Part shown: positions 1 through 35,359 of the stretch, one piece after another
Layout: each line of letters starts with the position of its first letter
How positions within the stretch are numbered: position 1 is the stretch's first letter
DNA from: a virus
Virus genome (UHGV): UHGV-0358463
Length of the DNA: 35,359 nucleotides
Reading direction: 5' to 3' (one strand)
Program-made: the position numbers and the translations under genes
Notes under the pieces: generated by a model
The model's database searches: none
What the model was told of the DNA's origin: nothing
What the model saw: the letters and a program-made list of their open reading frames with translations, nothing else

Positions 1-45
1 ATAAAACCGGGTGATGCAAAAGTAGCCATTTGATTCACAAGGCCA

Positions 46-74
46 TTGACGCATCGCCCGGTTAGTTTTAACCT
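46..74 (+). promoter_or_regulatory. candidate sigma70-type promoter for the tRNA-Thr gene (TTGACG at 46-51, 17-bp spacer, TAACCT at 69-74)
   Basis: Hexamers read by eye upstream of the tRNA; the -10 is weak. Not verified. Confidence 0.25.
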
Positions 75-114
75 TGTCCACCGTGATTCACGTTCGTGAA
101 CATGTCCTTTCAGG

Positions 115-190
115 GCCGATATAGCTCAGTTGGTAGAGCAGCGCATTCGTAATGCGAAGGTCGTAGGTTCGACTCCTATTATCGGCACCA
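115..190 (+). tRNA. thrW: tRNA-Thr, anticodon CGU
   Basis: 76-nt cloverleaf: acceptor stem GCCGATA/TATCGGC, D-arm TAGCTCAGTTGGTAGAGCA, anticodon stem GCGCA/TGCGA with loop TTCGTAA, T-arm GGTTCGACTCC, 3' CCA. Confidence 0.9.
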
Positions 191-204
191 TTTAAATCAA
201 TAAG

Positions 205-1368
205 TTACACATCATTAGTACCTTCCTTATTTTTTGACTGGGACAAATTTGGGACCGATGGGTTCAGGATCGAGTCTATTTGCCGTGCGTGTTCGGTAAG
301 GTGATTAGGTGCAAGGTGAGCATATCGACGAACCATTTCGATAGACTCCCAGCCTCCCATTTCCTGTAACACTGACAACGGGACTCCGGCTTGAACCAGC
401 CAACTTGCCCAGGTGTGTCTCAAGTCGTGAAATCTGAAATCATCAATACCAGCCCGTCTCAGCGCCGCTTTCCAGGCTGTGTTTGCGTCATACCGCATCT
501 TCCTTACTGTTGGCGCTTTCGTTCCGTCTGGTTTGGTACAGCTTTCCTTGTACACAAATACCCAACGGTGATGATTCCCGATTTGTTTTTTCAATACGCG
601 ACATGCAGTATCATTCAGCGCAACGCCAATTGCGCGGTTTGATTTACTCTCTTCCGGGTTTATCCATGCCACCCGGCGCTGCATATCTATTTGTTGCCAT
701 TCAAGGTTGATGATGTTCGAGCGTCTTAAGCCTGTTGCCAGTGCAAATTCAACAACAGACTTTAATGGCTCCGGACATTCATCAATCAGCCTTTGTGCTT
801 CATGGGGCTCCAGCCAGCGGATCCGTTTATTCTTTGGTTGAGGCACTTTAATAATTGGTGCCTTATCCAGCATTTTCCATTCACGCTCTGCGGCTCTTAG
901 TAGGGCCTTTATAAATGAAAGATGCGTAGCCTTCGTTGCAACGGACGCTGGTTTTGGCGTGTATTCTGGAACAGGTTTCCCTTTTTTTCTGCATGCTTCT
1001 GCCCTGAGTTTCCAGTTTTCCTCATGACGCCGGTTCGTCATTTTCTGCATTGCTGAATAAATTTTTGATTCGGTAATGTCTCTTAGTTGCATTCCTGCGA
1101 AATGTTGAAGCCAGAATCCGATCCGGCTTTTGTCATCGTCCAGTGATTTTTTATGTGCTTTCTCTTCAAGCCACCTGACACACGCTTCCTCGAACGTTAT
1201 ATCAGGTATTTCACCAAGTTTGCTGACCCGCCATGCTTCAGCCTTTAGCTTGTCATGGAGTTCTGTCGCCTGCCTTTTGTCCTTTGTTCCAAGAGACTGT
1301 TTAAATCTTTTACCGTTCGGCAATGTGAAACTGGCGTACCATATTTCACCTCTGCGGAAGAGTGACAT
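205..1368 (-). CDS. int: tyrosine-type site-specific integrase (P22-like family)
   Basis: 387 aa. N-terminus [48 protein letters not shown] and C-terminal [10 protein letters not shown]...RRYAH catalytic region typical of phage tyrosine recombinases; sits next to the tRNA. Confidence 0.95.
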
Positions 1369-1595
1369 TTTCTTTCCTCTGTTATGCCATCACCCGCGCT
1401 CACCTGGACAGTATGCAGCGGAGACTGAAGAGCCGCAATGCAGGCTTGTCGTGTTGTGAGGTAAGGAGATTTATTCTTAGTGGGATCTTTGCGTGTTGCC
1501 TGAAGACGCCCTGTGCGTATCCAGTTAATGGCAGTCGGTCTGGATATCTTGAGAAAATGACAGGCCTCATCGAGTGTGAGGCTGTATGGCTCCAT
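1245..1595 (-). CDS. xis: excisionase (P22 Xis-like), overlapping the integrase 5' end
   Basis: 116 aa from the ATG at 1595, preceded by GAGGTGA Shine-Dalgarno. Sequence [33 protein letters not shown] is an HTH excisionase. The longer ORF to 1679 is taken as a spurious extension. Confidence 0.75.
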
Positions 1596-1900
1596 TATTT
1601 CACCTCTTGCTGTGACATTGTTGAAAAATGGATACCAGCTCGTTGCTGCCAGACGATCCAACCGAGAGTCATATCCCATGCCATGTATTCGTTATCGCCG
1701 TTTTTTGCTCTCCGACGATCTACTAAGTCACCGAAACGCTTTTCCATGAATAATTCATAAGCTTCGCGTTCATCTGGTTCTACTTCCAGAGATAGGAGTG
1801 CGATTTCATAAGCACGGCGCTCAATATCGTCTCGCACGTCAAGGCTGCTGATACGCTCTTTAATTTCTTTAATCAGTTCTTTGTCGGTAAAAGTGGTCAT
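1595..1900 (-). CDS. hypothetical prophage protein, 101 aa (YfdT-like by size and position)
   Basis: ORF whose stop overlaps the xis start (TAATG); acidic protein; part of the conserved early-left block. Confidence 0.65.
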   Translation of the reverse strand: MTTFTDKELIKEIKERISSLDVRDDIERRAYEIALLSLEVEPDEREAYELFMEKRFGDLVDRRRAKNGDNEYMAWDMTLGWIVWQQRAGIHFSTMSQQEVK

Positions 1901-2262
1901 TATGCTCCAGCCTCCGGTGCTTTTGGCATTACTGCCCAGTGAGTGATATTGACGTTTTCAAGGTCCCCGACCTGAAATGTCCACTGCCATTCTCCGGTTT
2001 CTTTTTGTCCCCAGGTGTACCAGAGAGAACGCCAGCCAATTAGCCAGCCTTCTCCGTTAGCATCGAATAACAAAACACTTTCATTTGCTGGTGGCAGTTC
2101 AGTTGACACTGGTATTACTTTGTTTTCCTGTGCTGCACATTTAGCTTCAAGCGCATCGAATTTACGCACCAGGTATTCAGCATCTGTTTCATTTACTTTC
2201 AGATCTCGCGGTACACATCTCCCACGAAGAAACCCTTCCATTTCGAAAACATTCATGCGCAT
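1900..2262 (-). CDS. hypothetical prophage protein, 120 aa (YfdS-like by size and position)
   Basis: ORF overlapping its neighbours by a few nt (operon organisation). Confidence 0.65.
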   Translation of the reverse strand: MRMNVFEMEGFLRGRCVPRDLKVNETDAEYLVRKFDALEAKCAAQENKVIPVSTELPPANESVLLFDANGEGWLIGWRSLWYTWGQKETGEWQWTFQVGDLENVNITHWAVMPKAPEAGA

Positions 2263-2789
2263 TTGCGTAACTCCGATAACTCGTTAAAGCGTTCCATAAA
2301 CATCCCGTAGGCATGGCCCGGTGCCAGTGGAATCACGTTGAACATCTCTGTTGCCGGGATACCTTCCAGTACAGGCCAGAAAGAGCCATCATCAAGCCCG
2401 AGATCGCGGCGTTCGGTTGCCAGCATGATGAGATCGGCATATTTCACGGGCGTACTCATAACTGGGGGTAACCCGTATTTCTCACGGATTACGGCGTCTA
2501 TTTTTTCTTCCATTTGTTTATAGTCAGGAAGAAGGCGTTTCAGTGGTGCGGGAATGTCCTGGCAATACGCTTCTGTTGCATCATGCATTAACGCTTCAAA
2601 AGCAAATTCCTGCGGCACCAACTGGCTGCAAAGAACCGCATGTTGGGCGACGCTGTAGAAGTGCGAAAGATGACCGGCAAAGCGACAGATATTTGAAAGG
2701 GAAACCGCGATATCGTTAATATCGATGTCGTCTTTATTTATCCTGTCATAATAAAAATGCTTCCCGGAAAAAGTTTTAATAAATGACAT
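2253..2789 (-). CDS. HD-domain phosphohydrolase (YfdR/YfbR-like 5'-deoxynucleotidase family)
   Basis: 178 aa from the ATG at 2789 with GGAG Shine-Dalgarno; HD-family-like region ...HFYSVAQHAVL...LMHDATEAY... . Confidence 0.75.
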   Translation of the reverse strand: MSFIKTFSGKHFYYDRINKDDIDINDIAVSLSNICRFAGHLSHFYSVAQHAVLCSQLVPQEFAFEALMHDATEAYCQDIPAPLKRLLPDYKQMEEKIDAVIREKYGLPPVMSTPVKYADLIMLATERRDLGLDDGSFWPVLEGIPATEMFNVIPLAPGHAYGMFMERFNELSELRKCA

Positions 2790-2916
2790 TTTGTTCTCCA
2801 CGTATATGCGCTGCACCGCGCTGAATTCTGGTAAAAAGAATCCCTCACCATCCGGCGATTATTGAGTAAATTACGTTTCCATAAATGCCCCCGCAGGGGC
2901 ATTTGCAGTAATGAAA

Positions 2917-3741
2917 TCAGGCGGTGAAAGTACCAATAAAGGTTTCTACTTTGCTGTCCTTGAATTTCTCAACAAGCAGATCACGAAATTCGTTAGCCAT
3001 TTCTTCCTGCACCGCCTCCAGCTGAATAATGCGCAGAACCAGTACAGGACGATCGCCAGTGATAATACTGAGGCGTAATTTAAACGGACGTTCTTTCAGA
3101 CCTTCAAACGGAACGCATTTAAATTCAAATGCCACTGGCATAATGTCTTTGGTCTTCGCTTCGACAGACTCCATCAGGGAGCGTTTGCCGCTGAAGTCAT
3201 TATCTTCAAAATCAGCGGTCTGGTTTGCTTCAATCGTGATTTTACGGACAGCCGCAGCCGCTTTTGTTGCCTGAATAGCGTCACCATTAGCATCAAAGCC
3301 CACAAGATAGTCGGCCCAGTCTTCAATCCATTCTGCCAGTGACTTCTGGGAGTTACGCTCGCCGTTAACAGACAACAGAGCAGAGAACGGTGCTGTCTTT
3401 TTCAGTTTGAGTGTGGCGGTGTTATCTGCGTGACCTGGTTCATCAATAGTACCCAGGTTAAGCACACTGACGGCACGCATATTATCAGCATCGATAAAGC
3501 AGCGGGTGCCTTCATCTGCAAGATCTTTAGAATAACGGGTAAAGTCATCGATGCTGGCAGCGGAAAGCGCACCACGGAAACGGAAGCGATTTAAATTAAA
3601 TTTTTCCAGATCATGAATGCGGAAATTCTCAGGCAATGCCACAGCATCGGCACCAATCTTACTGATAATTTCATTAACACCCTGAGCAGAAATAAGGGCA
3701 TGGATTTGATTAATTGCGGTTGCGTCTAAGTTCTGAGACAT
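2917..3741 (-). CDS. DUF2303-family prophage protein (YfdQ-like)
   Basis: 274 aa starting [21 protein letters not shown]; recognised from memory as the YfdQ family of cryptic prophage CPS-53. Confidence 0.75.
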
Positions 3742-3806
3742 AATAAGTCCTCACTATATAAAGATATTCAGTGATGAGATAAATAATCAGTTAATTAAAA
3801 ACGATA

Positions 3807-4169
3807 TTAACGACCTGCTGCGCGGAGTTTTCCGTCAGGTTCACCGGCAAGAGTCAGTAACTGTCCCTGGTCTTCCTGCAGAATAGTCAGGCGACCACCG
3901 CGATTGACATACATCGGCGTTTCGGTGGTGTCTTCTTCGGAAATTTTCCCGCGGTTAGTCGGGCGAACATATGAGAGTTTGTGTTTGATTTTCACACGGT
4001 TCTCATCAAATGGTTCGATTTCCAGGTTGAGTGAGACCTTACCTTTGGTTTTCGTGTTCATCACACCGGAAGCGACTTCACTGAGAACTGCGCCGATTTT
4101 GGTTTCAAATACGCCGCCGTCCAGCTCCCCGATAAATGCCTGCACATCAGTACTGCGTTCGCTAGCCAT
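3807..4169 (-). CDS. hypothetical prophage protein, 120 aa (YfdP-like)
   Basis: Start placed at the ATG at 4169 (MASERSTDVQ...), 7 nt after GAGGAG. The 226-aa extension to 4487 is Arg/Cys/Trp-rich and looks like translated non-coding sequence. Confidence 0.6.
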   Translation of the reverse strand: MASERSTDVQAFIGELDGGVFETKIGAVLSEVASGVMNTKTKGKVSLNLEIEPFDENRVKIKHKLSYVRPTNRGKISEEDTTETPMYVNRGGRLTILQEDQGQLLTLAGEPDGKLRAAGR

Positions 4170-4570
4170 TTTGCTGCTCCTCATCATATCGACCCTGCAA
4201 GGCCGATTAGTTTCTCCACAAAACAGAGAAGAACACCTGCGGTGGCAGCCGCCCGGATGGATTGGGTTATGAGCCCGTCGTCCGGTGATGCTCTTCTCTG
4301 TTTTGTAAAAAGGACGGTACCAGCCGGAAGCAAGGGTACAAACTGGTACCTCCAGGACTACACACAGCATAAAGTTGTGGTGCCGGGTGCCTCCCGGTGC
4401 CTGGCGAAGGTTGCACACCAGACGGGTGGGTATCCACAGAAGGTCGACTGTCAGCCTCAACCTTAACCCGCGTGCGCTGAGCCGCATTCACCACAACGCT
4501 AAGGATTCTCTCTGGTTAAAAATACTTAGCTGTTATGTGCCTGCTTTTAGCCACATCAGGCGAGGTGGAC

Positions 4571-4623
4571 CTGGTTATTCCCCAACAACAAGGATTCGGT
4601 TAATCTGGTTATCCCCAACAACG
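4571..4623 (+). repeat. two near-identical ~19-bp direct repeats (CTGGTTATTCCCCAACAACA / CTGGTTATCCCCAACAACG) just upstream of the RBS of the 4638 gene
   Basis: Read directly: copies at 4571-4590 and 4605-4623. Confidence 0.6.
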
Positions 4624-4637
4624 CAAAAGGAAAAGAA

Positions 4638-5072
4638 ATGTCCGGTAATATCTATACGCTGTACAAATCCCACTGTGAAAATGTTGGAAAGTATCGGGGC
4701 ATTGAAATCAGTGGGGTAGTGTCATCAGTCGAAATAAGCAAAGTTGAATCAAGGGCAACATTACTTACTCTTTTGGACCTTGTCTTACATGAGCACCGGA
4801 AGAAATTCGGCACTCCCTATAATCAGTTGAATGGGAAAAAGGCTCTGGTTCACCTTATTCTGATGAAGCATCACTGGATGCCAAAACAGATTAATGAGAT
4901 GAAATTTGATGAACTTCTTCTTTCAATTCAGGATGAACTCACACTTGATAAAATAAGCGTAACCGCCCAGAAATTTTTAGATTATCGAGACTGGAGATCA
5001 CAAATTCATCACTTTGATGATTTTGACGAAAATGAATGGGATCCTAATTTGTCTGCACAATATCTAAAGTAA
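4638..5072 (+). CDS. hypothetical protein, 144 aa
   Basis: ORF with AAGGA Shine-Dalgarno; transcribed against the surrounding leftward early genes; no family recognised. Confidence 0.55.
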   Translation: MSGNIYTLYKSHCENVGKYRGIEISGVVSSVEISKVESRATLLTLLDLVLHEHRKKFGTPYNQLNGKKALVHLILMKHHWMPKQINEMKFDELLLSIQDELTLDKISVTAQKFLDYRDWRSQIHHFDDFDENEWDPNLSAQYLK

Positions 5073-5250
5073 CATCCTGTGATAAAACCGTGATTTCCTG
5101 ATCCAGTTTTTTTAAGGAGTCTATTGTTTCCTGTCGATAAGACAGCACTTCACGAAGCTGGTTTATAGCTGCCAGCTTCTTTGTCATCCACTCATAAATT
5201 TCCTCATCTGTGTAGCCAGGCGCGACGATTTTGGGTTCTGTTTTGTGCAT
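5044..5250 (-). CDS. hypothetical small protein, 68 aa
   Basis: ATG at 5250 preceded by GAGGAG (7-nt spacing); 3' end overlaps the 4638-5072 gene by 29 nt on the opposite strand. Confidence 0.5.
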   Translation of the reverse strand: MHKTEPKIVAPGYTDEEIYEWMTKKLAAINQLREVLSYRQETIDSLKKLDQEITVLSQDVTLDIVQTN

Positions 5251-5309
5251 TTCACATCTCCTCAAGTTATCAGTTACTTGTTGATGGGGACCAGATTGTT
5301 AAAGAGCTA

Positions 5310-5332
5310 AGCGTCCTGTAGGGCGCTTTTTT
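5310..5332 (+). terminator. candidate intrinsic terminator (7-bp stem with one G-U pair, then TTTTTTGTT)
   Basis: AGCGTCC-tgta-GGGCGCT followed by a T-run. Confidence 0.4.
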
Positions 5333-5498
5333 GTTGCTAACGAATCATCCTGGACTTCATATGCCCCAGGCGGCTACTTCGTGGGCGTCCTGCCTGTTCG
5401 TTTTTGACATTTACTGACTGCTTACGACACATGCACCGTGTTGCAACCAGATTTTGTTGTAATCCTGTAGTTGGTCTGGAACAAAAGATAAAATTAAA

Positions 5499-5535
5499 TT
5501 GCGAGATATGCAAGTGATGTTTGCGAAATATGCAA
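5499..5535. promoter_or_regulatory. left operator/promoter region: two 15-bp sites TTGCGAGATATGCAA (5499-5513) and TTGCGAAATATGCAA (5521-5535); candidate leftward -35 TTGCAT (5507-5512) and -10 TATCTT (5485-5490)
   Basis: Same TTGCG-N6-GCAA motif as right of the repressor gene; the -35 hexamer lies inside a site. Confidence 0.45.
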
Positions 5536-5544
5536 ATTTATAGG

Positions 5545-5569
5545 TAATAAAAAGCCACCTTTCGGTGGC
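5545..5569 (-). terminator. intrinsic terminator downstream of the repressor gene
   Basis: On the minus strand GCCACC-GAAA-GGTGGC followed by TTTTTATT. Confidence 0.55.
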
Positions 5570-5589
5570 CGATGGATGGGATATTGAGG

Positions 5590-6282
5590 TTAATTATGTC
5601 TCTTAAGGGTTTGCGACTGACTGATTAAGACCTTTCCAAAGACCATGAATCGGTGTTCGTTTTCGCTAGTAATTCCCCATTCACGGTAAATCTGGTTATC
5701 AGAAATCACCAGCAGTTTGTCAGGAATCATTTGAAGTCTTTTAACGTATATTTTGTCATCAAAACCAAAGACATATATACCATCACCATCAAACTGATTG
5801 ATGCTGACATCAACGAAGATGAGATCTCCTGGCTCAATGGTTGGACACATACTGTCCCCACGAACGTTGATAACTTTGATGTGATTGGCTGGTCGTCCGC
5901 CGAACATTGATACAGCATTATCAGTTCTGTATTCGATGGCATGAATCACATCAATGACATCACCGCCCTGGATAAGGCCATTTCCCGCACTGGCACTGAT
6001 ATCCAGCATTTCAATACGGAACACATCCTTCACCTGCGCAACATCCTCATTATTACTGTTTTTATATACAGTATTACTTTTGTGGGCAGAGGTAAAGAGA
6101 TCAGCAATATCAACACCTAAGCTCTTGGCAATATTACTCAGTGTTTGTTCGGTAAATTGTTTTTGCTTACCCGTTTCTAAGCGCGAGATGTTCGCCGCAT
6201 CTACTCCTATTGCTTCAGCGAGATCGGCGATTTTCATGTTCTTCGCTTGGCGAAGTTGTCTGACTCGGTTTCCTATGTTCAT
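5590..6282 (-). CDS. cI-type prophage repressor (N-terminal XRE HTH, C-terminal S24 LexA-like peptidase)
   Basis: 230 aa; HTH region IADLAEAIGVDAANISRLETGK; S24 signature ...VRGDSMCPTIEPGDLIFVD...YVKRL... . Confidence 0.9.
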   Translation of the reverse strand: MNIGNRVRQLRQAKNMKIADLAEAIGVDAANISRLETGKQKQFTEQTLSNIAKSLGVDIADLFTSAHKSNTVYKNSNNEDVAQVKDVFRIEMLDISASAGNGLIQGGDVIDVIHAIEYRTDNAVSMFGGRPANHIKVINVRGDSMCPTIEPGDLIFVDVSINQFDGDGIYVFGFDDKIYVKRLQMIPDKLLVISDNQIYREWGITSENEHRFMVFGKVLISQSQTLKRHN

Positions 6283-6302
6283 GCGTTTATTACATTTCTT
6301 TA

Positions 6303-6365
6303 TTGCGTGATAAGCAAATCAACTTGCGCAAAATAATTGCGTGAAATAACATGCATAACGCGCAA
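6303..6365. promoter_or_regulatory. right operator/divergent promoter region between repressor and cro-like genes: TTGCGTGATAAGCAA (6303-6317), palindrome TTGCGCAA (6324-6331), ATGCATAACGCGCAA (6351-6365)
   Basis: Repeated TTGCG/CGCAA half-sites in the 97-bp intergenic region. Confidence 0.5.
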
Positions 6366-6379
6366 TATTTGGAGGGCAT

Positions 6380-6640
6380 ATGCAATCACCATTACGAAAT
6401 GTGCGTAAGGCGCATGGTTTCACTTTGCAGCATGTTGCTGCGGGTGTTCAAGTCAATCCAGCGACGTTGAGTCGTATTGAGAGGCTGGAGCAGATTCCAT
6501 CTATCGAGCTTGCAGAACGTTTAGCCAATTTTTTTAAGGGTGAAGTCAGCGAAATGCAGATTCTTTATCCGGCACGTTTTCAATCTAGCCAAAACCAGAA
6601 TGGGTTTAAACCACAGGAACAGGAGGTGAACCGTGGGTAA
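6380..6640 (+). CDS. Cro-like HTH regulator (XRE family)
   Basis: 86 aa; HTH GFTLQHVAAGVQVNPATLSRIERLEQIPSIELAERLANFF; divergent from the repressor; GGAGGG Shine-Dalgarno. Confidence 0.8.
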   Translation: MQSPLRNVRKAHGFTLQHVAAGVQVNPATLSRIERLEQIPSIELAERLANFFKGEVSEMQILYPARFQSSQNQNGFKPQEQEVNRG

Positions 6641-7184
6641 GCATCACTGGAAAGTAGAAAAACAGCCTGAGTGGTACGTGAAAGCTGTCAGAAAAACTAT
6701 CGCAGCGTTGCCGGGGGGGTACGCTGAAGCTGCTGACTGGCTGGATGTAACAGAGAACGCATTATTTAACCGCCTTCGTGCCGATGGCGATCAGATTTTC
6801 CCGCTGGGATGGGCAATGATTTTGCAACGTGCTGGTGGAACTCACTTCATTGCTGACGCTGTGGCGCAGTCTGCAAATGGCGTCTTTGTGTCTCTTCCTG
6901 ACGTCGAGGATGTGGACAACGCCGATATTAACCAGCGCCTGCTGGAAGTCATTGAACAGATCGGCAGTTATTCAAAACAGATTCGTTCAGCAATTGAAGA
7001 CGGTGTAGTGGAACCGCATGAGAAGACAGCAATTAACGACGAGCTGTACCTCTCAATTTCGAAGCTGCAGGAGCATGCAGCACTGGTCTACAAAATTTTT
7101 TGCATTTCAGAAAGTAATGACGCCCGCGAGTGTGCAGCTCCGGGCGCCGTGGCGTGTCGTGACTGTGGAGAAACTAACGCATGA
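6633..7184 (+). CDS. CII/YdaT-like regulatory protein
   Basis: 183 aa; GTG start 6 nt after AGGAGG, overlapping the cro-like stop; third gene of an immunity module; C-terminal CxxC. Family is a tentative assignment from memory. Confidence 0.55.
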
Positions 7185-7519
7185 ACAGTTTAACAACACA
7201 CTACCGTCGCTCGCAACTGATTGCGCTTCCTGTACCGGGTGGAAAAGCGAAGGTGGAGTATTGCTATGCAGTAAATGTACCAGGTGACAGGGAAATTGTA
7301 ACCCACAGCTTTGCAGAGTGGGCTGTGGGTGATTTCAACCGGCAGAAGGAGACAGTCCTTTGCGACAAGTTAACCGCTGGTTCAAAGATCACTACGGAGT
7401 GCCCGTCAGAGTCATTCGTTGGGAGCCGGAAACACAACGGGTTATCTACCTCCGCGAAGGCTATGAGCATGAGTGCTTCAGCCCGCTCGAACAGTTTCGT
7501 CGTAAATTCAGGGAAATAG
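7181..7519 (+). CDS. hypothetical protein, 112 aa
   Basis: ATGA start/stop overlap with the preceding gene; composition only partly protein-like. Confidence 0.35.
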
Positions 7520-7528
7520 AGGTCGGTC

Positions 7529-8470
7529 ATGAGCACTAAATTAACCGGCTATGTATGGGATGGTTGCGCTGCATCAGGCATGAAATTATCCAGCGTGGCA
7601 ATTATGGCCCGCCTGGCTGATTTCAGTAATGACGAAGGTGTGTGCTGGCCATCAATTGAAACCATTGCCCGCCAGATTGGCGCGGGGATGAGTACCGTCA
7701 GAACGGCTATCGCACGGCTGGAAGCAGAAGGCTGGTTAACGCGTAAGGCGCGTCGCCAGGGTAACCGCAATGCGTCGAATGTTTATCAGCTTAACGTTGC
7801 GAAGCTTCAGGCAGCGGCATTTTCTCAACTGTCAGATTCTGACCCGTCAAAATCTGACGCATCAAAATCTGACCCGTCAAAATTTGATGCGTCGAAATCT
7901 GGCAAAAAAGCGGGTTTTCACCCGTCAGAATCTGGCGGGGATCCGTCAGTAAAATCAAAACATGATCCGTCAGATAAAAAAACTTCGTGTCCGGACGCTT
8001 CGCAACCGGACACGAAGAAGGCTGAACAGGATTTTTTAACTCGCCATCCTGATGCGGTTGTATTCAGCCCTAAAAAGCGCCAGTGGGGAACGCAGGATGA
8101 TTTGACCTGCGCACAGTGGCTCTGGAAAAAAATCATCGCTCTGTACGAGCAGGCCGCCGAATGTGACGGCGAGGTGGTTCGTCCCAAAGAACCGAACTGG
8201 ACAGCCTGGGCAAACGAAATACGCCTGATGTGTGTGCAGGATGGTCGTACTCACAAACAAATCTGCGAGATGTACAGCCGCGTCAGCCGCGATCCGTTCT
8301 GGTGCCGTAACGTGCTCAGCCCGTCGAAGTTGCGGGAAAAATGGGATGAGCTTTCCCTGCGCTTATCACCGTCTGTCAGCACGTACACCGAAAAACGCGA
8401 AGACCCGTACTTCAAATCCAGTTACGACAACGTGGACTACAGCCAGATCCCGGCAGGATTCAGGGGGTGA
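7529..8470 (+). CDS. replication initiator (lambda O-like) with iterons inside the coding sequence
   Basis: 313 aa; N-terminal winged-helix-like region; central repetitive DPSKSD/ASKSD tract encoded by the iterons. Confidence 0.8.
   Translation: MSTKLTGYVWDGCAASGMKLSSVAIMARLADFSNDEGVCWPSIETIARQIGAGMSTVRTAIARLEAEGWLTRKARRQGNRNASNVYQLNVAKLQAAAFSQLSDSDPSKSDASKSDPSKFDASKSGKKAGFHPSESGGDPSVKSKHDPSDKKTSCPDASQPDTKKAEQDFLTRHPDAVVFSPKKRQWGTQDDLTCAQWLWKKIIALYEQAAECDGEVVRPKEPNWTAWANEIRLMCVQDGRTHKQICEMYSRVSRDPFWCRNVLSPSKLREKWDELSLRLSPSVSTYTEKREDPYFKSSYDNVDYSQIPAGFRG
7830..7980. repeat. replication origin iteron array (at least 6 copies of ~15 bp CCGTCAAAATCTGAC-like units) followed by an A-rich tract
   Basis: Units at 7844, 7859, 7874, 7889, 7922 and 7965, then AAAAAAA at 7975-7981. 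Confidence 0.6.
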
Positions 8471-8961
8471 TCATGAGTCTTTTGAATGAAGTTCAGAAAT
8501 TCATTGAAGCCCATCCGGGATGTACTTCCGGAGACATTGCGGATGCTTTTGCAGGTTACTCACGGCAGCGCGTTCTGCAGTCAGCAAGCAAGTTACGTCA
8601 GAGTGGGCGTGTGGCTCACCGTTGTGAAGGAGATACACGCAGACATTTCCCGCGCCTGACTGAGAGAGCGCAGGAACCGGAACCACAACCAGTTCGAGAA
8701 ACCAGACCTGTGCGCAATTTCTATGTCGGCACTAACGATCCACGGGTGATTTTGTGCCTGACCCGCCAGGCTGAAGAACTGGAGTCCAGGGGCTTATACC
8801 GTCGTGCTGCAACCGTGTGGATGGCGGCATTCCGTGAAAGCCACTCCCAGCCAGAACGAAACAATTTTCTGGCGCGTCGTGAGCGGTGCTTACGGAAAAG
8901 CAGCAAGCGCGCTGCATCGGGTGAAGAGTGGTATCTGTCAGGGAATTACGTGGGGGCTTAA
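8467..8961 (+). CDS. PerC-family-like transcriptional regulator with N-terminal winged-helix extension
   Basis: 164 aa; C-terminal EELESRGLYRRAATVWMAAFRESHSQPERNNFLARRERCL resembles the PerC/Pch signature (recalled, not searched). Confidence 0.55.
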   Translation: MIMSLLNEVQKFIEAHPGCTSGDIADAFAGYSRQRVLQSASKLRQSGRVAHRCEGDTRRHFPRLTERAQEPEPQPVRETRPVRNFYVGTNDPRVILCLTRQAEELESRGLYRRAATVWMAAFRESHSQPERNNFLARRERCLRKSSKRAASGEEWYLSGNYVGA

Positions 8962-9614
8962 TGAGTAATAAATATTGCCAGGCGCTGGTGGAACTACGGA
9001 ACAAACCAGCCCATGAACTGAAGGAAGTGGGCGATCAGTGGCGCACGCCGGACAACATTTTCTGGGGAATTAACACCCTGTTTGGCCCGTTTGTTCTGGA
9101 TCTGTTTACTGACGGTGATAACGCCAAATGTGCCGCGTATTACACGGCGGAAGATAACGCGCTGGCGCATGACTGGTCAGAACGTCTTGCGGAGCTTAAA
9201 GGTGCTGCCTTTGGTAATCCCCCATACAGCCGCGCCAGTCAGCATGAGGGGCAATACATCACCGGCATGCGTTACATCATGAAACATGCCAGTGCCATGC
9301 GTGATAAGGGCGGGCGCTATGTTTTCCTGATCAAAGCTGCCACCAGCGAAGTGTGGTGGCCGGAAGATGCGGACCATATTGCTTTTATTCGCGGGCGTAT
9401 TGGTTTTGAACTGCCTGCCTGGTTTATCCCGAAGGATGAGAAGCAGGTGCCGACAGGCGCTTTCTTCGCTGGTGCTATTGCTGTTTTCGACAAGACCTGG
9501 AAGGGACCGGCAATCAGCTACATCGGGCGCGATGAACTTGAGGCATGTGGTGAAGCCTTTCTGGTGCAGGTTCGCCAGCAGGCGGAAAAACTGGTCAGGG
9601 AGATGGCGGCATGA
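8961..9614 (+). CDS. phage DNA N6-adenine methyltransferase (Dam-like, DPPY-type)
   Basis: 217 aa from the ATG at 8961 (TAATG overlap); catalytic motif FGNPPYS. Confidence 0.8.
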   Translation: MSNKYCQALVELRNKPAHELKEVGDQWRTPDNIFWGINTLFGPFVLDLFTDGDNAKCAAYYTAEDNALAHDWSERLAELKGAAFGNPPYSRASQHEGQYITGMRYIMKHASAMRDKGGRYVFLIKAATSEVWWPEDADHIAFIRGRIGFELPAWFIPKDEKQVPTGAFFAGAIAVFDKTWKGPAISYIGRDELEACGEAFLVQVRQQAEKLVREMAA

Positions 9615-9937
9615 CGACGTTAACTCAATGCCAGCAGCAGGTGCTGGATATGCTGATTTCTTACCAGAAAGAGCGTGGCTTTCCGCCAACCAATCAGGAG
9701 GTGGCAACCATGCTGGGATACCGTTCAGTGAATGCAGCGGTAGAGCATCTTCGTGCACTGGAGAAAAAAGGCGTCATCACGATAAAGCGTGGCGTGGCCC
9801 GGGGGATAACGCTTCATACCGCGGTGAAGGACGACGACAGCGAGGCGGTCGGGATTATCCGCGCACTGCTTGCCGGTGAGGAAAACGCCAGGCTGCGTGC
9901 AGCCCACTGGTTACATGAGAGAGGCCTGAAAGTATGA
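9611..9937 (+). CDS. LexA-like DNA-binding-domain protein lacking the S24 peptidase domain
   Basis: 108 aa; QQQVLDMLISYQKERGFPPTNQEVATMLGYRSVNAAVEHLRALEKKGVITI parallels the LexA N-terminal winged helix. Confidence 0.7.
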   Translation: MTTLTQCQQQVLDMLISYQKERGFPPTNQEVATMLGYRSVNAAVEHLRALEKKGVITIKRGVARGITLHTAVKDDDSEAVGIIRALLAGEENARLRAAHWLHERGLKV

Positions 9938-10323
9938 AGCTGATCTTGCCTTTCCCGCCCAGCGTGAACACGTACTGGCGACACCCCAACAAAGGGGCGT
10001 TTGTAGGTAAAAGCCTGATAAGCGAGGCGGGGCGAAAATTCCAGAGCGCGGCGTGCGCAGCAATAGTTGAGCAGTTACGTCGTCTGCCGAAACCAACGTC
10101 GGCACCTGCTTCAGTGGAGATCGTGTTGTTTCCTCCGGATAACCGGATCCGCGATCTGGACAACTATAACAAGGCGCTGTTTGACGCCCTGACCCACGCG
10201 GGGGTGTGGGAAGACGACAGCCAGGTGAAAAGAATGCTGGTGGAGTGGGGGCCGGTTATCCCGGAAGGGAAGGTCGAGATCACTATCAGTAAGTACGAGA
10301 AAACGGCGGGTGCAGCCGCCTGA
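9934..10323 (+). CDS. rusA: RusA-family Holliday junction resolvase
   Basis: 129 aa; MKLILPFPPSVNTYWRH...IRDLDNYNKALFDALTHAGVWEDDSQV is characteristic of RusA. Confidence 0.85.
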   Translation: MKLILPFPPSVNTYWRHPNKGAFVGKSLISEAGRKFQSAACAAIVEQLRRLPKPTSAPASVEIVLFPPDNRIRDLDNYNKALFDALTHAGVWEDDSQVKRMLVEWGPVIPEGKVEITISKYEKTAGAAA

Positions 10324-10342
10324 TTAAGAGGAGAAACGAAGT

Positions 10343-11140
10343 ATGAATAATCTGATGGTCATTGATGGTATTGAAGTTCGTCGTGATGCTTATGGGCGTT
10401 ACAGCCTGAACGATCTGCACAGGGCTGCCGGTTCTCAGGATAAGCATAAGCCTGCATTCTGGCTCCGCAATGAGCAAACCGAACGTTTAATAAGCGAGTT
10501 GCAGATTTGCAACTCGGTCAATATAGAGCCAGTTAACGTTAGTCGTGGCGGAAATAACCAGGGGACGTATGTCTGCAAAGAACTGGTGTATGCCTATGCA
10601 ATGTGGATCAGCCCGTCATTCCATCTGAAGGTGATCCGTACTTTCGATATGGTAACCAGCGCACCGGAAAAATTATCCGGGCAGGCTGCTGACAAGATGC
10701 AGGCTGGCGTGATTCTGCTGGACTTTATGCGCCGGGAGTTAAACCTGTCTAACTCATCTGTGCTTGGGGCCTGTCAGAAACTCCAGGAGGCTGTTGGCTT
10801 ACCGAATCTGGCACCACGCTATGCCATTGATGCTCCTGCTGACGCGCCTGATGGCTCAAGTCGCCCGACACTGTCACTGAGTGCACTGCTGAAACAGTAT
10901 GGTATCTGCCTGACGGCTAATCAGGCATATCACCAGATGGCGAAGCTGGGGATCGTGGAACAACGCGAACGATACAGCCGTACCGCGATTAACAACATCA
11001 AAAAATTCTGGTCGCTGACAGCGAAAGGCTGCATGTTCGGCAAGAACATCACCAGTCCCGCAAATCCGCGCGAGACGCAGCCGCATTTCTTCGAATCCCG
11101 ATTCCCTGAGCTGTTAAAGCTGCTCGATACCGTTCATTGA
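10343..11140 (+). CDS. KilA-N domain protein (antirepressor-like)
   Basis: 265 aa; N-terminal MNNLMVIDGIEVRRDAYGRYSLNDLHRAAG...PAFWLRNEQT matches the KilA-N fold signature. Confidence 0.7.
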   Translation: MNNLMVIDGIEVRRDAYGRYSLNDLHRAAGSQDKHKPAFWLRNEQTERLISELQICNSVNIEPVNVSRGGNNQGTYVCKELVYAYAMWISPSFHLKVIRTFDMVTSAPEKLSGQAADKMQAGVILLDFMRRELNLSNSSVLGACQKLQEAVGLPNLAPRYAIDAPADAPDGSSRPTLSLSALLKQYGICLTANQAYHQMAKLGIVEQRERYSRTAINNIKKFWSLTAKGCMFGKNITSPANPRETQPHFFESRFPELLKLLDTVH

Positions 11141-11141
11141 G

Positions 11142-12137
11142 GTGACCGTGAGAGCACTACTGACTCCTGAAATAGCCCCGCGTATGGGGATCGTATTGTT
11201 CAGACCCGGTTCAGAGCTGATGCCCCTGTTTATGCAGGGGCGTGTCCTGCTGGAGCCTGAGCCGGAACGTTATTCATCTTTCGCCAGTGGTGCCGTTCCC
11301 GCGGCATCACAACCGCTGGCGGATGATCCTGCCGTTCGGGCCGTGTTCTGCAATGAGGCAGTGATCCGTCGTACTGGTGGCGTGGAATGTCTTGAAAGCT
11401 GGTTACTTCGTGAAAAGGGCTGTCAGTGGCCTCATTCCGACTGGCACAGCGAGAACATGACCACAATGCGACACGCGCCGGGCGCGATCCGTCTGTGCTG
11501 GCACTGCGATAACCAGCTGCGCGATCAGTTCACGGAACGGTTGGAATCAATGGCAACGGATAACTGTGCCCGCTGGGTGTTGTCTGTTGTGCGTCGGGAT
11601 CTCGGTTTTGATGACAGTCACGTTGTGACAATGCCGGAACTGTGCTGGTGGCTGATTCGTAATGACCTGGCGGATGCCTTACCGGAAAGTGCAGCCCGTA
11701 AGGCACTGAGATTACCGAAGCCTGTTGTGCCGTCTGTCACCCGGGAAAGTGACCTTTTTCCTTCGGTTCCTGCCACCAGCATTATCCAGGATAAAGCGAA
11801 ACAGGTGCTGGCGCTGAAAGTGGATCCAGAGTCGCCGGAGTCTTTTATGTTACGCCCAAAACGTCGCCGCTGGGTTAATGAAAAGTACACGCGCTGGGTT
11901 AAGACACAGCCGTGTGCATGTTGTGGAAAGCCTGCTGATGATCCCCACCACCTGATAGGTCACGGTCAGGGTGGAATGGGTACAAAAGCGCATGACCTCT
12001 TTGTGTTGCCTTTGTGCAGAAAGCATCACGACGAGCTGCATGCGGATACCGTGGCATTTGAAGAGATGTATGGCTCCCAGTTGGAACTGATATTTCGTTT
12101 TATTGATCGTGCGCTGGCAATTGGCGTGCTGGCCTGA
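11142..12137 (+). CDS. DUF968-like phage protein with Cys/His-rich C-terminus
   Basis: 331 aa; GTG start at 11142 (alternative ATG downstream); C-terminal CACCGKPADDPHHLIGHGQGG...CRKHHDELH suggests a zinc-binding, HNH-like motif. Confidence 0.6.
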   Translation: MTVRALLTPEIAPRMGIVLFRPGSELMPLFMQGRVLLEPEPERYSSFASGAVPAASQPLADDPAVRAVFCNEAVIRRTGGVECLESWLLREKGCQWPHSDWHSENMTTMRHAPGAIRLCWHCDNQLRDQFTERLESMATDNCARWVLSVVRRDLGFDDSHVVTMPELCWWLIRNDLADALPESAARKALRLPKPVVPSVTRESDLFPSVPATSIIQDKAKQVLALKVDPESPESFMLRPKRRRWVNEKYTRWVKTQPCACCGKPADDPHHLIGHGQGGMGTKAHDLFVLPLCRKHHDELHADTVAFEEMYGSQLELIFRFIDRALAIGVLA

Positions 12138-12154
12138 TTTGGTGGAGAAAGTTG

Positions 12155-12502
12155 ATGCGTGATATGTATGAAGTATTGGACCGCTGGGGAGCATGGGCTG
12201 CAGCAGAAAATAGTGGTGTGGACTGGCAGCCGATAGCGGCTGGTTTCAAGGGACTTTTACCACACGGTAAAAAGTCACGTCTCCAGTGTGATGATGATGA
12301 AGGCATCATGATAGATAGTTGTGTGGCTAGGTTGCGTAAATATAAGCCGGAAGAGTATGAGCTGATAATTGCTCACTTTGTTATCGGTATCTCATTACGC
12401 ACTATTGCGAAGAAGAGAAAATGCTCTGATGGGACTATAAGAAAAAAGTTGCAAGCTGCATTGGGATTTATTGATGCAGTTATATATATAATACATGGGT
12501 AA
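12155..12502 (+). CDS. late-gene antiterminator Q (phage-82 Q family)
   Basis: 115 aa from the ATG at 12155 (GGAG Shine-Dalgarno); MRDMYEVLDRWGAWAA...DGTIRKKLQAALGFIDAV resembles phage-82-type Q proteins. Confidence 0.75.
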   Translation: MRDMYEVLDRWGAWAAAENSGVDWQPIAAGFKGLLPHGKKSRLQCDDDEGIMIDSCVARLRKYKPEEYELIIAHFVIGISLRTIAKKRKCSDGTIRKKLQAALGFIDAVIYIIHG

Positions 12503-12509
12503 TTTATTA

Positions 12510-12528
12510 GACGGCCATATTGGCCGTC
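12510..12528. terminator. perfect 8-bp hairpin (GACGGCCA-tat-TGGCCGTC) between convergent Q and cassette genes; possible bidirectional terminator
   Basis: Palindrome read directly; flanked by AT-rich sequence on both sides but no clean T-tract. Confidence 0.3.
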
Positions 12529-13705
12529 AGCTAAATAAATATGTAATAGCATAAGGCGTAAGTAAAAAGTAGAACCTAAATGTAAGATATAAGCCACATA
12601 AAACTATAATTCCTAATGAGGCAAAAACAACTTTCTGAACAAGCAATCTTGTGGTTAAACTATCAAATGTATCCTTTATATCTTCGTAAATAGCCTTGAA
12701 GTTATATTCTGCTTGTTGTTTTTTATGATTTAACTCATCATTTATTGCTGTTAAAGTTTGCCATTGATTAAATAGAACAAATAGAATCATAATAGTGAAG
12801 AACAATGCACCCAACACTACAGCTGTATTTATTAATGCTTGACTATCCCAACCATTAGCCTGCTTCATTTGAGTCGCAACGATAATTGTTGCGACGGGGA
12901 TACCTAATATCTGATTTTGTATGTCACTGAATACTTTATGTATTTTTCCCATCTCTTCTATTTTGGCTACTCGTAACTGATCCAGTATTTTCTCGTAAGA
13001 AAAACCAGAAACGAATACTTTGTATCCTTTTTGATAACTTTCATAAAGTTGTCCTAAATCCCTTAACATGAAGGAAAAAGAGGTTTCTTTAGTTTTAGAT
13101 TCACATGATGATTTTATGCTACTTGCTAAAATAGTAAGTTTTTGATCTTTATGCGTATCTTCTGCAAAGTTTGCGATCAAATTATGAATCAGATCTCCAT
13201 TAACATTCATAAGATCATCGCTAGAATAATTTACTGGAATTTTTAGTACGTTGGATTCGACGAATACCAATTCAAAATTTGTTTCATCTAAATAAGCAGA
13301 ACAATCTTTGAATAAAGTAATTAAGCTCAAAACATCTCTGTACTTGGATATAATAGCAGGCGACTTTTTATCCCTGTTGTGATAATTAAGTTCGATTATA
13401 AAGAAGTTACTGGCTTCCTTTATCCTATTTTTAGGATTTTTTAAATACTCATTAAAAGAGAAATGTAGCTGCCCCAATCGTAATTTGGGGGGGGTTATAT
13501 GTAAGGTTATAGTTTGGCCTAACTCAATGTTGCCAGATTCAAGGGTGATGCCAAAATCATGGGGATTCTCTGTGATATCGTTGATGATGTTACAGAGCTC
13601 CTCGTTTGAAAGAATGAGTGATGCTTCAGATAGGGTACCTGCAAATGTAGCGGCCTTGTAAATAGTCACTAAGTCTTTGAAGGTTCTCTGATTGTTACTG
13701 CTCAT
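12527..13705 (-). CDS. cassette gene B: protein with a large soluble N-terminal domain and two C-terminal hydrophobic helices
   Basis: 392 aa from the ATG at 13705 (ORF track gives 13714, a GTG); hydrophobic segments ALINTAVVLGALFFTIMILFVLF and KVVFASLGIIVLCGLYLTFRFYFLL; overlaps gene A by 11 nt. Confidence 0.7.
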   Translation of the reverse strand: MSSNNQRTFKDLVTIYKAATFAGTLSEASLILSNEELCNIINDITENPHDFGITLESGNIELGQTITLHITPPKLRLGQLHFSFNEYLKNPKNRIKEASNFFIIELNYHNRDKKSPAIISKYRDVLSLITLFKDCSAYLDETNFELVFVESNVLKIPVNYSSDDLMNVNGDLIHNLIANFAEDTHKDQKLTILASSIKSSCESKTKETSFSFMLRDLGQLYESYQKGYKVFVSGFSYEKILDQLRVAKIEEMGKIHKVFSDIQNQILGIPVATIIVATQMKQANGWDSQALINTAVVLGALFFTIMILFVLFNQWQTLTAINDELNHKKQQAEYNFKAIYEDIKDTFDSLTTRLLVQKVVFASLGIIVLCGLYLTFRFYFLLTPYAITYLFS

Positions 13706-14729
13706 CCTCTTCACCTAATTCTGATAAAATCTCTGATCTTAGCGTATCCGGAATCTCGGTAAGTATCAATTTATCGTTTTCTGAATCATAAAGAACGCTG
13801 CCATCATGCAAGGCCGCACGCTCGAATTTCAGAGACCAATGTTTGGACTTTCCTTTGAAACTAACAAGCCCACGTATAACGTTGCCATCAGGCACGAACC
13901 CATCAGAGAACTCCAGATCGTCATTGGTTAACTTTTCAACTAACAACTCAGGAGCAGTTGGCCATATCTCGTTTGCAAAAACTTGAGTGTCGAAAGCTTC
14001 ACCAGAACGATTTAAATTTTTTAATTTTTCATGAGCCTTATTTAGGAACTCTTCACGTGCCTCTGGTTCAAAACCTCTTTCAGTAGCAAATTCTAAAAGT
14101 GCATTCCGTAATTTTGTTGTTTCTTGTTTGGCAATTAGAATATCGTTGCAACCTAAAAACTTTTTGAAATAACCTGCTACTGAATTTTGCCCCTTTAGAA
14201 AGCTAATATATCTCTCTTTGCCATTCTGGCGCCCAGTTAAGTCAATTCGTCCCGCTACTCGAAGTTTAGCAATGTCTAGATATTCACTTTCTTGAATTTC
14301 AAAATCGTGGACTGAAGAGCCAACTGCTGATGTTAGGATTGCAACCATCAAATAATGATTTCCATTTACCTCATTATGGGCAATTATTACATAACCACCA
14401 GTAGACATTGATTCATCATCGGCTCTGGCTTTTAAATGATTGATCATTCGGATACTAGTATCATAAAAACTATGTGTTTTATTTACGAAATAATCATCAA
14501 CGATATTACCCATAGGGTAACTATCGCGGTCATCTTCAAATTTACCATATCCTTTACCTGCTCTCCCAGAGTACCTTTCAGTAAGTGCGTTAGAGAGGTC
14601 TTTTGATGCTTGCTGAACAGGTTTTTCTGAAGGACAAGGAATAATGGTGGCTAACCCCTGTTGTTCCTTGTTCATAATGTGAACAATAAACTTATGAGTG
14701 ATATTAGTGGGGGTCGCTGATGCAGTCAT
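13695..14729 (-). CDS. cassette gene A: NdpA/YejK-like nucleoid-associated-protein family homologue
   Basis: 344 aa; AAGGA Shine-Dalgarno at 14738-14742. Collinear matches to E. coli YejK recalled from memory: GGYVIIAH..YLMVAILTS, YLDIAKLRVAGRIDLTG, RYISFLKGQ, VAGYFKKFLGC, LILTEIPDTLRSEI. Confidence 0.75.
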   Translation of the reverse strand: MTASATPTNITHKFIVHIMNKEQQGLATIIPCPSEKPVQQASKDLSNALTERYSGRAGKGYGKFEDDRDSYPMGNIVDDYFVNKTHSFYDTSIRMINHLKARADDESMSTGGYVIIAHNEVNGNHYLMVAILTSAVGSSVHDFEIQESEYLDIAKLRVAGRIDLTGRQNGKERYISFLKGQNSVAGYFKKFLGCNDILIAKQETTKLRNALLEFATERGFEPEAREEFLNKAHEKLKNLNRSGEAFDTQVFANEIWPTAPELLVEKLTNDDLEFSDGFVPDGNVIRGLVSFKGKSKHWSLKFERAALHDGSVLYDSENDKLILTEIPDTLRSEILSELGEEDEQ

Positions 14730-14845
14730 AACAACATCCTTTTAATGGTTTTGAACAATTGGTGTTGATAATACTTCAAAAAATACTAATGCGTACGCAA
14801 AAAATACAGTACTCTGTTAAGAGTGGTTACTTCGCCACACAGCTT

Positions 14846-14876
14846 AAACCCGCCGTCGAGCGGGTTTTGTCGTTTC
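14846..14876 (+). terminator. intrinsic terminator upstream of the lysis genes (candidate tR-prime-like site for Q antitermination)
   Basis: AAACCCGC-cgtcga-GCGGGTTT followed by TTTTGTCGTTT. Confidence 0.5.
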
Positions 14877-15019
14877 TGGGCTTTGGTATTCGTTGGGCTT
14901 GGTCTATCTAGCTCTTATCCATTGGCTCGGCTTCTTTTACGTTTCCGCTTCTGATTTGCGGTTCGTGGTACTCCCTCAATTTGCACCTCTTGTATCGGCG
15001 AGGTGAGAGATAACTACAA

Positions 15020-15346
15020 ATGCCTCATAACCCAAATACCTGGCTGGAGTTGGTCCAGAGCTGGTGGCGTGGAGACACACCGCTGGGCGCAGTGATTATG
15101 TCGATTGTTATGGCTGGTTTGCGCATTGCCTATTTTGGCGGTGGTGGTGGCTGGAAGCGAAAAACACTCGAAATTCTACTCTGTGGCGCTCTGACGCTGA
15201 CTTTTGCATCCGCTCTTGAGTATGTCGGATGGCCTAAATCGCTTTCTGTTGCCATTGGTGGTGGGGTGGGGCTGATCGGTGTCGATGCTATTCGTGGGGC
15301 TGCAATGAGAGTAATCGGTAATAAGTTTGGTGGCTCTAAGGAGTAA
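15020..15346 (+). CDS. putative holin
   Basis: 108 aa, first gene of the lysis cassette; hydrophobic segments GAVIMSIVMAGLRIAYFGG, LEILLCGALTLTFASALEYVGW, SLSVAIGGGVGLIGV. Confidence 0.6.
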   Translation: MPHNPNTWLELVQSWWRGDTPLGAVIMSIVMAGLRIAYFGGGGGWKRKTLEILLCGALTLTFASALEYVGWPKSLSVAIGGGVGLIGVDAIRGAAMRVIGNKFGGSKE

Positions 15347-15349
15347 TTT

Positions 15350-15826
15350 ATGCAGGTACTAAATTCCCAGCGTAAAGCTTTCCTCGATATGGTGGCATGG
15401 TCAGAAGGAACGGATAACGGGCGACAACCGACACGTAACCACGGTTATGATATTATTGTTGGTGGTGAACTATTCACTGATTACTCCGATCACCCTCGCA
15501 AACTTGTCACGCTAAACCCCAAACTCAAATCAACAGCTGCAGGCCGTTATCAACTTCTTTCACGCTGGTGGGATGCTTACCGCAAGCAGCTTGGGCTGAA
15601 AGACTTCTCTCCAAAAAGCCAGGATGCTGTGGCATTGCAGCAGATTAAAGAGCGTGGCGCTTTACCGATGATTGATCGCGGCGATATTCGTCAGGCTATC
15701 GATCGTTGCAGCAATATCTGGGCTTCACTGCCGGGCGCTGGTTACGGTCAATATGAACATAAAATAGGTGACCTGATTGCCCGATTCAAAGAGGCTGGCG
15801 GGGTGGTAAATGAAGTTGAGCTATAA
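15350..15826 (+). CDS. endolysin, lambda R-like lytic transglycosylase
   Basis: 158 aa; near-identity in long stretches to lambda R as recalled (NQRKAFLDM.AWSEGTDNGRQ.TRNHGYD.IVGGELFTDYSDHPRKLVTLNPKLKST). Confidence 0.9.
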   Translation: MQVLNSQRKAFLDMVAWSEGTDNGRQPTRNHGYDIIVGGELFTDYSDHPRKLVTLNPKLKSTAAGRYQLLSRWWDAYRKQLGLKDFSPKSQDAVALQQIKERGALPMIDRGDIRQAIDRCSNIWASLPGAGYGQYEHKIGDLIARFKEAGGVVNEVEL

Positions 15827-16202
15827 GCTGGTTATCGCAGCATTCTTCTCTACTGTCATCGGTTCTTTCATCTGGTCTGCTAACCACTACTACAGCAAAT
15901 ATCAGCACGAAAAGAAACGTGCTGATGAGGCTGTACAAAATGCTGAATCCGCAACCGCTATTACCAATAATGTCCTGCAATCACTGCAAATCGTCAATAC
16001 AGTTCTGGAGGCTAACCAGCATGCAAAACAGCAGATCGCACTGGAGTCACAGAGAACCCAGGAAGATATCAAAGTGGCTGTTGAGAATGATGATTGCGCT
16101 TCCCGTCTTGTTCCTGCTCGTGCAACTGAGCGGCTGCGCCGGTACGCGGACAATTTACGTACCAGTTCCGGCGGTACCACTACCGGCGAACCTGACCGCT
16201 GA
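15810..16202 (+). CDS. i-spanin (Rz-like)
   Basis: 130 aa; N-terminal membrane anchor LVIAAFFSTVIGSFIW then coiled-coil-like sequence; overlaps the endolysin 3' end. Confidence 0.7.
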   Translation: MKLSYKLVIAAFFSTVIGSFIWSANHYYSKYQHEKKRADEAVQNAESATAITNNVLQSLQIVNTVLEANQHAKQQIALESQRTQEDIKVAVENDDCASRLVPARATERLRRYADNLRTSSGGTTTGEPDR

Positions 16203-16344
16203 AACCCCACAGCCAGCTATTCCTGATCCGCTGACTTACAGAGATAGTCTGGATTTAAACGTGAGCCTGCTGTCAGTGCTGGCTGCCTGTAATAGGGATA
16301 AGGCTGATATTCGTAAAATTGAAGCAGAGAAGAGTGAGCCATGA
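16087..16344 (+). CDS. o-spanin (Rz1-like lipoprotein), in the +1 frame and extending past the Rz stop
   Basis: 85 aa; signal peptide with lipobox MMIALPVLFLLVQLSGC, proline-rich mature region. Confidence 0.6.
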   Translation: MMIALPVLFLLVQLSGCAGTRTIYVPVPAVPLPANLTAETPQPAIPDPLTYRDSLDLNVSLLSVLAACNRDKADIRKIEAEKSEP

Positions 16345-16538
16345 AGCAGTAAAGTGGAAAGATCGCAGCAAGAAGTGCCTGTTCAGAATTAATGAAGATG
16401 CCTCAAATACCTAAAATAGCGAGTAGCCAGATGCACGTCAACTACGAGTGTGTGGCCAGCATAACGTTGTATAAACTAAGTGATAGCAGAGTTCAATATA
16501 CGTATACTGAGAGAACTATTTCTATTTGAGAACTGAAA

Positions 16539-17132
16539 ATGACGGACTATACTTTTTTTTACTGGATAGAGATGCTTCTTAAAGAAGGCAATGTTTTATT
16601 TATTGTTCTTGCTTGTTTGATTGTCTTTTTTACTTTAAAAAAAGAAATAATAATGGTTTTAGGTCGTCTTAATACAGTTAAGCTAGGTGACTATGAGATT
16701 AAATTTAAAAAAGAAATGTTTGAAATAGAATCTAAAAGTATAGAGGTTATTAAAAATTTACCTGGAACAAATCCTGTCCTGCCGACACAACTCATTGAGA
16801 ATTTCAATATTTTTGAGAGTCTTGCTAGTACTCAGCCTAATGTTGCTGTACTTTCAGCTTGGCGCGAATTGGAGTTAACCGCTATAACGCTTGCATCTAA
16901 AAAGGGGATTGAGATCAACGGGACATCTTTAGGGCGGGCTTCAGGTATCGCTGCCTTGAAAAATGTCCAATCTGCAAACAAAATTTCTAGTGACATTGTT
17001 AAGCTTTATGAAAAAACAGGAGAGTCTATTAAGCCTATATCCCAAGGAAAGCTCTTATGTACTCAGGAAGATGCTTTGGCATTCTGTAAGAATGCAAAAA
17101 GACTTAGCAATTATTTAACATCCATATTTTAG
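16539..17132 (+). CDS. hypothetical membrane-anchored protein in an AT-rich moron
   Basis: 197 aa; N-terminal hydrophobic helix NVLFIVLACLIVFFTL; AT-rich unlike flanking phage genes; no family recognised. Confidence 0.55.
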   Translation: MTDYTFFYWIEMLLKEGNVLFIVLACLIVFFTLKKEIIMVLGRLNTVKLGDYEIKFKKEMFEIESKSIEVIKNLPGTNPVLPTQLIENFNIFESLASTQPNVAVLSAWRELELTAITLASKKGIEINGTSLGRASGIAALKNVQSANKISSDIVKLYEKTGESIKPISQGKLLCTQEDALAFCKNAKRLSNYLTSIF

Positions 17133-17208
17133 TATGTATCCATAGAGCATCCATTATTATTGGAGTAGTCGTTACAGCAGGCATTCACTGAGTGCCTGCT
17201 GCTGAACT

Positions 17209-17421
17209 CTAATAGCAAGATGGAGAATCTGCATTAAATTTTTGAGAGAGATTACTTATTTCATTCACTCCCTTATGATTAAGTAATCGCCTAATATTTT
17301 CTGGAGCCTTGAATATAAATGGGCCTTTTAGATCCTCGATGATTCCTCCTGCGACGCAGATCAAATGCTTGAAATCAACATCTTCAATTGTGGGCTTGGA
17401 GTCCAGATTATCGCTTGTCAT
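17209..17421 (-). CDS. hypothetical small protein, 70 aa
   Basis: ATG with AAGGA about 9 nt upstream; convergent with the 197-aa gene; AT-rich. Confidence 0.4.
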   Translation of the reverse strand: MTSDNLDSKPTIEDVDFKHLICVAGGIIEDLKGPFIFKAPENIRRLLNHKGVNEISNLSQKFNADSPSCY

Positions 17422-17550
17422 TTAAAAACATCCTTTCTTGCCATTAGCAGCATTGAGCATGTTATGGAATCTGTAATTTAGGATGCTGGTACTACCAGTA
17501 CTTTTTTTGTTTCATTTTGTGAATCACCTCATTTACGAGGGGAGCCTATC

Positions 17551-17901
17551 ATGCCACCACGAACACCAAAAGCCTGCCGTGTTCGCGGCTGCCGCTCTAC
17601 AACCACAGACCCTTCAGGCTACTGCGAAAGCCACAAAAGCGAAGGCTGGAAGCAATACAAAACTGGACAATCCCGTCATCAGCGCGGCTACGGTTCGAAG
17701 TGGGACAGTATCCGCGCGCGTGTCCTGAAGCGTGACAAAGTCCTGTGTCAGTTATGTCTGCGTGCTGGTGTGGTGCGTGAGGCGAAGACCGTTGACCACA
17801 TCATCCCTAAATCGCATGGCGGCACTGATGTCGACAGTAATCTGCAGAGTTTGTGCTGGCCGTGTCATAAGGCGAAGACGGCCCGTGAACGGCTGAAGTA
17901 A
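17551..17901 (+). CDS. HNH endonuclease (terminase-associated)
   Basis: 116 aa; Cys-rich with DHIIPKSHGGTDVDSNLQSLCWPCHKAKT; immediately upstream of the small terminase. Confidence 0.85.
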   Translation: MPPRTPKACRVRGCRSTTTDPSGYCESHKSEGWKQYKTGQSRHQRGYGSKWDSIRARVLKRDKVLCQLCLRAGVVREAKTVDHIIPKSHGGTDVDSNLQSLCWPCHKAKTARERLK

Positions 17902-18026
17902 GAACCAGTTCCCACTGCCAGAGGGGAGGGGCGGGTCAAATCCCTGTGACCTGACGTCTTCCGGACTGCCCGCCCCATCGTTTTTTTATACCCGCGAAAA
18001 ATGAAATTTAACCAGGAGTGCCGCAT

Positions 18027-18521
18027 ATGGCTGGAACGGCGGGGCGTTCCGGGCGTCGCCCCAAGCCAACGGCGCGCAAGGCGCTGGCCGGAAACCCCGG
18101 CAAGCGAGCCCTGAATAAAGATGAACCTGTTTTTACGCCCATCAAAGGTGTTGAGCCACCGGAGTGGTTCGCTGAAGAAGATCTCCCTCTCGCCACGACC
18201 ATGTGGCAACTGACAACCAAAGAACTCTGCGGTCAGGGTCTGCTGTGCGTGACTGACCTCGCGGTGCTTGAGCGGTGGTGCGTGGCCTATGAGTTCTGGC
18301 GACGTGCCGTGAAAAATATTGCCAGCCAGGGCAACACCATCACCGGTGCAATGGGCGGTATGGTCAAAAACCCGGAGCTGACCGCCAAGAAAGAACAGGA
18401 GTCCGAGATGAGCAGCACGGGGGCAATGCTCGGACTCGACCCCAGCAGCCGCCAGCGTCTGATAGGCCTGGCGGGGCAGAAGAAAGCCACTAACCCGTTT
18501 CTGAAAATCATCGAATCATGA
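18027..18521 (+). CDS. terminase small subunit (P27 family)
   Basis: 164 aa from the ATG at 18027 (AGGAG 8 nt upstream; the track start at 18018 is a GTG); [27 protein letters not shown] is typical of P27-family small terminases. Confidence 0.85.
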
Positions 18522-20251
18522 GCCGGAAATCTTACCCCAACGTAAATGCTGCCAATCAGTATGCCCGTGATGTCGTGCGGGGAAAGATTGTGGCCTGCCA
18601 GTTTGTGATTCAGGCCTGCCAGCGCCATCTTGATGACCTGATGGCGGAAAAAAGTAAGTCGTTTCGTTACCGCTTCGACAAGGACCTGGCTGAACGGGCC
18701 GCCAAATTTATTCAGCTGTTGCCGCACACCAAGGGTGAGTGGGCATTTAAGAGGATGCCCATCACGCTGGAGCCGTGGCAGCTCTTTGTGATCTGCTGCG
18801 CGTTTGGCTGGGTCAATAAAGGCTCCCGGCTGCGCCGCTTCCGTGAGGTGTATACCGAAATCCCCCGTAAGAACGGCAAATCGGCAATCTCTGCCGGTGT
18901 CGCCCTGTATTGTTTTGCCTGTGATAACGAGTTTGGCGCGGAAGTGTATTCCGGTGCCACGACAGAGAAACAGGCGTGGGAAGTCTTTCGCCCGGCGCGA
19001 CTGATGTGTAAACGCACACCCATGCTGACGGAAGCGTTCGGGATTGAGGTTAACGCCTCAAACATGAACCGTCCGGAGGATGGCGCGCGGTTTGAACCGC
19101 TGATCGGTAACCCCGGTGATGGATCATCACCCCACTGTGCGGTGGTGGATGAATATCACGAGCACGCCACCGATGCGCTTTACACCACGATGCTTACCGG
19201 GATGGGGGCGCGACGTCAGCCACTGATGTGGGCCATTACTACTGCCGGGTACAACATTGAGGGGCCGTGCTACGACAAACGGCGGGAAGTTATCGAGATG
19301 CTCAACGGTTCGGTACCCAACGATGAACTGTTCGGGATCATCTATACCGTTGACGAAGGTGACGACTGGACCAACCCACAGGTGCTGGAAAAAGCCAACC
19401 CGAATATCGGGGTGTCGGTTTACCGTGAGTTTTTGTTAAGTCAGCAACAGCGTGCGAAAAATAACGCCCGTCTGGCAAACGTCTTTAAAACAAAACACCT
19501 CAATATCTGGGTGTCGGCGCGTTCGGCGTATTTCAACCTGGTGAGCTGGCAGAGCTGCGAGGATAAATCACTGACTCTTGAGCAATTCGAGGGGCAGCCG
19601 TGCATTCTGGCCTTTGACCTGGCGCGTAAACTGGATATGAACAGCATGGCGCGACTTTATACCCGCGAGATTGACGGTAAAACGCATTACTACAGTGTGG
19701 CCCCGCGTTTCTGGGTACCGTATGACACGGTGTACAGCGTCGAGAAAAATGAAGATCGCCGGACAGCCGAACGCTTTCAGAAATGGGTGGAAATGGGCGT
19801 CCTGACCGTTACCGATGGTGCAGAGGTGGATTATCGCTACATCCTCGAAGAGGCCAAAGCGGCGAACAAAATCAGCCCGGTCAGCGAGTCACCCATCGAC
19901 CCCTTCGGGGCGACCGGGCTGTCACATGACCTTGCTGATGAAGACCTGAATCCCGTCACTATCTTCCAGAACTTCACCAATATGTCCGATCCGATGAAAG
20001 AGCTGGAAGCAGCGATTGAATCGGGACGTTTTCATCATGACGGCAATCCCATCATGACCTGGTGTATCGGCAACGTGGTCGGCAAAAACATGCCGGGTAA
20101 CGATGATGTGGTGAAACCCGTCAAAGAGCAGGCGGAAAACAAAATTGACGGTGCAGTTGCGCTGATTATGGCGGTTGGCAGAGCCATGCTGTACGAGAAA
20201 GAAGACACGCTGTCTGATCACATTGAGTCCTACGGGATCCGCTCGCTTTAA
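18518..20251 (+). CDS. terminase large subunit
   Basis: 577 aa; Walker-A-like PRKNGKS, ATPase and nuclease halves; ATGA overlap with the small subunit. Confidence 0.9.
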
Positions 20252-20262
20252 CTGAGGTAATT

Positions 20263-20445
20263 ATGATCATGCTGATTCTCGCGCCTCTGGTGGGCGTGCT
20301 GGGGGTGCTTTTGCTGGCGTATGGTGCCTGGCTGATTTATCCCCCTGCGGGGTTTGTTGTTGCCGGGGCGTTGTGCCTGTTCTGGTCGTGGCTGGTGGCG
20401 CGATATCTCGACCGTACACAGATGTCTGTTGGTGGAGGTAAATAG
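20263..20445 (+). CDS. hypothetical small membrane protein, 60 aa
   Basis: Two hydrophobic helices; sits between terminase and portal; could be spurious. Confidence 0.4.
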
Positions 20446-21686
20446 TGTTCTTTTCGGGATTATTTCAACGAAAAAGTGACGCACCGGTGACCACGCCAGC
20501 AGAGCTGGCGGATGCTATCGGGCTGTCATACGACACCTATACCGGAAAGCAGATCAGCAGCCAGAGGGCCATGCGACTGACGGCGGTTTTTTCCTGCGTC
20601 AGGGTGCTGGCGGAGTCGGTCGGGATGTTGCCCTGCAACCTGTATCACCTGAACGGCAGCCTGAAGCAGAGAGCCACTGGCGAACGCCTGCATAAGCTGA
20701 TCTCCACGCATCCCAATGGCTATATGACGCCGCAGGAGTTCTGGGAGCTGGTGGTCACCTGTCTGTGCCTGCGGGGAAACTTTTACGCCTACAAAGTGAA
20801 AGCATTTGGCGAAGTGGCTGAACTGCTGCCCGTCGATCCCGGCTGTGTGGTACCGAAGCTTAACAGTAGCTGGGAGCCGATCTATCAGGTCACATTCCCG
20901 GATGGCTCCACGGATGTACTGAGCCAGGAGGATATCTGGCATGTGCGTACGCTGACGCTGGACGGACTGGTGGGGCTGAATCCCATCGCCTATGCCCGCG
21001 AGGCAATATCGCTGGCAGCTGCGACCGAAGAGCACGGGGCCAGACTGTTCAGCAATGGCGCGGTGACGTCGGGTGTGTTGCGTACAGAGCAGACGCTGTC
21101 AGATCAGGCTTATGAGCGCCTGAAGAAAGATTTTGAGGAGCGTCACACCGGGCTTGGCAATGCTCACCGCCCGATGATCCTTGAGATGGGGCTGGACTGG
21201 AAGTCGATGGCGCTGAACGCCGAGGACAGCCAGTTCCTGGAAACCCGCAAGTTTCAGCTTGAAGAAATCTGTCGTCTGTTCCGGGTGCCGTTGCACATGG
21301 TGCAGAACACCGATCGCGCCACCTTCAACAATATCGAAGAGCTGGGGCTGGGATTTATCAACTATTCACTGGTGCCGTATCTGACCCGCATCGAACAGCG
21401 GATCAACACCGGACTGGTACGAAAAAGTAAGCAGGGCGTTTATTACGCCAAATTTAACGCCGGGGCGTTACTGCGCGGGGATATGAAGTCCCGTTTTGAA
21501 GCCTACGCCACCGGGATCAACTGGGGAATTTACTCTCCCAATGACTGCCGCGACCTGGAAGATATGAATCCGCGTCCCGGTGGTGATGTCTATCTCACAC
21601 CGATGAACATGACCACGAAACCCTCCGATGGCAGTAAAGCCGGTAAGCAGAAGGATAACGCCAATGCAGACGAAACAACGTCTTGA
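20445..21686 (+). CDS. portal protein (HK97 family)
   Basis: 413 aa; position after the terminase and portal-like sequence. Confidence 0.9.
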   Translation: MFFSGLFQRKSDAPVTTPAELADAIGLSYDTYTGKQISSQRAMRLTAVFSCVRVLAESVGMLPCNLYHLNGSLKQRATGERLHKLISTHPNGYMTPQEFWELVVTCLCLRGNFYAYKVKAFGEVAELLPVDPGCVVPKLNSSWEPIYQVTFPDGSTDVLSQEDIWHVRTLTLDGLVGLNPIAYAREAISLAAATEEHGARLFSNGAVTSGVLRTEQTLSDQAYERLKKDFEERHTGLGNAHRPMILEMGLDWKSMALNAEDSQFLETRKFQLEEICRLFRVPLHMVQNTDRATFNNIEELGLGFINYSLVPYLTRIEQRINTGLVRKSKQGVYYAKFNAGALLRGDMKSRFEAYATGINWGIYSPNDCRDLEDMNPRPGGDVYLTPMNMTTKPSDGSKAGKQKDNANADETTS

Positions 21687-22314
21687 TGTACCGCTGAGTC
21701 TGAAATCTGTCAGTGACTCCGGTGAGTTTGAAGGGTATGGCTCCGTCTTTGGTGTAAAGGACAGCCACGATGATGTGGTGATGTCCGGGGCATTTGCTGC
21801 TTCCCTGCGGGCGTGGAGTGACAGAAAAGCGTTACCTGCGCTGCTCTGGCAGCACCGCATGGATGAACCCATCGGTGTTTACACCGAAATGAAGGAAGAC
21901 GATGTCGGGCTTTACGTCAGGGGACGGTTGCTTATTGATGATGATCCCCTCGCAAAACGCGCACATGCACACATGAAGGCCGGTTCGTTAACCGGCCTTT
22001 CTATTGGGTACGTCCTGAAAGACTGGGAATACGACCGGAGCAAAGAAGCCTTTCTGCTGAAAGAAATCGACCTCTGGGAAGTCAGCCTGGTGACGTTCCC
22101 GTCTAACGACGAGGCGCGGATCAGCGACGTCAAGAACGCACTGGCCCGCGGGGAAATCCCCGAACAGAAAAAAATCGAAAGAGTCCTGCGTGATGTCGGA
22201 CTCTCCCGTACCCAGGCCAAAGCATTCATGGCCGGGGGCTATGGCGCACTGTCCCTGCGCGACGCTGAGGATGTGGGCTCTGCACTGAATGCACTGAAAA
22301 ATCTGAACTTCTAA
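21628..22314 (+). CDS. prohead protease (HK97 family, S78-like)
   Basis: 228 aa; alternative ATG start at 21664; lies between portal and capsid genes. Confidence 0.8.
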   Translation: MAVKPVSRRITPMQTKQRLDVPLSLKSVSDSGEFEGYGSVFGVKDSHDDVVMSGAFAASLRAWSDRKALPALLWQHRMDEPIGVYTEMKEDDVGLYVRGRLLIDDDPLAKRAHAHMKAGSLTGLSIGYVLKDWEYDRSKEAFLLKEIDLWEVSLVTFPSNDEARISDVKNALARGEIPEQKKIERVLRDVGLSRTQAKAFMAGGYGALSLRDAEDVGSALNALKNLNF

Positions 22315-22328
22315 TCAGGAGAAATACG

Positions 22329-23534
22329 ATGGCGGTTGATATTAAAGATGTCGAACAGGTCGCGCAGGAGCTGCAGCAGAAGTTTGACGACTTCAAAGCA
22401 AAGAACGACAAGCGCGTGGATGCGATTGAGCAGGAAAAAGGCAAGCTTGCCGGGCAGGTGGAAACCCTGAACGGGAAACTCAGCGAGCTGGAAAATCTCA
22501 AAAGCGACCTTGAAAAAGAGCTGCTTGAGCTGAAACGTCCGGCTGGTGGAGCGCAAAATAAACTGGCCACCGAGCATAAAGAAGCGTTTGTGGGCTTCCT
22601 GCGTAAAGGCCGTGAAGATGGTCTGCGCGATCTGGAGCGCAAGGCATTACAGGTGGGCACCGATGAAGACGGCGGCTATGCCGTGCCGGAAGCACTGGAT
22701 CGCAACATTCTCACCCTGCTGAAAGATGAAGTGGTGATGCGCCAGGAAGCCACGGTGATCACCGTTGGTGGTTCCGACTACAAAAAACTGGTGAATCTGG
22801 GCGGCACGGCTTCCGGATGGGTTGGCGAGACTGACGCGCGCTCCCAGACTGCCACCTCAAAACTGGGCCTGATTGAACCTTTCATGGGGGAAATCTACGG
22901 TAACCCGCAGGCCACCCAGAAAATGCTGGATGATGCCTTTTTCAACGTGGAAGCATGGATCAACAGCGAGCTGGCAACCGAATTTGCCGAACAGGAAGAA
23001 ATTGCCTTTACCACCGGCGATGGTACCAAGAAGCCGAAAGGGTTCCTGGCGTATGAATCCACGGATGAAACCGATAAGGTCCGGGCGTTCGGCAAACTTC
23101 AGCATATTGTATCCGGCGACGCGACGGCGGTGACCGCAGACGCCATTATCAAACTGATTTACACGCTGCGTAAGGCACACCGCACAGGCGCGAAGTTCAT
23201 GATGAACAACAATAGCCTGTTTGCCATCCGTCTGCTGAAAGACAGCGAGGGTAACTATCTGTGGCGTCCGGGGCTGGAGCTGGGGCAGCCGTCCTCTCTG
23301 GCGGGTTACGGTATCGCTGAAAACGAACAGATGCCGGATATCGCCGCTGATGCGAAAGCCATTGCATTTGGTAACTTCAAACGGGGTTACACCATCGTTG
23401 ACCGTATCGGCACCCGCATTCTGCGTGACCCGTACACCAATAAACCGTTTGTCGGTTTTTATACCACCAAACGCACCGGCGGCATGCTGGTCGATTCGCA
23501 GGCCATCAAACTGCTGAAGATTGCAGTGGCGTAA
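22329..23534 (+). CDS. major capsid protein (HK97 fold)
   Basis: 401 aa; N-terminal coiled-coil scaffold-like delta region then the capsid domain; directly after the protease. Confidence 0.9.
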   Translation: MAVDIKDVEQVAQELQQKFDDFKAKNDKRVDAIEQEKGKLAGQVETLNGKLSELENLKSDLEKELLELKRPAGGAQNKLATEHKEAFVGFLRKGREDGLRDLERKALQVGTDEDGGYAVPEALDRNILTLLKDEVVMRQEATVITVGGSDYKKLVNLGGTASGWVGETDARSQTATSKLGLIEPFMGEIYGNPQATQKMLDDAFFNVEAWINSELATEFAEQEEIAFTTGDGTKKPKGFLAYESTDETDKVRAFGKLQHIVSGDATAVTADAIIKLIYTLRKAHRTGAKFMMNNNSLFAIRLLKDSEGNYLWRPGLELGQPSSLAGYGIAENEQMPDIAADAKAIAFGNFKRGYTIVDRIGTRILRDPYTNKPFVGFYTTKRTGGMLVDSQAIKLLKIAVA

Positions 23535-23582
23535 TCACTCAGGGGCGCGGAACCGCGCCCCTGTTCTGACGGGTGAAGAATC

Positions 23583-23783
23583 ATGATCCTGAAACAAGAT
23601 CTGAAATGGTCACCGGACGGTATGCGTGTTGAGGTCATTCGGGCCGGTGAGTATGACGACGGGGCGCTTCCTGCCCGTGTGCAGGAGATTGCACTTCAGG
23701 CCGGGTTAGCAGAGCGCGGAATCAGTGCAAAAAGCAGTAAAGCGGCAAAAGAGAAAAAAGCCACGACCAGTAAAGAGGGCTGA
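23583..23783 (+). CDS. hypothetical small head-module protein, 66 aa
   Basis: ORF between capsid and connector; Lys-rich tail. Confidence 0.4.
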   Translation: MILKQDLKWSPDGMRVEVIRAGEYDDGALPARVQEIALQAGLAERGISAKSSKAAKEKKATTSKEG

Positions 23784-23785
23784 GC

Positions 23786-24109
23786 ATGCTTCTGACAATG
23801 GAAGAGATTAAAGCCCAACTCCGGCTGGATGAGGATTTCGATACTGATGACCGCCATCTGCAACTGCTGGCCTGTGCGGCACAAAAGCGGACGGAAACGT
23901 ATCTGAATCGGAAGCTCTATGCACCGGATGAAACCATTCCGGACAGCGATCCGGACGGGCTGCACCTGCCGGATGATATTCGTCTGGGGATGCTGATGCT
24001 TATCAGCCATTTTTACGAAAACCGCTCGTCGGTTACGGAAGTGGAGAAACTCGACATGCCGCAGAGTTTTGGCTGGCTTGTCGGCCCGTACAGGTACTTT
24101 CCGCAATGA
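23786..24109 (+). CDS. head-tail connector protein (gp6-like)
   Basis: 107 aa; MLLTMEEIKAQLRLDEDFDTDD is typical of gp6-like connector proteins. Confidence 0.75.
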   Translation: MLLTMEEIKAQLRLDEDFDTDDRHLQLLACAAQKRTETYLNRKLYAPDETIPDSDPDGLHLPDDIRLGMLMLISHFYENRSSVTEVEKLDMPQSFGWLVGPYRYFPQ

Positions 24110-24516
24110 AAATTCGTCAGGCGCAGACCAGCGCAACCTACATTCTGCCTGACCCAGGCGAGCTGAATAAACGCGTCCTGATCCGCCAGCGGGTGGATAT
24201 GCCCGCGGATAACTTTGGCGTGGAGCCTCAATACCCGGTTGCGTTCCGGGCATGGGCGAAGGTTATCCAGACCAGTGCCACCACCTGGCAGGAAACCGCG
24301 CAGATCGGAGACGCCATCACCCATTACATCACCATTCGCTACCGCCGGGGGATCACTGCTGATTATGAGGTGGTCTGTGATGACAGTGTGTACCGGGTGA
24401 AACGTCAGCGTGATCTGAACGGGGCGCGGCGCTTTCTGCTGCTGGAGTGTACGGAGCTGGGCGAATGTAGGCAGAGTCACGGAGGCAGCAATGGCGACTC
24501 CCTTTTTTCACGTTGA
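24106..24516 (+). CDS. head closure / head-tail adaptor protein
   Basis: 136 aa; position and ATGA overlap. Confidence 0.6.
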   Translation: MKIRQAQTSATYILPDPGELNKRVLIRQRVDMPADNFGVEPQYPVAFRAWAKVIQTSATTWQETAQIGDAITHYITIRYRRGITADYEVVCDDSVYRVKRQRDLNGARRFLLLECTELGECRQSHGGSNGDSLFSR

Positions 24517-24997
24517 TGTTCAGCAGCCCGCCGAGATGCGCTTTAACCGCGCCCGTGTCCGGCGGGCGTTTGTCACGATTGGGCAGCGTCATATGCGTGA
24601 TGCCCGTCGGCTGGTGATGCGGCGTGCGCGGTCGGCACCGGGTGAAAACCCCGGTTATCAGACCGGACGCCTTGCTCGTTCGATTGGTTATATGGTGCCG
24701 AGAGCCAGTAAAAAGCGAGCCGGTTTTATGACACGCATTGCCCCTAACCAGCGCAACGGGAAGGGGAACCGGATGATCTCTGGTGACTTCTATCCGGCGT
24801 TTCTGTTTTTTGGTGTCCGGGGAGGAGCAAAACGTCGTCGTAGTCATCATCGTGGTGCATCCGGTGGCAGCGGCTGGCGACTGGCTCCACGTAATAACTT
24901 CATGGTGGAAACTCTTGAAAAGAACCGCAGCTGGACACGCTATTTTCTGGCGCGGGAATTGCGTAAATCACTGAAGCCGGAGCGACGACACAGATGA
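24491..24997 (+). CDS. virion morphogenesis protein (HK97 gp10-like), Arg-rich
   Basis: 168 aa; position in the neck module. Confidence 0.55.
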   Translation: MATPFFHVDVQQPAEMRFNRARVRRAFVTIGQRHMRDARRLVMRRARSAPGENPGYQTGRLARSIGYMVPRASKKRAGFMTRIAPNQRNGKGNRMISGDFYPAFLFFGVRGGAKRRRSHHRGASGGSGWRLAPRNNFMVETLEKNRSWTRYFLARELRKSLKPERRHR

Positions 24998-25554
24998 AAC
25001 TGACGCCTGTTATTGCTGCGCTGCGTGCCCGCTGCCCGTATTTTGAAAACCGGGTGGCAGGCGCGGCACAGTTCAAAAATCTGCCGGAGGTCGGAAAGCT
25101 GAGACTCCCGGCGGCGTATGTGGTACCGGGTGATGACTCTCCGGGAGAAAACAAAAGCCAGACCGACTACTGGCAGGAGCTGAAAGAGGGCTTCTCCGTG
25201 GTTGTCATACTGAGTAACGGGCGTGATGAGCGCGGTCAGTTTGCCTCGTATGATGTGGTGGACGATGTCCGGCAGATGCTCTTTAAGGCCCTGCTGGGCT
25301 GGAACCCGGAAGCGTGCGGTAACCCGATTACCTATGACGGCGGCACGCTGCTGGATCTGAATCGTCATGAGCTGATTTATCAGTTCGATTTTTCGGTCAT
25401 CAGCGAGCTGACTGAAGACGATACCCGCCAGCAGGATGATCTGAACAGTCTGGATGAACTGCAAACGCTGGCGATTGATGTTGATTATCTCGAGCCCGGT
25501 AACGGGCCTGACGGCGATATCGAACATCACACCGAAATAACCCTTCCTTCCTGA
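24994..25554 (+). CDS. tail completion protein (Mu gp37-like)
   Basis: 186 aa; position immediately upstream of the sheath region. Confidence 0.55.
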   Translation: MKLTPVIAALRARCPYFENRVAGAAQFKNLPEVGKLRLPAAYVVPGDDSPGENKSQTDYWQELKEGFSVVVILSNGRDERGQFASYDVVDDVRQMLFKALLGWNPEACGNPITYDGGTLLDLNRHELIYQFDFSVISELTEDDTRQQDDLNSLDELQTLAIDVDYLEPGNGPDGDIEHHTEITLPS

Positions 25555-25562
25555 GGATCCTC

Positions 25563-25733
25563 ATGTTTGTCAAACCTGTTAAAGGGCGGTCAGTTCCTGA
25601 CCCTGCCCGCGGCGACCTTTTGCCCGCCGAAGGGCGAAATGTTGACGAGAACAACTACTGGCTGCGCCGTGAAGCAGCGGGTGATATCCGGCGCGTGAAT
25701 AAAAAGGTGAACACCGATGACGATAAGCTTTAA
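25563..25733 (+). CDS. small conserved-position ORF, 56 aa, between tail-completion and sheath genes
   Basis: Not in the ORF track (under 60 aa); ATG at 25563, stop at 25731-25733; overlaps the sheath start; reads MFVKPVKGRSVPDPARGDLL... . Confidence 0.4.
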   Translation: MFVKPVKGRSVPDPARGDLLPAEGRNVDENNYWLRREAAGDIRRVNKKVNTDDDKL

Positions 25734-27211
25734 CACCATTCCGTCGAATACGCTGGTTCCGCTGTTTTATGCGGAAATGGATAACCAGGCGGCGAATACT
25801 GCACAGGACAGCGGAGCATCGCTGCTGATTGGTCATGCCAATAACGGTGCAGAGATTGTTGCCAACAGTCTGGTGCTGATGCCGTCGGCAGACTATGCAC
25901 GCCAGATTTGTGGTGCGGGAAGTCAGCTGGCGCGTATGGTCGAGGCTTATCGCCAGACCGACCCGTTTGGCGAGCTGTATGTGATTGCCGTTCCTGAATC
26001 CACGGGCGGCGGCAACGGTTACGCTGACGGTGACCGGGGAAGCAACCGAAACCGGCACGGTGAATGTCTATGTGGGACGTACCCGCGTGCAGGCTCCGGT
26101 GACCAACGGCGATAACGTCACGACGATTGCCAGCAGTATCAAAGATGCCATCAATGCCGTTCCTGCCCTGCCGTTTACGGCTTCATCTTCGGCAGGCGTG
26201 GTCACACTGACCGCGCGTCATAAGGGGCTTTGCGGGAATGAAATTCCTGTCAGCCTCAATTACTACGGCTTTGGTGGGGGCGAAGTGCTGCCTGCGGGCG
26301 TACAGATTGCCGTGGCGACGGGGACCGCCGGAACGGGCTCTCCTGTTCTCACCGGCGCGGTGGCTGCAATGGCGGATGAGCCGTTTGATTATATCGGCCT
26401 GCCGTTCAACGACACGGCCTCCGTTAACACGCTGGTGACCGAGATGAACGATACCAGCGGTCGCTGGAGCTATGCGCGTCAGCTGTATGGTCATGTGTAT
26501 ACGGCAAAGATCGGCACGCTGTCAGAACTGGTGACCGCAGGTGACCAGTTTAACCAGCAGCACATTACCCTGGCGGGATACGAAAAAGAGACCCAGACGC
26601 CTGCCGACGAGCTGGCGGCAAGCCGTACCGCCCGCGCAGCGGTGTTTATTCGCAACGATCCGGCACGTCCCACGCAGACCGGTGAGCTGGTGGGTATGCT
26701 GCCTGCGCCGAAGGGGAAACGGTTCACGATGACCGAACAACAGACCCTGCTGTCTCATGGCGTGGCAACGGCGTATGTCGAAAGCGGGGTACTGCGCATT
26801 CAGCGTGATGTCACCACGTACAGGAAAAACGCTTACGGGGTTGCGGATAACAGCTACCTCGACAGCGAGACGCTGCATACCAGCGCGTATGTACTGCGCA
26901 AACTGAAATCCGTCATTACCAGTAAGTACGGGCGTCACAAGCTTGCCAGTGACGGTACCCGCTTTGGTCCCGGTCAGGCGATTGTCACCCCGGCGGTGAT
27001 CAAAGGGGAACTGCTGGCAACCTACCGTCAGCTTGAGCGAGCGGGGATCGTGGAAAACTACGAACTGTTTAAGCAGTACCTGGTTGTGGAGCGTGATGCC
27101 AGCGATCCGAACCGCCTGAACACGCTGTTCCCGCCTGACTATGTTAACCAGTTGCGTGTCTTTGCCGTGGTTAACCAGTTCCGTCTTCAGTATTCAGAGG
27201 AGTCTGCATAA
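25717..27211 (+). pseudogene. contractile tail sheath protein (Mu gpL-like) with reading frame interrupted near 26003-26012
   Basis: N-terminal 96 aa (MTISFNTIPSNTLVPLFYAEMDN...VIAVPEST) in one frame and the C-terminal ~400 aa (25985-27211) in another; switch lies in a GGCGGCGGC run. Either a real frameshift or a sequencing error. Confidence 0.55.
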
Positions 27212-27567
27212 TGGCCCGTATCGGGGGAACCTGTTATTTCAAAATTGACGGTCAGCAGCTATCGCTGACCGGCGGCATTGAGGTGCCCATGAACAGGACG
27301 GTCAATGATGACATCATCGGCCTGGACGGTTCAGTGGACCGCAAGGAAACTCACCGTGCGCCTTATGTCAAAGGGACCTTCAAGGTGCCGAAGAATTTTC
27401 CGGTGAGCAAAATCACCTCGTCTGATGAGATGACCATCACTGCCGAGCTGGCGAACGGTCAGGTCTATGTATTGTCGTCTGCCTGGCTGCACGGCGAAGC
27501 GAACCATAATGCCGAAGAAGGCACGGTTGATCTTGAGTTCCACGGTGAAGAAGGGGATTACCAGTGA
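27211..27567 (+). CDS. tail tube protein
   Basis: 118 aa; immediately after the sheath. Confidence 0.8.
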   Translation: MARIGGTCYFKIDGQQLSLTGGIEVPMNRTVNDDIIGLDGSVDRKETHRAPYVKGTFKVPKNFPVSKITSSDEMTITAELANGQVYVLSSAWLHGEANHNAEEGTVDLEFHGEEGDYQ

Positions 27568-27887
27568 TTGAGCTTGTACTTAAAAAACCGATCATCGCCC
27601 ACAAAGAAACACTGCATGTGCTGGAAATACGTGAGCCTACGTATGACGAGATTGAGGCGCTGGGGTTCCCTTTCTCTGTTTCGCCTGATGGTGGTATGAA
27701 AATGGACAGTCAGGTGGCGCTGAAATATATCCCGCTTCTGGCCGGGATCCCGCGCTCGTCTGCAGCGCAGATGACGAAGCTGGATATTTTCAAGGCAGGC
27801 ATGATTGTAATGCGTTTTTTTACCGGCTTGGAGACGGAAGAGAGCTCCGGAAGCGATTCTACAATGTCGCGTGGTTCTGGAAATTAA
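27564..27887 (+). CDS. tail assembly chaperone (short form)
   Basis: 107 aa, directly upstream of the tape measure gene; contains an in-frame slippery heptamer. Confidence 0.7.
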   Translation: MIELVLKKPIIAHKETLHVLEIREPTYDEIEALGFPFSVSPDGGMKMDSQVALKYIPLLAGIPRSSAAQMTKLDIFKAGMIVMRFFTGLETEESSGSDSTMSRGSGN

Positions 27888-27979
27888 ACCCCCTTGAACT
27901 TCGCCGGACGGCTATTTCCCACTTTGCTGATCTGGAGGCAGAGGCTGTCCGTATAAATGAGGAGATGAAGCATGGCTGA
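27815..27979 (+). other. slippery heptamer T TTT TTT (27815-27821) and open -1 frame extension to the stop at 27977-27979: predicted frameshifted long form of the chaperone
   Basis: Zero-frame codons CGT TTT TTT ACC; the -1 frame from 27821 has 52 sense codons and no stop until 27977. Confidence 0.5.
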
Positions 27980-29879
27980 TAATTTTCAGCTGAAAGCCAT
28001 CATCACCGCTGTTGACAGGCTGTCCGGCCCGCTTAAAGGTATGCAGCGTCAGCTTAAGGGATTTCAGAAAGAAGTCTCCAGCCTTGCTCTGGGCGCTGCC
28101 GGGGCGGGTACTGCAATAATGGGAGCACTGGCACTCCCTGTAAAATCAGCCATCACCCTTGAATCGAAGATGGCTGATGTCCGCAAAGTGGTGGACGGTC
28201 TGGATACGCCGGATGCGTTTAAGGCCATGACGGAGCAGGTACGCGCTTTGTCTACTGAGCTTCCCATGTCTGCAGACGGGATCGCGGAAATTGTGGCGGC
28301 TGGCGGTCAGGCCGGGATTGCACGTGATGAACTGATGCAGTTTGCCACTGATGCGGTGAAGATGGGCGTGGCCTTTGATACCACGGCTGAAGAGTCCGGG
28401 CAGATGATGGCCCAGTGGCGTACTGCGTTTAATATGACGCAGGATGAAGTGGCCGGGCTGGCTGACAAAATCAACTACCTTGGTAATACCGGCCCGGCGA
28501 ACGCGAAGAAAATCTCCGATATTGTTACGCGTATTGGTCCTTTAGGTGGTGTTGCAGGTGTGGCTTCCGGCGAAATCGCGGCAATGGGGGCAACCATTGC
28601 CGGGATGGGCGTGGAGTCAGAAATTGCCGCCACAGGGATCAAGAACTTCATGCTTTCCCTGACCGCGGGAAATTCTGCGACAAAATCGCAGAAACAGGCA
28701 TTGCGTTTTCTGCGGATCAATCCGAAGAAATTAGCTGCTGATATGCAGAAAGATGCCCGGGGCACCATGCTGTCTGTACTGGATGCGATGGCTAAAGTGC
28801 CTAAAGAAAAACAGGCAGCTGTGCTGAATGCCCTGTTCGGGAAAGAGTCTCTGGGCGCGATAGCACCTCTGCTGACTAACCTTGATTTGTTGCGTACCAA
28901 CTTCAGGCGGGTTGCGGATTCCCAGCAGTATGGCAGTTCGATGCAGAAGGAATATGCTTCGAGGGCAGCGACGACGGAAAACCAGCTTTTACTTCTGCAA
29001 AATCAACTTGATGCCATTTCTTCCACGCTGGGGGAAACGTTTCTTCCTGAGGTTAATGATGGTCTTGAAGCGGTAAAACCGCTCCTTGAGGAAGTGAGAA
29101 CGTTTGTCCGTGAAAACCCGGAGCTCGTTAAGACCATTGCTAAAATCGGTCTGGCTTTACTGACAGTGGGGGCCGCTGCAGGCTCTTTGTCCAGAATCAT
29201 GAAAATTCTCGGCGGTGTGATGAATATGACGCCTGCTAAGGGGCTGATTGCTCTTCTGGTTGGTGGCGCTTACCTCATTATTGATAATTGGGAAACCGTA
29301 GGCCCTGTCATAAAAAAAGTCTGGCACGTGGTGGATGAAACGGCGCAGGTGATGGGGGGATGGGAAACTGTTCTGAAAGCGATTGCCCTGTTTATGGCAA
29401 CCAAATGGGTTGCTGACGTTACCAAATCCATTACCGCAGTGACCAGAGAGATGCGTACGCTGGGGAAGGTATCGGCAGAAACGGGATTGATGGGGAAAGG
29501 CCGCGGCTTTATCGGGAAGGCCGGGGTATATGGTTTTTTGGGAACCCTGATGTATGAGCCGGTTAAAGATACTCTGGAAAGTGTTGTTCCTGAAGATACG
29601 GTTAACTGGCTGGATAATAAAGGGCTGTTTCTGGCTTCAGACTGGACGCCTTTTTTTGATCGTAAAGAGTACGAGCAGTATCAGGCCAGCCTGAGCCAGT
29701 ACAAACCCAATGTTCCGCTGTTGAATCCATCTTCTTCCATGACACAGCACAGCGAGCTGAAAGTCACGTTCGAGAATGCTCCGCCAGGTATGAAGATAAT
29801 TGATGTACCGGGCAAAGCCGATCCCCTGATGAAAATCACGCACGATGTGGGGTATTCCCCTTTTCGTTTTCCACGATAA
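27972..29879 (+). CDS. tail tape measure protein
   Basis: 635 aa; Ala/Gly-rich with hydrophobic segments; follows the chaperone. Confidence 0.9.
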   Translation: MADNFQLKAIITAVDRLSGPLKGMQRQLKGFQKEVSSLALGAAGAGTAIMGALALPVKSAITLESKMADVRKVVDGLDTPDAFKAMTEQVRALSTELPMSADGIAEIVAAGGQAGIARDELMQFATDAVKMGVAFDTTAEESGQMMAQWRTAFNMTQDEVAGLADKINYLGNTGPANAKKISDIVTRIGPLGGVAGVASGEIAAMGATIAGMGVESEIAATGIKNFMLSLTAGNSATKSQKQALRFLRINPKKLAADMQKDARGTMLSVLDAMAKVPKEKQAAVLNALFGKESLGAIAPLLTNLDLLRTNFRRVADSQQYGSSMQKEYASRAATTENQLLLLQNQLDAISSTLGETFLPEVNDGLEAVKPLLEEVRTFVRENPELVKTIAKIGLALLTVGAAAGSLSRIMKILGGVMNMTPAKGLIALLVGGAYLIIDNWETVGPVIKKVWHVVDETAQVMGGWETVLKAIALFMATKWVADVTKSITAVTREMRTLGKVSAETGLMGKGRGFIGKAGVYGFLGTLMYEPVKDTLESVVPEDTVNWLDNKGLFLASDWTPFFDRKEYEQYQASLSQYKPNVPLLNPSSSMTQHSELKVTFENAPPGMKIIDVPGKADPLMKITHDVGYSPFRFPR

Positions 29880-29903
29880 CGCAGTCCTTTTTGAGGTCAG
29901 TCT

Positions 29904-31280
29904 ATGGATTTATCCTCATTTCCCACCCGACCTTCATTACTTTCGTCGTCTTCAGGCTGGCGTGACAGACTTCAGGACGCGTCATTTCGCGGTGTGCCGT
30001 TTAAGGTTGAAGAAGAAAGTGCGGGAACCGGTCGCCGTGTGGAAACACATGAATACCCGAACCGCGACAAGCCCTATACCGAAGATCTGGGAAAAGTCAC
30101 TTTCCGCCCGTCCATCACAGCTTATGTGGTGGGAGATGACTGCTTTGACCAGCGCGATCGCCTGATTGAAGCGCTGAATAAACCCGGTCCCGGCACGCTT
30201 GTCCACCCGACATACGGTGAGCTGAAAGTCTGTGTTGACGGGGAAGTTCGGGTCAGCACATCGAAAAGTGAAGGGCGTATTGTCCGCTTTGACCTGAAGT
30301 TTGTCGAAGCAGGAGAACTCTCTTACCCCACATCAGGTGCGGCGACGGCGCAGACGCTGATGTCATCCTGTTCTGCACTGGATGACTGCATCAGTGACAG
30401 CTTCAGCGGTTTCAGTATCGATGGTGTGGCAGATTTTGTGCAGAACGACGTCGTCGGTAATGCCAGCACAATGCTTGGGTATGTTTCTGATGCGATGAAA
30501 GTGGTGGATTCTGCCGTATCGGATGCCGCCAGGCTGTTGCAGGGGGATATCTCGGTACTTCTGCCGCCGCCATCGTCAGGCAAAAATTTCGTTGAGCAGG
30601 TGCAGAAAATGTGGCGTACCGGGAAACGCCTTTATGGTAACGCCAGCGACCTGGTCACCATGATCAAAACGCTTTCCGGTGTCAGCCTCGGCAGCGATCT
30701 GCAACCGCGCGGCGTCTGGAAAACGGACAGTAAAACCACCGCCACGGCGACGCAGCAGCGTAACGTGGTTGCCAGCACCCTTCGTACGACCGCAATCAGC
30801 GAAGCGGCGTATGCCGTCACACGATTGCCTGCGCCCACAACTTCCGCGGTGATGCAGAATGCCACAGTGGGGCAGTCAACAACACCCGCGCAGAGCACCG
30901 GCTGGCCTTCTGTCACGCATCCGGCACTGAACAATGCACCGGCGGTGAAAAACACGGTTGACCTGCCAACGTGGGAAGAACTGACCGACATTCGCGACAC
31001 ACTGAATACGGCAATTGATAAGGAGTTGTCCCGTACAACCAGTGATGCGCTGTTTCTGGCGCTGCGCCGGGTGAAAGCAGATCTGAATGCGGATATCAAC
31101 ACGCGCCTTGAACAGTCTGCACGGATCATTCAGCGCACACCGGATGAGGTTTTACCCGCGCTGGTGCTGGCGGCGACCTGGTTTGATAACGCGGCGCGTG
31201 ACGCGGACATTATCCGGCGTAATGCCATTACGCATCCCGGCTTTGTGCCGGTGATCCCTCTGAAGGTGCCAGTGCAATGA
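29904..31280 (+). CDS. tail/baseplate protein (Mu gp43-like, DNA circularization protein N family)
   Basis: 458 aa; GGAG Shine-Dalgarno; first gene of the Mu-like baseplate block. Confidence 0.75.
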   Translation: MDLSSFPTRPSLLSSSSGWRDRLQDASFRGVPFKVEEESAGTGRRVETHEYPNRDKPYTEDLGKVTFRPSITAYVVGDDCFDQRDRLIEALNKPGPGTLVHPTYGELKVCVDGEVRVSTSKSEGRIVRFDLKFVEAGELSYPTSGAATAQTLMSSCSALDDCISDSFSGFSIDGVADFVQNDVVGNASTMLGYVSDAMKVVDSAVSDAARLLQGDISVLLPPPSSGKNFVEQVQKMWRTGKRLYGNASDLVTMIKTLSGVSLGSDLQPRGVWKTDSKTTATATQQRNVVASTLRTTAISEAAYAVTRLPAPTTSAVMQNATVGQSTTPAQSTGWPSVTHPALNNAPAVKNTVDLPTWEELTDIRDTLNTAIDKELSRTTSDALFLALRRVKADLNADINTRLEQSARIIQRTPDEVLPALVLAATWFDNAARDADIIRRNAITHPGFVPVIPLKVPVQ

Positions 31281-32356
31281 ACGACAATGTCACGCTACGG
31301 GTAAATGGCCGGGAGTGGAATGGCTGGACATCGGTGCGCATCGGTGCCGGTATTGAACGGCTGGCGCGGGATTTCAGTGTGGAGATCACTCGCCAGTGGC
31401 CGGGAGATGAGGGTATCACCACGCTTCAGCCGCGCATTAAAAACGGTTCAAAAGTGGAAGTGCTGATTGGTGATGAGCTGGTGATCACCGGCTGGGTGGA
31501 GGCGACTCCCGTTCGTTACGATGCCCGTTCGGTCAGCACCGGTATTGCCGGACGTAGTCTGACGGCTGACCTGATTGACTGTGCAGCCGAACCGACACAG
31601 TTTAACGGACGCTCGCTGGTGCAGATTGCGCAGGCGCTTGCTGCGCCTTTCGGCATTGAGGTGGTGAACAGCGGTGCGCCATCGGGTGTTATTCCTGATG
31701 TTCAGCCTGATCACGGTGAAACGGTGATTGAGGTAATCAACAAAATACTCGGTCAGCAGCAGGCGCTGGCTTACGACGACCCGCACGGCAGGCTGGTGAT
31801 TGGCGGTATTGGCTCAACGCGGGCACATACCGCGCTGGTACTTGGGGAAAACATCCTTTCCTGTGATACGGAGAAGAGTATCCGGGAGCGGTTTTCTGTT
31901 TACCAGGTGGCGGGGCAGCGTGCCGGAAACGACGATGATTTCGGTGAGGCCACCACCACCGCGCTGCGGGCCCGCACAGAGGACGCATTTATTGCCCGTT
32001 ACCGTCCGATGTATATCAGGCAGACAGGGCAGGCCACGGGGGCAGGTTGTATTGCGCGTGCTGACTTTGAAGCCCGACAACGGGCGGCGCGGACGGATGA
32101 AACCACCTATGTGGTGCAGGGCTGGCGACAGGGTAACGGTACGCTGTGGCAGCCCAACCAGCGGGTGATTGTCTTCGATCCGGTCTGTGGTTTCGACAAT
32201 ACCGAACTGCTTGTCTCGGAAGTCACGTTTACTCAGGACCAGAACGGCACCCTGACGGAAATCCGTGTCGGCCCACCTGATGCTTATCTGCCTGAACCCG
32301 AAGCCCCCGGCGCGCGGAAAAAGAAAAAAGCCAGAGTACAGGAGGACCCGTTCTGA
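31277..32356 (+). CDS. baseplate hub protein (Mu gp44 / P2 gpD-like)
   Basis: 359 aa; conserved order. Confidence 0.75.
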   Translation: MNDNVTLRVNGREWNGWTSVRIGAGIERLARDFSVEITRQWPGDEGITTLQPRIKNGSKVEVLIGDELVITGWVEATPVRYDARSVSTGIAGRSLTADLIDCAAEPTQFNGRSLVQIAQALAAPFGIEVVNSGAPSGVIPDVQPDHGETVIEVINKILGQQQALAYDDPHGRLVIGGIGSTRAHTALVLGENILSCDTEKSIRERFSVYQVAGQRAGNDDDFGEATTTALRARTEDAFIARYRPMYIRQTGQATGAGCIARADFEARQRAARTDETTYVVQGWRQGNGTLWQPNQRVIVFDPVCGFDNTELLVSEVTFTQDQNGTLTEIRVGPPDAYLPEPEAPGARKKKKARVQEDPF

Positions 32357-32904
32357 TGAGGACGATTGAAGCCATGCAGCGACAACTTCTCGGCCTGATT
32401 GGGCGGGCAGTGGTGAAAAGCATCAGTGCCGCCACGAAATGTCAGACTGTGGATGTGTCCCTGATTGCCGGTGAACCCAAAGCCGGGGTTGAACATCTTG
32501 AACCCTACGGTTTTACCGCAAGGGCAAACAGCGGTGCGGAAGCGGTGGTGTTGTTTCCGGATGGCGACCGTTCTCATGCGGTGGTTGTTACGGTGTCGGA
32601 CCGGCGCTACCGCCTGAAAGGGCTGCAGACGGGTGAGGTGGCTGTCTATGACGATCAGGGGCAGTCTGTGACGCTGACCCGGGAGGGGATCGTGGTGGAC
32701 GGTGCAGGTAAAACGATCACGTTTCGCAATGCGCCCAGAGCACGTTTTGAAATGGACCTGGAAGTGACCGGACAGGTGAAAGACCTGTGCGACTCCGGCG
32801 GTACCACCATGTCAGCGATGCGGCTTGCCTATAACGGGCATCGTCACAGAGAGAACGGTCAGGGCAGTAACACCGACAAACCTGATAAAGCGATGGAGGC
32901 ATGA
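32356..32904 (+). CDS. baseplate assembly protein V (spike; Mu gp45-like)
   Basis: 182 aa; conserved order. Confidence 0.75.
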   Translation: MRTIEAMQRQLLGLIGRAVVKSISAATKCQTVDVSLIAGEPKAGVEHLEPYGFTARANSGAEAVVLFPDGDRSHAVVVTVSDRRYRLKGLQTGEVAVYDDQGQSVTLTREGIVVDGAGKTITFRNAPRARFEMDLEVTGQVKDLCDSGGTTMSAMRLAYNGHRHRENGQGSNTDKPDKAMEA

Positions 32905-33329
32905 TGGAACTGTGGCTGACGGTGAACGGTAAACGCACCTGCGCCAGCGCACAGCTGGATCCGCTGACCCGCGCCGTGGTGATTTCCCTGTTTACCTGGC
33001 GGCGGGCGGAGCCTGATGACAACGCCGATGTCCCGATGGGATGGTGGGGGGATACCTGGCCTGCGGTACAGAATGACCGTTACGGCTCCCGACTGTGGCT
33101 GCTTCAGCGCAGCAAACTGACCAATCAACTGGTGCAGACAGTAAGGGGGTATATCCGCGAATGCCTGCAATGGATGATTGATGACGGCGTGGTGTTCCGT
33201 ATTGATCTGGATATCCGCCGTACCGGGATTAATGAACTGGGTAACAGTATCACTCTCTGGCGTCGTGACGGACCGGTAATGATTTCTTTTGATGATCTGT
33301 GGAGTGCGATAACGCATGGCGGACAGTGA
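32901..33329 (+). CDS. baseplate wedge protein (Mu gp46 / gpW-like)
   Basis: 142 aa; conserved order. Confidence 0.7.
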   Translation: MMELWLTVNGKRTCASAQLDPLTRAVVISLFTWRRAEPDDNADVPMGWWGDTWPAVQNDRYGSRLWLLQRSKLTNQLVQTVRGYIRECLQWMIDDGVVFRIDLDIRRTGINELGNSITLWRRDGPVMISFDDLWSAITHGGQ

Positions 33330-34374
33330 ATTTCAGCGCCCGACGCTGGCAGAAAATATCAGTATGCTCCGTAACGATTTATTCGCCAGGCTGGACGTCA
33401 GCGACACGCTCCGGCGCATGGATGAAGACGTGCGGGCAAAGGTGTATGCGGCGGCGCTGCATACGGTCTACGGGTACATCGATTATCTGGCAATGAATAT
33501 GCTGCCTGACCTGTGCGATGAGTCCTGGCTGGCGCGACATGCTGCGATGAAACGGTGTCCGCGCAAGGGGGCCACGGCTGCCAGCGGGTATATGCGCTGG
33601 GAAGGTGTCAGCGATGGCCTGAAGGTGACTGCCGGGAGCGTGATTCAGCGCGATGACCTGGTTCAGTACACGGCAACTGCCGATGCAACCAGCTCCGGTG
33701 GTGTCCTGCGTGTGCCGATCACTTGCTCAACTACAGGCGCGGTCGGTAACGCTGACGACGGTACGGCATTAATCCTGGTCACGCCGGTGAATGGTCTGCC
33801 GTCTTCCGGTGTTGCAGATACCCTGACTGGCGGATTCGATACTGAAGATCTGGAAACGTGGCGCGCCCGCGTCATTGAGCGGTATTACTGGACGCCGCAG
33901 GGCGGGGCTGACGGGGACTATGTCGTCTGGGCTAAAGAAGTGCCCGGCATTACCCGCGCATGGACATACCGTCACTGGATGGGAACGGGAACTGTCGGTG
34001 TGATGATTGCCAGCAGTGACCTGATTAATCCCATTCCGGAAGAATCAACGGAAACGGCGGCAAGACAACATATCGGGCCACTGGCCCCGGTGGCAGGCTC
34101 TGACTTGTATGTGTTCAGGCCGGTGGCACATACGGTGGATTTTCATATCCGCGTGACGCCGGATACACCGGAAATACGGGCTGCCATCACCGCGGAGTTG
34201 CGTTCGTTCCTGCTGCGTGATGGTTATCCGCAGGGAGAACTGAAGGTGTCGCGTATCAGTGAGGCGATTTCCGGTGCGAACGGGGAATACAGCCATCAGT
34301 TGCTTGCACCGGCAGACAATATCTCCATTGCGAAAAATGAACTGGCGGTTCTGGGGACGATTTCATGGACGTGA
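33316..34374 (+). CDS. baseplate J-like protein (Mu gp47-like)
   Basis: 352 aa; conserved order. Confidence 0.8.
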
Positions 34375-34949
34375 CAAACGATGATTACATCCGTCTGTTG
34401 TCGGCACTGTTGCCCCCCGGTCCGGCGTGGTCAGCCAGCGATCCGGCGATTGCCGGTGCGGCACCGTCATTAACCCGCGTTCATCAGCGTGCGGATGCCC
34501 TGATGCGGGAGCTGGATCCGCGCACCACCACTGAACTGATAAACCGCTGGGAGCGTCTGTGCGGTCTGCCGGATGAATGTATTCCGGCGGGAACGCAGAC
34601 CCTTCGCCAGCGTCAGCAACGGCTGGATGCGAAGGTTAACCTGGCGGGCGGCATCAACGAGAATTTTTATCTTGCACAGCTTGCTGCCCTGGGCAGACCA
34701 GACGCTACCATCACGCGATACGACAAAAGCACGTTCACCTGCTCATCTGCCTGTACTGACGCGGTGAATGCGCCGGAATGGCGGTATTACTGGCAGGTCA
34801 ACATGCCAGCCGCCACCAACACCACCTGGATGACATGTGGCGATCCCTGTGATTCCGCACTGCGTATCTGGGGCGACACCGTTGTCGAGTGCGTGCTTAA
34901 CAAACTCTGCCCTTCGCATACCTACGTAATTTTTAAATATCCGGAGTAA
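34365..34949 (+). CDS. baseplate / tail-fibre-proximal protein (Mu gp48-like, DUF2313-type)
   Basis: 194 aa; conserved order. Confidence 0.7.
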
Positions 34950-34952
34950 TCC

Positions 34953-35359
34953 ATGCATCGTATAGACACGAAAACCGCGCAGAAGGATAAGTTCGGCGCG
35001 GGTAAGAACGGTTTTACCCGTGGTAACCCCCAGACTGGCACGCCTGCCACCGATCTGGATGATGACTACTTTGACATGTTGCAGGAAGAACTCTGCAGCG
35101 TGGTGGAGGCATCCGGTGCCAGCCTGGAGAAGGGGCGAAACGACCAGTTGCTTACCGCGCTTCGTGCTCTGCTGTTAAGCCGCAAGAATCCGTTTGGTGA
35201 TATCAAATCGGACGGCACGGTGGAAACGGCTCTCGAAAACCTTGGTTTGGGAGAAGGCTCAGCGTTACCCGTTGGTGTACCTGTACCATATCCACTGGCT
35301 ACACCACCAACAGGATGGATGAAGTGCAACGGTTCATCTTTCAATAAAACGTTACTACC
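34953..35359 (+). CDS. tail fibre protein, 5' portion only (cut by window end)
   Basis: ATG at 34953 after GGAG; open frame to the window end; N-terminus [47 protein letters not shown] is typical of tail fibre N-termini. Confidence 0.7.

Follow-up and report, generated by a model that had tools for sequence, protein, structure and literature searches.

The gap at positions 4170 to 4637 of the 35,359-nucleotide viral genome UHGV-0358463 (the whole of which is called the window here) is best explained as a non-coding region that is transcribed from the minus strand and carries two RNA elements in succession, element A and then element B. Element A would be a terminated leader or small RNA that silences the yfdP-xis-int genes, and, although it scores below the Rfam cut-off, it is probably a member of the known STnc100 small-RNA family. 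Element B would be a cis leader on the transcripts that read through. We assign this explanation as a whole, which draws in part on analogy with related systems, a probability of roughly 0.68. The gap lies in the early-left (pL-side) unit of an SfIV-like lambdoid prophage of the SfIV/SfV/ST64B/mEp460 type, between two divergently transcribed genes whose proteins both show full-length PHROG profile matches:

3807 to 4169, minus strand: yfdP, first gene of the yfdP-yfdQ-yfdR-xis-int block, start codon at 4169-4167 (flanking context)
4638 to 5072, plus strand: ECs1072-family gene, divergent transcription, ATG at 4638 (flanking context)

The ECs1072-family gene is apparently an accessory gene (moron) gained by insertion, and it is missing from other mosaic classes. 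An earlier note, made from the sequence alone, had described 4170-4637 as a GC-rich region with no credible open reading frame. These coordinates match the intergenic gap exactly, the GC content is 0.53-0.57 over 4051-4500 vs 0.36-0.49 in the flanks, and the open reading frames of the gap overlap on both strands and are without a Pfam match.

Several existing annotations place protein-coding sequence in this gap. PGAP reports a pseudogene ("hypothetical protein, frameshifted") at 4184-4494 on the minus strand, phage SfIV annotates the in-frame extension of yfdP as the 226-aa SfIVp34 and also lists the 114-aa SfIVp35, and the plus-strand open reading frame 4242-4463 matches phrog_3651 with E=8e-49. 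Taken at face value, any of these would make the region a decayed or frameshifted protein gene, a possibility that the earlier note had also raised together with an alignment of homologues in search of a pseudogene remnant. When such homologues were aligned over the yfdP-proximal half, however, no frame was open in more than 13 of the 49 non-redundant sequences, and the lengths were evenly distributed over the three mod-3 classes. The yfdP extension fares no better: of 239 loci that YfdP queries retrieved from other genera, 148 have it closed within 60 nt. Moreover, the PGAP, SfIVp34/35 and phrog_3651 annotations are mutually incompatible in strand and frame, and all overlie RNA helices in which compensatory substitutions are found. 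A decayed gene is therefore considered extremely improbable, and recognition of the RNA corrects the inconsistent annotation of this region, which is variously labelled a pseudogene, a longer yfdP or antisense "hypothetical proteins".

The structured RNA that the note had offered as another option is borne out, since two minus-strand elements with covariation support were found, one of them with an experimentally detected counterpart in the same slot. The folding and covariation check proposed in the note gave a z-score of -4.43 for the minus strand of the whole gap vs -1.52 for the plus strand, and covarying helices in both A and B; folding better than chance is thus confined to the minus strand. 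No tandem repeats were detected. The note had treated the gap as one feature, but it contains at least two RNA elements and a conserved upstream block at 4537-4622. For the covariation analysis, RNAalifold on raw MAFFT alignments recovered the outer helices only, because the subtypes were out of register, and it was replaced by hand-drawn structures with model-based realignment.

Element B, which adjoins yfdP, comprises the following parts:

4167 to 4306, minus strand: element B, conserved structured leader, from the first base past the terminator U-run to the yfdP AUG
4218 to 4306, minus strand: three-way-junction domain of B (alignment, fold)
4306-4287 with 4237-4218, minus strand: helix P1 of B, 20 bp, both-side changes in 13 of 20 pairs
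4285-4281 with 4257-4253, minus strand: helix P2 of B
4264 to 4276, minus strand: hairpin P3 of B, GGGCUCAUAACCC (sequence)
4251-4249 with 4242-4240, minus strand: helix P4 of B
4177 to 4219, minus strand: 3' part of B (single strand, P5 hairpin, Shine-Dalgarno)
4219-4210, minus strand: conserved single strand GUGGAGAAAC
4206-4189, minus strand: hairpin P5 of B, 96.7% of cells pair
4182-4177, minus strand: Shine-Dalgarno GAGGAG

In the alignment of 49 non-redundant sequences to the hand-drawn structure (alignment A2), 89.7% of cells pair and both-side changes occur in 23 of 36 pairs. None of 500 shuffles equalled the real covariation, and structures slid along the alignment paired at only 35-52%. 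The minimum-free-energy fold is identical to the hand-drawn structure (z=-4.74 for B alone). With the covariance model built on B (R1), the minus strand reaches 117.3 bits and the plus strand 39.7, and many G-U pairs are formed on the minus strand only. In the window, the long helix P1 pairs without a break over its 20 bp; a single conserved mismatch, C-U or C-C, occurs in most homologues. At E<=10, Rfam returned nothing for B except a chance-level plus-strand "Hairpin ribozyme" (14.5 bits, E=8.3), and no Rfam family was matched in element B of 17 related loci at E<=0.01. Many Enterobacterales prophages share B, and the compensatory changes between their copies are strong. Among 115 motif-selected loci with enough downstream DNA, B precedes yfdP in 84 and other genes in 31. 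Judged from these sequence comparisons, B is a well-supported and apparently undescribed RNA motif, and apparently a cis-acting leader. Three further roles were considered and set aside: a boxA-like UGCUCUUU in the 3' arm is unlikely to be a NusB/E site because it is base-paired and covarying; the complementarity that might allow pairing between A and B in trans is short and unconserved; and so is that between the B loop CUCAU and the start-codon region AUGAG, with rdgC-type genes having different starts.

Upstream of B, the terminator and element A were defined as follows:

4307 to 4353, minus strand: intrinsic terminator, stem 4353-4343 with 4323-4312, loop of 19 nt, U-run 4311-4307 (sequence and fold)
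4307 to 4527, minus strand: element A, small or leader RNA of the STnc100/PasD/sRNA-17 kind (Rfam match, sRNA-17 alignment)
4374 to 4497, minus strand: multi-helix core of A (Rfam alignment and minimum-free-energy fold)
4497-4489 with 4382-4374, minus strand: helix P1 of A (Rfam alignment, fold)
4397-4383, minus strand: hairpin P5 of A, CCGGG-AGGCA-CCCGG, with P2 to P4 between the P1 arm and P5

The terminator stem contains the palindrome GGTACCAG/CTGGTACC. The earlier note had picked out this complementarity at about 4317-4357; the pairing is real (4316-4323 with 4343-4350), and it belongs to the terminator rather than to a free-standing element. Our terminator scan was limited to loops of 8 nt or fewer, and the 19-nt loop was missed for that reason. 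Of 350 loci, 334 carry a hairpin and a following T-run here, and the stems differ greatly in sequence. At the mosaic breakpoints 4354 and 4369 the terminator stays with B, and in some loci the pair occurs with quite different upstream modules. These observations suggest that terminator and B constitute one mosaic unit, regardless of the upstream A variant or of the downstream gene (yfdP, rdgC-like or yfdR). A riboswitch-like antiterminator was also considered and rejected, since the 5' arm of the terminator pairs with ACCGCCA in one A subtype that is not that of the window.

The 3' end of element A is the U-run 4311-4307, and there are two candidates for its 5' end, 4527 (start of the Rfam model) and 4498 (equivalent of the 5' RACE end of sRNA-17). 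The Rfam scan suggested in the note produced, in a 1-kb search, a match to the full STnc100 model (1-206) at 4305-4527 on the minus strand, with 38.4 bits and E=1.3e-6. This score is below the curated gathering threshold of STnc100 (RF02076), 47 bits, and the family is absent from the gathering-threshold scan of the whole window. Copies at the same position in related phages span the cut-off: one locus (L272) reaches 53 bits and passes 47, and SfV, L008 and ST64B score 39.5, 36.9 and 35.1 bits, respectively. All four are matched by the covariance model R2, which scores 102.9 bits at the core of A. In the model-fitted alignment (A5), 93.5% of cells pair, both-side changes occur in 11 of 26 pairs and none of 500 shuffles matches this covariation; the arms of P5, for example, read CCGGG/CCCGG or GGUGG/CCACC depending on the copy. 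The fold of A alone (z=-1.0) is not significant vs shuffled sequence. Within A, UGGUGAAU and CACCGGGAGGCACCCGGCACCA are near-identical to the STnc100 consensus at the closing helix and at the CCGGG-AGGCA-CCCGG hairpin. STnc100 and A thus have in common the closing helix UGGUG...CACCA, this hairpin and a 3' intrinsic terminator, whereas their middle helices differ and A falls below the Rfam cut-off.

STnc100 and PasD, the latter from pathogenic E. coli, have been reported as related prophage small RNAs; PasD is reported to be Hfq-bound with many mRNA partners (RIL-seq), and EDL933 contains 11 STnc100 copies, most of which are transcribed and one of which is Northern-verified. Like A, these RNAs are prophage-borne and about 200 nt in length. 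In contrast, canonical STnc100 and PasD lie in the late region, in the Q-lysis interval or downstream of stx2, whereas A is an early-left leader ahead of yfdP.

The counterpart in the same slot is sRNA-17 of E. coli K1 RS218, a RACE-mapped and Northern-detected RNA of 193 nt, published as an ArcA-controlled virulence small RNA (PMC7719688). The RS218 locus was represented here by an IMG/VR locus (L066) that matches the published sRNA-17 primers, namely CGTTGTGGTGAATGCG for the 5' end and ...CTGGTACCGCTCTTTT for the 3' end (PMC7719688). sRNA-17 occupies the equivalent slot, followed directly by this terminator, by element B and by yfdP, and its 3' RACE end maps to the terminator U-run. It shares with A the first ~16 nt, the CACCACAAC strand (3' strand of the closing helix) and the terminator (alignment A4). 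Its core is unlike that of A, as the core columns fail to align in A4 and R2 gives a weak 18.8 bits on L066; Rfam returned no match on this locus. Furthermore, sRNA-17 directly follows pL in L066, with the promoter ~270 nt upstream, no intervening gene and the published qRT-PCR forward primer inside the leader, whereas in the window accessory genes intervene before A, with a 68-aa open reading frame and the antisense of the ECs1072-family gene between pL and A. These results suggest that sRNA-17 is the terminated, processed pL leader of its prophage. In a mutant with a replaced sRNA-17 core, yfdP increased 96-fold and yfdR went up from 0 (PMC7719688); if sRNA-17 is the pL leader, this rise would therefore be a cis effect. 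However, the higher yfdP level in that mutant may come from transcription out of the CmR cassette that was kept in it. Recognition of the gap as RNA links STnc100, PasD and sRNA-17, which bear separate names, to one modular leader architecture.

Short stable RNAs from the start of an operon are familiar from phage lambda (the pR'-tR' 6S RNA) and from the P4 CI and P1 C4 leader RNAs, in which expression of the downstream genes needs read-through. Like these, A is a terminated RNA at an operon start and is possibly processed from a longer leader. A differs from C4 in that the Rfam C4 family is unmatched and no target repeats of the P4 seqA/seqC type were identified.

Herein, we propose a mechanism for the gap along these lines. 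The minus-strand RNA would first fold element A as a closed multi-helix domain and then the terminator 4353-4307. Most polymerases would stop there, yielding a stable RNA of ~190-220 nt, and this termination would keep yfdP-yfdQ-yfdR-xis-int silent in the lysogen. The released A RNA may also act in trans, as its Hfq-bound relative PasD appears to do. After induction, read-through transcripts would carry B just ahead of the ribosome-binding site. By its helix length and position, B might be a putative RNase III-type double-strand processing or stability site, although this part is held weakly; such processing would cut the mRNA free of the leader or small RNA and define the mRNA 5' end. RNase III processing hairpins are present in the leaders of other phages, among them the lambda N leader and the R sites of T7. 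B resembles them in that a helix of ~20 bp separates an upstream RNA from the ribosome-binding site that serves the first gene. Unlike the lambda N and T7 R helices, that of B closes a three-way junction that is conserved and has a loop of conserved sequence. Across a large group of lambdoid phages without N, expression of the genes for excision and integration is probably controlled by this unit of terminator and leader.

How polymerase would pass the terminator bears on a different reading, in which A, B and the upstream modules are put-like cis antiterminator RNAs that modify RNA polymerase. Polymerase from pL, having transcribed the modules, would then read through the conserved terminator, and the small RNA would be a by-product. 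HK022 put and the elements described here are both structured RNAs in the early-operon leader of an N-less lambdoid phage. No N-like protein was found after pL in this phage group; the first open reading frame there, of 68 aa, lacks an arginine-rich motif and carries no functional annotation. In one locus (L260) the module chain begins directly after an HK022-like pL with ATGTAC operators, at the position of HK022 putL. The terminator is always present and xis and int expression requires that it be passed, and STnc100-type modules are also found within long antiterminated late operons. However, HK022 put is ~70 nt in length, with two stem-loops and no terminator of its own; blastn and local alignment gave no meaningful match to HK022 putL or putR, and neither R1 nor R2 matched the HK022 immunity region (locus L356). 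In addition, B is downstream of the terminator and therefore cannot aid polymerase past it, the terminator and B also occur behind a quite different upstream module, and the relatives of A accumulate as discrete small RNAs, of which PasD reportedly engages mRNAs. For these reasons, antiterminator function is regarded as unlikely, and a terminated small RNA with a downstream cis leader is preferred.

Further upstream, one more conserved feature occurs in ~50 distinct contexts:

4537 to 4622, minus strand: conserved upstream block (~50 distinct contexts)

It contains the direct repeats GTTGTTGGGGA(A)TAACCAG at 4622-4605 and 4588-4570, followed by CCACC-N2-GCCTGATGTGG-NN-AAAAG-CAGGC at 4567-4537. 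This block may be a promoter or operator for A and/or the divergent gene, or an additional transcribed RNA module; in one locus (L188) it lies inside the pL leader. A scan of the minus strand over 4528-4637 revealed no sigma-70 promoter for A, and no conserved -10/-35 was found by eye across the ~50 contexts. Both the palindrome GCCTG...CAGGC and the direct repeats are possible protein-binding sites, and ArcA has been reported to bind DNA upstream of sRNA-17 (PMC7719688). These points, together with the long inverted repeats of the gap, would suit a function of the DNA itself, whether as operator, as cruciform or as the recombination site that the earlier note had listed. The repeats nevertheless behave as RNA, in that the G-U pairs are specific to the minus strand, as is the high covariance-model score (117 bits, vs 40 on the plus strand), the U-run follows the hairpin on the minus strand only, and a homologous RNA has been experimentally detected. 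A DNA-level function would apply at most to 4537-4622, and for the gap it is highly improbable.

The P3 hairpin of element B deserves separate consideration. The 14-nt CGGGCUCAUAACCC (4277-4264) exactly reproduces the anticodon stem-loop sequence of the E. coli initiator tRNA, including the three G-C pairs (tRNAfMet sequence taken from PMC8887418), and the hairpin is in the same register as in the tRNA. GGG-N7-CCC is present in 112 of 180 unique yfdP-anchored leaders, and CAU is retained at the anticodon position in 111 of these 112 while the adjacent helices covary. A 21-nt anticodon-arm-like motif is also reused in a different scaffold upstream of holin-like open reading frames, loci in which the Rfam scan gave no matches, and T-arm-like hairpins occur in the upstream modules of other loci. 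B might accordingly mimic the initiator-tRNA anticodon arm and bind a tRNAfMet-recognising factor (MetRS, the 30S P site/IF3, or a tRNAfMet-cleaving toxin such as VapC), serving as a regulatory operator or as an early-infection decoy. Yet about one third of the leaders have no GGG-N7-CCC hairpin or have other loops, no tRNA-like fold was recognized by ARAGORN or Rfam (ARAGORN found no tRNA or tmRNA in 4000-4800, and the sole Rfam tRNA match in the window is at 115-187), and the likeness, noticed post hoc, may be what is left of a tRNA gene. From sequence likeness of this kind, mimicry with factor binding appears very unlikely. The broader proposal, that B represents a new class of phage operon-leader RNA in which the most conserved feature, a copy of the initiator-tRNA anticodon arm, is mounted on a three-way junction and engages a tRNAfMet-recognising factor, is likewise quite unlikely. 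If it were true, B would gate the early-left operon (yfdP/rdgC...xis-int) or decoy initiator-tRNA-cleaving toxins, and jointly with A and the other modules it would give N-less lambdoid phages a protein-independent means of control. B is apparently a new RNA motif with a copy of the tRNAfMet anticodon arm, and it is directly testable.

The architecture described here is widespread. Of 5426 complete E. coli genomes, 2860 contain some part of a 601-bp stretch and 1027 contain 80% or more of it. The same stretch is also present in Shigella, Salmonella and many other Enterobacterales prophages.

The stretch is an SfIV/SfV-like lambdoid prophage, and the observation made in the earlier note on its gap at 4170-4637, a region 99.8% identical to Shigella phage SfIV, was confirmed. 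The gap is GC-rich (0.53-0.57, vs 0.36-0.49 in the flanks), its ORFs overlap on both strands with a Pfam domain in none, and the palindrome GGTACCAG/CTGGTACC is located at 4316-4323 and 4343-4350. The borders are fixed, because the proteins on both sides show end-to-end PHROG profile matches. Against shuffled sequence, only the minus strand of the gap folds far better (z=-4.43; plus strand z=-1.52), and the structured RNA considered in that note proved to be the right reading: two covarying structures, with a conserved terminator between them, were observed on the minus strand. These are element A, an STnc100-type RNA domain with its intrinsic terminator, and element B, a structured leader between this terminator and the yfdP AUG.

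Features of the region (coordinates, strand, description)
115-187, tRNA adjoining the integrated prophage
2253-2816, minus, yfdR; int and xis (minus) lie beyond it in the local gene order
2917-3741, minus, yfdQ
3807-4169, minus, yfdP
4306 to 4167, minus, element B, from the first base after the terminator U-run to the yfdP AUG
4306-4287 with 4237-4218, minus, B helix P1, 20 bp
4285-4281 with 4257-4253, minus, B helix P2
4276-4264, minus, B hairpin P3, GGGCUCAUAACCC
4251-4249 with 4242-4240, minus, B helix P4
4219-4210, minus, B single strand GUGGAGAAAC
4206-4189, minus, B hairpin P5
4182-4177, minus, Shine-Dalgarno GAGGAG ahead of the yfdP AUG
about 4527/4498 to 4307, minus, element A, from the Rfam STnc100 match and the fold
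4353-4312, then five U at 4311-4307, minus, terminator hairpin, 3' end of the STnc100 match
4567-4537, CCACC-N2-GCCTGATGTGG-NN-AAAAG-CAGGC, part of the upstream block
4622-4605 and 4588-4570, two direct repeats GTTGTTGGGGA(A)TAACCAG, 34 nt apart
4638-5072, plus, ECs1072-family gene
5047-5250, minus, 68-aa ORF
5590-6282, minus, cI-like repressor
6380-6640, plus, cro-like gene

Three findings speak against a protein gene in the gap: in a non-redundant set of 49 homologues of its yfdP-proximal half, any one frame on either strand is open in at most 13, the lengths of these homologues are evenly split over the three classes modulo 3, and the in-frame extension of yfdP does not run beyond 60 nt in 148 of 239 loci (YfdP queries, other genera). 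The homologue alignment likewise argues against the decayed gene that the earlier note had offered as another reading, as neither frames nor frame-keeping lengths are conserved. Three mutually incompatible public protein annotations cover the RNA region, namely a "frameshifted hypothetical protein" (PGAP, 4184-4494, minus), a yfdP lengthened to 226 aa in the SfIV record (SfIVp34, window 3807-4487, minus), and a plus-strand ORF (4242-4466, phrog_3651 with SfIVp35, added in that record; the ORF 4242-4463 matches phrog_3651). These are probably spurious calls, propagated through records.

Operators of the form TTGCGAnATATGCAA lie between cI and cro, and a second set at about 5495-5540 overlaps a left-facing promoter, TTGCAT-17-TATCTT. 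This promoter is pL, and yfdP to int therefore form the early-left operon. A pL-proximal leader, ACGAACAGGCAGGACGCCCACGAAGUAGCCGCCUGGGGCAUAUGAAGUCCAGGAUGAUUCGU (5320-5385, minus), is conserved elsewhere, including two of the retrieved loci (L182 and L188), shows one compensatory change (CUGG/CCAG vs CCGG/CCGG), and may be a further structured leader module. On the plus strand, two terminator-like hairpins (5154-5179 and 5309-5328) downstream of the ECs1072-family gene fit the view that this gene is a self-contained accessory insertion lying antisense within the pL unit.

The earlier note had named an Rfam scan and comparative covariation as checks. First, a permissive Rfam scan revealed element A as a full-length match to STnc100 (RF02076; 38.4 bits, E=1.3e-6), below the family cut-off of 47. 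Both the closing helix (UGGUG...CACCA) and the CCGGG-AGGCA-CCCGG hairpin keep the consensus almost unchanged, and the 3' hairpin with its U-run is an intrinsic terminator whose stem is the palindrome. Copies at the same position in loci retrieved via YfdP score 53 bits (L272, above the cut-off), 39.5 (SfV), 36.9 (L008) and 35.1 (ST64B); this places the window copy, as a divergent member, in one continuum with accepted STnc100 RNAs. A covariance model built from 19 variants scores 102.9 bits in the window, where it detects this single copy. In the alignment derived from this model, which was fitted to the structure and therefore gives flattering pairing figures, 93.5% of cells pair and both partners vary in 11 of the 26 pairs, a level reached by 0 of 500 shuffles, with slid controls 29-72% paired. 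The raw MAFFT alignment of A also shows CCGGG/CCCGG swapped for GGUGG/CCACC around the invariant loop AGGCA. STnc100 and PasD are described as related prophage small RNAs, PasD being reported as Hfq-bound with many mRNA partners, and EDL933 has 11 STnc100 copies, the majority transcribed and one verified by Northern blot. These RNAs lie mostly in the late region. A adds a new and divergent member to this known family of prophage small RNAs, and its early-left setting is unusual.

Second, element B matches no Rfam family and is an apparently undescribed RNA motif whose conservation is well supported. The yfdP loci from one genome-collection scan and four viral-collection scans gave 192 unique leaders, thinned to 49 that are at most 90% identical to one another, and a MAFFT alignment of these was scored with a hand-drawn structure. 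Cells were paired in 89.7% of cases and 23 of 36 pairs were altered on both sides, 13 of them in P1 alone; none of these measures was reached by any of 500 shuffles, and slid partners pair at 35-52%. RNAalifold independently recovered P1, with 12 of 15 pairs compensatory. A covariance model of B scores 117.3 bits on the minus strand vs 39.7 on the plus strand, with no other significant hit in the window (next best 10282-10341, E=0.03).

The sequence CGGGCUCAUAACCC (4277-4264) in B exactly reproduces the E. coli tRNAfMet anticodon stem-loop (sequence from PMC8887418), including the three G-C pairs that mark the initiator tRNA, a match noticed post hoc. GGG-N7-CCC occurs in 112 of 180 unique yfdP-anchored leaders, with CAU kept in 111 of the 112. 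This copy of the anticodon arm may be a relic or a functional mimic; B as a tRNA gene was rejected, since tRNA searches give none here. The same motif, as the 21-nt GACGGGCUCAUAACCCAAUCC, is also present in a different scaffold, in L359:60-280 and L466 (minus strand), where a folded leader without an Rfam match is preceded by a terminator and followed by holin-like membrane ORFs (89 and 130 aa).

A relative of A in the same slot has been mapped experimentally. The sRNA-17 of E. coli K1 RS218 is a 193-nt RNA with ends determined by 5'/3' RACE and visible on Northern blots, and the published primers place these ends at 5' CGTTGTGGTGAATGCG... and 3' ...CTGGTACCGCTCTTTT (PMC7719688). Our RS218/mEp460-type locus (L066) matches these primers end to end and continues directly into B and yfdP. 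The first ~16 nt, the CACCACAAC strand and the whole terminator are common to A and sRNA-17, but the cores differ; sRNA-17 has no Rfam match and scores only 18.8 bits with the model of A. The mapping, together with the shared slot and terminator, is therefore direct experimental evidence that an RNA is made in this slot and ends at this terminator. In L066, a pL with the same sequence (TTGCAT-17-TATCTT) and the same operators as in the window (5420-5540) lies ~270 nt upstream of sRNA-17 with no intervening gene (L066:895-1363), both the "promoter" fragment and the qRT-PCR forward primer of PMC7719688 fall within the pL leader, and the RACE 5' end falls within the 3' arm of a long helix upstream. 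Thus, sRNA-17 looks most simply like a processed, terminated pL leader, not a separate ArcA-controlled gene. Both yfdP and yfdR are silent in the RS218 lysogen with sRNA-17, and in the mutant, where a CmR cassette is retained together with most of the terminator, yfdP is up 96-fold and yfdR up from zero (PMC7719688); this rise looks like a cis effect.

The terminator and B stay together as one unit. Of 350 loci, 334 have a hairpin and T-run ahead of B, and the stems are unrelated in sequence. Of 80 E. coli-type loci, 17 lose homology to the window just upstream of the terminator (at 4354 or 4369), 21 lose it at 4568 and 13 at 4622. A motif-based, yfdP-independent scan gave 115 usable loci, 84 with B ahead of yfdP and 31 with B ahead of other first genes (rdgC-like proteins of 305-309 aa, yfdR, another 305-aa family), and B is therefore a generic early-left operon leader, not specific to yfdP. 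The leader is built of modules: in other loci pL or a conserved block comes first, followed by a long-helix "module 1" (ACAAC...GUUGU), then an A-type domain, and last the terminator and B; in L260 the chain begins directly downstream of an HK022-like pL, and in L008 and L173 an A-type domain takes the place of the B junction, directly before GUGGAGA.

Herein, we propose that A and its terminator would form an attenuator-like leader, which could yield a stable small RNA, possibly trans-acting, and insulate xis and int; the same-slot sRNA-17 accumulates as a discrete RNA ending at this terminator. B would work in cis on read-through transcripts. A put-like mechanism, named for the HK022 antiterminator RNA, in which RNA carries polymerase past the terminator after induction, is attractive as an N-like protein is not evident; however, no similarity to put was found and B is on the wrong side of the terminator. 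Our preferred guess is that B may be an RNase III-type processing or stability site. The grounds for this guess are the length of its helix (20 bp), where B lies, and the 5' end of sRNA-17, which looks processed and falls in a similar helix.

Between A and the divergent ECs1072-family gene lies the conserved upstream block (4537-4622), which recurs in ~50 contexts, sometimes within a pL leader. It often borders an accessory gene, divergently oriented, at its start, and the hairpin CUUGG-UUGUGUGAGAAC-CCAAG often comes before it. A promoter scan of the block found no minus-strand promoter for A; the block may be a promoter/operator region or another RNA module. In Providencia-type loci (L279, L030, L278, L280), a phage CsrA homologue (MLILTRRV...) lies ~60 nt past the block, between it and the terminator-plus-B unit, and its own leader carries a GUGUGGAGUAA motif resembling the one that follows B. 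Module 1 in L194, L264, L267 and L396 contains one or two tRNA T-arm-like hairpins, e.g. GUCUGGUUCGAUUCCAGAC and GUCCGUUCGAUUCGGAC, and adds to the tRNA-like theme. In L075 (~470-700), GUUGUGGUGAAUGCGCAGG... begins no more than ~12 nt after TTGACA-18-TACATT, a strong sigma-70 promoter. This sequence makes up the 5' half of an sRNA-17-type domain and here provides a small ORF with its 5' UTR, so that one RNA module is used again as a UTR. The early-right region of ST64B (L116:5231-5307) encodes the isrK small RNA (RF01394; 64.3 bits, above the cut-off).

What the first reader, a model, noticed from the sequence alone, without database searches (positions are those of the whole stretch)
4638..5250. 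Convergent small gene pair with overlapping 3' ends beside the immunity region
A 144-aa plus-strand gene and a 68-aa minus-strand gene overlap by 29 nt at their 3' ends, so their transcripts are antisense to each other. The plus-strand gene opposes the leftward early transcription expected here. The neighbourhood of phage repressor genes often carries exclusion or toxin-antitoxin-like accessory genes.
Basis: inference. Interest (0 to 1): 0.4.

Follow-up and report, generated by a model that had tools for sequence, protein, structure and literature searches.

The report
Conserved convergent two-gene prophage cassette
Two small genes that face each other and overlap at their ends, next to a prophage repressor gene, belong to a conserved mobile two-gene cassette of unknown function found in many temperate phages of enteric bacteria; it is probably an accessory switch that is on in the dormant prophage and shut off during lytic growth.

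Summary
A 144-aa gene (4638-5072, +) and a 68-aa gene (5044-5250, -) converge and overlap by 29 nt, just left of a cI/cro immunity region in an SfIV/SfV-like E. coli prophage.

Both genes are real. The first belongs to the 'ECs1072 family' (NF033230, 157.8 bits). The second is about 40% identical to YdfC of the Qin prophage.

The new result is that the pair is a unit. In 11 of 15 ECs1072 lineages the YdfC-like gene lies convergent and overlapping (29-110 nt). The two proteins co-diverge (Spearman 0.94). The module sits in different accessory slots (cI-proximal, Q-to-lysis, integrase-adjacent) with the same geometry: the partner runs with the lytic operon and ECs1072 runs against it. A conserved leader and a conserved + strand terminator travel with the module.

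ECs1072 folds confidently (pLDDT 94.7) into an all-helical domain with no recognisable structural relative. The partner is essentially one long helix.

Neither protein matches known toxin-antitoxin or defence families, and each also occurs alone, so a classical TA pair is unlikely.

My best guess is a lysogen-phase accessory effector with an antisense-coupled lytic-phase antagonist. That mechanism is inferred, not shown. Interest is moderate.

The parts
4569..5338 (.). Replaceable cassette (accessory slot) between the conserved non-coding block left of it and the conserved 67-nt linker right of it
   Evidence: blastn breakpoints against SfII, SfV, mEp460 (4568 / 5339-5341) and PhiR29 (4622 / 5291); sister phages carry unrelated cargo here
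4564..4637 (+). Conserved leader of the ECs1072 gene. It holds two direct copies of CTGGTTAT(T)CCCCAACAAC (4571 and 4605, 34 nt apart), then the AGGA ribosome-binding site
   Evidence: Repeats (D1, D2). About 60 nt are near-identical upstream of homologs only 52-56% identical in protein and with unrelated farther flanks (L010, L008), and they are kept in PhiR29 in front of a different gene. No consensus sigma-70 promoter was found
4638..5072 (+). ECs1072-family gene, 144 aa; predicted all-alpha domain (8 helices)
5044..5250 (-). YdfC-like partner gene, 68 aa (short form); disordered N-terminal motif EPKIVAPGYTDEEIYEW followed by one long helix
   Evidence: phrog_1744 6e-35; about 40% identity to YdfC; aligns with the partners of distant ECs1072 homologs; profile search finds 232 clusters across Enterobacterales; AlphaFold2 pLDDT 85.5, helix 15-59; 10 synonymous to 13 nonsynonymous polymorphisms
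5044..5072 (.). 29-nt overlap of the two coding regions. The partner's TAG stop (5046-5044) sits where long-form partners have the TGG of the dual-coded palindrome TGGGATCCCA
5154..5179 (+). Weak terminator-like hairpin for the + transcript, inside the partner gene
   Evidence: Long-form modules have a + terminator 35-45 nt past the ECs1072 stop, inside the partner gene
5278..5297 (-). Inverted copy of the leader motif (AATCTGGTCCCCATCAACAA on the - strand), upstream of the partner's ribosome-binding site
   Evidence: I3, I5; present in the window and L009 only
5309..5328 (+). Intrinsic terminator for + strand transcription (AAGCGTCCTGTAGGGCGCTT followed by TTTTTGTT), placed just beyond the partner's start codon
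   Evidence: The sequence is conserved with the module in L009, L010 and L099 and shared with PhiR29
5339..5405 (.). 67-nt linker conserved in all SfV-like relatives, between the variable slot and the immunity module
   Evidence: 97% in SfV, 87-88% in mEp460 and ST64B
5499..5535 (-). Two operator-like sites, TTGCGA(G/A)ATATGCAA: the putative O_L/P_L region that sends early transcription leftward into the cassette
   Evidence: (D9). Related sites lie at 6303 and 6351 between cI and cro. L099 and L101 have 10/12 promoters at the equivalent place
5553..5570 (-). Terminator of the cI-like repressor gene
   Evidence: annotated in SfII

Best explanation
The two ORFs are real genes. Together they form a conserved, mobile, two-gene accessory cassette (a 'moron'-type insert) of temperate Enterobacterales phages.

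The 144-aa ECs1072-family gene carries its own conserved leader and its own terminator. It always points against the adjoining lytic operon. The 68-aa YdfC-like gene always runs with that operon, on its promoter-proximal side.

Proposed working (inferred):
1. In the lysogen, cI keeps P_L off. The ECs1072 gene is transcribed across the partner gene to the terminator at 5309-5328. This yields ECs1072 protein and an RNA antisense to the partner.
2. After induction or on infection, leftward early transcription produces the partner. It then runs antisense through the ECs1072 gene and silences it.
3. The single-helix partner protein binds and antagonises ECs1072 protein.

On this reading ECs1072 is a lysogen-phase accessory effector, most plausibly of the exclusion or defence kind. 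The partner is the phage's own lytic-phase antagonist.

Confidence by step:
- real genes and a true module: about 0.9
- accessory rather than core: about 0.8
- reciprocal, antisense-coupled expression: about 0.45
- protein-protein antagonism: about 0.3
- anti-phage role: about 0.25
For: Shown:
- Family membership of both proteins.
- The cassette is replaceable, with sharp breakpoints.
- 11 of 15 ECs1072 lineages have a convergent, 3'-overlapping YdfC-like partner, with overlaps of 29-110 nt.
- Pairwise identities of the two proteins co-vary (Spearman 0.935 over 703 non-independent pairs).
- The module occurs in the cI-proximal slot (window, L009, L099, L101), in the Q-to-lysis slot (ST64B, Klebsiella KPP5665-2, Serratia, L103, L104, L128, L164, L239) and beside an integrase (L010). 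In all of these the partner is co-directional with the flanking lytic genes.
- Long forms share a palindrome, TGGGATCCCA, that codes W-D-P in both proteins.
- The leader and the + terminator are conserved with the module at 44-56% protein identity.
- O_L-like operators and, in L099 and L101, strong leftward promoters lie just upstream of the partner.
- In the Q-to-lysis slot, minus-strand terminators lie between Q and the partner in three lineages. Partner expression there would need antitermination.
- Neighbours include a PADLOC PDC-S20 KAP NTPase (578.8 bits) and a PemK/MazF toxin, so these are accessory or defence hotspots.
- The partner is predicted as one long helix, a binder-like shape.
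- The Sakai namesake gene gave a signal in uninduced cultures on microarrays (PMC2241611).

Functional analogy: phage Fc02 has antiparallel overlapping genes beside its repressor, one lysogenic and one lytic, both with exclusion activity (PMC9936078).
Against: - There is no expression, interaction or phenotype data for either gene.
- No consensus sigma-70 promoter was found upstream of the ECs1072 gene.
- There is no match to any PADLOC defence model.
- The ECs1072 fold has no informative relative.
- ECs1072 homologs occur without a partner: in chromosomal, non-prophage contexts beside aldehyde dehydrogenase or a PMT_2 glycosyltransferase, in L008, and with truncated partners in five Klebsiella-type loci. 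ECs1072 therefore needs no antidote.
- YdfC occurs without ECs1072 in Qin, PPompW and Evi, so the partner has some role of its own.
- In ST64B a promoter directly after Q, with no intervening terminator, could express the partner constitutively. That would not fit strict reciprocity.
- A complex prediction could not be run.
Confidence: 0.35

Rival explanations
1. The genes are independent and their adjacency is incidental. The 68-aa gene is simply an ordinary first gene of the early-left operon (YdfC family). The ECs1072 gene is an unrelated moron that landed next to it. The 29-nt overlap has no function.
For: YdfC occurs alone as a promoter-proximal gene of the DicA-repressed dicBF operon and in PPompW and Evi phages (PMC5069750). 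ECs1072 homologs occur alone. In the window the overlap is short and the partner stops before the dual-coded palindrome. In E. coli the near-equal gene counts (416 vs 411 genomes) only reflect one 99%-identical cassette.
Against: The same convergent, overlapping geometry holds in 11 of 15 lineages and in three different genomic slots, across E. coli, Salmonella, Klebsiella and Serratia. The two proteins co-diverge strongly. The palindromic dual coding is conserved. The leader and terminator flank both genes together.
Confidence: 0.2
2. The module is mainly an RNA-level regulatory device. Convergent transcription from the ECs1072 side opposes leaky lytic transcription (P_L here, the late promoter elsewhere) and helps set the lysis-lysogeny balance. 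This would be in the manner of lambda oop and P_aQ or P22 sar. The protein products would be secondary.
For: The ECs1072 gene always faces a lytic promoter (P_L, the late promoter, or P_R in Sakai Sp4). The + terminator is placed so that the whole partner gene is covered in antisense. The non-coding leader is more conserved than the coding sequence. The comparison with oop, P_aQ and sar rests on established knowledge of those phages.
Against: Both proteins are conserved as proteins at low DNA identity. ECs1072 gives a very confident fold and has near-invariant residues (L50, R54, L64, G66, A69, H72, W134). The cassette is dispensable, since sister phages with the same immunity and early genes lack it. 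Chromosomal orphans keep the ECs1072 protein with no lytic operon to oppose.
Confidence: 0.2
3. The pair is a classical toxin-antitoxin (addiction or abortive-infection) pair. One protein is toxic and the other neutralises it stoichiometrically.
For: These are two small adjacent genes in a slot where TA genes do occur. Examples are the RelE/ParE-type 'plasmid stabilization' gene next to the repressor in Sakai Sp4 and PemK in L103. The partner has an antitoxin-like single-helix shape.
Against: The genes are convergent, not co-transcribed. There is no similarity to any toxin or antitoxin family in Pfam, NCBIfam or PADLOC. ECs1072 is intact without a partner in three lineages and with truncated partners in five loci. 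The partner family is widespread without ECs1072.
Confidence: 0.1
4. The 68-aa ORF is not a gene. It would be a chance ORF on the antisense strand of the 3' untranslated region of the ECs1072 transcript.
For: SfIV's depositors did not annotate it. It lies wholly inside the probable + transcript.
Against: It matches phrog_1744 at 6e-35 and is homologous to YdfC. A profile search finds 232 clusters across Enterobacterales. It has a strong GAGGAG ribosome-binding site. There is an excess of synonymous change. The helix prediction is confident.
Confidence: 0.03

Closest known systems
Lambdoid-phage morons (accessory genes with their own promoter and terminator, such as lambda bor/lom; defined in comparative work on HK97/HK022 - from established knowledge)
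   Same: The cassette is present or absent between otherwise near-identical flanks. It carries its own terminator. It is oriented independently of the surrounding operon. It sits in classical hotspots, next to cI and between Q and the lysis genes.
   Different: Here the unit is two convergent, overlapping genes that travel together, one of them aligned with the lytic operon. No promoter could be identified, and no lysogen phenotype is known.
Pseudomonas phage Fc02 olg1 / gene 10 (PMC9936078)
   Same: These are antiparallel overlapping small genes beside the repressor. One is on the lysogenic strand and one is in the lytic operon, and both affect superinfection exclusion.
   Different: No sequence relationship was tested or is expected. 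Fc02 is a Mu-like beetrevirus, and its overlap geometry and gene sizes differ. Exclusion activity is shown for Fc02 but not for this pair.
YdfC of the Qin prophage dicBF operon (E. coli K-12)
   Same: The 68-aa protein is a homolog (about 40% identity, E 2e-9). Both are small, promoter-proximal genes of a repressor-controlled early operon, and both are of unknown function (PMC5069750).
   Different: Qin, PPompW and Evi have no ECs1072-family gene opposite ydfC. In Qin, ydfC is followed by dicF and dicB.
Prophage defence with self-immunity (for example P22 sieB/esc, BstA/aba - from established knowledge, not tested here)
   Same: The proposed logic is the same: an effector made by the prophage plus a device that spares the phage's own lytic cycle. 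The location is also near the immunity region.
   Different: There is no homology. The antagonist here would be a separate convergent gene plus antisense transcription. The function is not demonstrated.
Antisense regulators of lambdoid phages (lambda oop, P_aQ; P22 sar - from established knowledge)
   Same: Transcription is directed against a lytic transcript from within or beside the lytic operon.
   Different: Those are short non-coding RNAs. Here the opposing transcript encodes a conserved 144-aa folded protein.

Membership tests
ECs1072 family phage-associated protein (NCBIfam NF033230) | Whole-protein score above the curated cut-off (70 bits), with full-length coverage of the 142-position model | tested here: met
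   157.8 bits, residues 4-144 on profile positions 2-142; PGAP gives the same name to the 100%-identical WP_000016389.1
ECs1072 family phage-associated protein (NCBIfam NF033230) | Stand-alone protein of about 145-155 aa with the conserved LE..L..HR / L.G..AL.H / EW.P motifs | tested here: met
   Alignment A2 of 47 members: W134 invariant; L50, R54, L64, G66, A69 and H72 at 90% or more
YdfC family / phrog_1744 | Significant full-length sequence similarity to YdfC-type proteins | tested here: met
   phrog_1744 6e-35 over 1-68 of 68; tblastn to annotated ydfC genes at 39-41% identity, E 2e-9; aligns with K-12 YdfC in A6
YdfC family / phrog_1744 | Promoter-proximal small gene of a repressor-controlled early operon | tested here: inconclusive
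   The geometry fits: it is the first ORF left of the O_L-like operators and co-directional with the early-left genes. However, no promoter reached the scan threshold, and a hairpin lies between P_L and the gene
Type II toxin-antitoxin system | Two co-transcribed genes in one operon | tested here: not met
   The genes are convergent on opposite strands
Type II toxin-antitoxin system | Similarity of either protein to a known toxin or antitoxin family | tested here: not met
   No Pfam, NCBIfam or PADLOC match beyond NF033230; no PDB sequence match for ECs1072
Type II toxin-antitoxin system | Obligate co-occurrence of the two partners | tested here: not met
   Three ECs1072 lineages lack a partner, five loci have a truncated partner, and YdfC occurs alone in Qin, PPompW and Evi
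Type II toxin-antitoxin system | Growth inhibition by one protein, relieved by the other | not testable with these tools
   Needs expression experiments
Known anti-phage defence systems (PADLOC-DB v2) | Match to a defence-protein model | tested here: not met
   0 families for either protein at E up to 1
Moron (independently transcribed accessory insert of lambdoid phages) | Present or absent between conserved flanks in related phages | tested here: met
   Breakpoints at 4568/4622 and 5291/5339; other cargo in SfII, SfV, mEp460 and PhiR29
Moron (independently transcribed accessory insert of lambdoid phages) | Own terminator | tested here: met
   + strand terminator at 5309-5328, conserved with the module
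Moron (independently transcribed accessory insert of lambdoid phages) | Own promoter, active in the lysogen | tested here: inconclusive
   No consensus sigma-70 site upstream, although a conserved 60-nt leader is present. The only expression hint is a microarray signal for the distant Sakai homolog
HD / HD-GYP / HDOD helical domains (best structural matches) | Clear fold match and the H..HD..D metal-binding motif | tested here: not met

The most novel reading that the evidence does not exclude
The ECs1072/YdfC-like pair is a previously unrecognised two-component prophage system. It would consist of a lysogen-expressed effector with a new helical fold and a convergently encoded, antisense-coupled single-helix antagonist. 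In its long form, the 3' ends are dual-coded around a conserved palindrome. The system would provide exclusion or defence with built-in self-immunity, or would control the lysis-lysogeny decision. It moves as a unit between the classical accessory hotspots of temperate Enterobacterales phages.
Probability: 0.3. Interest if true: 0.7.

Novelty: new variant of a known kind. Interest (0 to 1): 0.5.

Why it matters
Both genes are common: about 8% of complete E. coli genomes carry this allele, and relatives occur in Salmonella ST64B, Klebsiella, Serratia, Citrobacter and Xenorhabdus prophages. Both are annotated only as 'hypothetical'. In several reference phages the ECs1072-family gene is not annotated at all.

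Recognising the two genes as one conserved, mobile, antisense-coupled module in the same hotspots that hold known defence and toxin genes turns two anonymous ORFs into a testable candidate accessory system. It is also a clean natural example of conserved antiparallel gene overlap.

If the effector/antagonist model holds, it would add a new protein fold and a new regulatory layout to prophage-encoded host protection. If it fails, the pair is still a useful marker of accessory slots.

Tried and rejected
1. Sequence searches of both proteins against Pfam, PADLOC and PDB gave nothing informative. The weak CheZ, NICE-3 and coiled-coil matches of the 68-aa protein are low-complexity helix noise.
5. 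The search for related loci with the broad alignments A2 and A3 failed for lack of a conserved stretch. P0100 gave no loci.
6. The codon-position test for ECs1072 is unusable, because the 80 viral loci were selected for 100% protein identity.
7. Literature: 'sb50' hits were strain names. WP_000016389 gave no hits. The SfIV paper does not discuss orf36. The YdfC papers give no function.
8. Sakai Sp4: the convergent ORF opposite ECs1072 aligns to the partner motif only weakly (hhalign E 0.003, probability 10%), so it is left as inconclusive.
9. The genes downstream of ydfC in PPompW are not cryptic ECs1072 relatives.
10. The early-left leader RNA shows no significant structure (z 0.07), and there is no Rfam family in the cassette.

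Full report
**1. The observation**

The window carries an ATG ORF at 4638-5072 on the + strand (144 aa). On the - strand an ORF ends at 5044. It is 68 aa from the ATG at 5250, which has a GAGGAG ribosome-binding site 7 nt upstream, or 73 aa from the TTG at 5265.

NCBI's pipeline annotates the same two CDS in E. coli chromosomes that are 99.8% identical over 4400-5600.

The setting is an SfIV/SfV-like lambdoid prophage:
- integrase at 205-1368 (-)
- the yfdT/R/Q/P early-left genes (-)
- a cI-like S24 repressor at 5590-6282 (-)
- cro at 6380-6640 (+)

The motif TTGC-N7-GCAA occurs exactly three times in 35 kb: at 5499 and 5521, just left of the cI terminator, and at 6303 between cI and cro. With up to three mismatches to the fuller 15-nt consensus TTGCGARATATGCAA, a further site appears at 6351 and only one elsewhere in the window. 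That is the pattern expected of O_L and O_R. Early transcription is therefore expected to run leftward into the pair from about 5490.

**2. Both ORFs are genes**

The 144-aa protein scores 157.8 bits on NCBIfam NF033230, 'ECs1072 family phage-associated protein' (cut-off 70). It scores 1.5e-90 on phrog_5286.

An exhaustive HMMER search with a four-member profile found 76 cluster representatives, nearly all 145-155 aa. In an alignment of 47 of them, W134 is invariant and L50, R54, L64, G66, A69 and H72 are nearly so.

The 68-aa protein scores 6e-35 on phrog_1744. It is 39-41% identical to genes annotated ydfC in Qin-like and PPompW prophages. A profile of short and long forms retrieves 232 clusters across Enterobacterales, all 'hypothetical'. 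Among 46 alleles of the cassette, the partner shows 10 synonymous and 13 nonsynonymous changes, a modest excess of silent change.

Neither protein matches Pfam, PADLOC or any solved structure by sequence.

**3. The region is a replaceable slot**

SfII, SfV and mEp460 match the window up to 4568 and again from 5339-5341. PhiR29 matches up to 4622 and from 5291. Between those points they carry other cargo:
- SfV orf33
- an HTH_17 protein in mEp460
- a 63-aa gene in SfII
- a different + strand gene in PhiR29

A 67-nt linker (5339-5405) is conserved in all of them, and at 88% even in Salmonella phage ST64B.

**4. The pair is a conserved module (the main new result)**

Divergent ECs1072 homologs keep a convergent, overlapping partner:
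- E. albertii (72% identity), though the partner's C-terminus is frameshifted there
- a metagenomic contig where the module lies beside an integrase (52% identity; 44-nt overlap)
- ST64B, Klebsiella phage KPP5665-2 and Serratia quinivorans, where the module lies in the Q-to-lysis region

In ST64B and the Klebsiella phage, a full-length ECs1072-family ORF that the depositors did not annotate faces the annotated small genes Sb50 and GP45; in Serratia (an unannotated genome record) a convergent small ORF lies in the same position. The N-termini of those small genes (…PYFFNPGMTxEQLEDWL…NQL) align with the window's 68-aa protein (…PKIVAPGYTDEEIYEWM…NQL).

I fetched about 240 loci and scanned six-frame ORFs with HMMs of both families. 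This gave 60 distinct full-length ECs1072-family proteins in 15 clusters at 60% identity:
- 11 clusters have the convergent partner, with overlaps of 29-110 nt
- 3 clusters lack it
- 1 contig is too short to tell

Pairwise identities of the two proteins co-vary (Spearman 0.935; 703 non-independent pairs).

In the long forms, a 10-bp palindrome, TGGGATCCCA, encodes W-D-P in both proteins (…EDWDPKENS… and …SFPWDPSPL…). In the window, the partner's TAG stop lies exactly where the long forms have that TGG. The window therefore carries a short form, like L010, L099 and Qin YdfC.

**5. The geometry is constant**

The module occupies these slots:
- the cI-proximal slot: window, L009, L099, L101
- the Q-to-lysis slot: ST64B, Klebsiella, Serratia, L103, L104, L128, L164, L239
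- beside an integrase: L010

In every case the partner is co-directional with the flanking lytic genes and lies on the promoter side, while the ECs1072 gene points against them.

L008 is also in the cI-proximal slot, but it carries ECs1072 alone with no partner.

The family's namesake in O157 Sakai prophage Sp4 (now ECs_5703) lies antiparallel inside the rightward early operon, between a cII-like gene and gene O. Its convergent ORF resembles the partner only weakly (hhalign E 0.003, probability 10%), so that case is inconclusive.

**6. Cis elements travel with the module**

About 60 nt upstream of the ECs1072 start codon contain two direct copies of CTGGTTAT(T)CCCCAACAAC. This stretch is near-identical in L010 and L008, whose proteins are only 52-56% identical and whose farther flanks are unrelated. 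PhiR29 keeps it in front of a different gene. An inverted copy lies upstream of the partner in the window and in L009.

The + strand terminator at 5309-5328 (AAGCGTCC…GGGCGCTT followed by a T run) lies about 59 nt beyond the partner's start codon. It is conserved in L009, L010 and L099. A + transcript ending there would cover the whole partner gene in antisense.

Long-form modules instead have a + terminator 35-45 nt past the ECs1072 stop codon, inside the partner gene. The window has a weaker hairpin at 5154-5179.

L099 and L101 have 10/12 leftward promoters between the cI terminator and the partner.

In the Q-to-lysis slot, minus-strand terminators lie between Q and the partner in the Klebsiella phage, L103 and L164. 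Partner expression there would need antitermination. ST64B is less clear.

No consensus sigma-70 promoter was found upstream of the ECs1072 gene, so its transcription in the lysogen is inferred, not shown. The only expression hint is a microarray signal for Sakai ECs1072 in uninduced cultures (PMC2241611).

**7. Structures**

The partner is predicted as a disordered 14-residue N-terminus followed by one long helix (residues 15-59; pLDDT 85.5). That shape suits a coiled coil or a binding peptide, not an enzyme or a helix-turn-helix.

**8. Limits on a TA reading**

The ECs1072 family occurs without any partner in two clusters of chromosomal contigs up to 1.7 Mb long, next to an aldehyde dehydrogenase or a PMT_2 glycosyltransferase. 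It also occurs alone in L008. Five Klebsiella-type loci have a truncated partner beside an intact ECs1072 gene.

YdfC occurs without ECs1072 in Qin, PPompW and Evi. The genes downstream of it there are unrelated.

Together with the convergent layout and the lack of homology, this argues against a classical toxin-antitoxin pair.

On the other side, the module's neighbours include a KAP NTPase that matches PADLOC candidate PDC-S20 at 578.8 bits and a PemK/MazF toxin. The slots it uses are therefore accessory or defence hotspots.

**9. Interpretation**

What is shown:
- two real genes
- a conserved mobile module with fixed geometry and its own leader and terminator
- an accessory, dispensable status
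- a fold without known relatives

What is inferred: reciprocal expression (ECs1072 in the lysogen; the partner plus antisense read-through in lytic growth), and antagonism of ECs1072 by the helical partner. The closest functional analogy in the literature is phage Fc02. There, antiparallel overlapping genes beside the repressor, one lysogenic and one lytic, both confer exclusion (PMC9936078).

Rivals are that the adjacency is incidental, that the device works mainly at the RNA level, that it is a TA pair, or that the 68-aa ORF is spurious. They are weighed in the structured fields.

I found no publication that describes the pairing. YdfC is repeatedly called a small protein of unknown function (PMC5069750), and the SfIV paper does not discuss orf36.

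**10. Verdict**

Novelty: a new variant of a known kind, that is, a moron-type accessory cassette built as a convergent, overlapping, co-evolving gene pair.

Interest is 0.5.

Noticed in passing
window 4305-4527 (-), within 4193-4568: There is a sub-threshold Rfam match to the Salmonella sRNA family STnc100 (38.4 bits, gathering score 47, E 4e-6). It lies in a non-coding block conserved in SfII, SfV and mEp460 and at 77% in ST64B. PGAP calls a 'frameshifted hypothetical protein' there. It may be a conserved prophage sRNA or a leader upstream of yfdP.
   Followed up: partly
window 5339-5405: A 67-nt linker is conserved in every SfV-like relative (97% in SfV, 87-88% in mEp460 and ST64B), between the variable cargo slot and the immunity module. 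It may be a recombination boundary or a functional element downstream of P_L. As RNA it shows no significant fold.
   Followed up: partly
L094 (ST64B) 2845-3279 (+); L095 (Klebsiella phage KPP5665-2) 2818-3291 (+): Full-length ECs1072-family ORFs are not annotated in these reference phage records. Only the opposite-strand partners (Sb50, GP45) are, and the Sb50 start looks over-extended.
   Followed up: yes
long-form modules, e.g. L094 about 3240-3260, L095, L013: A 10-bp palindrome, TGGGATCCCA, encodes W-D-P on both strands. It contains a GATC Dam site and a BamHI site. It is unclear whether it is kept only by the dual-coding constraint or is also a DNA-level site.
   Followed up: partly
window 4571-4621 and 5278-5297: The motif CTGGTTAT(T)CCCCAACAAC occurs in three copies: two direct copies 34 nt apart upstream of the ECs1072 gene and one inverted copy upstream of the partner. 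The leader is more conserved than the coding sequence. No regulator, promoter or RNA family could be assigned.
   Followed up: partly
L097 (PPompW_EH2246) 2742-3149 (+) / 3127-3360 (-); same in L098 (phage Evi): Another convergent small-gene pair with a 23-nt overlap lies directly downstream of ydfC. It is unrelated to ECs1072 by hhalign and has no Pfam or PADLOC match.
   Followed up: partly
L138, L144 and relatives (metagenomic contigs up to 1.7 Mb): ECs1072-family genes occur without a partner in chromosomal, apparently non-prophage contexts, beside an aldehyde dehydrogenase or a PMT_2 glycosyltransferase. This may be a domesticated branch of the family.
   Followed up: partly
L129 3799-5133 (+); L103 4102-4503 (-): The module's immediate neighbours include a KAP-family P-loop NTPase matching PADLOC candidate PDC-S20 (578.8 bits) and a PemK/MazF toxin. 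This marks the Q-to-lysis slot as a defence or toxin hotspot.
   Followed up: partly
window 4375-4719 (+): A 114-aa TTG ORF (annotated as SfIV_35 in phage SfIV) overlaps the conserved leader and the start of the ECs1072 gene. It is probably a spurious call.
   Followed up: no
L247 (O157 Sakai Sp4) 19117-19677 (+) vs 19361-19816 (-): The family's namesake gene lies antiparallel inside the rightward early operon. It overlaps by more than 300 nt with an unannotated ORF whose N-terminus weakly resembles the partner motif (SDVELAEWL).
   Followed up: partly

Follow-up and report, generated by a model that had tools for sequence, protein, structure and literature searches.

Do the short repeats on either side of this prophage's repressor gene act as operators for the prophage's own repressor and Cro? 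We examined them in a 35,359-bp stretch of viral DNA, analyzed over its whole length and referred to below as the window. A first-pass annotation had proposed such operators, and footprints in relatives, overlap with predicted promoters, a cassette swap, and a reverse scan all support the proposal. The sites very probably serve as operators in the immunity switch of an SfII-type lambdoid prophage. The computation does not separate cI binding from Cro binding, and we assign the sites to the pair jointly. The earlier account was incomplete, not wrong: it overlooked an OR2-like half-site and a copy of the motif within cro, and it did not recognize that the motif is a palindrome. Descriptions of these operators, or binding or transcription work on this or related cassettes, were not found in the literature searched, which covered SfII (with its genome note), mEp460, ST64B, and TTGCG operators.

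The repressor gene and its surroundings

Sequence comparison identifies this part of the window as the immunity locus of a lambdoid prophage of the SfII type. Positions 5339 to 6700 of the window share 99.6% DNA identity with Shigella phage SfII, whose annotation here comprises cI, cro, and cII as well as a putative rho-independent terminator 3′ of cI. From position 5430 on, the window is ∼90% identical to coliphage mEp460 and to the Stx2a-converting phages of O157:H7. The cI-like gene (5590 to 6282, minus strand; 99.6% DNA identity with the SfII cI region) is predicted to encode a repressor of 230 amino acids, with an N-terminal helix-turn-helix region (Pfam HTH_3, HTH_26, and HTH_31 at residues 3 to 64) and a C-terminal Peptidase_S24 domain (Pfam; E = 6e-19). 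It is followed by an intrinsic terminator (5553 to 5570, minus strand), found by the terminator scan and present in the SfII annotation. The cro-like gene (6380 to 6640, plus strand; 86 amino acids, Pfam HTH_3), called cro in SfII, is preceded by the Shine-Dalgarno sequence GGAGG at 6371 to 6375, and a CII-like gene of the Phage_CP76 family occupies 6633 to 7184.

Among 80 non-identical relatives of cI, we found no variation at Ala99-Gly100, Ser144 (in GDSM), or Lys181 (in VKRL), or in the recognition-helix region. The invariance of this region and of the cleavage and catalytic residues marks cI as a probable self-cleaving repressor of the SOS-inducible type. A PDB sequence search returned weak matches only (ClgR, UmuD′, and a designed 434 domain), and the sole related one was a weak match of the helix-turn-helix alone to the designed 434-like domain (E = 4e-4), so DNA recognition was considered without a structural template. 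BLASTP of cI against Cro gave no significant similarity; by eye only, the predicted recognition helices of the two proteins have S-R-(L/I)-E in common. In the public records of mEp460 (L002, 2166 to 2813) and Stx2a_1447 (L352, 1364 to 2011), cI is a 215-amino-acid protein that starts at an internal Met. We favor the 230-amino-acid form because its first 15 residues are conserved and a conserved −10 hexamer lies 6 nt before the earlier ATG.

Several features to the left of the immunity region were also recorded. A tRNA-Thr gene (anticodon CGT; 115 to 190), which was the only match in an Rfam search, adjoins the integrase gene (205 to 1368), and this is probably the attachment end of the prophage at a tRNA gene. 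An open reading frame of 226 amino acids on the minus strand (3807 to 4487) looks over-extended: only its last 121 amino acids (3807 to 4172) match a phage protein family (phrog_204), mEp460 annotates 120 amino acids, and its 300-bp upstream part (∼4173 to 4487) had no match in Rfam. A gene for 144 amino acids (4638 to 5072, plus strand; phrog_5286) lies on the opposite strand within the leftward early region, where it converges on and overlaps a 68-amino-acid minus-strand gene (5044 to 5250; phrog_1744). It is followed by strong plus-strand terminators at 5154 to 5179 and 5309 to 5328, and the layout of the gene and its two terminators resembles that of an inserted moron.

A repeated palindrome at fixed positions

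Searching the window for the exact motif TTGCG-N6-GCAA, a check proposed by the first-pass annotation, returned three matches (starting at 5499, 5521, and 6303), all of them beside the repressor gene and within 819 bp around cI; shuffled sequences gave 0.68 expected matches for the whole window. The background rate, measured in related phage DNA (0.70 Mb, immunity regions excluded), was 1.0 per 100 kb, and a Poisson estimate from this rate puts the expectation for the 819 bp at ∼0.008. Single copies of the motif are not unique on the scale of a genome, with about 1 per 100 kb expected by chance, or roughly 40 in a host chromosome of 4.6 Mb. Four sites had been said to share the motif. This holds exactly for 5499 to 5513, 5521 to 5535, and 6303 to 6317, whereas the site at 6351 to 6365, which reads TTGCGCGTTATGCAT on the reverse strand, ends in GCAT instead of GCAA and so has one mismatch. 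Over the whole window, the one-mismatch class was not enriched (11 found versus 14.6 expected), and the pattern alone is therefore insufficient to establish this fourth site.

An independent repeat finder, run with no prior pattern, recovered the same three copies as one family (D1) and an inverted pair (I2; 5498 to 5518 versus 6346 to 6366). The family consensus is a 15-bp palindrome, TTGCG-N5-CGCAA, and individual sites accordingly have no meaningful orientation. The N6-GCAA form was the one noticed earlier because, in the window's lineage, one half mostly has T or A as its inner base.

We used cI and two diverged relatives as queries against genomes and viral contigs. The search yielded ∼230 loci, 196 of them non-identical, with cI 66 to 100% identical, from Shigella, Citrobacter, Klebsiella, Trabulsiella, Buttiauxella, and Pseudescherichia (at least six genera) and from many uncultured viral contigs. 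Operator-like sites recur at fixed offsets from the cI ATG: +21 in 193 of the 196 loci, +69 in 192, and +119 in 187. Two further sites lie ∼55 to 60 and 77 to 85 bp past the cI stop codon, and no other conserved site position was found within ∼1.2 kb across the 196 loci. Sites at the same offsets were seen in the Citrobacter, Klebsiella, Trabulsiella, Buttiauxella, and Pseudescherichia relatives; the same five sites occur in each of SfII, mEp460, and the Stx2a phages. Aligning 110 unique OR and 155 unique OL sequences showed essentially invariant TTGC(G) and (C)GCAA blocks separated by bases that drift. Indels across 6280 to 6415 occur in only 7 of the 110 OR sequences, which indicates that the geometry is constrained.

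A symmetrized weight matrix, trained only on sites of relatives whose cI is <95% identical, ranked the same four positions first to fourth in the window: 5521 (20.7 bits), 5499 (18.7 bits), 6351 (17.7 bits), and 6303 (16.2 bits). The next match reached 10.3 bits, and the best scores of shuffled windows averaged 12.1 bits; matches at 12155 to 12169 and 5243 to 5257 were set aside on account of their chance-level scores. We accepted the fourth site on the basis of its 17.7 bits and of the same-offset site in 192 of the 196 loci. The notion that the clustering is a chance similarity in AT-rich intergenic DNA draws on the fact that the motif fixes only 9 bases, on isolated copies occurring about once per 100 kb, and on the unenriched one-mismatch copies. 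Against it stand the three exact copies in 819 bp where ∼0.008 are expected, the positions conserved across 196 loci, and the agreeing linkage to the cassette described below; its probability is negligible, and the comparative data already refute it.

Probable operators, predicted promoters, and the exchangeable cassette

Left of cI, two predicted operators match the motif exactly: OL1 (TTGCGAGATATGCAA; 5499 to 5513) and OL2 (TTGCGAAATATGCAA; 5521 to 5535), the latter being the best match in the window. Their start-to-start spacing is 22 to 23 bp in 135 of 155 relatives. The TTGC and GCAA of OL1 are conserved at 97 to 99% in 154 unique OL sequences, with a varying spacer, and the half-sites of OL2 are conserved as well. 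The predicted −35 element of the leftward promoter PL, TTGCAT (5508 to 5513, minus strand), lies within OL1 and was assigned by reading of the sequence together with conservation. In the predicted −10 element, TATCTT (5485 to 5490, minus strand), T1, A2, and T6 are conserved in the 155 unique OL sequences.

Right of cI, the OR3-like predicted operator (TTGCGTGATAAGCAA; 6303 to 6317), the site at offset +21, is also an exact match; its position 11 is C in none of the 110 unique OR sequences aligned. Its right half coincides with the predicted −35 element of PRM, TTGCTT (6312 to 6317, minus strand). The six bases of the predicted PRM −10 element, TGTAAT (6289 to 6294, minus strand), are essentially invariant in the 110 unique OR sequences. 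This −10 element lies 6 nt before the cI ATG, upstream of which we found no Shine-Dalgarno sequence, a combination that suggests a leaderless cI mRNA.

The OR2-like site (TTGCGCAAAATAATT; 6324 to 6338) has a perfect left half and, in the window's lineage, a degenerate right half that ends in TAATT; the right half approaches CGCAA, as CGTAA or CGTAT, in some lineages only. In the window it is a half-site and presumably dependent on a neighboring dimer, and its status as a full dimer site is uncertain. The sequence ACTTGCGCAA (6321 to 6331) is invariant in all 110 unique OR sequences, a level of conservation above that of any single operator, and it probably doubles as the −35 element of PR (TTGCGC, predicted at 6324 to 6329, plus strand, within OR2 and invariant) and the left half of OR2. 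Within 6321 to 6331, TTGCGCAA forms an 8-bp palindrome.

The OR1-like predicted operator (ATGCATAACGCGCAA; 6351 to 6365), at offset +69, is overlapped at its first two bases by the predicted PR −10 element, TAACAT (6347 to 6352, plus strand), which is conserved as T-A-A-n-A-T. Position 1 of OR1 is A without exception, which its second role as a base of this −10 element explains; dual use likewise accounts for the rule at position 11 of OR3. Centre to centre, OR2 lies 21 bp from OR3 and 27 bp from OR1. The latter distance is a non-integral number of helical turns and places the two sites off-phase, so lambda-style cooperativity between OR1 and OR2 is not to be assumed. A candidate site at 6337 to 6351 (TTGCGTGAAATAACA), which has AATTGCGnGAnAT in common with OL1 (repeat family D14), was not counted as a family-wide operator because it is not conserved in relatives and abuts OR1. 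At 6335 to 6347, AATTGCGTGAAAT repeats the left part of OL1 (AATTGCGAGATAT); this repeat is specific to the window's lineage, with no conservation in relatives, and could provide that lineage with a further half-site between OR2 and OR1.

PL, PR, and PRM each have a 17-bp spacer, and each takes its −35 element (TTGCnn) from the outer half of an operator. Transcription is predicted to start at ∼5478 (minus strand) from PL, ∼6359 (plus strand) from PR, and 6282 (minus strand) from PRM. A strict sigma-70 consensus scan of 5000 to 6700 found no promoters, and a lenient scan found candidates with 7 to 9 of 12 consensus matches, the three assigned promoters having ∼7 of 12 (PRM counted by hand); given the negative consensus scan, the promoters were assigned from conservation. 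The first-pass statements that the left sites overlap a plausible leftward promoter and that the right sites lie in the divergent repressor/cro promoter region are consistent with the conserved −35/−10 pair that overlaps OL1 and with the overlap of the right sites with conserved elements of the predicted PR and PRM. The centre of OR2 is ∼49 bp from the predicted PRM start. In lambda, OR2 is centred ∼42 bp from the PRM start, and from this difference positive autoregulation is not inferable here. This distance and the off-phase OR2-OR1 spacing are both reasons for care in carrying over the logic of lambda.

The promoter assignments bear on another explanation, in which the repeats are just similar −35 regions (TTGCnn), kept in three phage promoters for the sake of RNA polymerase and not of a repressor. 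Each predicted −35 element does coincide with an operator half, and TTGC fits the first three bases of TTGACA, but the half that is not part of a −35 element is conserved equally well. Moreover, both halves are present in OL2 and OR1, neither of which supplies a −35 element, and no −10 element accompanies the copy in cro. The element as a whole is strictly palindromic over its 15 bp, and its spacer is free to vary. We consider this explanation extremely improbable.

Comparison with the heteroimmune phage SfIV delimits an immunity cassette (OL, cI, OR, and most of cro) at 5406 to 6604. SfIV is 98% identical to the window at 4500 to 5405 and again at 6605 to 7400, with unrelated cI and cro genes in between, and the exchanged segment encloses all of the sites described here. 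The OL and OR of SfIV have their own palindrome, TGTAC-N7-GTACA, and the TTGCG sites are absent. In the SfIV/SfV cassette (L231, 1703 to 1739 and 2478 to 2544), we noted two perfect copies of TGTAC-N7-GTACA at OR and two imperfect ones at OL. As judged from these alignments, the motif moves together with the immunity cassette, and the predicted operator specificity changes with the repressor. In a reverse scan, 120 stretches of viral contigs were chosen only for having two exact motifs 5 to 10 bp apart; a homologue of cI lay within 300 bp in 92 of them, and the remaining 28 are within the order expected by chance for the size of the collection.

Both results weigh on the idea that the CII-like protein (6633 to 7184) or a host regulator binds the sites instead of cI and Cro. 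The CII-like gene adjoins the cassette, and lambda CII recognizes TTGC repeats. However, the gene lies in a segment that is 98% identical in SfIV, whose cassette does not have these sites; its position outside the exchanged cassette argues against the CII-like protein as the binder. The sites are also inverted, not direct, repeats, and the reverse scan found them in company with this family of cI genes; a host-factor site would not swap along with the cassette. Binding by either protein is thus very unlikely.

Under the preferred reading, that the sites are operators for cI and Cro, the switch can be outlined on the lambda, 434, and HK022 paradigm, from which we take binding, occupancy order, cooperativity, looping, start sites, and cleavage; the sequences themselves show the presence, conservation, geometry, and cassette linkage of the sites, and the conserved hexamers. 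Dimers of cI and Cro would bind the 15-bp palindromes TTGCG-N5-CGCAA: OL1 and OL2 left of cI; OR3, a weak OR2, and OR1 between cI and cro; and one in cro. A dimer at OL1 would cover the −35 element and spacer of PL, one at OR2 the −35 element of PR, one at OR1 the PR −10 element and start site, and one at OR3 the −35 element of PRM. In a lysogenic cell, PL and PR would be kept off by repressor bound at OL1/OL2 and OR1/OR2, and cI synthesis would be held down when OR3 is occupied. After DNA damage, self-cleavage of the repressor at Ala99-Gly100, stimulated by RecA, would end repression, and Cro would then turn PRM off through the same sites.

The palindrome within cro and comparison with known switches

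A further operator-like palindrome (GTGCGTAAGGCGCAT; 6401 to 6415) falls within cro codons 8 to 12, ∼50 bp past OR1, and is the site at offset +119. With only 9.9 bits in the window, it would not stand out alone. All 66 unique cro 5′ ends have G as the third base of codon 8 (6403) and of codon 11 (6412), even as the residues themselves vary (L, V, or M at codon 8; S, A, T, or L at codon 11). The third bases of the invariant cro residues R9, T15, L16, V19, A20, and R32 are near random. Third bases that stay fixed despite residue change point to selection on the nucleotides, at exactly the operator half-sites, and many relatives have a perfect TTGCG-N5-CGCAA at this position. No −10 element at the right distance from the palindrome was found in either direction.

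There is about an even chance, judging from these patterns, that the palindrome is a real sixth operator, held at the DNA level against coding drift, that serves as a roadblock or as the anchor of an OL-OR-cro complex. Repressor or Cro bound there, ∼48 bp downstream of the PR start, would form the roadblock. Alternatively, the site would anchor a higher-order OL-OR-cro repressor complex, with tighter immunity and fewer virulent mutants as the outcome. It is also possible, although we think it rather unlikely, that the palindrome is not an operator but a side effect of coding constraint or an element that folds into a hairpin in the mRNA. Shuffled sequence attains scores as high as that of the palindrome in the window, the RNA could fold into a 5-bp stem, which the terminator scan flags as a hairpin, and the residues encoded there (L/V-R-K-S/A-H) are fairly conserved. 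Neither origin sits easily with a third-codon G kept at both half-site positions in every unique sequence while residues change and nearby third bases are randomized, or with conserved bases that match the operator half-sites exactly and form a perfect palindrome in many relatives. The outer positions likewise do not show the co-variation of an RNA pair.

With the lambda OL/OR-cI-Cro system, the region has in common divergent cI and cro genes, a helix-turn-helix repressor with an S24 self-cleaving C-terminal domain (predicted here), several palindromic operators on either side of cI overlapping PL, PR, and PRM (operators and promoters predicted here), a leaderless cI mRNA (probable here), and a unit exchangeable as an immunity cassette. 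It differs in several respects: the operator is a 15-bp TTGCG-N5-CGCAA element and not a 17-bp site, OL has two sites where lambda has three, and OL and OR are ∼0.8 kb apart with neither the N gene nor the rex genes between them. Unlike lambda, it also has an extra site inside cro, and OR2 is 7 bp further from PRM. The PDB search, at E ≤ 1e-3, did not bring up lambda cI as a relative by sequence. Operators of the 434 and P22 type have conserved outer 4 to 5 bp, contacted by the recognition helix, and a variable central spacer; the sites described here are alike in their conserved outer base pairs and variable spacer but differ in half-site sequence.

In phage HK022, a further CI operator lies ∼300 bp downstream of OR and contributes to immunity, and looping between OL and OR by its CI has been demonstrated (PMC8053113). 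The short distance between OL and OR is also a feature of HK022 (∼700 bp), but the extra operator is ∼300 bp from OR there versus 50 bp from OR1, in cro codons 8 to 12, here, and the HK022 operator sequences and repressors are unrelated to those described here. By analogy, the HK022 distal operator is the closest precedent that we found for the site inside cro. The SfV/SfIV cassette shares the phage backbone, flanking genes that are 98% identical, the layout, and two OL and two OR palindromes, and it differs in its unrelated cI and cro, its TGTAC-N7-GTACA operator, and a cro with no internal copy; we looked for a copy of SfIV's own operator within the SfIV cro and found none. The immunity region is best read as an ordinary lambdoid switch in which the conserved copy embedded in cro is the one unusual feature. 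The kind of switch is thoroughly known, and this cassette is a further example of it, not a new system.

We detected the immunity cassette in 1,041 of 5,426 complete E. coli genomes (19%), in up to three copies per genome, and co-resident prophages that carry it are predicted to share immunity. Likewise, SfII, mEp460, and Stx2a_1447-type phages are predicted to be homoimmune with one another and heteroimmune to SfIV and SfV. Its carriers include Shigella flexneri phage SfII, coliphage mEp460, and the Stx2a-converting phages of E. coli O157:H7, and few prophage immunity types were as common as this one in the enteric bacteria sampled. The operator consensus and promoter layout would allow homoimmune prophages to be predicted and reporters, as well as induction-defective or virulent mutants, to be designed. 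The operator within cro, if true, would be a small variation on the classic switch, comparable to the HK022 distal operator but placed in the coding sequence of the antagonist. The operator layout also opens the question of how Shiga-toxin phages that use this switch are induced.

Follow-up and report, generated by a model that had tools for sequence, protein, structure and literature searches.

YfdN of SfV/CPS-53-type lambdoid prophages: a winged helix joined to a PerC core, encoded directly after the replication initiator

PerC of EPEC and PchA/B/C of EHEC O157 are horizontally acquired, phage-associated regulators that activate ler (PMC5931665; PMC4764244), and a phage gene bearing their signature raises the question of whether its product acts on host virulence loci or serves the phage that carries it. 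Such a gene lies in the 35,359-nucleotide stretch of viral DNA analyzed here (UHGV-0358463, hereafter the window). A preliminary description of this DNA had recognized an open reading frame with a PerC/Pch-like signature and an N-terminal winged-helix-like extension, and had suggested that a prophage-encoded protein of this type, whose family includes activators of virulence loci in pathogenic E. coli, could act on host genes.

yfdN in the early operon of the prophage

The ORF at 8467-8961 on the plus strand is intact in both the ORF list and the sequence. Its product is identical to E. coli K-12 YfdN (b2357) at 160 of 164 residues (98% protein identity), its DNA is 100% identical to RefSeq/PGAP genes named "yfdN: PerC family transcriptional regulator", and the PHROG family phrog_1324 ('transcriptional activator') matches residues 2-163 with E = 8e-79; in PHROGs the N-terminal and the C-terminal part each also have a family of their own. 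Near-identity to the K-12 protein together with the full-length profile match places the product in the YfdN orthologous group (yfdN; PHROG 1324), and the gene order of that group, initiator - yfdN - (methyltransferase), is found here as well. These matches identify the ORF as yfdN, which is conserved among the early genes of SfV/CPS-53-type lambdoid prophages, and the Pfam PerC and PHROG 1324 hits bear out that an ORF with a PerC/Pch-like signature is real and the motif not a product of chance. Public annotation already contains the gene, with the PerC-family label and the wide distribution. EcoGene-style annotation lists K-12 YfdN as 'uncharacterized protein'; yfdN has been termed 'the K12 unique PerC homologue' and was removed as a precautionary measure from a strain carrying a ler-lacZ reporter (PMC5931665), and a screen for glycogen by over-expression picked it up (PMC2853380).

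Although annotated from GTG 8467, yfdN probably starts at ATG 8473, giving a protein of 162 amino acids. This start is favored because an AGGGGG Shine-Dalgarno sequence (8462-8467) sits 5 nt upstream of it, overlapping the GTG, and because nearly all homologues start with MSL. By its substitution rates the gene is under purifying selection, with a dN/dS of 0.16 to 0.18 against the Salmonella, Hafnia and Citrobacter copies.

Megablast found yfdN in 2668 of 5426 complete E. coli genomes, nearly always on the chromosome, and in 49 phage records that include mEp460, Stx2c- and Stx2a-converting phages and Shigella phages; it is also found in the SfV/SfII/SfIV phages, and near-identical copies occur in Stx2-converting phages of O157. 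With 95.6-97.2% identity along its left 18 kb, the window itself is a lambdoid prophage of the SfV/SfII/SfIV kind, in agreement with the earlier view of YfdN as prophage-encoded, and it is apparently complete, with genes for immunity, replication, lysis and morphogenesis. A tRNA-Thr gene (anticodon CGT; 115-190, plus strand) adjoins the integrase gene (205-1368, minus strand) and is likely the integration site. The K-12 element CPS-53 (KpLE1) resembles the window in having an initiator remnant, yfdO, upstream of yfdN and a methyltransferase remnant, yfdM, downstream, and its genes yfdP/Q/R/S/T have equivalents in the window; the difference is that K-12 yfdN sits in a 10-kb cryptic remnant, whereas the window copy sits in an apparently complete prophage. 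Membership of YfdN in a defense system was considered and rejected, the sole PADLOC match to YfdN being to GajB at a meaningless 12.8 bits.

The genes from the immunity region to the antiterminator, with the iteron array inside the initiator gene, are as follows.

5590-6282, minus strand: CI-like repressor (Pfam HTH_3 and Peptidase_S24)
6380-6640, plus strand: Cro-like HTH protein (ORF list); the immunity region spans 5590-6640
6633-7184, plus strand: CII-like CP76 protein (annotation/Pfam)
between 7184 and 7529, plus strand: small ORFs (annotation/Pfam)
7529-8470, plus strand: replication initiator, 313 aa, with an HTH_36 winged helix at the N-terminus
7817-7939: iteron array within the initiator gene, 5-6 TCAAAATCTGACSCR-like copies at a 15-bp period (repeat search)
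8467-8961, plus strand: yfdN, 164 codons from GTG 8467, stop codon TAA at 8959-8961
8961-9614, plus strand: Dam-type N6-adenine DNA methyltransferase (Pfam PF05869 Dam, E = 9.7e-46)
9611-9937, plus strand: protein of 108 aa consisting of a LexA DNA-binding domain only (Pfam E = 2.9e-19)
9934-10323, plus strand: RusA (annotation/Pfam)
10343-11140, plus strand: KilA-N protein (annotation/Pfam)
11142-12137, plus strand: DUF968 protein (annotation/Pfam)
12152-12502, plus strand: antiterminator Q (annotation/Pfam)

The stop codon of the initiator gene and the annotated start codon of yfdN overlap within GTGA, as do the yfdN stop codon and the methyltransferase start codon within TAATG, and yfdN appears from these junctions to be translationally coupled to both neighbors. 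The placement in a nin-like region given by the preliminary description is approximately right; put more exactly, yfdN comes next after the initiator gene. A search of the plus strand between 6400 and 10324 turned up no sigma-70-like promoter, and neither a promoter nor a terminator belonging to yfdN itself was found on that strand; a terminator-like plus-strand site at 6399-6416 was set aside as probably due to chance, lying as it does inside the cro-like ORF. The early-right transcript expected to carry yfdN should start in the immunity region. From the missing promoter and the position in the early operon we infer that yfdN is expressed when the prophage is induced or the phage infects, but not in the quiet lysogen. 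In strain CFT073 yfdN rises 12.6-fold together with other prophage genes under nitric oxide stress (PMC5320621), which is consistent with expression on prophage induction.

Two further features of this part of the prophage were observed. The LexA-domain protein has no S24 peptidase domain and is present in most related loci at about 48% identity; it may be a product of the early operon that binds LexA boxes and is non-cleavable. In the slot that holds the toxin genes in Stx phages, here flanked by antiterminator Q and the holin, two overlapping ORFs lie on the minus strand (12527-14729), one for a 343-aa NA37/YejK-like nucleoid-associated protein (Pfam E = 1.5e-68) and one for a 394-aa protein without a Pfam match. 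The NCBIfam models 'DS1_1 nucleoid-associated anti-phage protein' and 'DS1_2 anti-phage protein' score the pair at 56 and 70 bits, far below their cut-offs of 330 and 315, and PADLOC reports nothing for it. Related Salmonella prophages have a similar pair or a KAP NTPase at this spot, and the pair is a candidate two-gene defense moron.

Domain architecture and the PerC and ANR families

YfdN is built of two folded modules, a linker and a tail, at the following positions, all on the plus strand.

8479-8652, plus strand: N-terminal winged-helix domain (residues 5-62), three helices and a beta-hairpin wing
8659-8724, plus strand: variable linker, predicted to be disordered (residues 65-86; pLDDT below 50)
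8740-8916, plus strand: C-terminal three-helix PerC/Pch core, related to ANR (residues 92-150)
8779-8820, plus strand: PerC/Pch signature LESRGLYRRAATVW (residues 105-118)
8929-8958, plus strand: C-terminal tail motif W-Y-L-S/A-G-x-Y-x-G (residues 155-164)

The N-terminal domain follows the H1-(S1)-H2-H3-S2-wing-S3 order of the winged-helix fold, and the winged helix of the preliminary description thus stands, at residues 5-62. Basic residues mark helix 3 and the wing (R33, R35, K42, R44, R48, R52, R58 and R59), and some of the structural matches of the domain are protein-binding winged helices (the MotA N-domain and RPA32C). Sequence families give no counterpart at threshold: the MarR and Penicillinase_R matches are sub-threshold, and a PDB profile search by sequence returned a best E value of 1.3. 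Set beside the MarR/ArsR/SmtB/MecI/BlaI regulators and the T4 MotA N-domain, YfdN has no MarR-type dimerization helices. The linker varies in length and sequence in alignments, and dN peaks there. The helices of the C-terminal module span residues 92-108, 111-124 and 128-145 at a pLDDT of about 90. In the tail, modeled by AlphaFold2 at low confidence, G159 and G163 reach 90% conservation or more in homologues of 23-48% identity, and the tail looks like a short linear motif for a partner.

The HMM search of YfdN against the PerC family confirmed membership. Residues 100-151 match Pfam PF06069 PerC with 36.1 bits (E = 7.8e-9) against a gathering score of 22.6 bits, but the match covers only positions 5-56 of the 90 in the profile; divergent relatives of YfdN match about the same positions with 21.9-37.8 bits, straddling the threshold. 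PchA, PchD and PchE, taken from O157:H7 Sakai for comparison, cover positions 1-89 or 6-89 with 124-153 bits (PchA, 149 bits). In pairwise alignments YfdN is 41% identical to PchA over 44 residues, 40% to PchE over 52 and 33% to PchD over 46, which makes PchE the closest of the Pch proteins, and Pch residues from about 55 to 104 have no YfdN counterpart. What PerC and PchA/B/C share with YfdN, besides PF06069 itself, is a core of some 45-50 residues, A-x2-LE-x2-G-x-(Y/W)RRA-x3-W ... R ... C. As profile and alignment coverage indicate, YfdN holds the PerC core and no full PerC domain. Unlike the single-domain PerC proteins of about 89-104 aa, it adds a winged helix and a linker to reach 162-164 aa.

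Genomic setting also separates these proteins. pchA lies in the late region of prophage Sp4, beside IS elements and lysis genes and on the strand opposite to most Sp4 genes, whereas yfdN lies in an early replication operon. PchD and PchE, unlike YfdN, consist of a single domain of 89-90 aa and match the PerC profile throughout; the gene for PchD is in the island SpLE1, that for PchE in Sp7, a P4-like cryptic prophage, and that for a further PerC-family protein, EcCIMP1_025, in a PICI, whereas yfdN is in a lambdoid early operon. Orthology of YfdN with PchD or PchE was therefore rejected: only the core of 44-52 residues, at 33-41% identity, is common to them, and the Pch proteins lack the winged helix and are found in other kinds of element.

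A link between PerC-like proteins and the ANR family has been suspected by others (PMC11773190). The NCBIfam model ANR_neg_reg (NF033650) matches the C-terminal domain of YfdN with 24.6 bits (E = 1.6e-5) and the whole protein with 23.6 bits, below its curated cut-off of 32 bits; PchA, PchD and PchE match the same model positions more weakly, at 13.6-17.9 bits. The ANR consensus consists of A10, E14, A22, W26 and A29 on one face of three alpha-helices (PMC4983702), and A102, E106, A114, W118 and A121 of YfdN keep this spacing. ANR proteins such as Aar thus share with YfdN three predicted helices and the same Ala/Glu/Ala/Trp/Ala pattern, and by profile score, residue spacing and helix prediction the three-helix module is a distant relative of these anti-activators. 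By published descriptions the ANR proteins are small and accompany AraC-type (AraC/XylS-family) regulators, whereas in YfdN the core is not free-standing but joined to a winged helix. Among the subset of window ORFs scanned with Pfam, none had an AraC-type domain.

The initiator and its pairing with yfdN

The gene upstream of yfdN, named 'replication protein O' or 'primosomal protein' in public records, encodes a protein that matches Pfam HTH_36 (E = 4.2e-11) and, weakly, DnaD_N. Its iterons encode a repetitive SDPSKSDASKSDPSKFDASKS linker in the protein and, by analogy with the lambda origin within gene O, are presumed to be the origin of replication. The protein ends in ...DYSQIPAGFRG (8441-8470), of which SQIPAGFRG is identical at 8 of 9 positions to the end of K-12 DnaT, SQIPPGFRG. 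The similarity suggests that the tail mimics the host primosome protein for helicase recruitment. Otherwise dissimilar initiators of related phages end alike, in IPEGFRG, PEGFRS or PEGWRT.

In all loci with sequence upstream, the gene immediately before yfdN encodes an initiator. In prophages of Salmonella, Hafnia and Citrobacter, where YfdN is 66-73% identical, an HTH_36 initiator precedes yfdN, and the methyltransferase and LexA-domain genes are sometimes missing. Among 80 IMG/VR loci with yfdN at least 98% identical, three initiator types stand upstream: the window type, one with another N-domain, and one with a 39% identical N-domain that otherwise shares only the last 33 residues. About 60 further loci encode YfdN of 27-35% identity; there, identity is 86-89% for the initiator N-domain, about 80% for Dam and about 79% for RusA, similarity is no longer detectable in the initiator C-domain, and yfdN still overlaps the initiator stop. 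The scan of viral contigs with the family alignment gave only copies at least 98% identical, the divergent loci being reached through single divergent representatives. Across the loci that come with Pfam-annotated gene tables, no gene of the lambda P, DnaC or DnaB type is annotated.

The slot after yfdN is variable. Over the window and six loci (L011, L016, L093, L094, L140 and L147) it holds the PF05869 Dam, as in the window, a longer protein of 392-399 aa in which about 210 residues align with that Dam, a 274-aa ORF with a D12-like KWAGGK motif, a 222-aa ORF with a DPPW motif, or nothing; the motifs of the 274-aa and 222-aa ORFs, read by eye, suggest other methyltransferase types. Two database singletons from outside the window, P0026 and P0106, have the initiator winged helix fused in register to YfdN at the wing, so that it replaces or precedes the winged helix of YfdN itself. 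Such chimeras probably arose by deletion as prophages decayed, and illustrate that the initiator and YfdN winged helices are equivalent in topology.

What YfdN may do

We propose, with a confidence a little short of even, that YfdN acts as a regulator early in the phage cycle by remodeling complexes of nucleoprotein or of regulators. It would be expressed from the early-right transcript, which is under repressor control, after induction or infection. Its winged helix would bring it to DNA or to a partner, as families with this fold suggest, and its PerC/ANR-type module would then interfere with a nucleoprotein or regulator complex of repressive effect, for instance H-NS/StpA-type silencing. 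The outcome would be a change in the transcription of phage genes, and possibly of host genes, by activation or repression. An H-NS/StpA-type target is proposed because such complexes are reported to be loosened by Pch and bound by ANR proteins: Pch activates LEE1 only via relief of H-NS/StpA/Hha silencing (PMC4764244), and the ANR proteins contact AraC-type regulators and H-NS by protein-protein binding.

A role as a PerC/PchABC-type ler activator is not expected, and we regard the activation of host virulence loci (ler/LEE) by prophage-expressed YfdN, as put forward in the preliminary description, as very improbable. Such a role would draw on the Pfam PerC score above threshold, the action of PerC and PchABC on ler and the near-identical yfdN copies in O157 Stx2-converting phages, but it is disfavored because the C-terminal half of the PerC domain, present in all Pch proteins, is missing from YfdN, because the protein is 98% identical in LEE-free K-12 and about half of complete E. 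coli genomes carry its gene, because homologues behave in mixed ways, and because expression from a repressor-controlled operon, with no promoter of its own, is tied to lytic growth and not expected in the lysogenic state. The full-length PerC homologues PchD and PchE have a minimal effect on ler (PMC5931665), PchE represses curli and adhesion and raises flagella, and the PICI-encoded EcCIMP1_025 represses LEE1 (PMC11773190). PerC-family members thus activate, ignore or repress the LEE, and the family name is therefore no predictor of activation. In another reading YfdN is an ANR-like repressor or antagonist, and no DNA-targeted remodeler, whose helical module inactivates an AraC-type regulator, a phage or host repressor or H-NS by protein contact alone. 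The ANR score of its C-domain is higher than those of the Pch proteins, the consensus spacing and three-helix prediction are shared, and the authors who described EcCIMP1_025 suspected an ANR-like mode of action (PMC11773190); yet the score stays under the ANR cut-off, the ANR proteins are, by published descriptions, small and of three helices, whereas YfdN is a 164-aa protein with an added winged helix, and no gene for an AraC-type protein was seen among the subset of window ORFs scanned. We hold this reading to be unlikely.

The position of yfdN points elsewhere, to a second protein of the replication module in the slot of the lambda P/P22 gp12/DnaC-like loaders, which would act with the initiator at the iteron origin in opening, in helicase recruitment or in control of the initiator; we judge this, too, improbable. 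The linkage of initiator and yfdN is the main argument for any replication-related role. As in the lambda P, P22 gp12 and DnaC slot, yfdN immediately follows an initiator gene with iterons, to which its translation is coupled; the overlap of stop and start is kept in E. coli, Salmonella, Hafnia and Citrobacter, and the pairing extends to the 80 IMG/VR loci and the roughly 60 divergent ones. In the latter the initiator C-domain and YfdN diverge jointly while flanking genes remain about 80% identical, and the gene tables with Pfam entries list no P, DnaC or DnaB-type gene that would otherwise take this part. Against it, no sequence or structural similarity of YfdN to lambda P, P22 gp12 or DnaC, or more generally to a helicase or loader, is detectable; one and the same YfdN allele (99%) pairs with three initiator types, which argues against tight co-evolution; the DnaT-like tail of the initiator could recruit the host primosome alone; and the synteny may only mirror a conserved operon order in related mosaic phages. 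YfdN as a helicase loader proper was rejected, given the lack of similarity and an initiator tail that makes a separate loader less necessary.

We prefer the early regulator that remodels repressive complexes, and the pairing with the initiator allows a more specific speculation, which we consider doubtful and somewhat less probable than either the ANR-like or the replication-accessory reading: the YfdN family would be the obligatory partner of DnaT-tailed, iteron-binding initiators in the 'initiator-only' replication modules of SfV/CPS-53-type phages. One possibility is that YfdN may clear H-NS-type nucleoprotein from the origin or the early region, or tune the initiator. If this were true, replication and early transcription could start once YfdN had acted, and the PerC/ANR module would be ancestrally a phage module, the virulence regulators PerC and Pch having been recruited later. 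The label 'PerC family' on yfdN denotes a weak half-domain match and is not to be taken as 'virulence activator'. yfdN is among the commonest uncharacterized prophage genes of E. coli, and its knockout could assign a function across thousands of genomes.

Follow-up and report, generated by a model that had tools for sequence, protein, structure and literature searches.

Genomic context of the LexA-like gene

The window, by which we mean the whole 35,359-nucleotide stretch of viral DNA that was analysed, is a lambdoid prophage from E. coli or Shigella that resembles SfII and SfV. Its early-right operon carries, between dam and rusA, a gene for a small stand-alone protein of the LexA DNA-binding type (the LexA-like ORF). 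The genes and sites referred to below are as follows.

205-1368, minus strand: int
5590-6282, minus strand: cI repressor gene (HTH_3 and Peptidase_S24 domains; SfII annotation)
6054-6073, no strand assigned: strong, near-perfect SOS box TACTGTTTTTATATACAGTA inside cI, in the part that encodes the HTH-S24 interdomain linker
6380-12502, plus strand: early-right operon with the LexA-like ORF (cro, CP76/cII-like, O with ori iterons, PerC-like, dam, LexA-like, rusA, KilA-N, DUF968/HNH, Q)
6380-6640, plus strand: cro
between cro and O, plus strand: CP76/cII-like gene
7529-8470, plus strand: O, with the probable ori iterons
8467-8961, plus strand: PerC-like gene
8961-9614, plus strand: dam, phage Dam N6-adenine methyltransferase (Pfam PF05869, E=9.7e-46), upstream of the LexA-like ORF
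9611-9937, plus strand: 108-aa stand-alone LexA-type DNA-binding protein ORF (LexA N-terminal domain and short C-terminal hairpin, without the S24 domain)
9934-10323, plus strand: rusA, RusA Holliday-junction resolvase (Pfam PF05866), downstream of the LexA-like ORF
10343-11140, plus strand: KilA-N gene
11142-12137, plus strand: DUF968/HNH gene
12152-12502, plus strand: Q

Past Q lie a leftward moron and then the lysis and morphogenesis genes. Between Q and the holin gene, at 12527-14729 on the minus strand, is a leftward two-gene insert, one ORF of which (395 aa) had no Pfam or PADLOC match while the other (344 aa) is a homologue of NA37, a YejK-like nucleoid-associated protein (E=1.5e-68); the cargo at this position differs in related phages, being OmpD, a methylase or Stx. 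Within O, clustered inverted and direct repeats at 7831-7893 (GTCAGATTCTGAC / GTCAAAATCTGAC / GACGCATCAAAATCTGAC and others), which encode a repetitive SDxSKSD peptide, probably serve the replication module as ori iterons.

The LexA-like ORF is intact, running on the plus strand from the ATG at 9611 to the TGA at 9935-9937, and its product is MTTLTQCQQQVLDMLISYQKERGFPPTNQEVATMLGYRSVNAAVEHLRALEKKGVITIKRGVARGITLHTAVKDDDSEAVGIIRALLAGEENARLRAAHWLHERGLKV (108 aa). It cannot extend further 5' because this ATG is the first start codon past the upstream stop. Both of its ends overlap the neighbouring genes as ATGA, with the dam stop overlapping the ATG of the ORF and the stop of the ORF overlapping the ATG of rusA. 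These overlapping start and stop codons, together with the position in the early-right (pR) operon, suggest that translation is coupled to that of dam and rusA and that the protein would be made only after loss of the repressor or upon infection. A promoter or operator of its own adjoining the ORF was considered and rejected, since both junctions overlap as ATGA and a consensus scan detected no promoter-like site directly upstream.

Domain membership and predicted fold

A preliminary description of this DNA, made from the letters alone, had proposed that the 108-aa product is a LexA N-terminal winged helix that lacks the S24 autocleavage domain, and database searches bear out both parts of the proposal. 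The Pfam family LexA_DNA_bind (PF01726) matched over the entire profile (positions 1-65 of 65; E=2.9e-19; 69 bits, the cut-off being 23.7), PHROG 362 ('transcriptional repressor') matched over the full length (E=1.6e-59), and a phmmer search of the PDB aligned residues 2-70 with residues 2-70 of the E. coli LexA N-terminal domain (1lea, E=6.5e-16). The LexA equivalog model TIGR00498 matched through its N-terminal part only (positions 1-91 of 203), with a score of 70.5 that lies under the cut-off of 110.95. No match to the S24 peptidase family PF00717 was found in the ORF with Pfam, the protein finishes at residue 108 and rusA follows directly; as rusA starts 4 nt before the stop codon, a C-terminal domain concealed in another frame can be dismissed. 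The product belongs to the LexA_DNA_bind domain family and to PHROG 362, but not to the LexA repressors proper (TIGR00498; MEROPS S24), whose defining S24 serine-lysine peptidase/dimerisation domain it lacks.

An AlphaFold2 model, built from a 15-sequence family alignment (pLDDT 82.6), shows a winged helix over residues 1-68, with helices at 6-22, 28-35 and 40-52 and strands at 56-58 and 66-68. As modelled, the protein has the three helices and beta-hairpin wing of a winged helix-turn-helix (wHTH) fold. Alignment and structure prediction against LexA had been proposed as a check, and the outcome agrees with the proposal: Foldseek superposed the model on DNA-bound LexA (3jso) with an rmsd of 0.9 Å over 68 residues at 50% identity, and all of its top 12 matches were LexA chains. 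The parts of the protein discussed below are listed here with the evidence that defines them.

9611-9817, plus strand: winged helix-turn-helix, residues 1-69 (AlphaFold2 secondary structure; Foldseek to 3jso; dN/dS)
9728-9766, plus strand: recognition helix, residues 40-52, VNAAVEHLRALEK (alignment; contact positions from PMC3091678)
9830-9919, plus strand: C-terminal helical hairpin, residues 74-103 (AlphaFold2 model; conservation in relatives)
9866-9880, plus strand: LLAGE, residues 86-90 (HMMER alignment of ALLAGE opposite LexA RVAAGE with its Ala84-Gly85 autocleavage site)

Recognition helix and DNA-contact residues

The recognition region had been described as near-identical to that of LexA. 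This holds for residues 45-56 (EHLRALEKKGVI versus EHLKALARKGVI at LexA 45-56; 9/12 identical), with the nuance that the first Glu of the LexA 'EEHL' (Glu44) is replaced by Val. In LexA, helix 3 contacts DNA through Ser39, Asn41, Ala42, Glu44 and Glu45 (PMC3091678), and four of these five (Ser39, Asn41, Ala42 and Glu45) are retained in the LexA-like ORF. His46, Lys53 and the invariant wing residues Arg64-Gly65-Ile66 are likewise shared with E. coli LexA (PDB 1lea, 1jhh, 3jso), whereas the Val at position 44 and the extra basic wing residues Lys59 and Arg60 set the two proteins apart.

Position 44 was non-acidic (V, A, T, F, Y or L) in all 12 of the hairpin-subfamily members sampled in the alignment. 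Within the E. coli clade the helix is invariant, reading RSVNAAVEHL in 68 of 70 IMG/VR carrier loci, and among Enterobacteriaceae relatives positions 42-45 differ (NSAVEH in Salmonella, NTIAGH in Citrobacter). The Citrobacter relative has four successive changes (NAAVEH to NTIAGH) between conserved flanks, a pattern that looks like a change of specificity. To our knowledge, the SOS box is identical across these enterobacterial hosts. A serious possibility is a regulator with shifted specificity that would bind a private non-SOS operator, in the phage or in the host, and repress or activate particular genes during lytic growth. Both the subfamily-wide replacement of Glu44 and the clustering of changes at positions 42-45 between conserved flanks speak for such a regulator, and gp6 of phage GIL01, to which we return below, provides a precedent.

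The C-terminal hairpin and the hinge

Residues 70-108 (~38 residues) form a family-conserved extra module that was absent from the preliminary description. AlphaFold2 predicts two helices (residues 74-87 and 93-103) after a low-confidence linker (residues 69-75). This hairpin is kept in relatives that are 40-53% identical, with Ala97 and Leu101 invariant, and may be a dimerisation module.

Homology to LexA extends beyond the Pfam domain into the hinge (residues 2-90 versus LexA 2-86; phmmer and TIGR00498), so that LLA88-G89-E stands opposite VAA84-G85-E of LexA, the cleavage-site motif. The aligned stretch lies between the predicted helices 74-87 and 93-103, and the LexA-like protein has no catalytic domain. 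Judged from the alignment, LLAGE looks like a vestige of the LexA hinge.

Some relatives of 140-350 aa in the representative library (P0133, P0134, P0148, P0151, P0152, P0157, P0161, P0164 and P0168) contain two LexA-NTD-like stretches each, in tandem, and are possibly covalent pseudo-dimers of the winged helix.

Distribution and selection

Of 5426 complete E. coli genomes, 2233 (~41%) carry the LexA-like gene, mostly at 95-100% nucleotide identity and in up to four copies each. It is annotated there as 'LexA family transcriptional regulator', an annotation in thousands of genomes that the preliminary description had missed. It was also found in 51 phage records, including SfII, SfIV, SfV (as orf42, 'unknown'), mEp460, cdtI and Stx2a and Stx2c phages. 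The occurrence of the gene is already recorded in annotation, and its product belongs to a known kind, the phage-encoded truncated LexA homologues; it is distinguished by the conserved C-terminal hairpin, by an apparent remnant of the cleavage-site motif and by the status of its gene as an optional cassette in lambdoid phages. We found no functional study of the enterobacterial protein in the literature, and PADLOC, which could have indicated a link with anti-phage defence, returned nothing beyond a weak generic wHTH match.

A profile search run exhaustively over 1.84 billion representatives yielded 4602 matches at E<=1e-3. These relatives include proteins of ~105-165 aa that are 40-53% identical and align through residue ~105, which makes the C-terminal hairpin a feature of the family. 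The module PerC-(Dam)-LexA-like-RusA-KilA-N-DUF968-Q recurs in prophages of Salmonella salamae (87% amino acid identity) and Citrobacter (67%), and phage mEp390 (47%) has the order replication gene-LexA-like-RusA-DUF968-Q. In the Klebsiella phage ST846-OXA48phi9.1 (1-3994), the 40% identical homologue lies in the order DinI-hyp-LexA-like-hyp-DUF968-Q, with the DinI homologue two genes upstream.

Comparison with the Salmonella homologue gave a dN/dS of 0.031 for the wHTH (at a dS of 0.61) and of 0.25 for the C-terminus, with dS at 0.6-0.8 across both parts. These values point to strong purifying selection on the wHTH and to a selected gene. A non-functional remnant of a captured lexA might be suspected from the shortness of the protein relative to LexA and from its dispensability in some phages. 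The low dN/dS of both parts, the conservation of the full-length family down to 40% identity, and the intact frame with overlapping dam and rusA junctions in 2233 E. coli genomes make such a remnant extremely unlikely, and a pseudogene was rejected on dN/dS.

The gene was missing from 10 of 80 IMG/VR loci in which RusA is at least 98% identical. One of these, the contig L061 (9318-10390), has an early operon otherwise near-identical to positions 8961-10323 of the window, but in it dam runs directly into rusA with overlapping stop and start codons and no trace of the LexA-like gene is left. The LexA-like gene is an optional, dispensable cassette of 324 bp without non-coding DNA of its own.

This distribution also bears on the suggestion that the protein is no transcription factor and instead acts as an accessory of DNA metabolism alongside RusA, Dam and DUF968/HNH, for instance in the targeting or protection of DNA structures. 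The gene sits in a nin-like region rich in DNA-processing genes, directly upstream of rusA with overlapping codons, and this place is kept from E. coli to mEp390 at 47% identity. The Klebsiella homologue, however, has no adjoining rusA, the L061 contig has rusA and dam without the gene, and conservation is centred on the sequence-reading helix and the wing, as would be expected of a site-specific binder. We regard a role of this kind as improbable.

Search for DNA targets

One strong SOS box was found in the whole window, the TACTGTTTTTATATACAGTA site inside cI, and its exact pattern occurred in none of 100 shuffles. A relaxed search that allowed one mismatch returned 21 matches in the window against 11.5 expected; all except one of these lie within coding regions, and their scores with a position weight matrix (PWM) were poor. 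The PWM, derived from SOS boxes of E. coli, served for ranking only, and the exact-pattern searches are independent of it.

Full flanks of at least 6.5 kb to either side of the gene are available for 47 carrier loci; a strong SOS box was found in 24 of these and, within 10 kb, in none of the other 23. The boxes are either internal to cI or belong to a second recurrent type (TACTGTAAAAATAAACAGTG or a variant), which is located between Q and holin, downstream of Q, at the very start of orf48, an N6_N4 methylase gene (at 34170 in SfV, 13490 in Ayreon, 16751 in L008 and 11904 in L015); the methylase gene is missing from the window. In the Klebsiella phage ST846-OXA48phi9.1 (L006), a strong SOS box (TACTGTTTTTTTGTACAGTA) lies upstream of two leftward genes between Q and holin. 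Four non-carriers have a box-bearing cI, and ST64B and a Klebsiella phage likewise have the cI box without the LexA-like gene. Strict co-occurrence of gene and SOS box was observed in neither direction over 80 IMG/VR loci and about 12 phage records. The presence of 23 carriers without a box and of non-carriers with one indicates that the gene has no obligate partner in cis.

The lack of linkage between gene and SOS boxes over the 80 loci is a further point for a private operator. Such an operator was nevertheless sought without success: no repeated palindromic operator was detected in the 35-kb window when all 5+5 dyads with spacers of 0-12 were compared with shuffles, the inverted repeats within 4400-15100 are ori iterons, cI operators and hairpins, and at the rusA/KilA-N junction no palindrome or other DNA co-varies with the different recognition helix of the Citrobacter phage. 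Neither did the dyad and inverted-repeat searches yield, in the window, a candidate for a gp6-type site, that is, a phage palindrome at the -35 of a late promoter, and late transcription is already supplied by Q. Moreover, mosaic recombination would readily part an optional 324-bp cassette without non-coding DNA from an operator borne by the phage. For a cassette that moves between mosaic phages in this way, a target that is present in every host is more economical, and a LexA-derived helix would be expected to find it in the SOS boxes; the point is one of economy and no evidence in itself.

One further pattern, TGTC-N4-CGTACA, occurs in three exact copies (8374, 24079 and 26809, all on the plus strand) within unrelated coding regions and flanks. 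About 0.07 exact matches were estimated by chance for this pattern, which was picked post hoc and whose one-mismatch count is not significant, and the copies are probably due to chance.

An SOS box within the cI repressor gene

In about five cI lineages (window/SfII, mEp460, ST64B, two Klebsiella phages and phage Eeyore were compared), with nucleotide identity as low as 68%, the CTG-N10-CAG core of the cI box is kept. The same codons are always used (ACT GTA ... xxC AGT), and the box encodes an invariant Thr-Val-x-x-x-Ser island in a surrounding linker that is hypervariable and indel-bearing. Fixed codons and an invariant island within a hypervariable linker argue for selection on the DNA, and this conservation suggests that the box is a functional LexA operator within the repressor gene. 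It is possibly a cis target of host LexA, of the LexA-like protein or of both, and might serve as a roadblock or as an SOS-controlled internal or antisense promoter. We found no description of an SOS box within cI, and this site may be the more interesting object of the neighbourhood.

On the cI-sense strand (6068-6096, minus strand), TTTACC (6096-6091) and TACTGT (6073-6068), separated by a 17-nt spacer, look like a weak -35/-10 pair. The TACTGT -10 candidate coincides with the left arm of the SOS box, and the consensus promoter scan reported no promoter at the box. Further along in cI, a GTG (6033-6031) preceded at 10 nt by an internal GAGGA could start an HTH-less C-terminal fragment. Both observations are matches of pattern only.

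Discussion

The LexA-like ORF encodes an N-terminal winged helix that resembles that of E. coli LexA closely in sequence and fold and continues into the hinge. The two proteins differ in that the phage protein has no S24 domain, and hence no Ser119/Lys156 pair and no RecA*-stimulated autocleavage, in that a two-helix hairpin replaces the C-terminal domain, and in that the gene is phage-encoded and lies in an early lytic operon. Our preferred reading, held tentatively and short of being probable, is that the protein is a non-cleavable, RecA-insensitive LexA surrogate which dimerises through its hairpin and occupies SOS-type operators during lytic growth. It may have originated from a proteobacterial LexA that was shortened just past the cleavage-site region, the remnant of the hinge being remodelled into a short helical hairpin that would take the place of the LexA C-terminal domain as the source of dimerisation. 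The dimer would recognise CTGT-type palindromes, either SOS boxes or close variants, and, being uncleavable, the protein could re-occupy SOS-controlled promoters while host LexA is being destroyed in lytic growth. Candidate promoters are those of host genes, of LexA-controlled functions of co-resident prophages or colicin plasmids, and those at the phages' own SOS boxes.

The preliminary description had likewise suggested that an uncleavable protein of this kind could occupy SOS boxes and alter prophage induction or host SOS responses, a proposal on which the observations point both ways. The case for a LexA surrogate draws on comparisons of sequence and modelled structure (about 50% identity to the LexA N-terminal domain, the predicted fold, the contact residues and wing RGI, and the homology in the hinge) and on genomic context (a portable cassette without operator DNA, the DinI neighbour in Klebsiella and SOS boxes in 24 of 47 loci). 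Against it are the replacement of Glu44 by Val, the variable positions 42-45, the 23 of 47 carriers without a box and the gp6 precedent. A regulator with shifted specificity is nearly as likely as the LexA surrogate. A more far-reaching form of the surrogate reading, in which an uncleavable mimic both re-silences SOS promoters and binds the cI-internal operator, so blocking resynthesis of the repressor and acting as a widespread phage brake on the SOS response, appears unlikely to us. Were it true, error-prone polymerases, SulA, colicin lysis genes and the LexA-controlled antirepressors of rival prophages would be shut down.

The LexA piece that is found in the ORF is about the same as that in the N-terminal autocleavage fragment of LexA (residues 1-84) and in LexA-DBD fusions. 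The isolated LexA N-terminal domain binds operators weakly, and good repression needs an added dimerisation module; the natural N-terminal fragment is a short-lived degradation intermediate that is removed by ClpXP. Unlike that fragment, the phage protein is a genetically encoded, selected product with a C-terminus of its own. The fragment and LexA-DBD bacterial two-hybrid fusions are reportedly treated in work by Kim & Little from 1992, Dmitrova et al. from 1998 and Neher et al. from 2003.

The closest precedent, and the only characterised truncated-LexA homologue of a phage, is gp6 of GIL01, a tectivirus of Bacillus thuringiensis. Truncated relative to LexA, gp6 is 44% identical to the N-terminal domain of the host LexA and activates the late promoter P3 by binding GaCACA..TGTGaC, a palindrome that overlaps the -35 and differs from that of host LexA (PMC6182141). 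Set beside the LexA-like ORF on its published description, gp6 is shorter, consists of the wHTH only and has its origin in a Gram-positive LexA, whereas the enterobacterial protein has the C-terminal hairpin and is encoded by an optional cassette of a Q-antiterminated lambdoid phage. DinI homologues, PsiB and GIL01 gp7 are likewise encoded by mobile elements and tune the host SOS response, as the LexA-like protein may do, but these act on the RecA or LexA protein and not through DNA binding.

[quoted passage not shown] If, instead, SOS boxes are bound, the SOS response would be reshaped during induction by a gene that very many prophages carry. As the carriers include Stx2-converting, Shigella serotype-converting and cdt phages, binding of SOS boxes could then alter mutagenesis, filamentation, colicin release, competition among Shiga-toxin phages and antibiotic-triggered induction.

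Follow-up and report, generated by a model that had tools for sequence, protein, structure and literature searches.

The window, that is, the whole stretch of DNA that was analysed (35,359 nucleotides), belongs to an E. coli prophage inserted at tRNA-Thr, and it carries a cassette of two minus-strand genes between the Q antiterminator gene (12152-12502, plus strand; Pfam Phage_antitermQ, E 1.2e-44) and the holin gene (15020-15346, plus strand). Gene A (13695-14729, minus strand) is an open reading frame of 344 aa, found in RefSeq as WP_048228897.1, and gene B (12527-13705, minus strand) encodes 392 aa from an ATG which is also the RefSeq start (WP_000097747.1), while an alternative GTG start would give 395 aa (12527-13714, minus strand). 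The stop codon of gene A and the ATG of gene B overlap by 11 nt (13695-13705, minus strand), which is a geometry of translational coupling. The ATG of gene B is preceded by AGGTGA at a distance of 6 nt, and gene A has a Shine-Dalgarno sequence of its own (AAGGA, 14741-14737) located 7 nt before its ATG. The first-pass annotation of this DNA had described two overlapping minus-strand genes with their own ribosome-binding site, opposed to both Q and the late genes and lying in AT-rich DNA, and each of these elements was recovered in our analysis. The GC content amounts to 38.6% in gene A, 33.0% in gene B and 51.0% in the window as a whole, and the flanking 500-nt bins, unlike the cassette genes (33-39%), reach 52-57%. 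The AT-rich DNA of the cassette is thus of foreign composition, which counts in favour of a defence function.

The leader upstream of gene A (14730-14823, minus strand) holds the AAGGA sequence and is the presumed promoter region; a Salmonella prophage shares it up to position 14823 along with the cassette. A consensus scan of the DNA ahead of gene A returned no minus-strand site resembling a sigma-70 promoter, and reading positions 14730-14850 by hand for promoter hexamers gave weak ones only. Because the scan gave no such site, the expression of the cassette in the lysogen is still something that we infer.

A slot for variable cargo next to Q

Homology with Shigella phage SfII ends at position 12474 and restarts at 14765, and this break delimits a variable cargo segment (12475-14764) which extends from Q to the late leader and holin. 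The late leader upstream of the holin gene is conserved, and a terminator-like hairpin with a T tract was found in it by scanning (14846-14867, plus strand); the cassette is therefore located upstream of the late transcription unit and not inside it. The sequence from 14779 to 15019 recurs at ~96% identity among the matches listed for a search that matched ~2,480 E. coli genomes. In sister prophages, the antisense slot between Q and holin is occupied by a KAP NTPase, by a TIR and caspase combination, by a KwaB-like pair or by SfII_49/50. These results indicate that the Q-to-late-leader slot of SfII/mEp460-type prophages is a cargo site for antisense cassettes, which holds other defence-type genes. 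In addition, Q is convergent downstream of gene B in all 15 IMG/VR loci in which the B protein is at least 49% identical, and likewise in the Salmonella prophage. The A/B pair adjoins lysis genes in the lambdoid and Mu-like prophages that were examined.

The cassette itself is found in 16 of 5,426 complete E. coli genomes, as well as in many genomes of Salmonella, Klebsiella, Serratia and Yersinia. When the locus was compared by megablast with phage GenBank records, the flanks alone gave matches, and tblastn matches for the cassette were found in Klebsiella phage Kp4865-4, in a faecal phage and in Sinorhizobium phage phi2LM21.

A YejK-family protein and a predicted membrane protein

The first-pass annotation had aligned gene A over its whole length with the NdpA/YejK family, and the profile search that it proposed gave the same result. 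The Pfam NA37 profile (PF04245) matched gene A with an E-value of 1.5e-68 and 232 bits (cut-off 24.6), covering residues 15-330 of the protein and positions 1-324 of the 325 of the profile. Gene A was also matched by PHROG 3767, ‘nucleoid associated protein’ (E 4.6e-80), and by the YejK structure 9be2 of the PDB (E 1.7e-19). The housekeeping YejK (NdpA) of E. coli shares with gene A its Pfam family and its length class, with a collinear match. Unlike this housekeeping protein, gene A is encoded by AT-rich prophage DNA and has gene B as its constant partner. The score of gene A against the NCBIfam YejK equivalog NF001557 is 165 bits, below the cut-off of 341 bits, and gene A is therefore not the housekeeping YejK. 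Judged by its sequence, it is a paralogous member of the YejK family borne by a mobile element, and its presumed role, by analogy with the systems discussed below, is that of a DNA-bound sensor.

Gene B was described beforehand as a soluble N-terminal domain followed by two C-terminal hydrophobic helices, and both hydropathy and structure prediction agree with this description. Hydropathy maxima are located at residues 288-316 and 350-384, and the AlphaFold2 model (pLDDT 81), which was run on the family alignment without one phage-record row, contains an alpha/beta domain (residues 1-180), helices from 186 to 280 and two long helices (288-335 and 340-382). Three parts can thus be delimited in the protein. 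Residues 1-185 (13151-13705, minus strand) form, in the model, a soluble alpha/beta N-terminal domain, which we presume to be the docking site for gene A, like the N-terminal domain of Pag2B in type II PANGU. Residues 186-285 (12851-13150, minus strand) form a helical core with the most conserved motif of the superfamily, DTHKDQKL ... GYxxFxSGFSYxKIxDQL..AKxEE.GKIHK.FSDIQNQILGIPVAT, whose columns were invariant in two family alignments. Residues 288-384 (12554-12844, minus strand) form a hydrophobic helical hairpin predicted from hydropathy and AlphaFold2, presumably the membrane-inserting or membrane-disrupting part of the protein, and gene B would act as the effector of the pair.

Searches against known families gave few matches for gene B. 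Pfam returned no family, PHROG 5023 matched with an E-value of 1.6e-79, the PDB sequence search with the profile of the gene B family returned nothing, and Foldseek gave no match for the full-length model in the PDB at E <= 0.001. Neither gene A nor gene B was matched in PADLOC-DB v2.0.0 at E-values up to 1; this null result is uninformative since the database is older than the description of both DS-1 and PANGU. On the other hand, WP_000097747.1, the exact protein of gene B, is listed as ‘Predicted novel defense gene’ in DefensePredictor Table S10, with a log-odds of 11.97.

Conservation of the pair on mobile elements

The co-occurrence of the two genes across genomes, proposed beforehand as a check, was found at all loci that could be examined for it. 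A homologue of gene A lies directly upstream of every intact gene B homologue with upstream sequence (63 loci); these loci belong to prophages and further kinds of mobile element in Alpha-, Beta- and Gammaproteobacteria. The homologue was found directly upstream on the same strand at 24 of 24 intact genome loci, and likewise at 38 of 38 IMG/VR loci that include the DNA ahead of gene B. The two genes overlap or closely abut at 22 of 25 homologous loci, the remaining 3 being artefacts of start-codon choice, and the identities of A and of B co-vary across loci (Spearman 0.88). The carriers of the pair include lambdoid prophages, Mu-like prophages and a mobilisable element. As a further example, the pairing is likewise present in Sinorhizobium phage phi2LM21, where it stands beside a methyltransferase and away from lysis genes.

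Note that some loci at first seemed to hold B without A. Three Cupriavidus loci (L027-L029) were rejected, as they contain a C-terminal remnant of 208 aa, and one further locus (L030) was rejected as a chance match. In the Xenorhabdus copy, the NA37 gene is split. In the databases searched, the gene B family comprises 369 clusters versus 69 for the DS-1B family, and its size reaches up to 1,158 cluster representatives. No experimental test of any member of the gene A/B family was found in the literature that was searched.

Proposed role and relation to DS-1 and PANGU

Altogether, we consider it probable that the cassette is a defence system, and there is good reason to see in it a prophage-carried anti-phage pair, composed of a nucleoid-associated sensor and a membrane effector, which would be a distant sister of DS-1 and built like type II PANGU. 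The latter consists of Pag2A and Pag2B, a YejK-like sensor and a transmembrane effector that act by abortive infection (bioRxiv 10.64898/2026.04.06.716658). Before any database search, this locus had been read as a moron hotspot with a sensor-plus-effector module for defence or abortive infection, and this reading fits the homology with DS-1, the PANGU architecture, the co-conservation of the two genes and the cargo found in the slot.

By analogy with these systems, and following the mechanism put forward for type II PANGU, we infer the trigger, the expression in the lysogen and all functional steps as follows. In the lysogen, the YejK-like protein of gene A would reside on the host chromosome, and gene B would be an inactive inner-membrane protein whose N-terminal domain faces the cytoplasm. 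An invading lytic phage, by degrading or remodelling the nucleoid of the host, would deprive gene A of its DNA substrate, and the released protein would bind the N-terminal domain of gene B, whose helical hairpin would then compromise the membrane. The infected cell would stop growing or die before completion of the phage cycle, and sister lysogens would be protected by this abortive infection.

Other roles of the cassette have to be weighed against an abortive defence. A membrane protein combined with a DNA-binding partner could also serve superinfection exclusion; at the inner membrane, the two would block or capture the phage DNA that comes in, and the infected lysogen would survive. Such a role would agree with the prophage-borne location of the cassette, in the orientation of classical lysogen-expressed exclusion genes, and with the decrease of Bas1 plating by 7.6 logs that is given for DS-1 in a table without mode of action (PMC13092281). 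However, PANGU Ecu, the only system of equivalent architecture for which there is a detailed study, acts by abortive infection, with growth arrest at high MOI, and its sensor moves off the nucleoid upon T4 infection (bioRxiv 10.64898/2026.04.06.716658). In addition, T4 escapes from PANGU Ecu through mutations in denA (EndoII), which is a phage nuclease gene and not an injection function (bioRxiv 10.64898/2026.04.06.716658), and we regard exclusion as very unlikely. Even less likely is a contribution to the prophage's own life cycle, the nucleoid protein and its membrane partner tuning lysis timing or lysogeny control. The position of the pair beside the lysis cassette in lambdoid and Mu-like prophages, its stable linkage to one Q type at the IMG/VR loci and the PHROGs category of gene A (DNA/RNA metabolism) argue for this role. 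Against it, the cassette is antisense to both early and late transcripts in lambdoid phages and therefore stands outside the lytic programme, it is dispensable since sister prophages hold unrelated cargo in the slot, and the pair is also found far from lysis genes, in the mobilisable element and in phi2LM21. Moreover, both proteins are homologous to those of DS-1, which protects when cloned without its phage context.

The least probable of these roles is that of a toxin-antitoxin or addiction module, with gene B as a membrane toxin and gene A as its neutraliser, and no sensing of infection. The 11-nt overlap and the strict co-inheritance on mobile elements are features expected of such a module, and small membrane hairpin proteins such as gene B are often toxic. 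In PANGU, however, both genes are needed and single-gene constructs are non-toxic, and the nucleoid-associated protein of PANGU is an activator of the effector, not an antitoxin (bioRxiv 10.64898/2026.04.06.716658). The putative ‘antitoxin’ gene also precedes that of the ‘toxin’ and equals it in size, and it comes from an abundant chromosomal family of DNA-binding proteins, and decayed copies (in Cupriavidus, and in Xenorhabdus with its split NA37 gene) have kept a fragment of B and lost A, which a live toxin would forbid. The B fragments in these decayed copies are themselves truncated, which weakens the argument from toxin tolerance.

Within a defence function, it is unlikely, although conceivable, that the A/B family is a prophage-adapted variant with a logic of its own, based on an effector domain in contact with DNA and on antisense silencing linked to Q. 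The best matches for the fold of the gene B N-terminal domain are weak and suggest a DNA-binding fold of the LAGLIDADG-like kind, not a mimic. This domain may be a degenerate LAGLIDADG/WhiA-like module which contacts DNA and does not mimic it; sensor and effector would then be tethered together to the nucleoid and released together. In addition, as Q is convergent with the cassette, read-through of the early operon may silence it by antisense transcription at the induction of the prophage itself. If this silencing were true, the phage would turn off its own host-killing guard on going lytic.

Among known systems, one of the nearest to the cassette is DS-1 (working id D390), which consists of WP_000355468.1 and WP_000150292.1 (NCBIfam NF053868 and NF053869); its anti-phage activity was validated by the DefensePredictor study, available as a preprint in January 2025 and published in Science in 2026 (PMC13092281). 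DS-1 originates from E. coli and is protective when cloned alone, and the −log(EOP) values in its plating table include 7.6 for Bas1, 2.7 for Bas26, 1.7 for Bas3 and 1.7 for T3 (PMC13092281). The operon order on one strand is the same, with an NA37/YejK-family protein followed by a protein of ~400 aa with C-terminal hydrophobic helices, and the coordinates of the two DS-1 genes (220602-221777 and 221780-222994) show that they are tightly coupled too. The NCBIfam profile DS1_1_antiphage matched gene A with an E-value of 2.4e-15 and 56.4 bits (cut-off 330), and DS1_2_antiphage matched gene B with an E-value of 1.6e-19 and 70.3 bits (cut-off 315). BLASTP aligned gene A with DS-1A at 25% identity over 197 aa (E 3e-10) and gene B with DS-1B at an E-value of 4e-7. 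The matches to the DS-1 profiles are significant but far below the cut-offs, and A and B are therefore remote homologues and not equivalogs, so that the function of DS-1 is not transferred automatically.

Between the B and DS-1B families, single-sequence searches do not find the other family, whereas the gene B family profile matched the single DS-1B sequence at 94.8% and hhalign of both family profiles reached 98.7% (E 2.3e-16) over 345 columns (3-358 against 8-376) at ~15% identity. The most conserved core motif is common to both proteins, and the core of DS-1B, Y.E.YTKRFSVNKILNELDEK.LEFTSKINE.ISS.QTKALTIPGAL, aligns with that of gene B. On the side of the sensors, gene A is nearer to the canonical YejK (E 2.4e-48) than to DS-1A (E 2.4e-15) in NCBIfam. 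DS-1A has an N-terminal CxxC...CxxC zinc ribbon (MDITCLECGN...CDKCG) with NA37 at 42-382, whereas gene A, in which NA37 starts from residue 15, contains no Cys pair in its sequence and hence no such ribbon.

Type II PANGU resembles the cassette in being a bicistronic operon, in which a YejK-like nucleoid-associated protein is paired with a transmembrane effector, and in the layout of that effector, whose transmembrane part is C-terminal (as predicted for gene B) and whose partner-binding domain is N-terminal in Pag2B. Pag2A binds this N-terminal domain at nanomolar affinity, and type II PANGU has spread across phyla through horizontal transfer; the source is a preprint, in which the activation of the membrane effector is not settled (bioRxiv 10.64898/2026.04.06.716658). 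The N-terminal domain of Pag2B is described as strongly acidic and DNA-mimicking, whereas that of gene B is mildly acidic. The net charge of gene B residues 1-285 is −4, and for residues 1-265 the family median is −9, as in DS-1B. With so slight an acidity, the ‘DNA-mimic’ property published for Pag2B is not apparent in the sequence of gene B; this point, like the weak fold matches of the domain, counts against the proposed reading. The PANGU loci were chosen by linkage to defence islands, whereas the gene A/B family is mostly found within prophages. The cassette is likened here to type II PANGU by its described architecture, and it might instead belong to Cluster 3 of the same preprint (a nucleoid-associated protein with a downstream hypothetical protein). 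Type I PANGU (Pag1A with the GRel toxSAS Pag1B) resembles the proposed mechanism in that a YejK-like sensor released from degraded DNA activates the effector, but its effector Pag1B is a soluble, non-membrane alarmone synthetase (pppGpp) with no similarity to gene B.

The composition of the cassette had been considered as undescribed in the first-pass annotation; this no longer holds, as DS-1 has been validated, type II PANGU has been analysed mechanistically and WP_000097747.1 stands in Table S10. A match to an already characterised system, which the same annotation had named as grounds for abandoning its proposal, was found at the level of kind (DS-1/PANGU) and not at that of a close family, and the cassette adds no new category of defence system. 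For annotation, the labels ‘hypothetical protein’ and ‘nucleoid-associated protein’ could become those of a candidate defence pair. If the cassette is protective, the Q-late leader slot would join the known prophage defence hotspots, and the principle known from these systems, in which a nucleoid protein reports lost chromosome integrity to a killer effector, would be extended by a second, larger sequence family that travels mainly inside temperate phages.

The gene pair and its distribution

The cassette consists of two minus-strand genes, gene A (13695-14729, 344 aa) and gene B (12527-13705, 392 aa from an ATG that is also the RefSeq start, or 395 aa from an alternative GTG nine bases upstream), which overlap by 11 nt, exactly as the first-pass annotation had described them. 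The gene A ATG is preceded by AAGGA at 7 nt, confirming the ribosome-binding site attributed to the cassette, and that of gene B by AGGTGA at 6 nt; a consensus promoter search upstream of gene A found none. The AT-richness judged by eye was borne out by GC contents of 38.6% (A) and 33.0% (B), whereas the window as a whole has 51.0% and the flanks 52-57%. Indeed, the Pfam NA37 profile matched gene A end to end (E 1.5e-68), in agreement with its whole-length assignment to the NdpA/YejK family. No Pfam family was found for gene B, and its proposed organization (an N-terminal domain and two C-terminal hydrophobic helices) was recovered both by hydropathy (peaks at residues 288-316 and 350-384) and by the AlphaFold2 model (pLDDT 81), in which an alpha/beta domain (1-180) and a helical region (186-280) are followed by two very long helices (288-335 and 340-382).

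A degenerate-pattern scan with one genome per species yielded 28 loci. In each of the 24 whose gene B homologue is intact (30-71% identity; Alpha-, Beta- and Gammaproteobacteria), a gene A homologue ended at the B start on the same strand, and three Cupriavidus loci retained just a 208-aa C-terminal remnant of B; the other locus was rejected as a chance match. The pair was likewise present, with A directly upstream, in 38/38 IMG/VR loci having upstream sequence, and Sinorhizobium phage phi2LM21 carries it as p68/p67. Overlap or abutment of A and B is usual among homologous loci. The identity of A varies with that of B (Spearman 0.88), which is weak evidence alone because shared phylogeny is also reflected in this value. 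The cassette is a real, non-random feature. Searching 1.84 billion cluster representatives with a gene B profile retrieved 1,158 relatives at E <= 1e-3, including 330 at E <= 1e-30. The pair was seen in lambdoid prophages (E. coli, Salmonella), in Mu-like prophages (two copies in a single Jeongeupia genome among them), on a mobilisable element that also encodes ParA/ParG, Fic and a relaxase-type helicase and, in Xenorhabdus, as a decayed copy close to tail genes.

Several of these loci deserve a separate description. The Cupriavidus ORF (6004-6630 in L027, L028 and L029) combines the conserved core with the hydrophobic helices, shows 40% identity to the gene B family and lacks an NA37 gene in its vicinity; a truncated relic is the probable reading, a stand-alone effector fragment a possible one. 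In Xenorhabdus budapestensis (L039, 6211-8017), the NA37 gene upstream of the B homologue is split into ORFs of 247 and 97 aa some 770 nt apart; this copy, which has phage tail genes and RelB/YafQ as neighbours, looks decayed or interrupted. The two Jeongeupia wiesaeckerbachi copies (L012, L013, L036) are identical; the L036 copy lies in a Mu-like prophage, just 5′ of the gene for a VanY-type endolysin, and is oriented like the phage genes, in contrast to the antisense pair of lambdoid prophages.

The prophage slot and its linkage to Q

The early genes of the window are lambdoid and its lysis genes lambda-type; it also has a Q antiterminator, HK97-type head genes and a contractile tail, with tRNA-Thr(CGU) at 115-190 as the neighbour of the integrated prophage. 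E. coli JX21CE8 carries, beside proA, a prophage that is 99.9% identical over the stretches tested within 11600-15900, and 16 of the 5,426 complete E. coli genomes carry the cassette. In JX21CE8 (L001, 21016-22748), the annotation marks the gene for the terminase large subunit as frameshifted; since the window has an intact 577-aa ORF (18518-20251), its prophage may still be inducible.

Homology to Shigella phage SfII ends within the terminal part of Q, at 12474, and restarts at 14765, delimiting a variable slot (12475-14764). The stretch upstream of the holin (14779-15019) shows ~96% identity in the listed records of a search that overall matched ~2,480 E. coli genomes; it contains a plus-strand terminator-like hairpin with a T tract (14846-14867) and probably houses the putative late promoter and tR'-like element for Q action. 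This places the cassette between Q and the conserved late leader, outside the late operon. In sister prophages (L031, L032, L080 and L081), the same slot holds other cargo, antisense every time: a KAP-family NTPase, a TIR protein with a caspase-family protein, a hypothetical protein with a KwaB-like protein, SfII_50/49, a DNA methyltransferase or a DUF6731 protein. Such unrelated antisense cargo is characteristic of prophage defence hotspots. SfII_49/50, which have no family assignment, may be another candidate defence pair.

Window 12155-14823 shows 75.7% DNA identity to a Salmonella lambdoid prophage whose head genes are otherwise different (lambda-type), and each of the 15 IMG/VR loci where B is at least 49% identical has a convergent Q downstream of it. 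The Q allele and the cassette are thus linked and move as one convergent module (12152-14823; also L033, L040-L054 and L070), and it is conceivable that, during induction, transcription from Q reads through the cassette in antisense.

A second variable AT-rich island (16303-17550, GC 34-37%), right after the lysis genes, is a second cargo hotspot. It encodes a plus-strand 197-aa protein with a hydrophobic N-terminus (16539-17132, PHROG 30030; no family in Pfam or NCBIfam) and a minus-strand 70-aa protein (17209-17421, PHROG 22590); sister prophages have IS911 with a hypothetical gene, or DUF6979 with KilA-N, at this position.

Relation to DS-1 and type II PANGU

The DS-1 system, scored defensive in the DefensePredictor study (PMC13092281), comprises DS-1A (WP_000355468.1), a 391-aa NA37 protein with an N-terminal zinc ribbon, and DS-1B (WP_000150292.1), a 404-aa protein that is hydrophobic at its C-terminus and whose gene follows 3 nt beyond that of DS-1A; DS-1 gave a -log(EOP) of 7.6 on Bas1, 2.7 on Bas26, 1.7 on Bas3 and T3, 1.0 on T5 and 0.9 on T7. 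NCBIfam models built on the validated DS-1 matched gene A (DS1_1_antiphage, 'nucleoid-associated anti-phage protein'; E 2.4e-15, 56 bits) and gene B (DS1_2_antiphage; E 1.6e-19, 70 bits), both far under the equivalog cut-offs of 330 and 315. Direct comparisons gave 25% identity across 197 aa for A and DS-1A (E 3e-10) and 28% across 104 aa for B and DS-1B (E 4e-7). The canonical YejK model is nearer to gene A than DS-1A (E 2.4e-48, 165 bits against a cut-off of 341), and gene A lacks the zinc ribbon of DS-1A. The single DS-1B sequence scored 94.8% against the gene B family profile, and the two family profiles 98.7% (E 2.3e-16, 345 collinear columns), with a common core around GYxxFxSGFSYxKIxDQL...KIHKxFSDIQNQILGIPVAT. 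Since this likeness amounts to ~15% identity and the two families do not retrieve each other in single-sequence searches, which yielded 369 clusters for B and 69 for DS-1B, sequence comparison places the cassette in a sister family of DS-1, distinct from DS-1 itself.

PANGU systems are two-gene operons of a YejK-like protein and an effector (bioRxiv, April 2026, 10.64898/2026.04.06.716658). In type II, the effector Pag2B, whose transmembrane region is C-terminal, binds the NAP Pag2A through its N-terminal domain (KD 19 nM), each gene is required, neither is toxic by itself, and the phenotype is abortive infection; T4 infection moves GFP-Pag2A off the nucleoid, denA (EndoII) mutants of T4 escape, and the Pag2A-to-Pag2B activation step was left open (10.64898/2026.04.06.716658). 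Compared by description, the cassette may fall in Cluster 2 (type II) or in the candidate Cluster 3 (NAP with a downstream hypothetical protein), and it shares with type II a YejK-like protein and a membrane protein with C-terminal helices.

Because of the DS-1 homology and this common architecture, gene A is probably a sensor bound to the chromosome and gene B a latent membrane effector. By analogy, the loss of intact host DNA during lytic infection would set A free, and A would then dock on the cytoplasmic N-terminal domain of B, which would then harm the membrane and so abort infection. Two features do not fit neatly: the N-terminal part of B is no more than mildly acidic (net charge of -4 for residues 1-285; family median -9 over residues 1-265), and the sole fold likeness of its N-terminal domain, a weak one, is to WhiA/LAGLIDADG-type DNA-binding folds. 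Fold searches with full-length B gave no specific match. The pair could instead exclude superinfecting phages with no cell death, serve the phage itself in controlling lysis or lysogeny, or form a toxin-antitoxin addiction module; we consider each of these improbable.

The protein of gene B is listed, as WP_000097747.1, as a 'Predicted novel defense gene' (log-odds 11.97) in DefensePredictor Table S10 (PMC13092281), and our literature search found no report of a test of it. The first-pass annotation was right in likening the pair to a sensor-plus-effector module, as DS-1 homology and type II PANGU architecture both indicate; its view of the composition as undescribed has been overtaken by DS-1 (PMC13092281) and type II PANGU (10.64898/2026.04.06.716658), which have the same make-up. 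Altogether, the cassette is, from its sequence, a new and rather divergent putative member of a kind already known from DS-1 and type II PANGU, in which a nucleoid-associated sensor is paired with a membrane effector.

Follow-up and report, generated by a model that had tools for sequence, protein, structure and literature searches.

Probable late-gene control unit of a lambdoid prophage, set apart from its Q gene by an exchangeable cargo slot

In phage lambda, the late promoter pR' carries a Q-binding element between its -35 and -10 hexamers, followed by a -10-like pause element and by a terminator ahead of gene S. The distance is short, 78 nt from the Q stop codon to the start of transcription; AACGAT serves there as the sigma-dependent pause element, and the terminated RNA is 194 nt long. 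In phage 21, the Q-binding element occupies positions within -40 to -1 and works together with a sigma-dependent pause element (structures 6P18 and 6JNX), and the paper on Q21 states as a general layout that the Q gene is followed by the PR' unit. In the Escherichia coli K-12 element DLP12, QuuD/YbcQ has been reported to control the lysis cassette (Rueggeberg et al. 2013, as cited in PMC7918800), while PMC3851460 describes the interval between Q and the lysis genes of SfIV as a low-GC moron flanked by transcription signals. Stx phages also carry accessory genes between Q and S, with stx itself placed downstream of the late promoter, in the same orientation and under Q-dependent control. Finally, the defence hotspots of P2 and P4 (Rousset et al. 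2022, PMC9122126) combine conserved flanks with variable low-GC cargo that is rich in known or candidate defence genes.

The locus studied here belongs to an E. coli prophage, in a viral DNA stretch of 35,359 nucleotides (UHGV virus genome UHGV-0358463), to which we refer as the window. Comparison with relatives delimits in it a conserved unit at 14778-14871 that comprises a putative late promoter, Q site and terminator, and that lies not beside Q, as in the canonical layout, but far beyond it: the inferred start of transcription is 2318 nt from the Q stop, a distance that measures 78 nt in lambda and some 44 nt where the site is empty in relatives. We consider it likely, with a probability of roughly 85%, that this unit is the late-gene control unit of a lambdoid prophage, and that the 2.3-kb gap in front of it is a slot for exchangeable cargo. 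The displacement of the promoter unit is a feature of layout and not of mechanism. The features on which the argument draws are the following.

12152-12502, plus strand: Q antiterminator gene, 116 aa from TTG 12152; PF06530 (Phage_antitermQ), E=1.2e-44
12477-12502, plus strand: cargo-specific 3' end of Q, tail AVIYIIHG and stop; DNA identity to other class A loci stops at ~12476
12510-12528, both strands: hairpin at the point where Q and the cassette converge, between their stops; -15.2 / -16.3 kcal/mol, z -4.1 / -4.9
12527-13714, minus strand: cassette gene 2, product of 395 aa whose C-terminal part is hydrophobic
13695-14729, minus strand: cassette gene 1, 344 aa, homologue of NA37 (YejK/NdpA-like) nucleoid-associated proteins; PF04245, E=1.5e-68
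14730-14800, minus strand: cassette 5' region, with SD AAGGA at 14737-14741, two -10 candidates and a -35 candidate
14768-14773, minus strand: -10 candidate TATTAT, 21 nt from TTGCGT
14771-14776, minus strand: -10 candidate AAGTAT, the in-register hexamer, 18 nt from TTGCGT
14795-14800, minus strand: -35 candidate TTGCGT, formed by the right palindrome half and the A-run; overlaps the putative Q site
14778-14815, plus strand: putative late promoter (pR'-like), found directly after Q in empty-site relatives
14778-14783, plus strand: A6 tract, part of the late promoter region
14786-14791, plus strand: weak -35-like CTAATG, 2/6 match to consensus
14790-14799, plus strand: palindrome TGCGTACGCA, putative Q-binding element that covaries with the Q helix; an A6 run comes next
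14810-14815, plus strand: -10 TACTCT (TAnnnT); TAnnnT stands here in every sequence found, a universality that is built into the cross-genus search, which required it
14819-14838, plus strand: start site and initial transcribed region, inferred start G14821, then GGTTACTTCGC
14819-14824, plus strand: -10-like AAGAGT, candidate sigma-dependent pause element, 3/6 match to TATAAT
14846-14877, plus strand: putative intrinsic terminator (tR'-like); stem-loop 14846-14867 of 8 pairs (5 G-C), then T-rich tail TGTCGTTTCT
15020-15346, plus strand: holin S; PF05106, E=5.7e-25
15350-15826, plus strand: endolysin R; annotated homologues in SfII and SfIV
15810-16202, plus strand: Rz; annotated homologues in SfII and SfIV

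The unit follows the same logic as in lambda, from a promoter through a putative Q-binding element and a candidate pause element to a terminator before S. Their recognition relies on comparison, since a consensus scan of both strands of 14730-15019 called no promoter; it is by homology that a sigma-70 promoter is predicted upstream of the lysis and late genes. In particular, TAnnnT precedes G[T/A]TAAGAGTGGT in every sequence found, which predicts a start 6-7 nt downstream and puts the palindrome at -31 to -22 relative to the inferred start, within the range of -40 to -1 occupied by the element of phage 21. The initial transcript, AAGAGTGGTTACTTCGC, resembles that of lambda pR', AACGATGGGTTAATTCGC: the first transcribed bases are AAGAGT GG TTACTTCGC in the window and AACGAT GGG TTAATTCGC in lambda. 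AAGAGT may be a pause element: it keeps the important A2 and T6, it precedes GG, just as the lambda element does, and it lies inside the deeply conserved TAAGAGTGGT, a conservation that stems in part from the design of the search. Another candidate for the pause element, TGGTTACTT, was rejected, its TTAC differing between genera, and the A6 tract at 14778-14783, which we at first read as an UP element, may instead or in addition hold the -10 of a divergent promoter in relatives. A small 5-bp hairpin can be drawn at 14823-14838 in the short RNA from the late promoter; it is 82% paired across 51 sequences with almost no covariation, and its conservation may be one of DNA rather than of RNA structure.

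The putative terminator has a fold energy of -12 kcal/mol at 14846-14867 and lies 2343 nt past the Q stop and 152 nt before the holin ATG. The scan that finds such hairpins returned 7 terminator-like sites in 6 kb against 5.5 expected, i.e. about the chance rate, and for this reason the significance of the terminator derives from its conservation and position: its stem is kept in relatives with different loops, and the mosaic boundary with the downstream genes falls in its T-tract. Without Q, a terminated RNA of about 48-50 nt is predicted. In a preliminary description of this locus, the hairpin had been taken as the only terminator-like one ahead of the lysis genes. This holds in the sense that it is the sole plus-strand hairpin with a T-run between the Q stop and the holin ATG at 15020, and needs amending in that a second strong hairpin, at 12510-12528, stands just past Q, where it has no U-run on the plus strand. 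A scan of 12300-15300 against Rfam (E<=1) gave only chance matches to snoRNAs.

What sets the window apart from lambda becomes clear once relatives are aligned. In megablast comparisons, what phages have in common is Q, to the left, and a short piece to the right that ends at the terminator; the DNA between the two differs. Phages 1720a-02 and PPyecE_EH1910 have no cargo, so that ...TTAGCGCGGTCCGCAAAAAGTATGTCAGTATGTTAAGAGTGGTTACTTCGCCACACAGCTTAAACCCGCCGCGAGCGGGTTTTTTT appears about 40 nt past the Q stop, and SfII and Stx2a_1447 hold other two-gene minus-strand cassettes in the same place. In order to see how general this is, IMG/VR prophage and viral contigs were scanned for the exact 28-mer GTTAAGAGTGGTTACTTCGCCACACAGC (window 14816-14843), which gave 120 loci and, together with four fetched phage loci and the window, a set of 125, 107 of which have a recognisable Q upstream; the conservation of the 28-mer stretch in this set is, of course, partly by construction. 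The slot is empty in 27 of the 107 loci, with the element 27-44 nt after the Q stop, and occupied in the other E. coli-type loci (80/107), with the element 525-3780 nt away. An independent, Q-seeded scan of one genome per species yielded 58 further loci from about 45 species of Enterobacterales (genera including Yersinia, Serratia, Erwinia, Xenorhabdus and Klebsiella), of which 51 are occupied. The preliminary description had measured the window against a norm in which the promoter unit comes directly after Q. That norm describes lambda, with its 78 nt, whose Q does not belong to PF06530; in the Q subfamily considered here, the majority state is the cargo-bearing one. The distance of about 2.3 kb between Q, which ends with TAA at 12500-12502, and its presumed target was correctly given, and the case that was to count against an insertion, i.e. 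the same spacing in relatives devoid of inserted genes, did not occur: the spacing follows the size of the cargo. To the right of the T-tract there are two downstream types, either the lysis genes directly or a methylase with tRNAs and stx, from which we conclude that Q and the element behave as one module. In two Serratia loci (L172 6475-7330, S. montpellierensis; L176 6474-6800, S. marcescens), tandem copies of about 110 bp follow Q directly, forming an array of three to at least seven copies of the whole unit of palindrome, promoter, short transcript and terminator.

One may ask whether the late promoter and Q site could not, after all, sit directly after Q (12503-12530) or inside the cassette, with 14846-14867 being an unrelated terminator and late transcription running antisense across the cassette. 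Such a reading would restore the canonical lambda layout, and it could point to the hairpin at 12510-12528 that follows Q. However, the sequence after Q is cargo-specific and different in every cargo class, that hairpin lacks the U-run and no conserved promoter accompanies it, while the conserved element, the covarying palindrome and the start known from K-12 are all found to the right of the cargo. We therefore regard this arrangement as extremely unlikely. The empty-site relatives, the covariation of the palindrome and the K-12 start all agree with the original proposal that the cassette lies between Q and the site of Q action, and not downstream of the late promoter.

The cargo itself is diverse. 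The 80 occupied loci hold 24 classes of it, all of low GC (0.29-0.42), and in all 35 of 35 ORFs of at least 80 aa picked across classes the coding strand is the minus strand. Among ten cargo proteins submitted to PADLOC, there were matches to KwaB of Kiwa (2e-150), to PDC-S20, a KAP NTPase (2e-108), to PDC-S33, a RelA/SpoT protein (2e-114), to PDC-M53A (2e-32) and to PDC-M68A, an HNH protein (8e-27). Further cargo, read by eye from translations, includes methyltransferase-like and P-loop ATPase-like proteins as well as the porin NmpC, the last with the help of the K-12 nmpC annotation; no recombinase gene was seen among the cargo ORFs inspected. Judged by sequence comparison, the slot has marks of a moron site, namely presence and absence of DNA between the same two phage features and a base composition unlike that of the neighbours, and those of a defence hotspot, namely conserved flanks around diverse cargo that includes known defence systems. 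The likeness to the P2 and P4 hotspots is evident, although these belong to another phage family and have other flanking genes, while the slot in the window is flanked by a regulator and the regulator's own presumed DNA target. Bracketed in this way, and occupied in most relatives across the order, the slot accommodates 24 or more types of cargo in E. coli-type prophages, which makes it a convenient place to mine for candidate defence genes.

In the window, the cargo is a cassette of two overlapping minus-strand genes (12527-14729) between Q and the holin gene, with a GC content of 0.27-0.45 (0.36 for the cargo) against 0.5-0.6 in the flanks. The very same cassette occurs in 16 complete E. coli genomes, at 97.4-99.9% identity over a 3.5-kb query; strains JX21CE8 (NZ_CP178438) and APEC20/16 (NZ_CP127297) both reach 99.9% over 11900-15400. 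The NA37 homologue encoded by gene 1 has no PADLOC match, and the product of gene 2, taken to be a membrane protein, has neither a Pfam nor a PADLOC match. In another locus (L084, cargo class 5), the same slot holds a different protein of 391 aa with an NA37 domain (E=1.2e-23) and a zinc-ribbon-like motif at its N-terminus. NA37-type proteins may accordingly be a recurring type of cargo, possibly a defence type, and the presence of an unrelated NA37 protein in the same slot is only a hint toward a defence role for the cargo of the window.

The isolated phages SfII, SfIV and Stx2a phages show the same layout, with cargo in the same slot. In SfIV and SfII, two minus-strand genes are followed by the same element and by a holin region that is 93% identical to that of the window; the cargo genes differ from those of the window, and the SfII cargo matches the PADLOC candidate PDC-M53A. 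Stx2a_1447 likewise has a cassette upstream of the element. Unlike the stx genes, which are co-oriented with the late promoter, the cassette of the window lies upstream of it and antisense, and should be independent of Q. A cassette between Q and its target is, then, the usual layout for this Q family, and the window is an ordinary example of a known insertion hotspot, to which the present analysis adds the precise anatomy and the family-wide pattern. As for the literature, an incomplete survey turned up the moron remark on SfIV, in passages that say nothing of where the late promoter stands relative to the moron, as the only mention bearing on a defence hotspot between Q and the late promoter, and no paper that places the late promoter beyond the cargo or notes a Q-palindrome code or a shared divergent promoter. 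In terms of annotation, the late promoter, Q site and tR' would now be assigned to 14778-14871 and not to the vicinity of Q.

One tie between the element and Q is the pairing of the Q recognition helix with the palindrome. This pairing has no exceptions in 101 prophage loci, most of them from E. coli, that encode 44 distinct Q proteins, nor in the 58 Q-seeded loci of other Enterobacterales, an association that could in part reflect physical linkage. The helix KCSDGT[IV]RK (class A), present in the Q of the window as KCSDGTIRK, goes with GCGTACGC, the helix DEKxIRI (or SEKxIRI) with GCGGTCCGC, and the DLP12-type helix SDGYIGK with ACGTACGT, while further helix types go with ACAATCGT/ACGATCGT, GCGGAATTCC, GTAATTAC and TTCGTTACGAA; the 101 loci include three rarer helix types, each with its own palindrome. 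The palindromes are 8-11 bp long and sit between the weak -35 and the -10, and those of classes A and B differ only at the centre (TA vs GTC). Since the flanks of the palindrome are common to several Q classes, to the point that L023 and L038 differ only in the palindrome centre, it appears that recombination has reassorted the sequences around the palindrome, which itself has remained coupled to its Q. By this comparison, the promoter carries a putative Q-binding element that is specific to its cognate Q. The strict pairing amounts to a ready-made specificity code, open to swap tests. The putative Q-binding elements of the subfamily (loci L001-L205) were all palindromes, as exemplified by GCGTACGC, GCGGTCCGC, ACGTACGT, GTAATTAC and TTCGTTACGAA.

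Q21 and the Q of the window share the same sigma-R4-like DNA-binding fold family, and the phage 21 Q structures are the only solved PDB relatives of the window protein, albeit remote ones (E=0.003): Q21 has 162 aa, and it binds two 8-bp subsites arranged as a direct repeat, in contrast to the palindrome of the window. This difference, along with the fact that palindromes are typical of recombinase and repressor sites and that the cargo boundary adjoins the element, could be taken to mean that the element serves chiefly in the exchange of cassettes, as a site of recombination or insulation, its palindrome being the site of a recombinase or repressor rather than of Q. Yet the element is unchanged in loci that have no cargo, the palindrome follows the Q helix and not the type of cargo, the cargo comes without a recombinase gene, and the element, which lies immediately ahead of the lysis genes, contains a -10, a mapped start and a terminator. 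We hold such a primary role to be very unlikely, and retain the reading of the palindrome as the probable Q site.

The mapped start comes from DLP12. In K-12 the order of this prophage, with nmpC at its textbook position, is quuD, nmpC and IS5 (minus strand), the conserved element, and essD/rrrD/rzpD. Like the window, DLP12 thus has a Q of the same family (46% identity between QuuD and the Q of the window) and antisense cargo between Q and the lysis genes; its element differs at 1 of 28 core bases and lies about 135 nt upstream of essD. It departs from the window in having porin cargo, a different Q class and the palindrome ACGTACGT. The Cappable-seq table lists a single plus-strand start between U00096.2 576081 and 576907, at 576452 (PMC4782308). 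This start, though weak (relative score 1.7), coincides with the predicted base: it falls on the final G of GTTAAG in DLP12, 6 nt past the -10 TATGCT, and its equivalent in the window is G14821. The offset of +776 from U00096.2 to U00096.3 is presumed from lacZ coordinates and should be good to about 1 nt. A supplement of E. coli 3' ends (PMC7815308) has no entry for the region of the DLP12 element. The DLP12 cargo has a long upstream region, of about 370 nt, in which there is also a strong plus-strand start: at U00096.2 576081 (L125 ~6857), within the nmpC upstream region, there is a Cappable-seq start with a score of 90, some 370 nt upstream of the weak pR'-like one, and it may serve the published reporter of the DLP12 lysis cassette (-121 to +650).

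Turning to the other side of the slot, the Q gene is preceded by nin-region-like genes (RusA-like, KilA-N and DUF968 by Pfam), so that a Q-family antiterminator closes the early-right operon, as a Q-dependent late-gene cassette demands. ATG 12155 is a likelier start for Q than the listed TTG 12152, with GGAGAAA 7 nt upstream. Comparison with relatives that lack the cassette, which the preliminary description had called for, has defined both boundaries: on the right the conserved element, and on the left a putative recombination junction at about 12477, inside Q. Namely, class A Q proteins end in a different hydrophobic tail of 8-14 aa for each cargo type (L003, L004, L011, L012, L023 and others), which indicates that the last Q codons and the stop are supplied by the cargo module, and the C-terminal tail of Q seems to tolerate such replacement.

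This raises the question of whether Q was damaged by the insertion, with its C-terminus replaced and the protein inactive, so that the late genes would be Q-independent or the prophage defective. The last 8 codons of Q are indeed cassette-derived, and the protein has 116 aa as compared with 126-127 aa in empty-site relatives. That said, the class A Q proteins of isolated phages (SfII and Stx2a_1447) are just as short and have other tails, the protein of the window is intact up to and including its recognition helix, and class A Q proteins with varied tails are conserved across many genera. An inactive Q is, in our judgement, very unlikely. The cassette transcript probably ends at the hairpin at 12510-12528, between the convergent stops, which may also be an obstacle to early transcription leaving Q.

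On the reading of 14778-14871 as the late-gene control unit, the circuit would operate as follows. Two conserved sequences flank the slot, to its left the body of Q and to its right the Q-site unit. In the lysogen, Q would not be made, the late promoter would yield only the short terminated RNA, and the cassette would be free to be expressed. Its transcript probably starts at a promoter that stands back-to-back with that of the late genes and ends at the hairpin at 12510-12528; as the cassette lies outside the late operon, its expression should not depend on Q and is most likely to occur in the lysogen. Upon induction, early rightward transcription would pass through Q and then antisense across the cassette, and Q would load at the palindrome and the promoter-proximal pause and modify RNA polymerase, which would then read through 14846-14867 into S, R, Rz and the remaining late operon. 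As Q is a diffusible protein, 2.3 kb between its gene and its site should not break the circuit, and for the same reason the current understanding of Q-dependent control is not overturned.

The preliminary description had also placed the cassette promoter in the interval of the late promoter, on the opposite strand, and had proposed TATTAT (14768-14773) as its -10. Comparison bears out the interval: the start codon of the NA37 gene is only 46 nt from the conserved element, so that the cassette promoter must overlap the element. The hexamer fares less well, for TATTAT is no better than chance: the AT-rich cassette has about 7 equally good hexamers per kb on each strand, so that about 0.8 are expected in the 116-nt stretch. 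Across 66 distinct class A contexts, on the other hand, a TAnnnT lies exactly 17 nt from TTGCGT in 36 and 16-18 nt away in 43, while other offsets average about 2 and none exceeds 9. The in-register hexamers vary (TATAAT, TAGAAT, TAAAAT, TATATT, TAAGAT and others), and this variation argues for selection on function. It appears from these alignments that the promoter of class A cargo generally stands back-to-back with that of the late genes and has its -35 in the putative Q site. The register in the window, 18 or 21 nt, is off this family pattern, which leaves AAGTAT and TATTAT both as candidates, and class B elements show no divergent -10 in a fixed register, for which reason the shared divergent promoter cannot be generalised. 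Taken further, the slot might be a hotspot for antisense cargo and defence genes that is general to the lambdoid prophages of Enterobacterales, with Q and the palindromic site as the homology arms by which cassettes are exchanged, and with the class A palindrome providing the -35 of the cargo, such that binding of Q would act as a two-way switch, turning the late genes on and the lysogen cargo off. We offer this wider scheme tentatively and consider it, as a whole, somewhat doubtful.

A second low-GC island (0.28-0.41) is found at 16392-17450, between Rz/Rz1 and the HNH and terminase genes. It contains a 197-aa ORF at 16539-17132 on the plus strand, for which there is no Pfam or PADLOC match, and a 70-aa ORF at 17209-17421 on the minus strand, and it is probably another moron.

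What the first reader, a model, noticed from the sequence alone, without database searches (positions are those of the whole stretch)
16345..17550. Second AT-rich moron between spanins and HNH/terminase: membrane-anchored 197-aa protein plus convergent 70-aa ORF
The 16539-17132 gene and the convergent 17209-17421 ORF are AT-rich compared with the neighbouring lysis and packaging genes and have no recognisable family. They are separated by a perfect 9-bp-stem hairpin (17175-17201, CAGCAGGCA/TGCCTGCTG) with no U-tract. The N-terminal hydrophobic helix suggests an inner-membrane protein, as seen in superinfection-exclusion or abortive-infection morons.
Basis: partly seen in the sequence, partly recalled or inferred. 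Interest (0 to 1): 0.5.

Follow-up and report, generated by a model that had tools for sequence, protein, structure and literature searches.

The report
Prophage cargo: membrane-anchored degenerate HEPN protein
Between the lysis and DNA-packaging genes of this E. coli prophage sit two independently acquired cargo genes: a membrane-anchored protein with an RNase-type (HEPN) fold that has lost its catalytic residues, and a small real gene that genome annotation misses, and both are probably phage-conflict factors whose function is untested.

Summary
ORF197 (16539-17132, +), ORF70 (17209-17421, -), the hairpin (17175-17201) and the low G+C (0.36 against 0.49-0.60 in the flanks) are all present.

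Diverged homologues lie after the spanin genes in three of four prophage loci. Three loci, including this window, have a promoter-like site 30-31 nt upstream of the start codon.

The slot between Rz1 and HNH is a cargo hot spot. Elsewhere it holds Iss/Bor, GrlR and other genes.

ORF70 is a real gene: a 58%-identical homologue gives dN/dS 0.16. RefSeq did not annotate it in the eight records inspected. It occurs without ORF197, and ORF197 occurs without it, so the two are not a functional pair.

The hairpin keeps its structure through compensatory changes.

The function is inferred, not shown. The most likely role is a lysogen-expressed, non-catalytic phage-conflict factor.

The parts
16302..16345 (.). 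Left mosaic junction of the cargo block, at the 3' end of Rz1
   Evidence: In an alignment of 8 E. coli copies, two very different spanin alleles (about 70 differences between 16062 and 16302) flank a nearly identical block that starts around 16302-16345.
16480..16508 (+). Sigma-70-like promoter candidate for ORF197 (GTGATA-17-TATACT), ending 31 nt before the ATG
   Evidence: Found by the promoter scan. Equivalent sites lie at the same distance from the start codon in diverged homologue loci: L002 GTGACC-17-TATAAT (10/12) and L003 GTGTCA-17-TAGAAT. L005 has TATAGT at the aligned position. These are consensus matches only; no transcript data exist.
16539..17132 (+). ORF197: a single-pass membrane protein with a long stalk helix and a C-terminal HEPN-fold (DUF4145-like) domain
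16593..16637 (+). Transmembrane anchor (residues 19-33, VLFIVLACLIVFFTL); the family's WP signature is absent
   Evidence: Hydropathy. Net charge is -2 before the segment and +3 after it, which suggests N-out/C-in by the positive-inside rule (inference). 173 of 187 family members have WP here; none of the window clade does.
16785..17126 (+). HEPN-fold domain (residues 83-196)
17019..17048 (+). Degenerate catalytic segment, G161-ESIKPISQ-G170, at the place where relatives have LRxLRNxAxH
   Evidence: Alignments A2, A4 and hhalign. The R is replaced by I/V and the H by Q or S. K165, S168 and G170 are invariant in the clade, and no invariant His exists anywhere in the protein.
17175..17201 (.). 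Hairpin of 12 bp stem and 3 nt loop between the convergent genes, with no U tract; a probable shared 3'-end element
   Evidence: Fold z = -5.4. In L016 the structure is kept as 11 pairs with two compensatory double changes (A-T to G-C, C-G to T-A) and one T.G to C-G change. L005 has a degenerate remnant after its ORF197 homologue.
17209..17421 (-). ORF70: a small helical protein of unknown function; a real gene that RefSeq does not annotate
   Evidence: phrog_22590. Not annotated in any of the 8 RefSeq records inspected, and the 25 genomes matched list no feature under it. The homologue in L016 (3036-3245, -) shares 42 of 72 aligned residues. dN/dS is 0.16, and differences by codon position are 17/16/35.
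17484..17510 (+). Intrinsic-terminator-like site (7-bp stem plus T7) just upstream of HNH
   Evidence: Found by the terminator scan. It could stop transcripts from the cargo promoter that are not antiterminated before they reach the packaging genes (inference).

Best explanation
The region is a cargo ('moron') slot between the spanin genes and the HNH/terminase genes of a lambdoid E. coli prophage. It holds two independently acquired transcription units.

The main unit encodes ORF197. This is an inner-membrane protein with a short periplasmic N-terminus, one transmembrane helix, a long cytoplasmic stalk helix and a cytoplasmic HEPN-fold domain. It is a divergent, prophage-borne offshoot of the 'WP-TM + DUF4145 HEPN' family. 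That family was predicted in 2013 to couple membrane sensing to RNA cleavage, and no experimental test of it turned up in the full-text searches run here. The ORF197 clade has lost both the WP signature and the Rx4-6H catalytic dyad. It keeps a different, strictly conserved segment in the same place.

These points are shown here: the fold, the family relationship, the motif loss, the presence/absence polymorphism, and the independence of the two genes.

These points are inferred. ORF197 is probably transcribed from its own promoter in the lysogen, and is also read through by the antiterminated late transcript. It probably acts without cleaving RNA, as a membrane-tethered binder or sensor that interferes with an incoming or competing phage, by exclusion or an abortive-infection-type response through oligomerisation at the membrane.

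ORF70 is a separate small gene on the opposite strand. Its 3' end is marked by the conserved hairpin, and its function is unknown.

My confidence is about 0.9 in the identity and architecture, and about 0.35 in the conflict or exclusion function. The single figure given (0.5) is a compromise for the statement as a whole.
For: Family and fold:
- An exhaustive profile search found 271 relatives, mostly 180-200 aa with the same architecture.
- 24 of 44 sampled relatives hit Pfam DUF4145, 11 hit HEPN_RiboL-PSP and 7 hit HEPN_Swt1.
- hhalign gives 99.8%, E 4.6e-29 over residues 7-197, covering the TM segment and the stalk.

Motif loss:
- 173 of 187 relatives have WP and 159 of 187 have Rx4-6H. None of the window clade has either.
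- The replacement segment and 49 other positions are invariant among homologues of 47-69% identity.

Cargo status:
- Present in 20 of 5426 genomes.
- Other cargo occupies the same slot in other genomes.
- Mosaic junction at about 16302-16345.
- Low G+C.

Own transcription signals:
- Promoter-like sites lie 30-31 nt upstream of the ATG in the window, L002 and L003.
- L003 has a canonical terminator right after the gene.

Link to phage conflict:
- Canonical family members are cargo of temperate elements: phage-plasmid D6 gp103, between the dar anti-restriction genes and the portal gene; a P2-like Pseudomonas prophage, next to the integrase; and E. coli and Salmonella plasmids of about 35-96 kb.
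- One relative lies in a defence island with an MmeI-type restriction-modification gene, an AAA_15/AAA_21 ATPase next to a weak DUF4276 match, Fic and RhuM.
- Single HEPN proteins carried by prophages are proven abortive-infection effectors: HepS (PMC13043305), Tha (PMC11087260), and the DUF4145 protein RAZR (PMC13017515).

Independence of ORF70.
Against: - There are no expression or phenotype data.
- ORF197 and its canonical relatives have no significant hit in PADLOC.
- All validated HEPN defence proteins cited need the Rx4-6H dyad, which is absent here, so the proposed non-catalytic mechanism has no direct precedent in this family.
- Some distant relatives sit in plain housekeeping contexts.
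- One E. coli copy carries a frameshift in the 5' T8 run (L011), and truncated variants exist (P0012). Loss is therefore tolerated.
- The hairpin after the gene lacks a U tract, so termination is not assured.
- The promoter calls are consensus matches at roughly the density seen in shuffled sequence.
Confidence: 0.5

Rival explanations
1. Anti-defence decoy. ORF197 is a catalytically dead paralogue that heterodimerises, through the shared TM, stalk and HEPN interfaces, with canonical WP-TM/DUF4145 HEPN effectors carried by co-resident elements such as D6-like phage-plasmids. This poisons their composite active sites and protects the prophage's own lytic growth.
For: HEPN RNases form their active sites across a dimer (PMC13017515, PMC13043305). 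Homology to canonical members covers the whole length, including the TM segment and stalk. Canonical members occur on E. coli and Salmonella phage-plasmids. The gene lies on the late-operon strand with no terminator between Rz1 and its start codon, so it should be expressed during lytic growth.
Against: Identity to canonical members is only about 20-30%, so conservation of the interface is unproven. The conserved promoter-like site suggests expression in the lysogen as well. Co-occurrence with canonical members was not tested.
Confidence: 0.12
2. Accessory of the lytic cycle or of lysis. ORF197 is a late membrane protein that tunes holin or spanin action, or envelope events at lysis.
For: Homologues sit directly after the spanin genes, on the same strand, in three different lysis cassettes.
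Against: The same lysis cassettes occur in other genomes with different cargo in this slot. L005 has a homologue that is not next to lysis genes. Canonical relatives sit at unrelated cargo sites. There is no similarity to any holin, antiholin or spanin family. The slot is a general cargo hot spot, which explains the position by itself.
Confidence: 0.1
3. Host-fitness or virulence cargo, analogous to Bor/Iss, which occupies the same slot elsewhere. On this reading ORF197 is a lysogen-expressed envelope protein that changes host physiology rather than phage sensitivity.
For: Iss/Bor and a GrlR-family regulator occupy the same slot in other E. coli prophages. ORF197 is a membrane protein with a plausible promoter of its own.
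Against: It is not a lipoprotein or an outer-membrane protein. Nearly all of the protein is predicted to be cytoplasmic, and it has a fold typical of RNA or nucleotide-related conflict systems.
Confidence: 0.1
4. ORF197 is a functionless, decaying relic of a HEPN defence gene, and ORF70 is a chance ORF.
For: The catalytic and WP motifs are lost. Frameshifted and truncated copies exist. RefSeq does not annotate ORF70.
Against: 49 positions are invariant, including the replacement motif, across homologues of 47-69% identity in different prophage backgrounds. ORF70 has a 58%-identical homologue with dN/dS 0.16 and an excess of third-position changes.
Confidence: 0.07

Closest known systems
WP-TM + DUF4145 membrane-associated HEPN family (Anantharaman et al. 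2013, PMC3710099, section 'Bacterial membrane-associated HEPN domains'); phrog_18019, e.g. phage D6 gp103
   Same: Same size of about 190 aa. Same architecture: an N-terminal single TM helix, a stalk helix with the K-[YL]-[KG]-D-x-E-x-x-F motif, and a C-terminal HEPN domain with A-W-R-E-x-E. Full-length profile homology (99.8%). Also carried as cargo of temperate phages.
   Different: The 'strictly conserved' WP in the TM helix is absent. The Rx4-6H motif is replaced by G-x-x-[IV]-K-[PL]-[IL]-S-x-G, and no conserved His exists. Two invariant Cys (C174, C183) appear. Pfam DUF4145 does not detect the protein. It forms its own PHROG, 30030.
RAZR / PD-T7-4 (zinc finger + DUF4145 HEPN RNase; PMC13017515)
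   Same: A HEPN domain of the DUF4145 branch in a single-gene E. coli system with a phage-conflict role.
   Different: RAZR is soluble, has an N-terminal zinc ribbon, needs R146 and H154, and is activated by assembling on phage ring proteins. ORF197 is membrane-anchored and lacks the dyad. It has no PADLOC hit.
HepS (Gifsy-1) and Tha (S. aureus prophages): solo HEPN abortive-infection proteins on prophages (PMC13043305, PMC11087260)
   Different: Both are soluble, sense phage tail proteins, and cleave tRNA or RNA through Rx4-6H. ORF197 has a TM anchor and no catalytic dyad. There is no detectable sequence similarity.
Non-catalytic HEPN domains (sacsin HEPN, MtlR/YggD)
   Different: They have unrelated biology and no membrane anchor. 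The similarity is in fold only.
Lambda bor / E. coli iss moron slot
   Same: The same genomic position, after Rz/Rz1 and before the packaging genes. Iss is annotated in exactly this slot in related E. coli prophages (H28 and H30). The composition is AT-rich.
   Different: Bor/Iss is an outer-membrane lipoprotein unrelated in sequence and fold.

Membership tests
HEPN superfamily | All-alpha HEPN helical bundle | tested here: met
HEPN superfamily | Rx4-6H catalytic motif at the start of the last core helix | tested here: not met
   Where relatives have LRxLRNxAxH, the window clade has G-E-S-I-K-P-I-S-Q-G. No Rx4-6H motif is found in the C-terminal half of any clade member (residue 111 onward), and no His is invariant.
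HEPN superfamily | Dimerisation that forms a composite active site | not testable with these tools
   No multimer prediction or experiment was available.
WP-TM + DUF4145 HEPN family (Anantharaman 2013) | Full-length sequence homology to family members | tested here: met
   Profile search E 1.4e-17 to P0013, which passes the Pfam DUF4145 threshold. hhalign 99.8%, E 4.6e-29 over 185 columns.
WP-TM + DUF4145 HEPN family (Anantharaman 2013) | Single N-terminal TM helix | tested here: met
   Hydropathy peak at residues 19-33, aligned with the TM segment of canonical members.
WP-TM + DUF4145 HEPN family (Anantharaman 2013) | Strictly conserved WP signature in the TM helix | tested here: not met
   173 of 187 relatives have WP. 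The window protein has I-V at that place, and none of P0001-P0007 or P0011 has WP.
WP-TM + DUF4145 HEPN family (Anantharaman 2013) | Pfam DUF4145 (PF13643) match | tested here: not met
   No Pfam hit at E up to 1 for the window protein. 24 of 44 relatives match.
Moron (independent cargo transcription unit in a phage genome) | Present in some, and absent from other, otherwise similar phage genomes | tested here: met
   20 of 5426 genomes carry the block. The same flanks carry other cargo elsewhere. Mosaic junction.
Moron (independent cargo transcription unit in a phage genome) | Composition that departs from the neighbouring phage genes | tested here: met
   G+C 0.364 against 0.49-0.60.
Moron (independent cargo transcription unit in a phage genome) | Own promoter and terminator | tested here: inconclusive
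   A promoter-like site lies at a conserved distance in 3 of 4 loci. The hairpin has no U tract in the window, while L003 has a canonical terminator. There are no transcript data.
Moron (independent cargo transcription unit in a phage genome) | Expression from the repressed prophage | not testable with these tools
   This needs RNA-seq or a reporter in a lysogen.
Known anti-phage defence systems (PADLOC models; HepS, Tha, RAZR, the PICI 'HEPN-TM' system) | Sequence match to a catalogued defence protein | tested here: not met
   No PADLOC hit for ORF197 or ORF70 at E up to 1. Canonical relatives give only weak hits at E of about 1e-3 or worse, for example to a '2TM effector' model. Sequences of the PICI HEPN-TM system (mentioned in PMC11087260 and PMC12948488) were not available to compare.
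Known anti-phage defence systems (PADLOC models; HepS, Tha, RAZR, the PICI 'HEPN-TM' system) | Protection phenotype against phage | not testable with these tools
   This needs an experiment.
HEPN-MNT or other two-gene toxin-antitoxin pair (ORF197 + ORF70) | Conserved adjacent partner gene in one operon | tested here: not met
   The two genes are convergent. ORF70 has no nucleotidyltransferase or other family hit. Each gene occurs without the other.
Phage lysis proteins (holin, antiholin, spanin, endolysin) | Homology to a lysis family | tested here: not met
   No Pfam hit. The best PHROG hits (30030 and 22590) and the weaker ones are all of unknown function, and none is in the lysis category.

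The most novel reading that the evidence does not exclude
ORF197 is a phage-made 'pseudo-HEPN'. On this reading a temperate phage captured a membrane-anchored HEPN effector, disabled its RNase dyad and its WP sensing signature, and kept it as a dominant-negative decoy. The decoy co-assembles with the active WP-TM/DUF4145 HEPN effectors of rival elements such as D6-like phage-plasmids and silences them. That would be a new anti-defence principle: poisoning a dimeric nuclease with a dead subunit. It would also give the first functional handle on a HEPN family predicted in 2013, for which the literature searches here found no experimental study.
Probability: 0.1. Interest if true: 0.7.

Novelty: new variant of a known kind. 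Interest (0 to 1): 0.4.

Why it matters
The membrane-anchored WP-TM/DUF4145 HEPN proteins were predicted in 2013 to link signals at the cell surface to RNA cleavage, and no experimental study of them turned up in the literature searched here. This prophage clade is a natural variant that keeps the architecture but has replaced the catalytic motif and lost the sensor motif. It therefore offers a direct comparison with phage D6 gp103, a canonical member from the same host range, to ask what the scaffold does with and without RNase chemistry.

The finding also shows two practical points. The Rz1-HNH junction of this common E. coli prophage type is a cargo hot spot worth mining. At least one real small gene there, ORF70, is missed by RefSeq annotation in every record inspected.

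If the protein turns out to be an exclusion factor or an anti-defence decoy, it adds a non-catalytic mode of action to HEPN biology. If not, it is a rare accessory gene of modest interest.

Tried and rejected
Direct scans that found nothing useful:
- Pfam, NCBIfam and PADLOC scans of both proteins. The only hits were far below threshold: NAD_Gly3P_dh_C at E 0.14 and darobactin_RiPP at E 0.008 against a cut-off of 45 bits. I discarded both as chance.
- INPHARED phages by DNA (distant mode) and by tblastn for both proteins: no match.
- IMG/VR: only copies of 99% identity or more.
- GTDB species representatives: no relative with the patterns used.
- The word-indexed protein search for ORF70 found only near-identical copies. 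The informative homologue came from a distant blastn search of E. coli genomes instead.
- Rfam on 16200-17700 at E up to 1: two chance-level hits outside the cargo.
- BFVD fold search for ORF197: nothing at E of 1e-3 or better.
- afdb50 was not available.
- The ORF70 single-sequence AF2 model (pLDDT 67, three helices) gave no PDB fold match.
- PDB sequence-profile searches gave only weak hits to 'HEPN domain-containing protein', E 0.11-0.2.

Ideas considered and rejected:
- The 45-aa ORF at 16392-16529 as a gene. It has no support, and this stretch varies more between copies than ORF197 does.
- Met39 as the true start, as the 159-position phrog_30030 profile implies. I rejected this because residues 7-38 are conserved at the protein level in all homologues and align with the TM domain of the canonical family.
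- ORF70 as the antitoxin or partner of ORF197. I rejected this because the two genes are distributed independently.
- The hairpin as belonging to only one gene. It is found intact with the ORF70 homologue alone (L016) and as a remnant with the ORF197 homologue alone (L005), so it is best seen as a shared element between convergent genes.
Full report
OBSERVATION

- ORF197 runs 16539-17132 on the + strand, and ORF70 runs 17209-17421 on the - strand.
- G+C is 0.34 for ORF197, 0.376 for ORF70 and 0.364 for the whole finding. The holin, endolysin, Rz and Rz1 genes are at 0.49-0.52. HNH, TerS and TerL are at 0.54-0.60.
- The hairpin arms CAGCAGGCA (17175-17183) and TGCCTGCTG (17193-17201) are exact. 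The stem extends inward to 12 pairs with a 3-nt loop. The surrounding 101 nt fold with z = -5.4 against shuffles. No U tract follows on either strand.
- The surrounding genes are as described. There is a lambda-family holin, an endolysin that RefSeq calls GH24, and a DUF2570/Rz-like spanin with an embedded Rz1 (LysC). Downstream are an HNH endonuclease, a P27-family small terminase and a large terminase.

WHAT ORF197 IS

Direct Pfam, NCBIfam and PADLOC scans are empty. PHROGs has a family for it, phrog_30030, of unknown function. Its 159-position profile starts at residue 39.

The protein collection holds only seven clusters for this protein. One is the 99%-identical E. coli cluster, and six are at 47-69% identity, all from assembled sequencing runs. 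These homologues conserve the N-terminal 38 residues at the protein level, so the 197-aa reading is correct.

An exhaustive profile search of 1.84 billion representative proteins found 271 relatives at E of 1e-3 or better. Nearly all are 180-200 aa long and align over most of their length. Of 44 that I sampled, 24 hit Pfam DUF4145, 11 hit HEPN_RiboL-PSP and 7 hit HEPN_Swt1. A profile-profile comparison of the window clade against 25 canonical members gives 99.8% probability and E 4.6e-29 over residues 7-197. That span includes the membrane segment and the stalk.

The canonical consensus reads ...LAWP(x9)F-R...RL...KYKD-E-x-F...SP-AAI-EAWRE-E...LRxLRNxAxH.... This is the architecture that Anantharaman et al. 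described in 2013. [quoted passage not shown] They predicted that the HEPN domain is cytoplasmic and couples stimuli at the membrane to RNA degradation (PMC3710099). My full-text searches found no experimental work on that family.

WHAT IS DIFFERENT HERE

Among 187 family members of 150-230 aa, 173 have WP in the first 45 residues, 159 have Rx4-6H in the C-terminal part, and 178 have a strong hydrophobic segment. The window clade (P0001-P0007) and its nearest outlier P0011 have neither WP nor Rx4-6H.

Where relatives have LRxLRNxAxH, the clade has G-[EDK]-[SA]-[IV]-K-[PL]-[IL]-S-x-G. K165, S168 and G170 are invariant. Two further invariant cysteines (C174, C183) are present, and no invariant histidine exists anywhere in the protein.

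Intermediate relatives (P0014, P0024) keep the R but have lost the H. The motif was therefore not simply eroded. It was replaced by something that is itself conserved. This argues for a retained, but probably non-RNase, function.

The hydrophobic core spans residues 19-33. Net charge is -2 before it and +3 after it, which by the positive-inside rule puts the HEPN domain in the cytoplasm. This is an inference, and it agrees with the 2013 prediction.

GENOMIC BEHAVIOUR

The 1206-bp block is present at 99% identity or more in 20 of 5426 complete E. coli genomes, always on the chromosome and always complete.

A query spanning the endolysin gene to TerS matches 2999 genomes, but only those 20 cover 80% or more of it. 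Genomes with both flanks hold other cargo in the slot:
- Iss (the Bor homologue)
- a GrlR-family regulator
- DUF6236 and DUF6979 proteins
- one or two hypothetical genes

The left junction lies at about 16302-16345. Two very different spanin alleles abut a nearly identical cargo block there. This is the classical bor/iss moron slot. That the slot is the lambda bor position is my own knowledge; the presence of Iss in it is shown.

The diverged ORF197 homologues sit directly after the spanin genes, on the same strand, in three different lysis cassettes: the window, L002 and L003. In L005 the homologue lies in another prophage context, followed by an HNH remnant.

Promoter-like sites lie 30-31 nt before the ATG in three loci:
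- window: GTGATA-17-TATACT
- L002: GTGACC-17-TATAAT
- L003: GTGTCA-17-TAGAAT

L005 has TATAGT at the aligned place. L003 also has a textbook terminator right after the stop codon.

No terminator separates Rz1 from ORF197, so the antiterminated late transcript should also read through the gene (inference). A terminator-like site at 17484-17510 lies just before HNH.

Canonical family members are themselves cargo of temperate elements:
- phage-plasmid D6 gp103, between the dar anti-restriction genes and the portal gene
- a P2-like Pseudomonas prophage, next to the integrase
- E. coli and Salmonella plasmids of about 35-96 kb

Metagenomic relatives occur in three kinds of context. One is housekeeping. 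One is next to a second DUF4145 gene. One is a defence island with MmeI, an AAA_15/AAA_21 ATPase next to a weak DUF4276 match, Fic and RhuM.

ORF70 AND THE HAIRPIN

RefSeq annotates nothing at ORF70 in the eight records I inspected. The 25 genomes matched also list no feature under it. The word-based protein search found only near-identical copies, two of which are truncated or frameshifted.

A distant blastn search found five more E. coli genomes with a 70%-identical stretch in the same place, just before HNH, and without ORF197. That stretch encodes a 69-aa protein with 42 of 72 aligned positions identical to ORF70. dN/dS is 0.16, and differences by codon position are 17, 16 and 35. It hits the same PHROG, 22590, at E 1e-40. 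ORF70 is therefore a genuine gene under purifying selection, and it is independent of ORF197.

Its single-sequence model has three helices at pLDDT 67 and matches no known fold. I cannot assign a function.

The hairpin downstream of the L016 homologue keeps 11 pairs. It shows two compensatory double changes (A-T to G-C, C-G to T-A) and one T.G to C-G improvement. L005 has a degenerate remnant of the same sequence after its ORF197 homologue. The hairpin is thus a selected structure between convergent genes. It most likely defines or protects the 3' ends of both transcripts (inference).

MECHANISM

The following are shown:
- the fold
- the family relationship
- the loss of both family signatures
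- the cargo status
- the independence of the two genes

The following are inferred. ORF197 is made in the lysogen from its own promoter. It sits in the inner membrane with its pseudo-HEPN domain in the cytoplasm. It acts by binding rather than by cleaving RNA. The most likely role is in phage-phage or phage-host conflict. I put about 0.35 on an exclusion or abortive-infection-type role.

The basis for that estimate is by analogy:
- Solo HEPN proteins carried by prophages are proven defence effectors (HepS, Tha).
- A DUF4145 protein, RAZR, is a proven defence RNase (PMC13043305, PMC11087260, PMC13017515).
- Canonical relatives travel as phage cargo.

Against it, all of those proteins need the dyad that is missing here.

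The rival explanations are these:
- A dominant-negative anti-defence decoy aimed at canonical family members (0.12).
- A lytic-cycle or lysis accessory (0.10). The positional link to spanins is explained by the hot spot itself, and the family is not otherwise tied to lysis genes.
- A Bor/Iss-like host-fitness factor (0.10).
- A decaying relic (0.07). This is disfavoured by 49 invariant positions across homologues of 47-69% identity.

NOVELTY AND VERDICT

This is neither a new kind of system nor a plain new member. It is a derived variant of a predicted, uncharacterised membrane-HEPN family that fails two of the family's defining sequence features while keeping its architecture.

The finding is real and its moron reading is right. 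Its 'no family' and 'pair' statements are wrong, and its functional guess remains open. Interest is moderate at 0.4. The locus offers a clean and easily testable entry into an unstudied HEPN family, plus an unannotated small gene, but there is no evidence yet of an unusual mechanism.

Noticed in passing
window 12527-14729 (- strand): A second AT-rich block (G+C 0.30-0.42) lies upstream of the lysis genes. It carries a 344-aa NA37 (YejK-like nucleoid-associated protein, Pfam E 1.5e-68) gene and a 395-aa ORF with no Pfam hit, both on the minus strand.
   Followed up: partly
window 16546-16553 (T8 run in codons 3-5 of ORF197); L011 (E. coli AR_0061): One of eight E. coli copies has T7 instead of T8, which shifts the frame. 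RefSeq then calls a shorter protein from a downstream start. The same T-run is present in the 67%-identical homologue in L005. This could be a slippage-prone on/off site or a sequencing error.
   Followed up: partly
window 14846-14867 (+): A strong terminator-like hairpin (AAACCCGC...GCGGGTTT plus a T-rich tail) lies about 150 nt upstream of the holin gene. It is a plausible tR'-type terminator of the late operon.
   Followed up: no
L016 2522-2863 (-), E. coli S19-651 and four other genomes: In the genomes that carry the ORF70 homologue without ORF197, the rest of the slot is filled by a different minus-strand gene, a 113-aa hypothetical protein (WP_001361772.1).
   Followed up: no
L005 2297-2443 and 2680-3129: After its ORF197 homologue, L005 has a decayed start of the HNH gene (MPPRTPKACCVRGYHSTTTDPSGCC, then out of frame). 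It then has a 149-aa ORF with its own N-terminal hydrophobic helix and no family assignment.
   Followed up: no
L028 4001-4558 (phage D6 gp103, NC_050154.1 25650-26207): A canonical WP-TM/DUF4145 HEPN protein (LAWP and LRSLRNEAAH both intact) sits between the P1-like dar anti-restriction operon (hdf-darA-ddrA-ddrB) and the portal gene of phage-plasmid D6. The same gene is on E. coli and Salmonella plasmids of about 35-96 kb.
   Followed up: partly
L001 (E. coli LHM10-1, NZ_CP037903.1): In this genome the prophage that carries the block is a remnant. The Q gene is truncated by an IS3-family element, and the genome ends after TerS at an ISEcp1 copy, yet the ORF197/ORF70 block is intact at 99.9% identity. 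A type I restriction-modification system and other island genes lie upstream.
   Followed up: no
window 17501-17508 (T7 tract of the terminator-like site); L010: One E. coli copy (ET358) has a 1-nt deletion in this T tract.
   Followed up: no
P0015 and P0016 (canonical relatives): The N-terminal TM and stalk part of two canonical relatives gives weak hits (E 9e-4 to 4e-3) to a PADLOC 'Effector 2TM' model. This may hint that the WP-TM module is shared with membrane effectors of signalling defence systems, but the hits are too weak to use.
   Followed up: no
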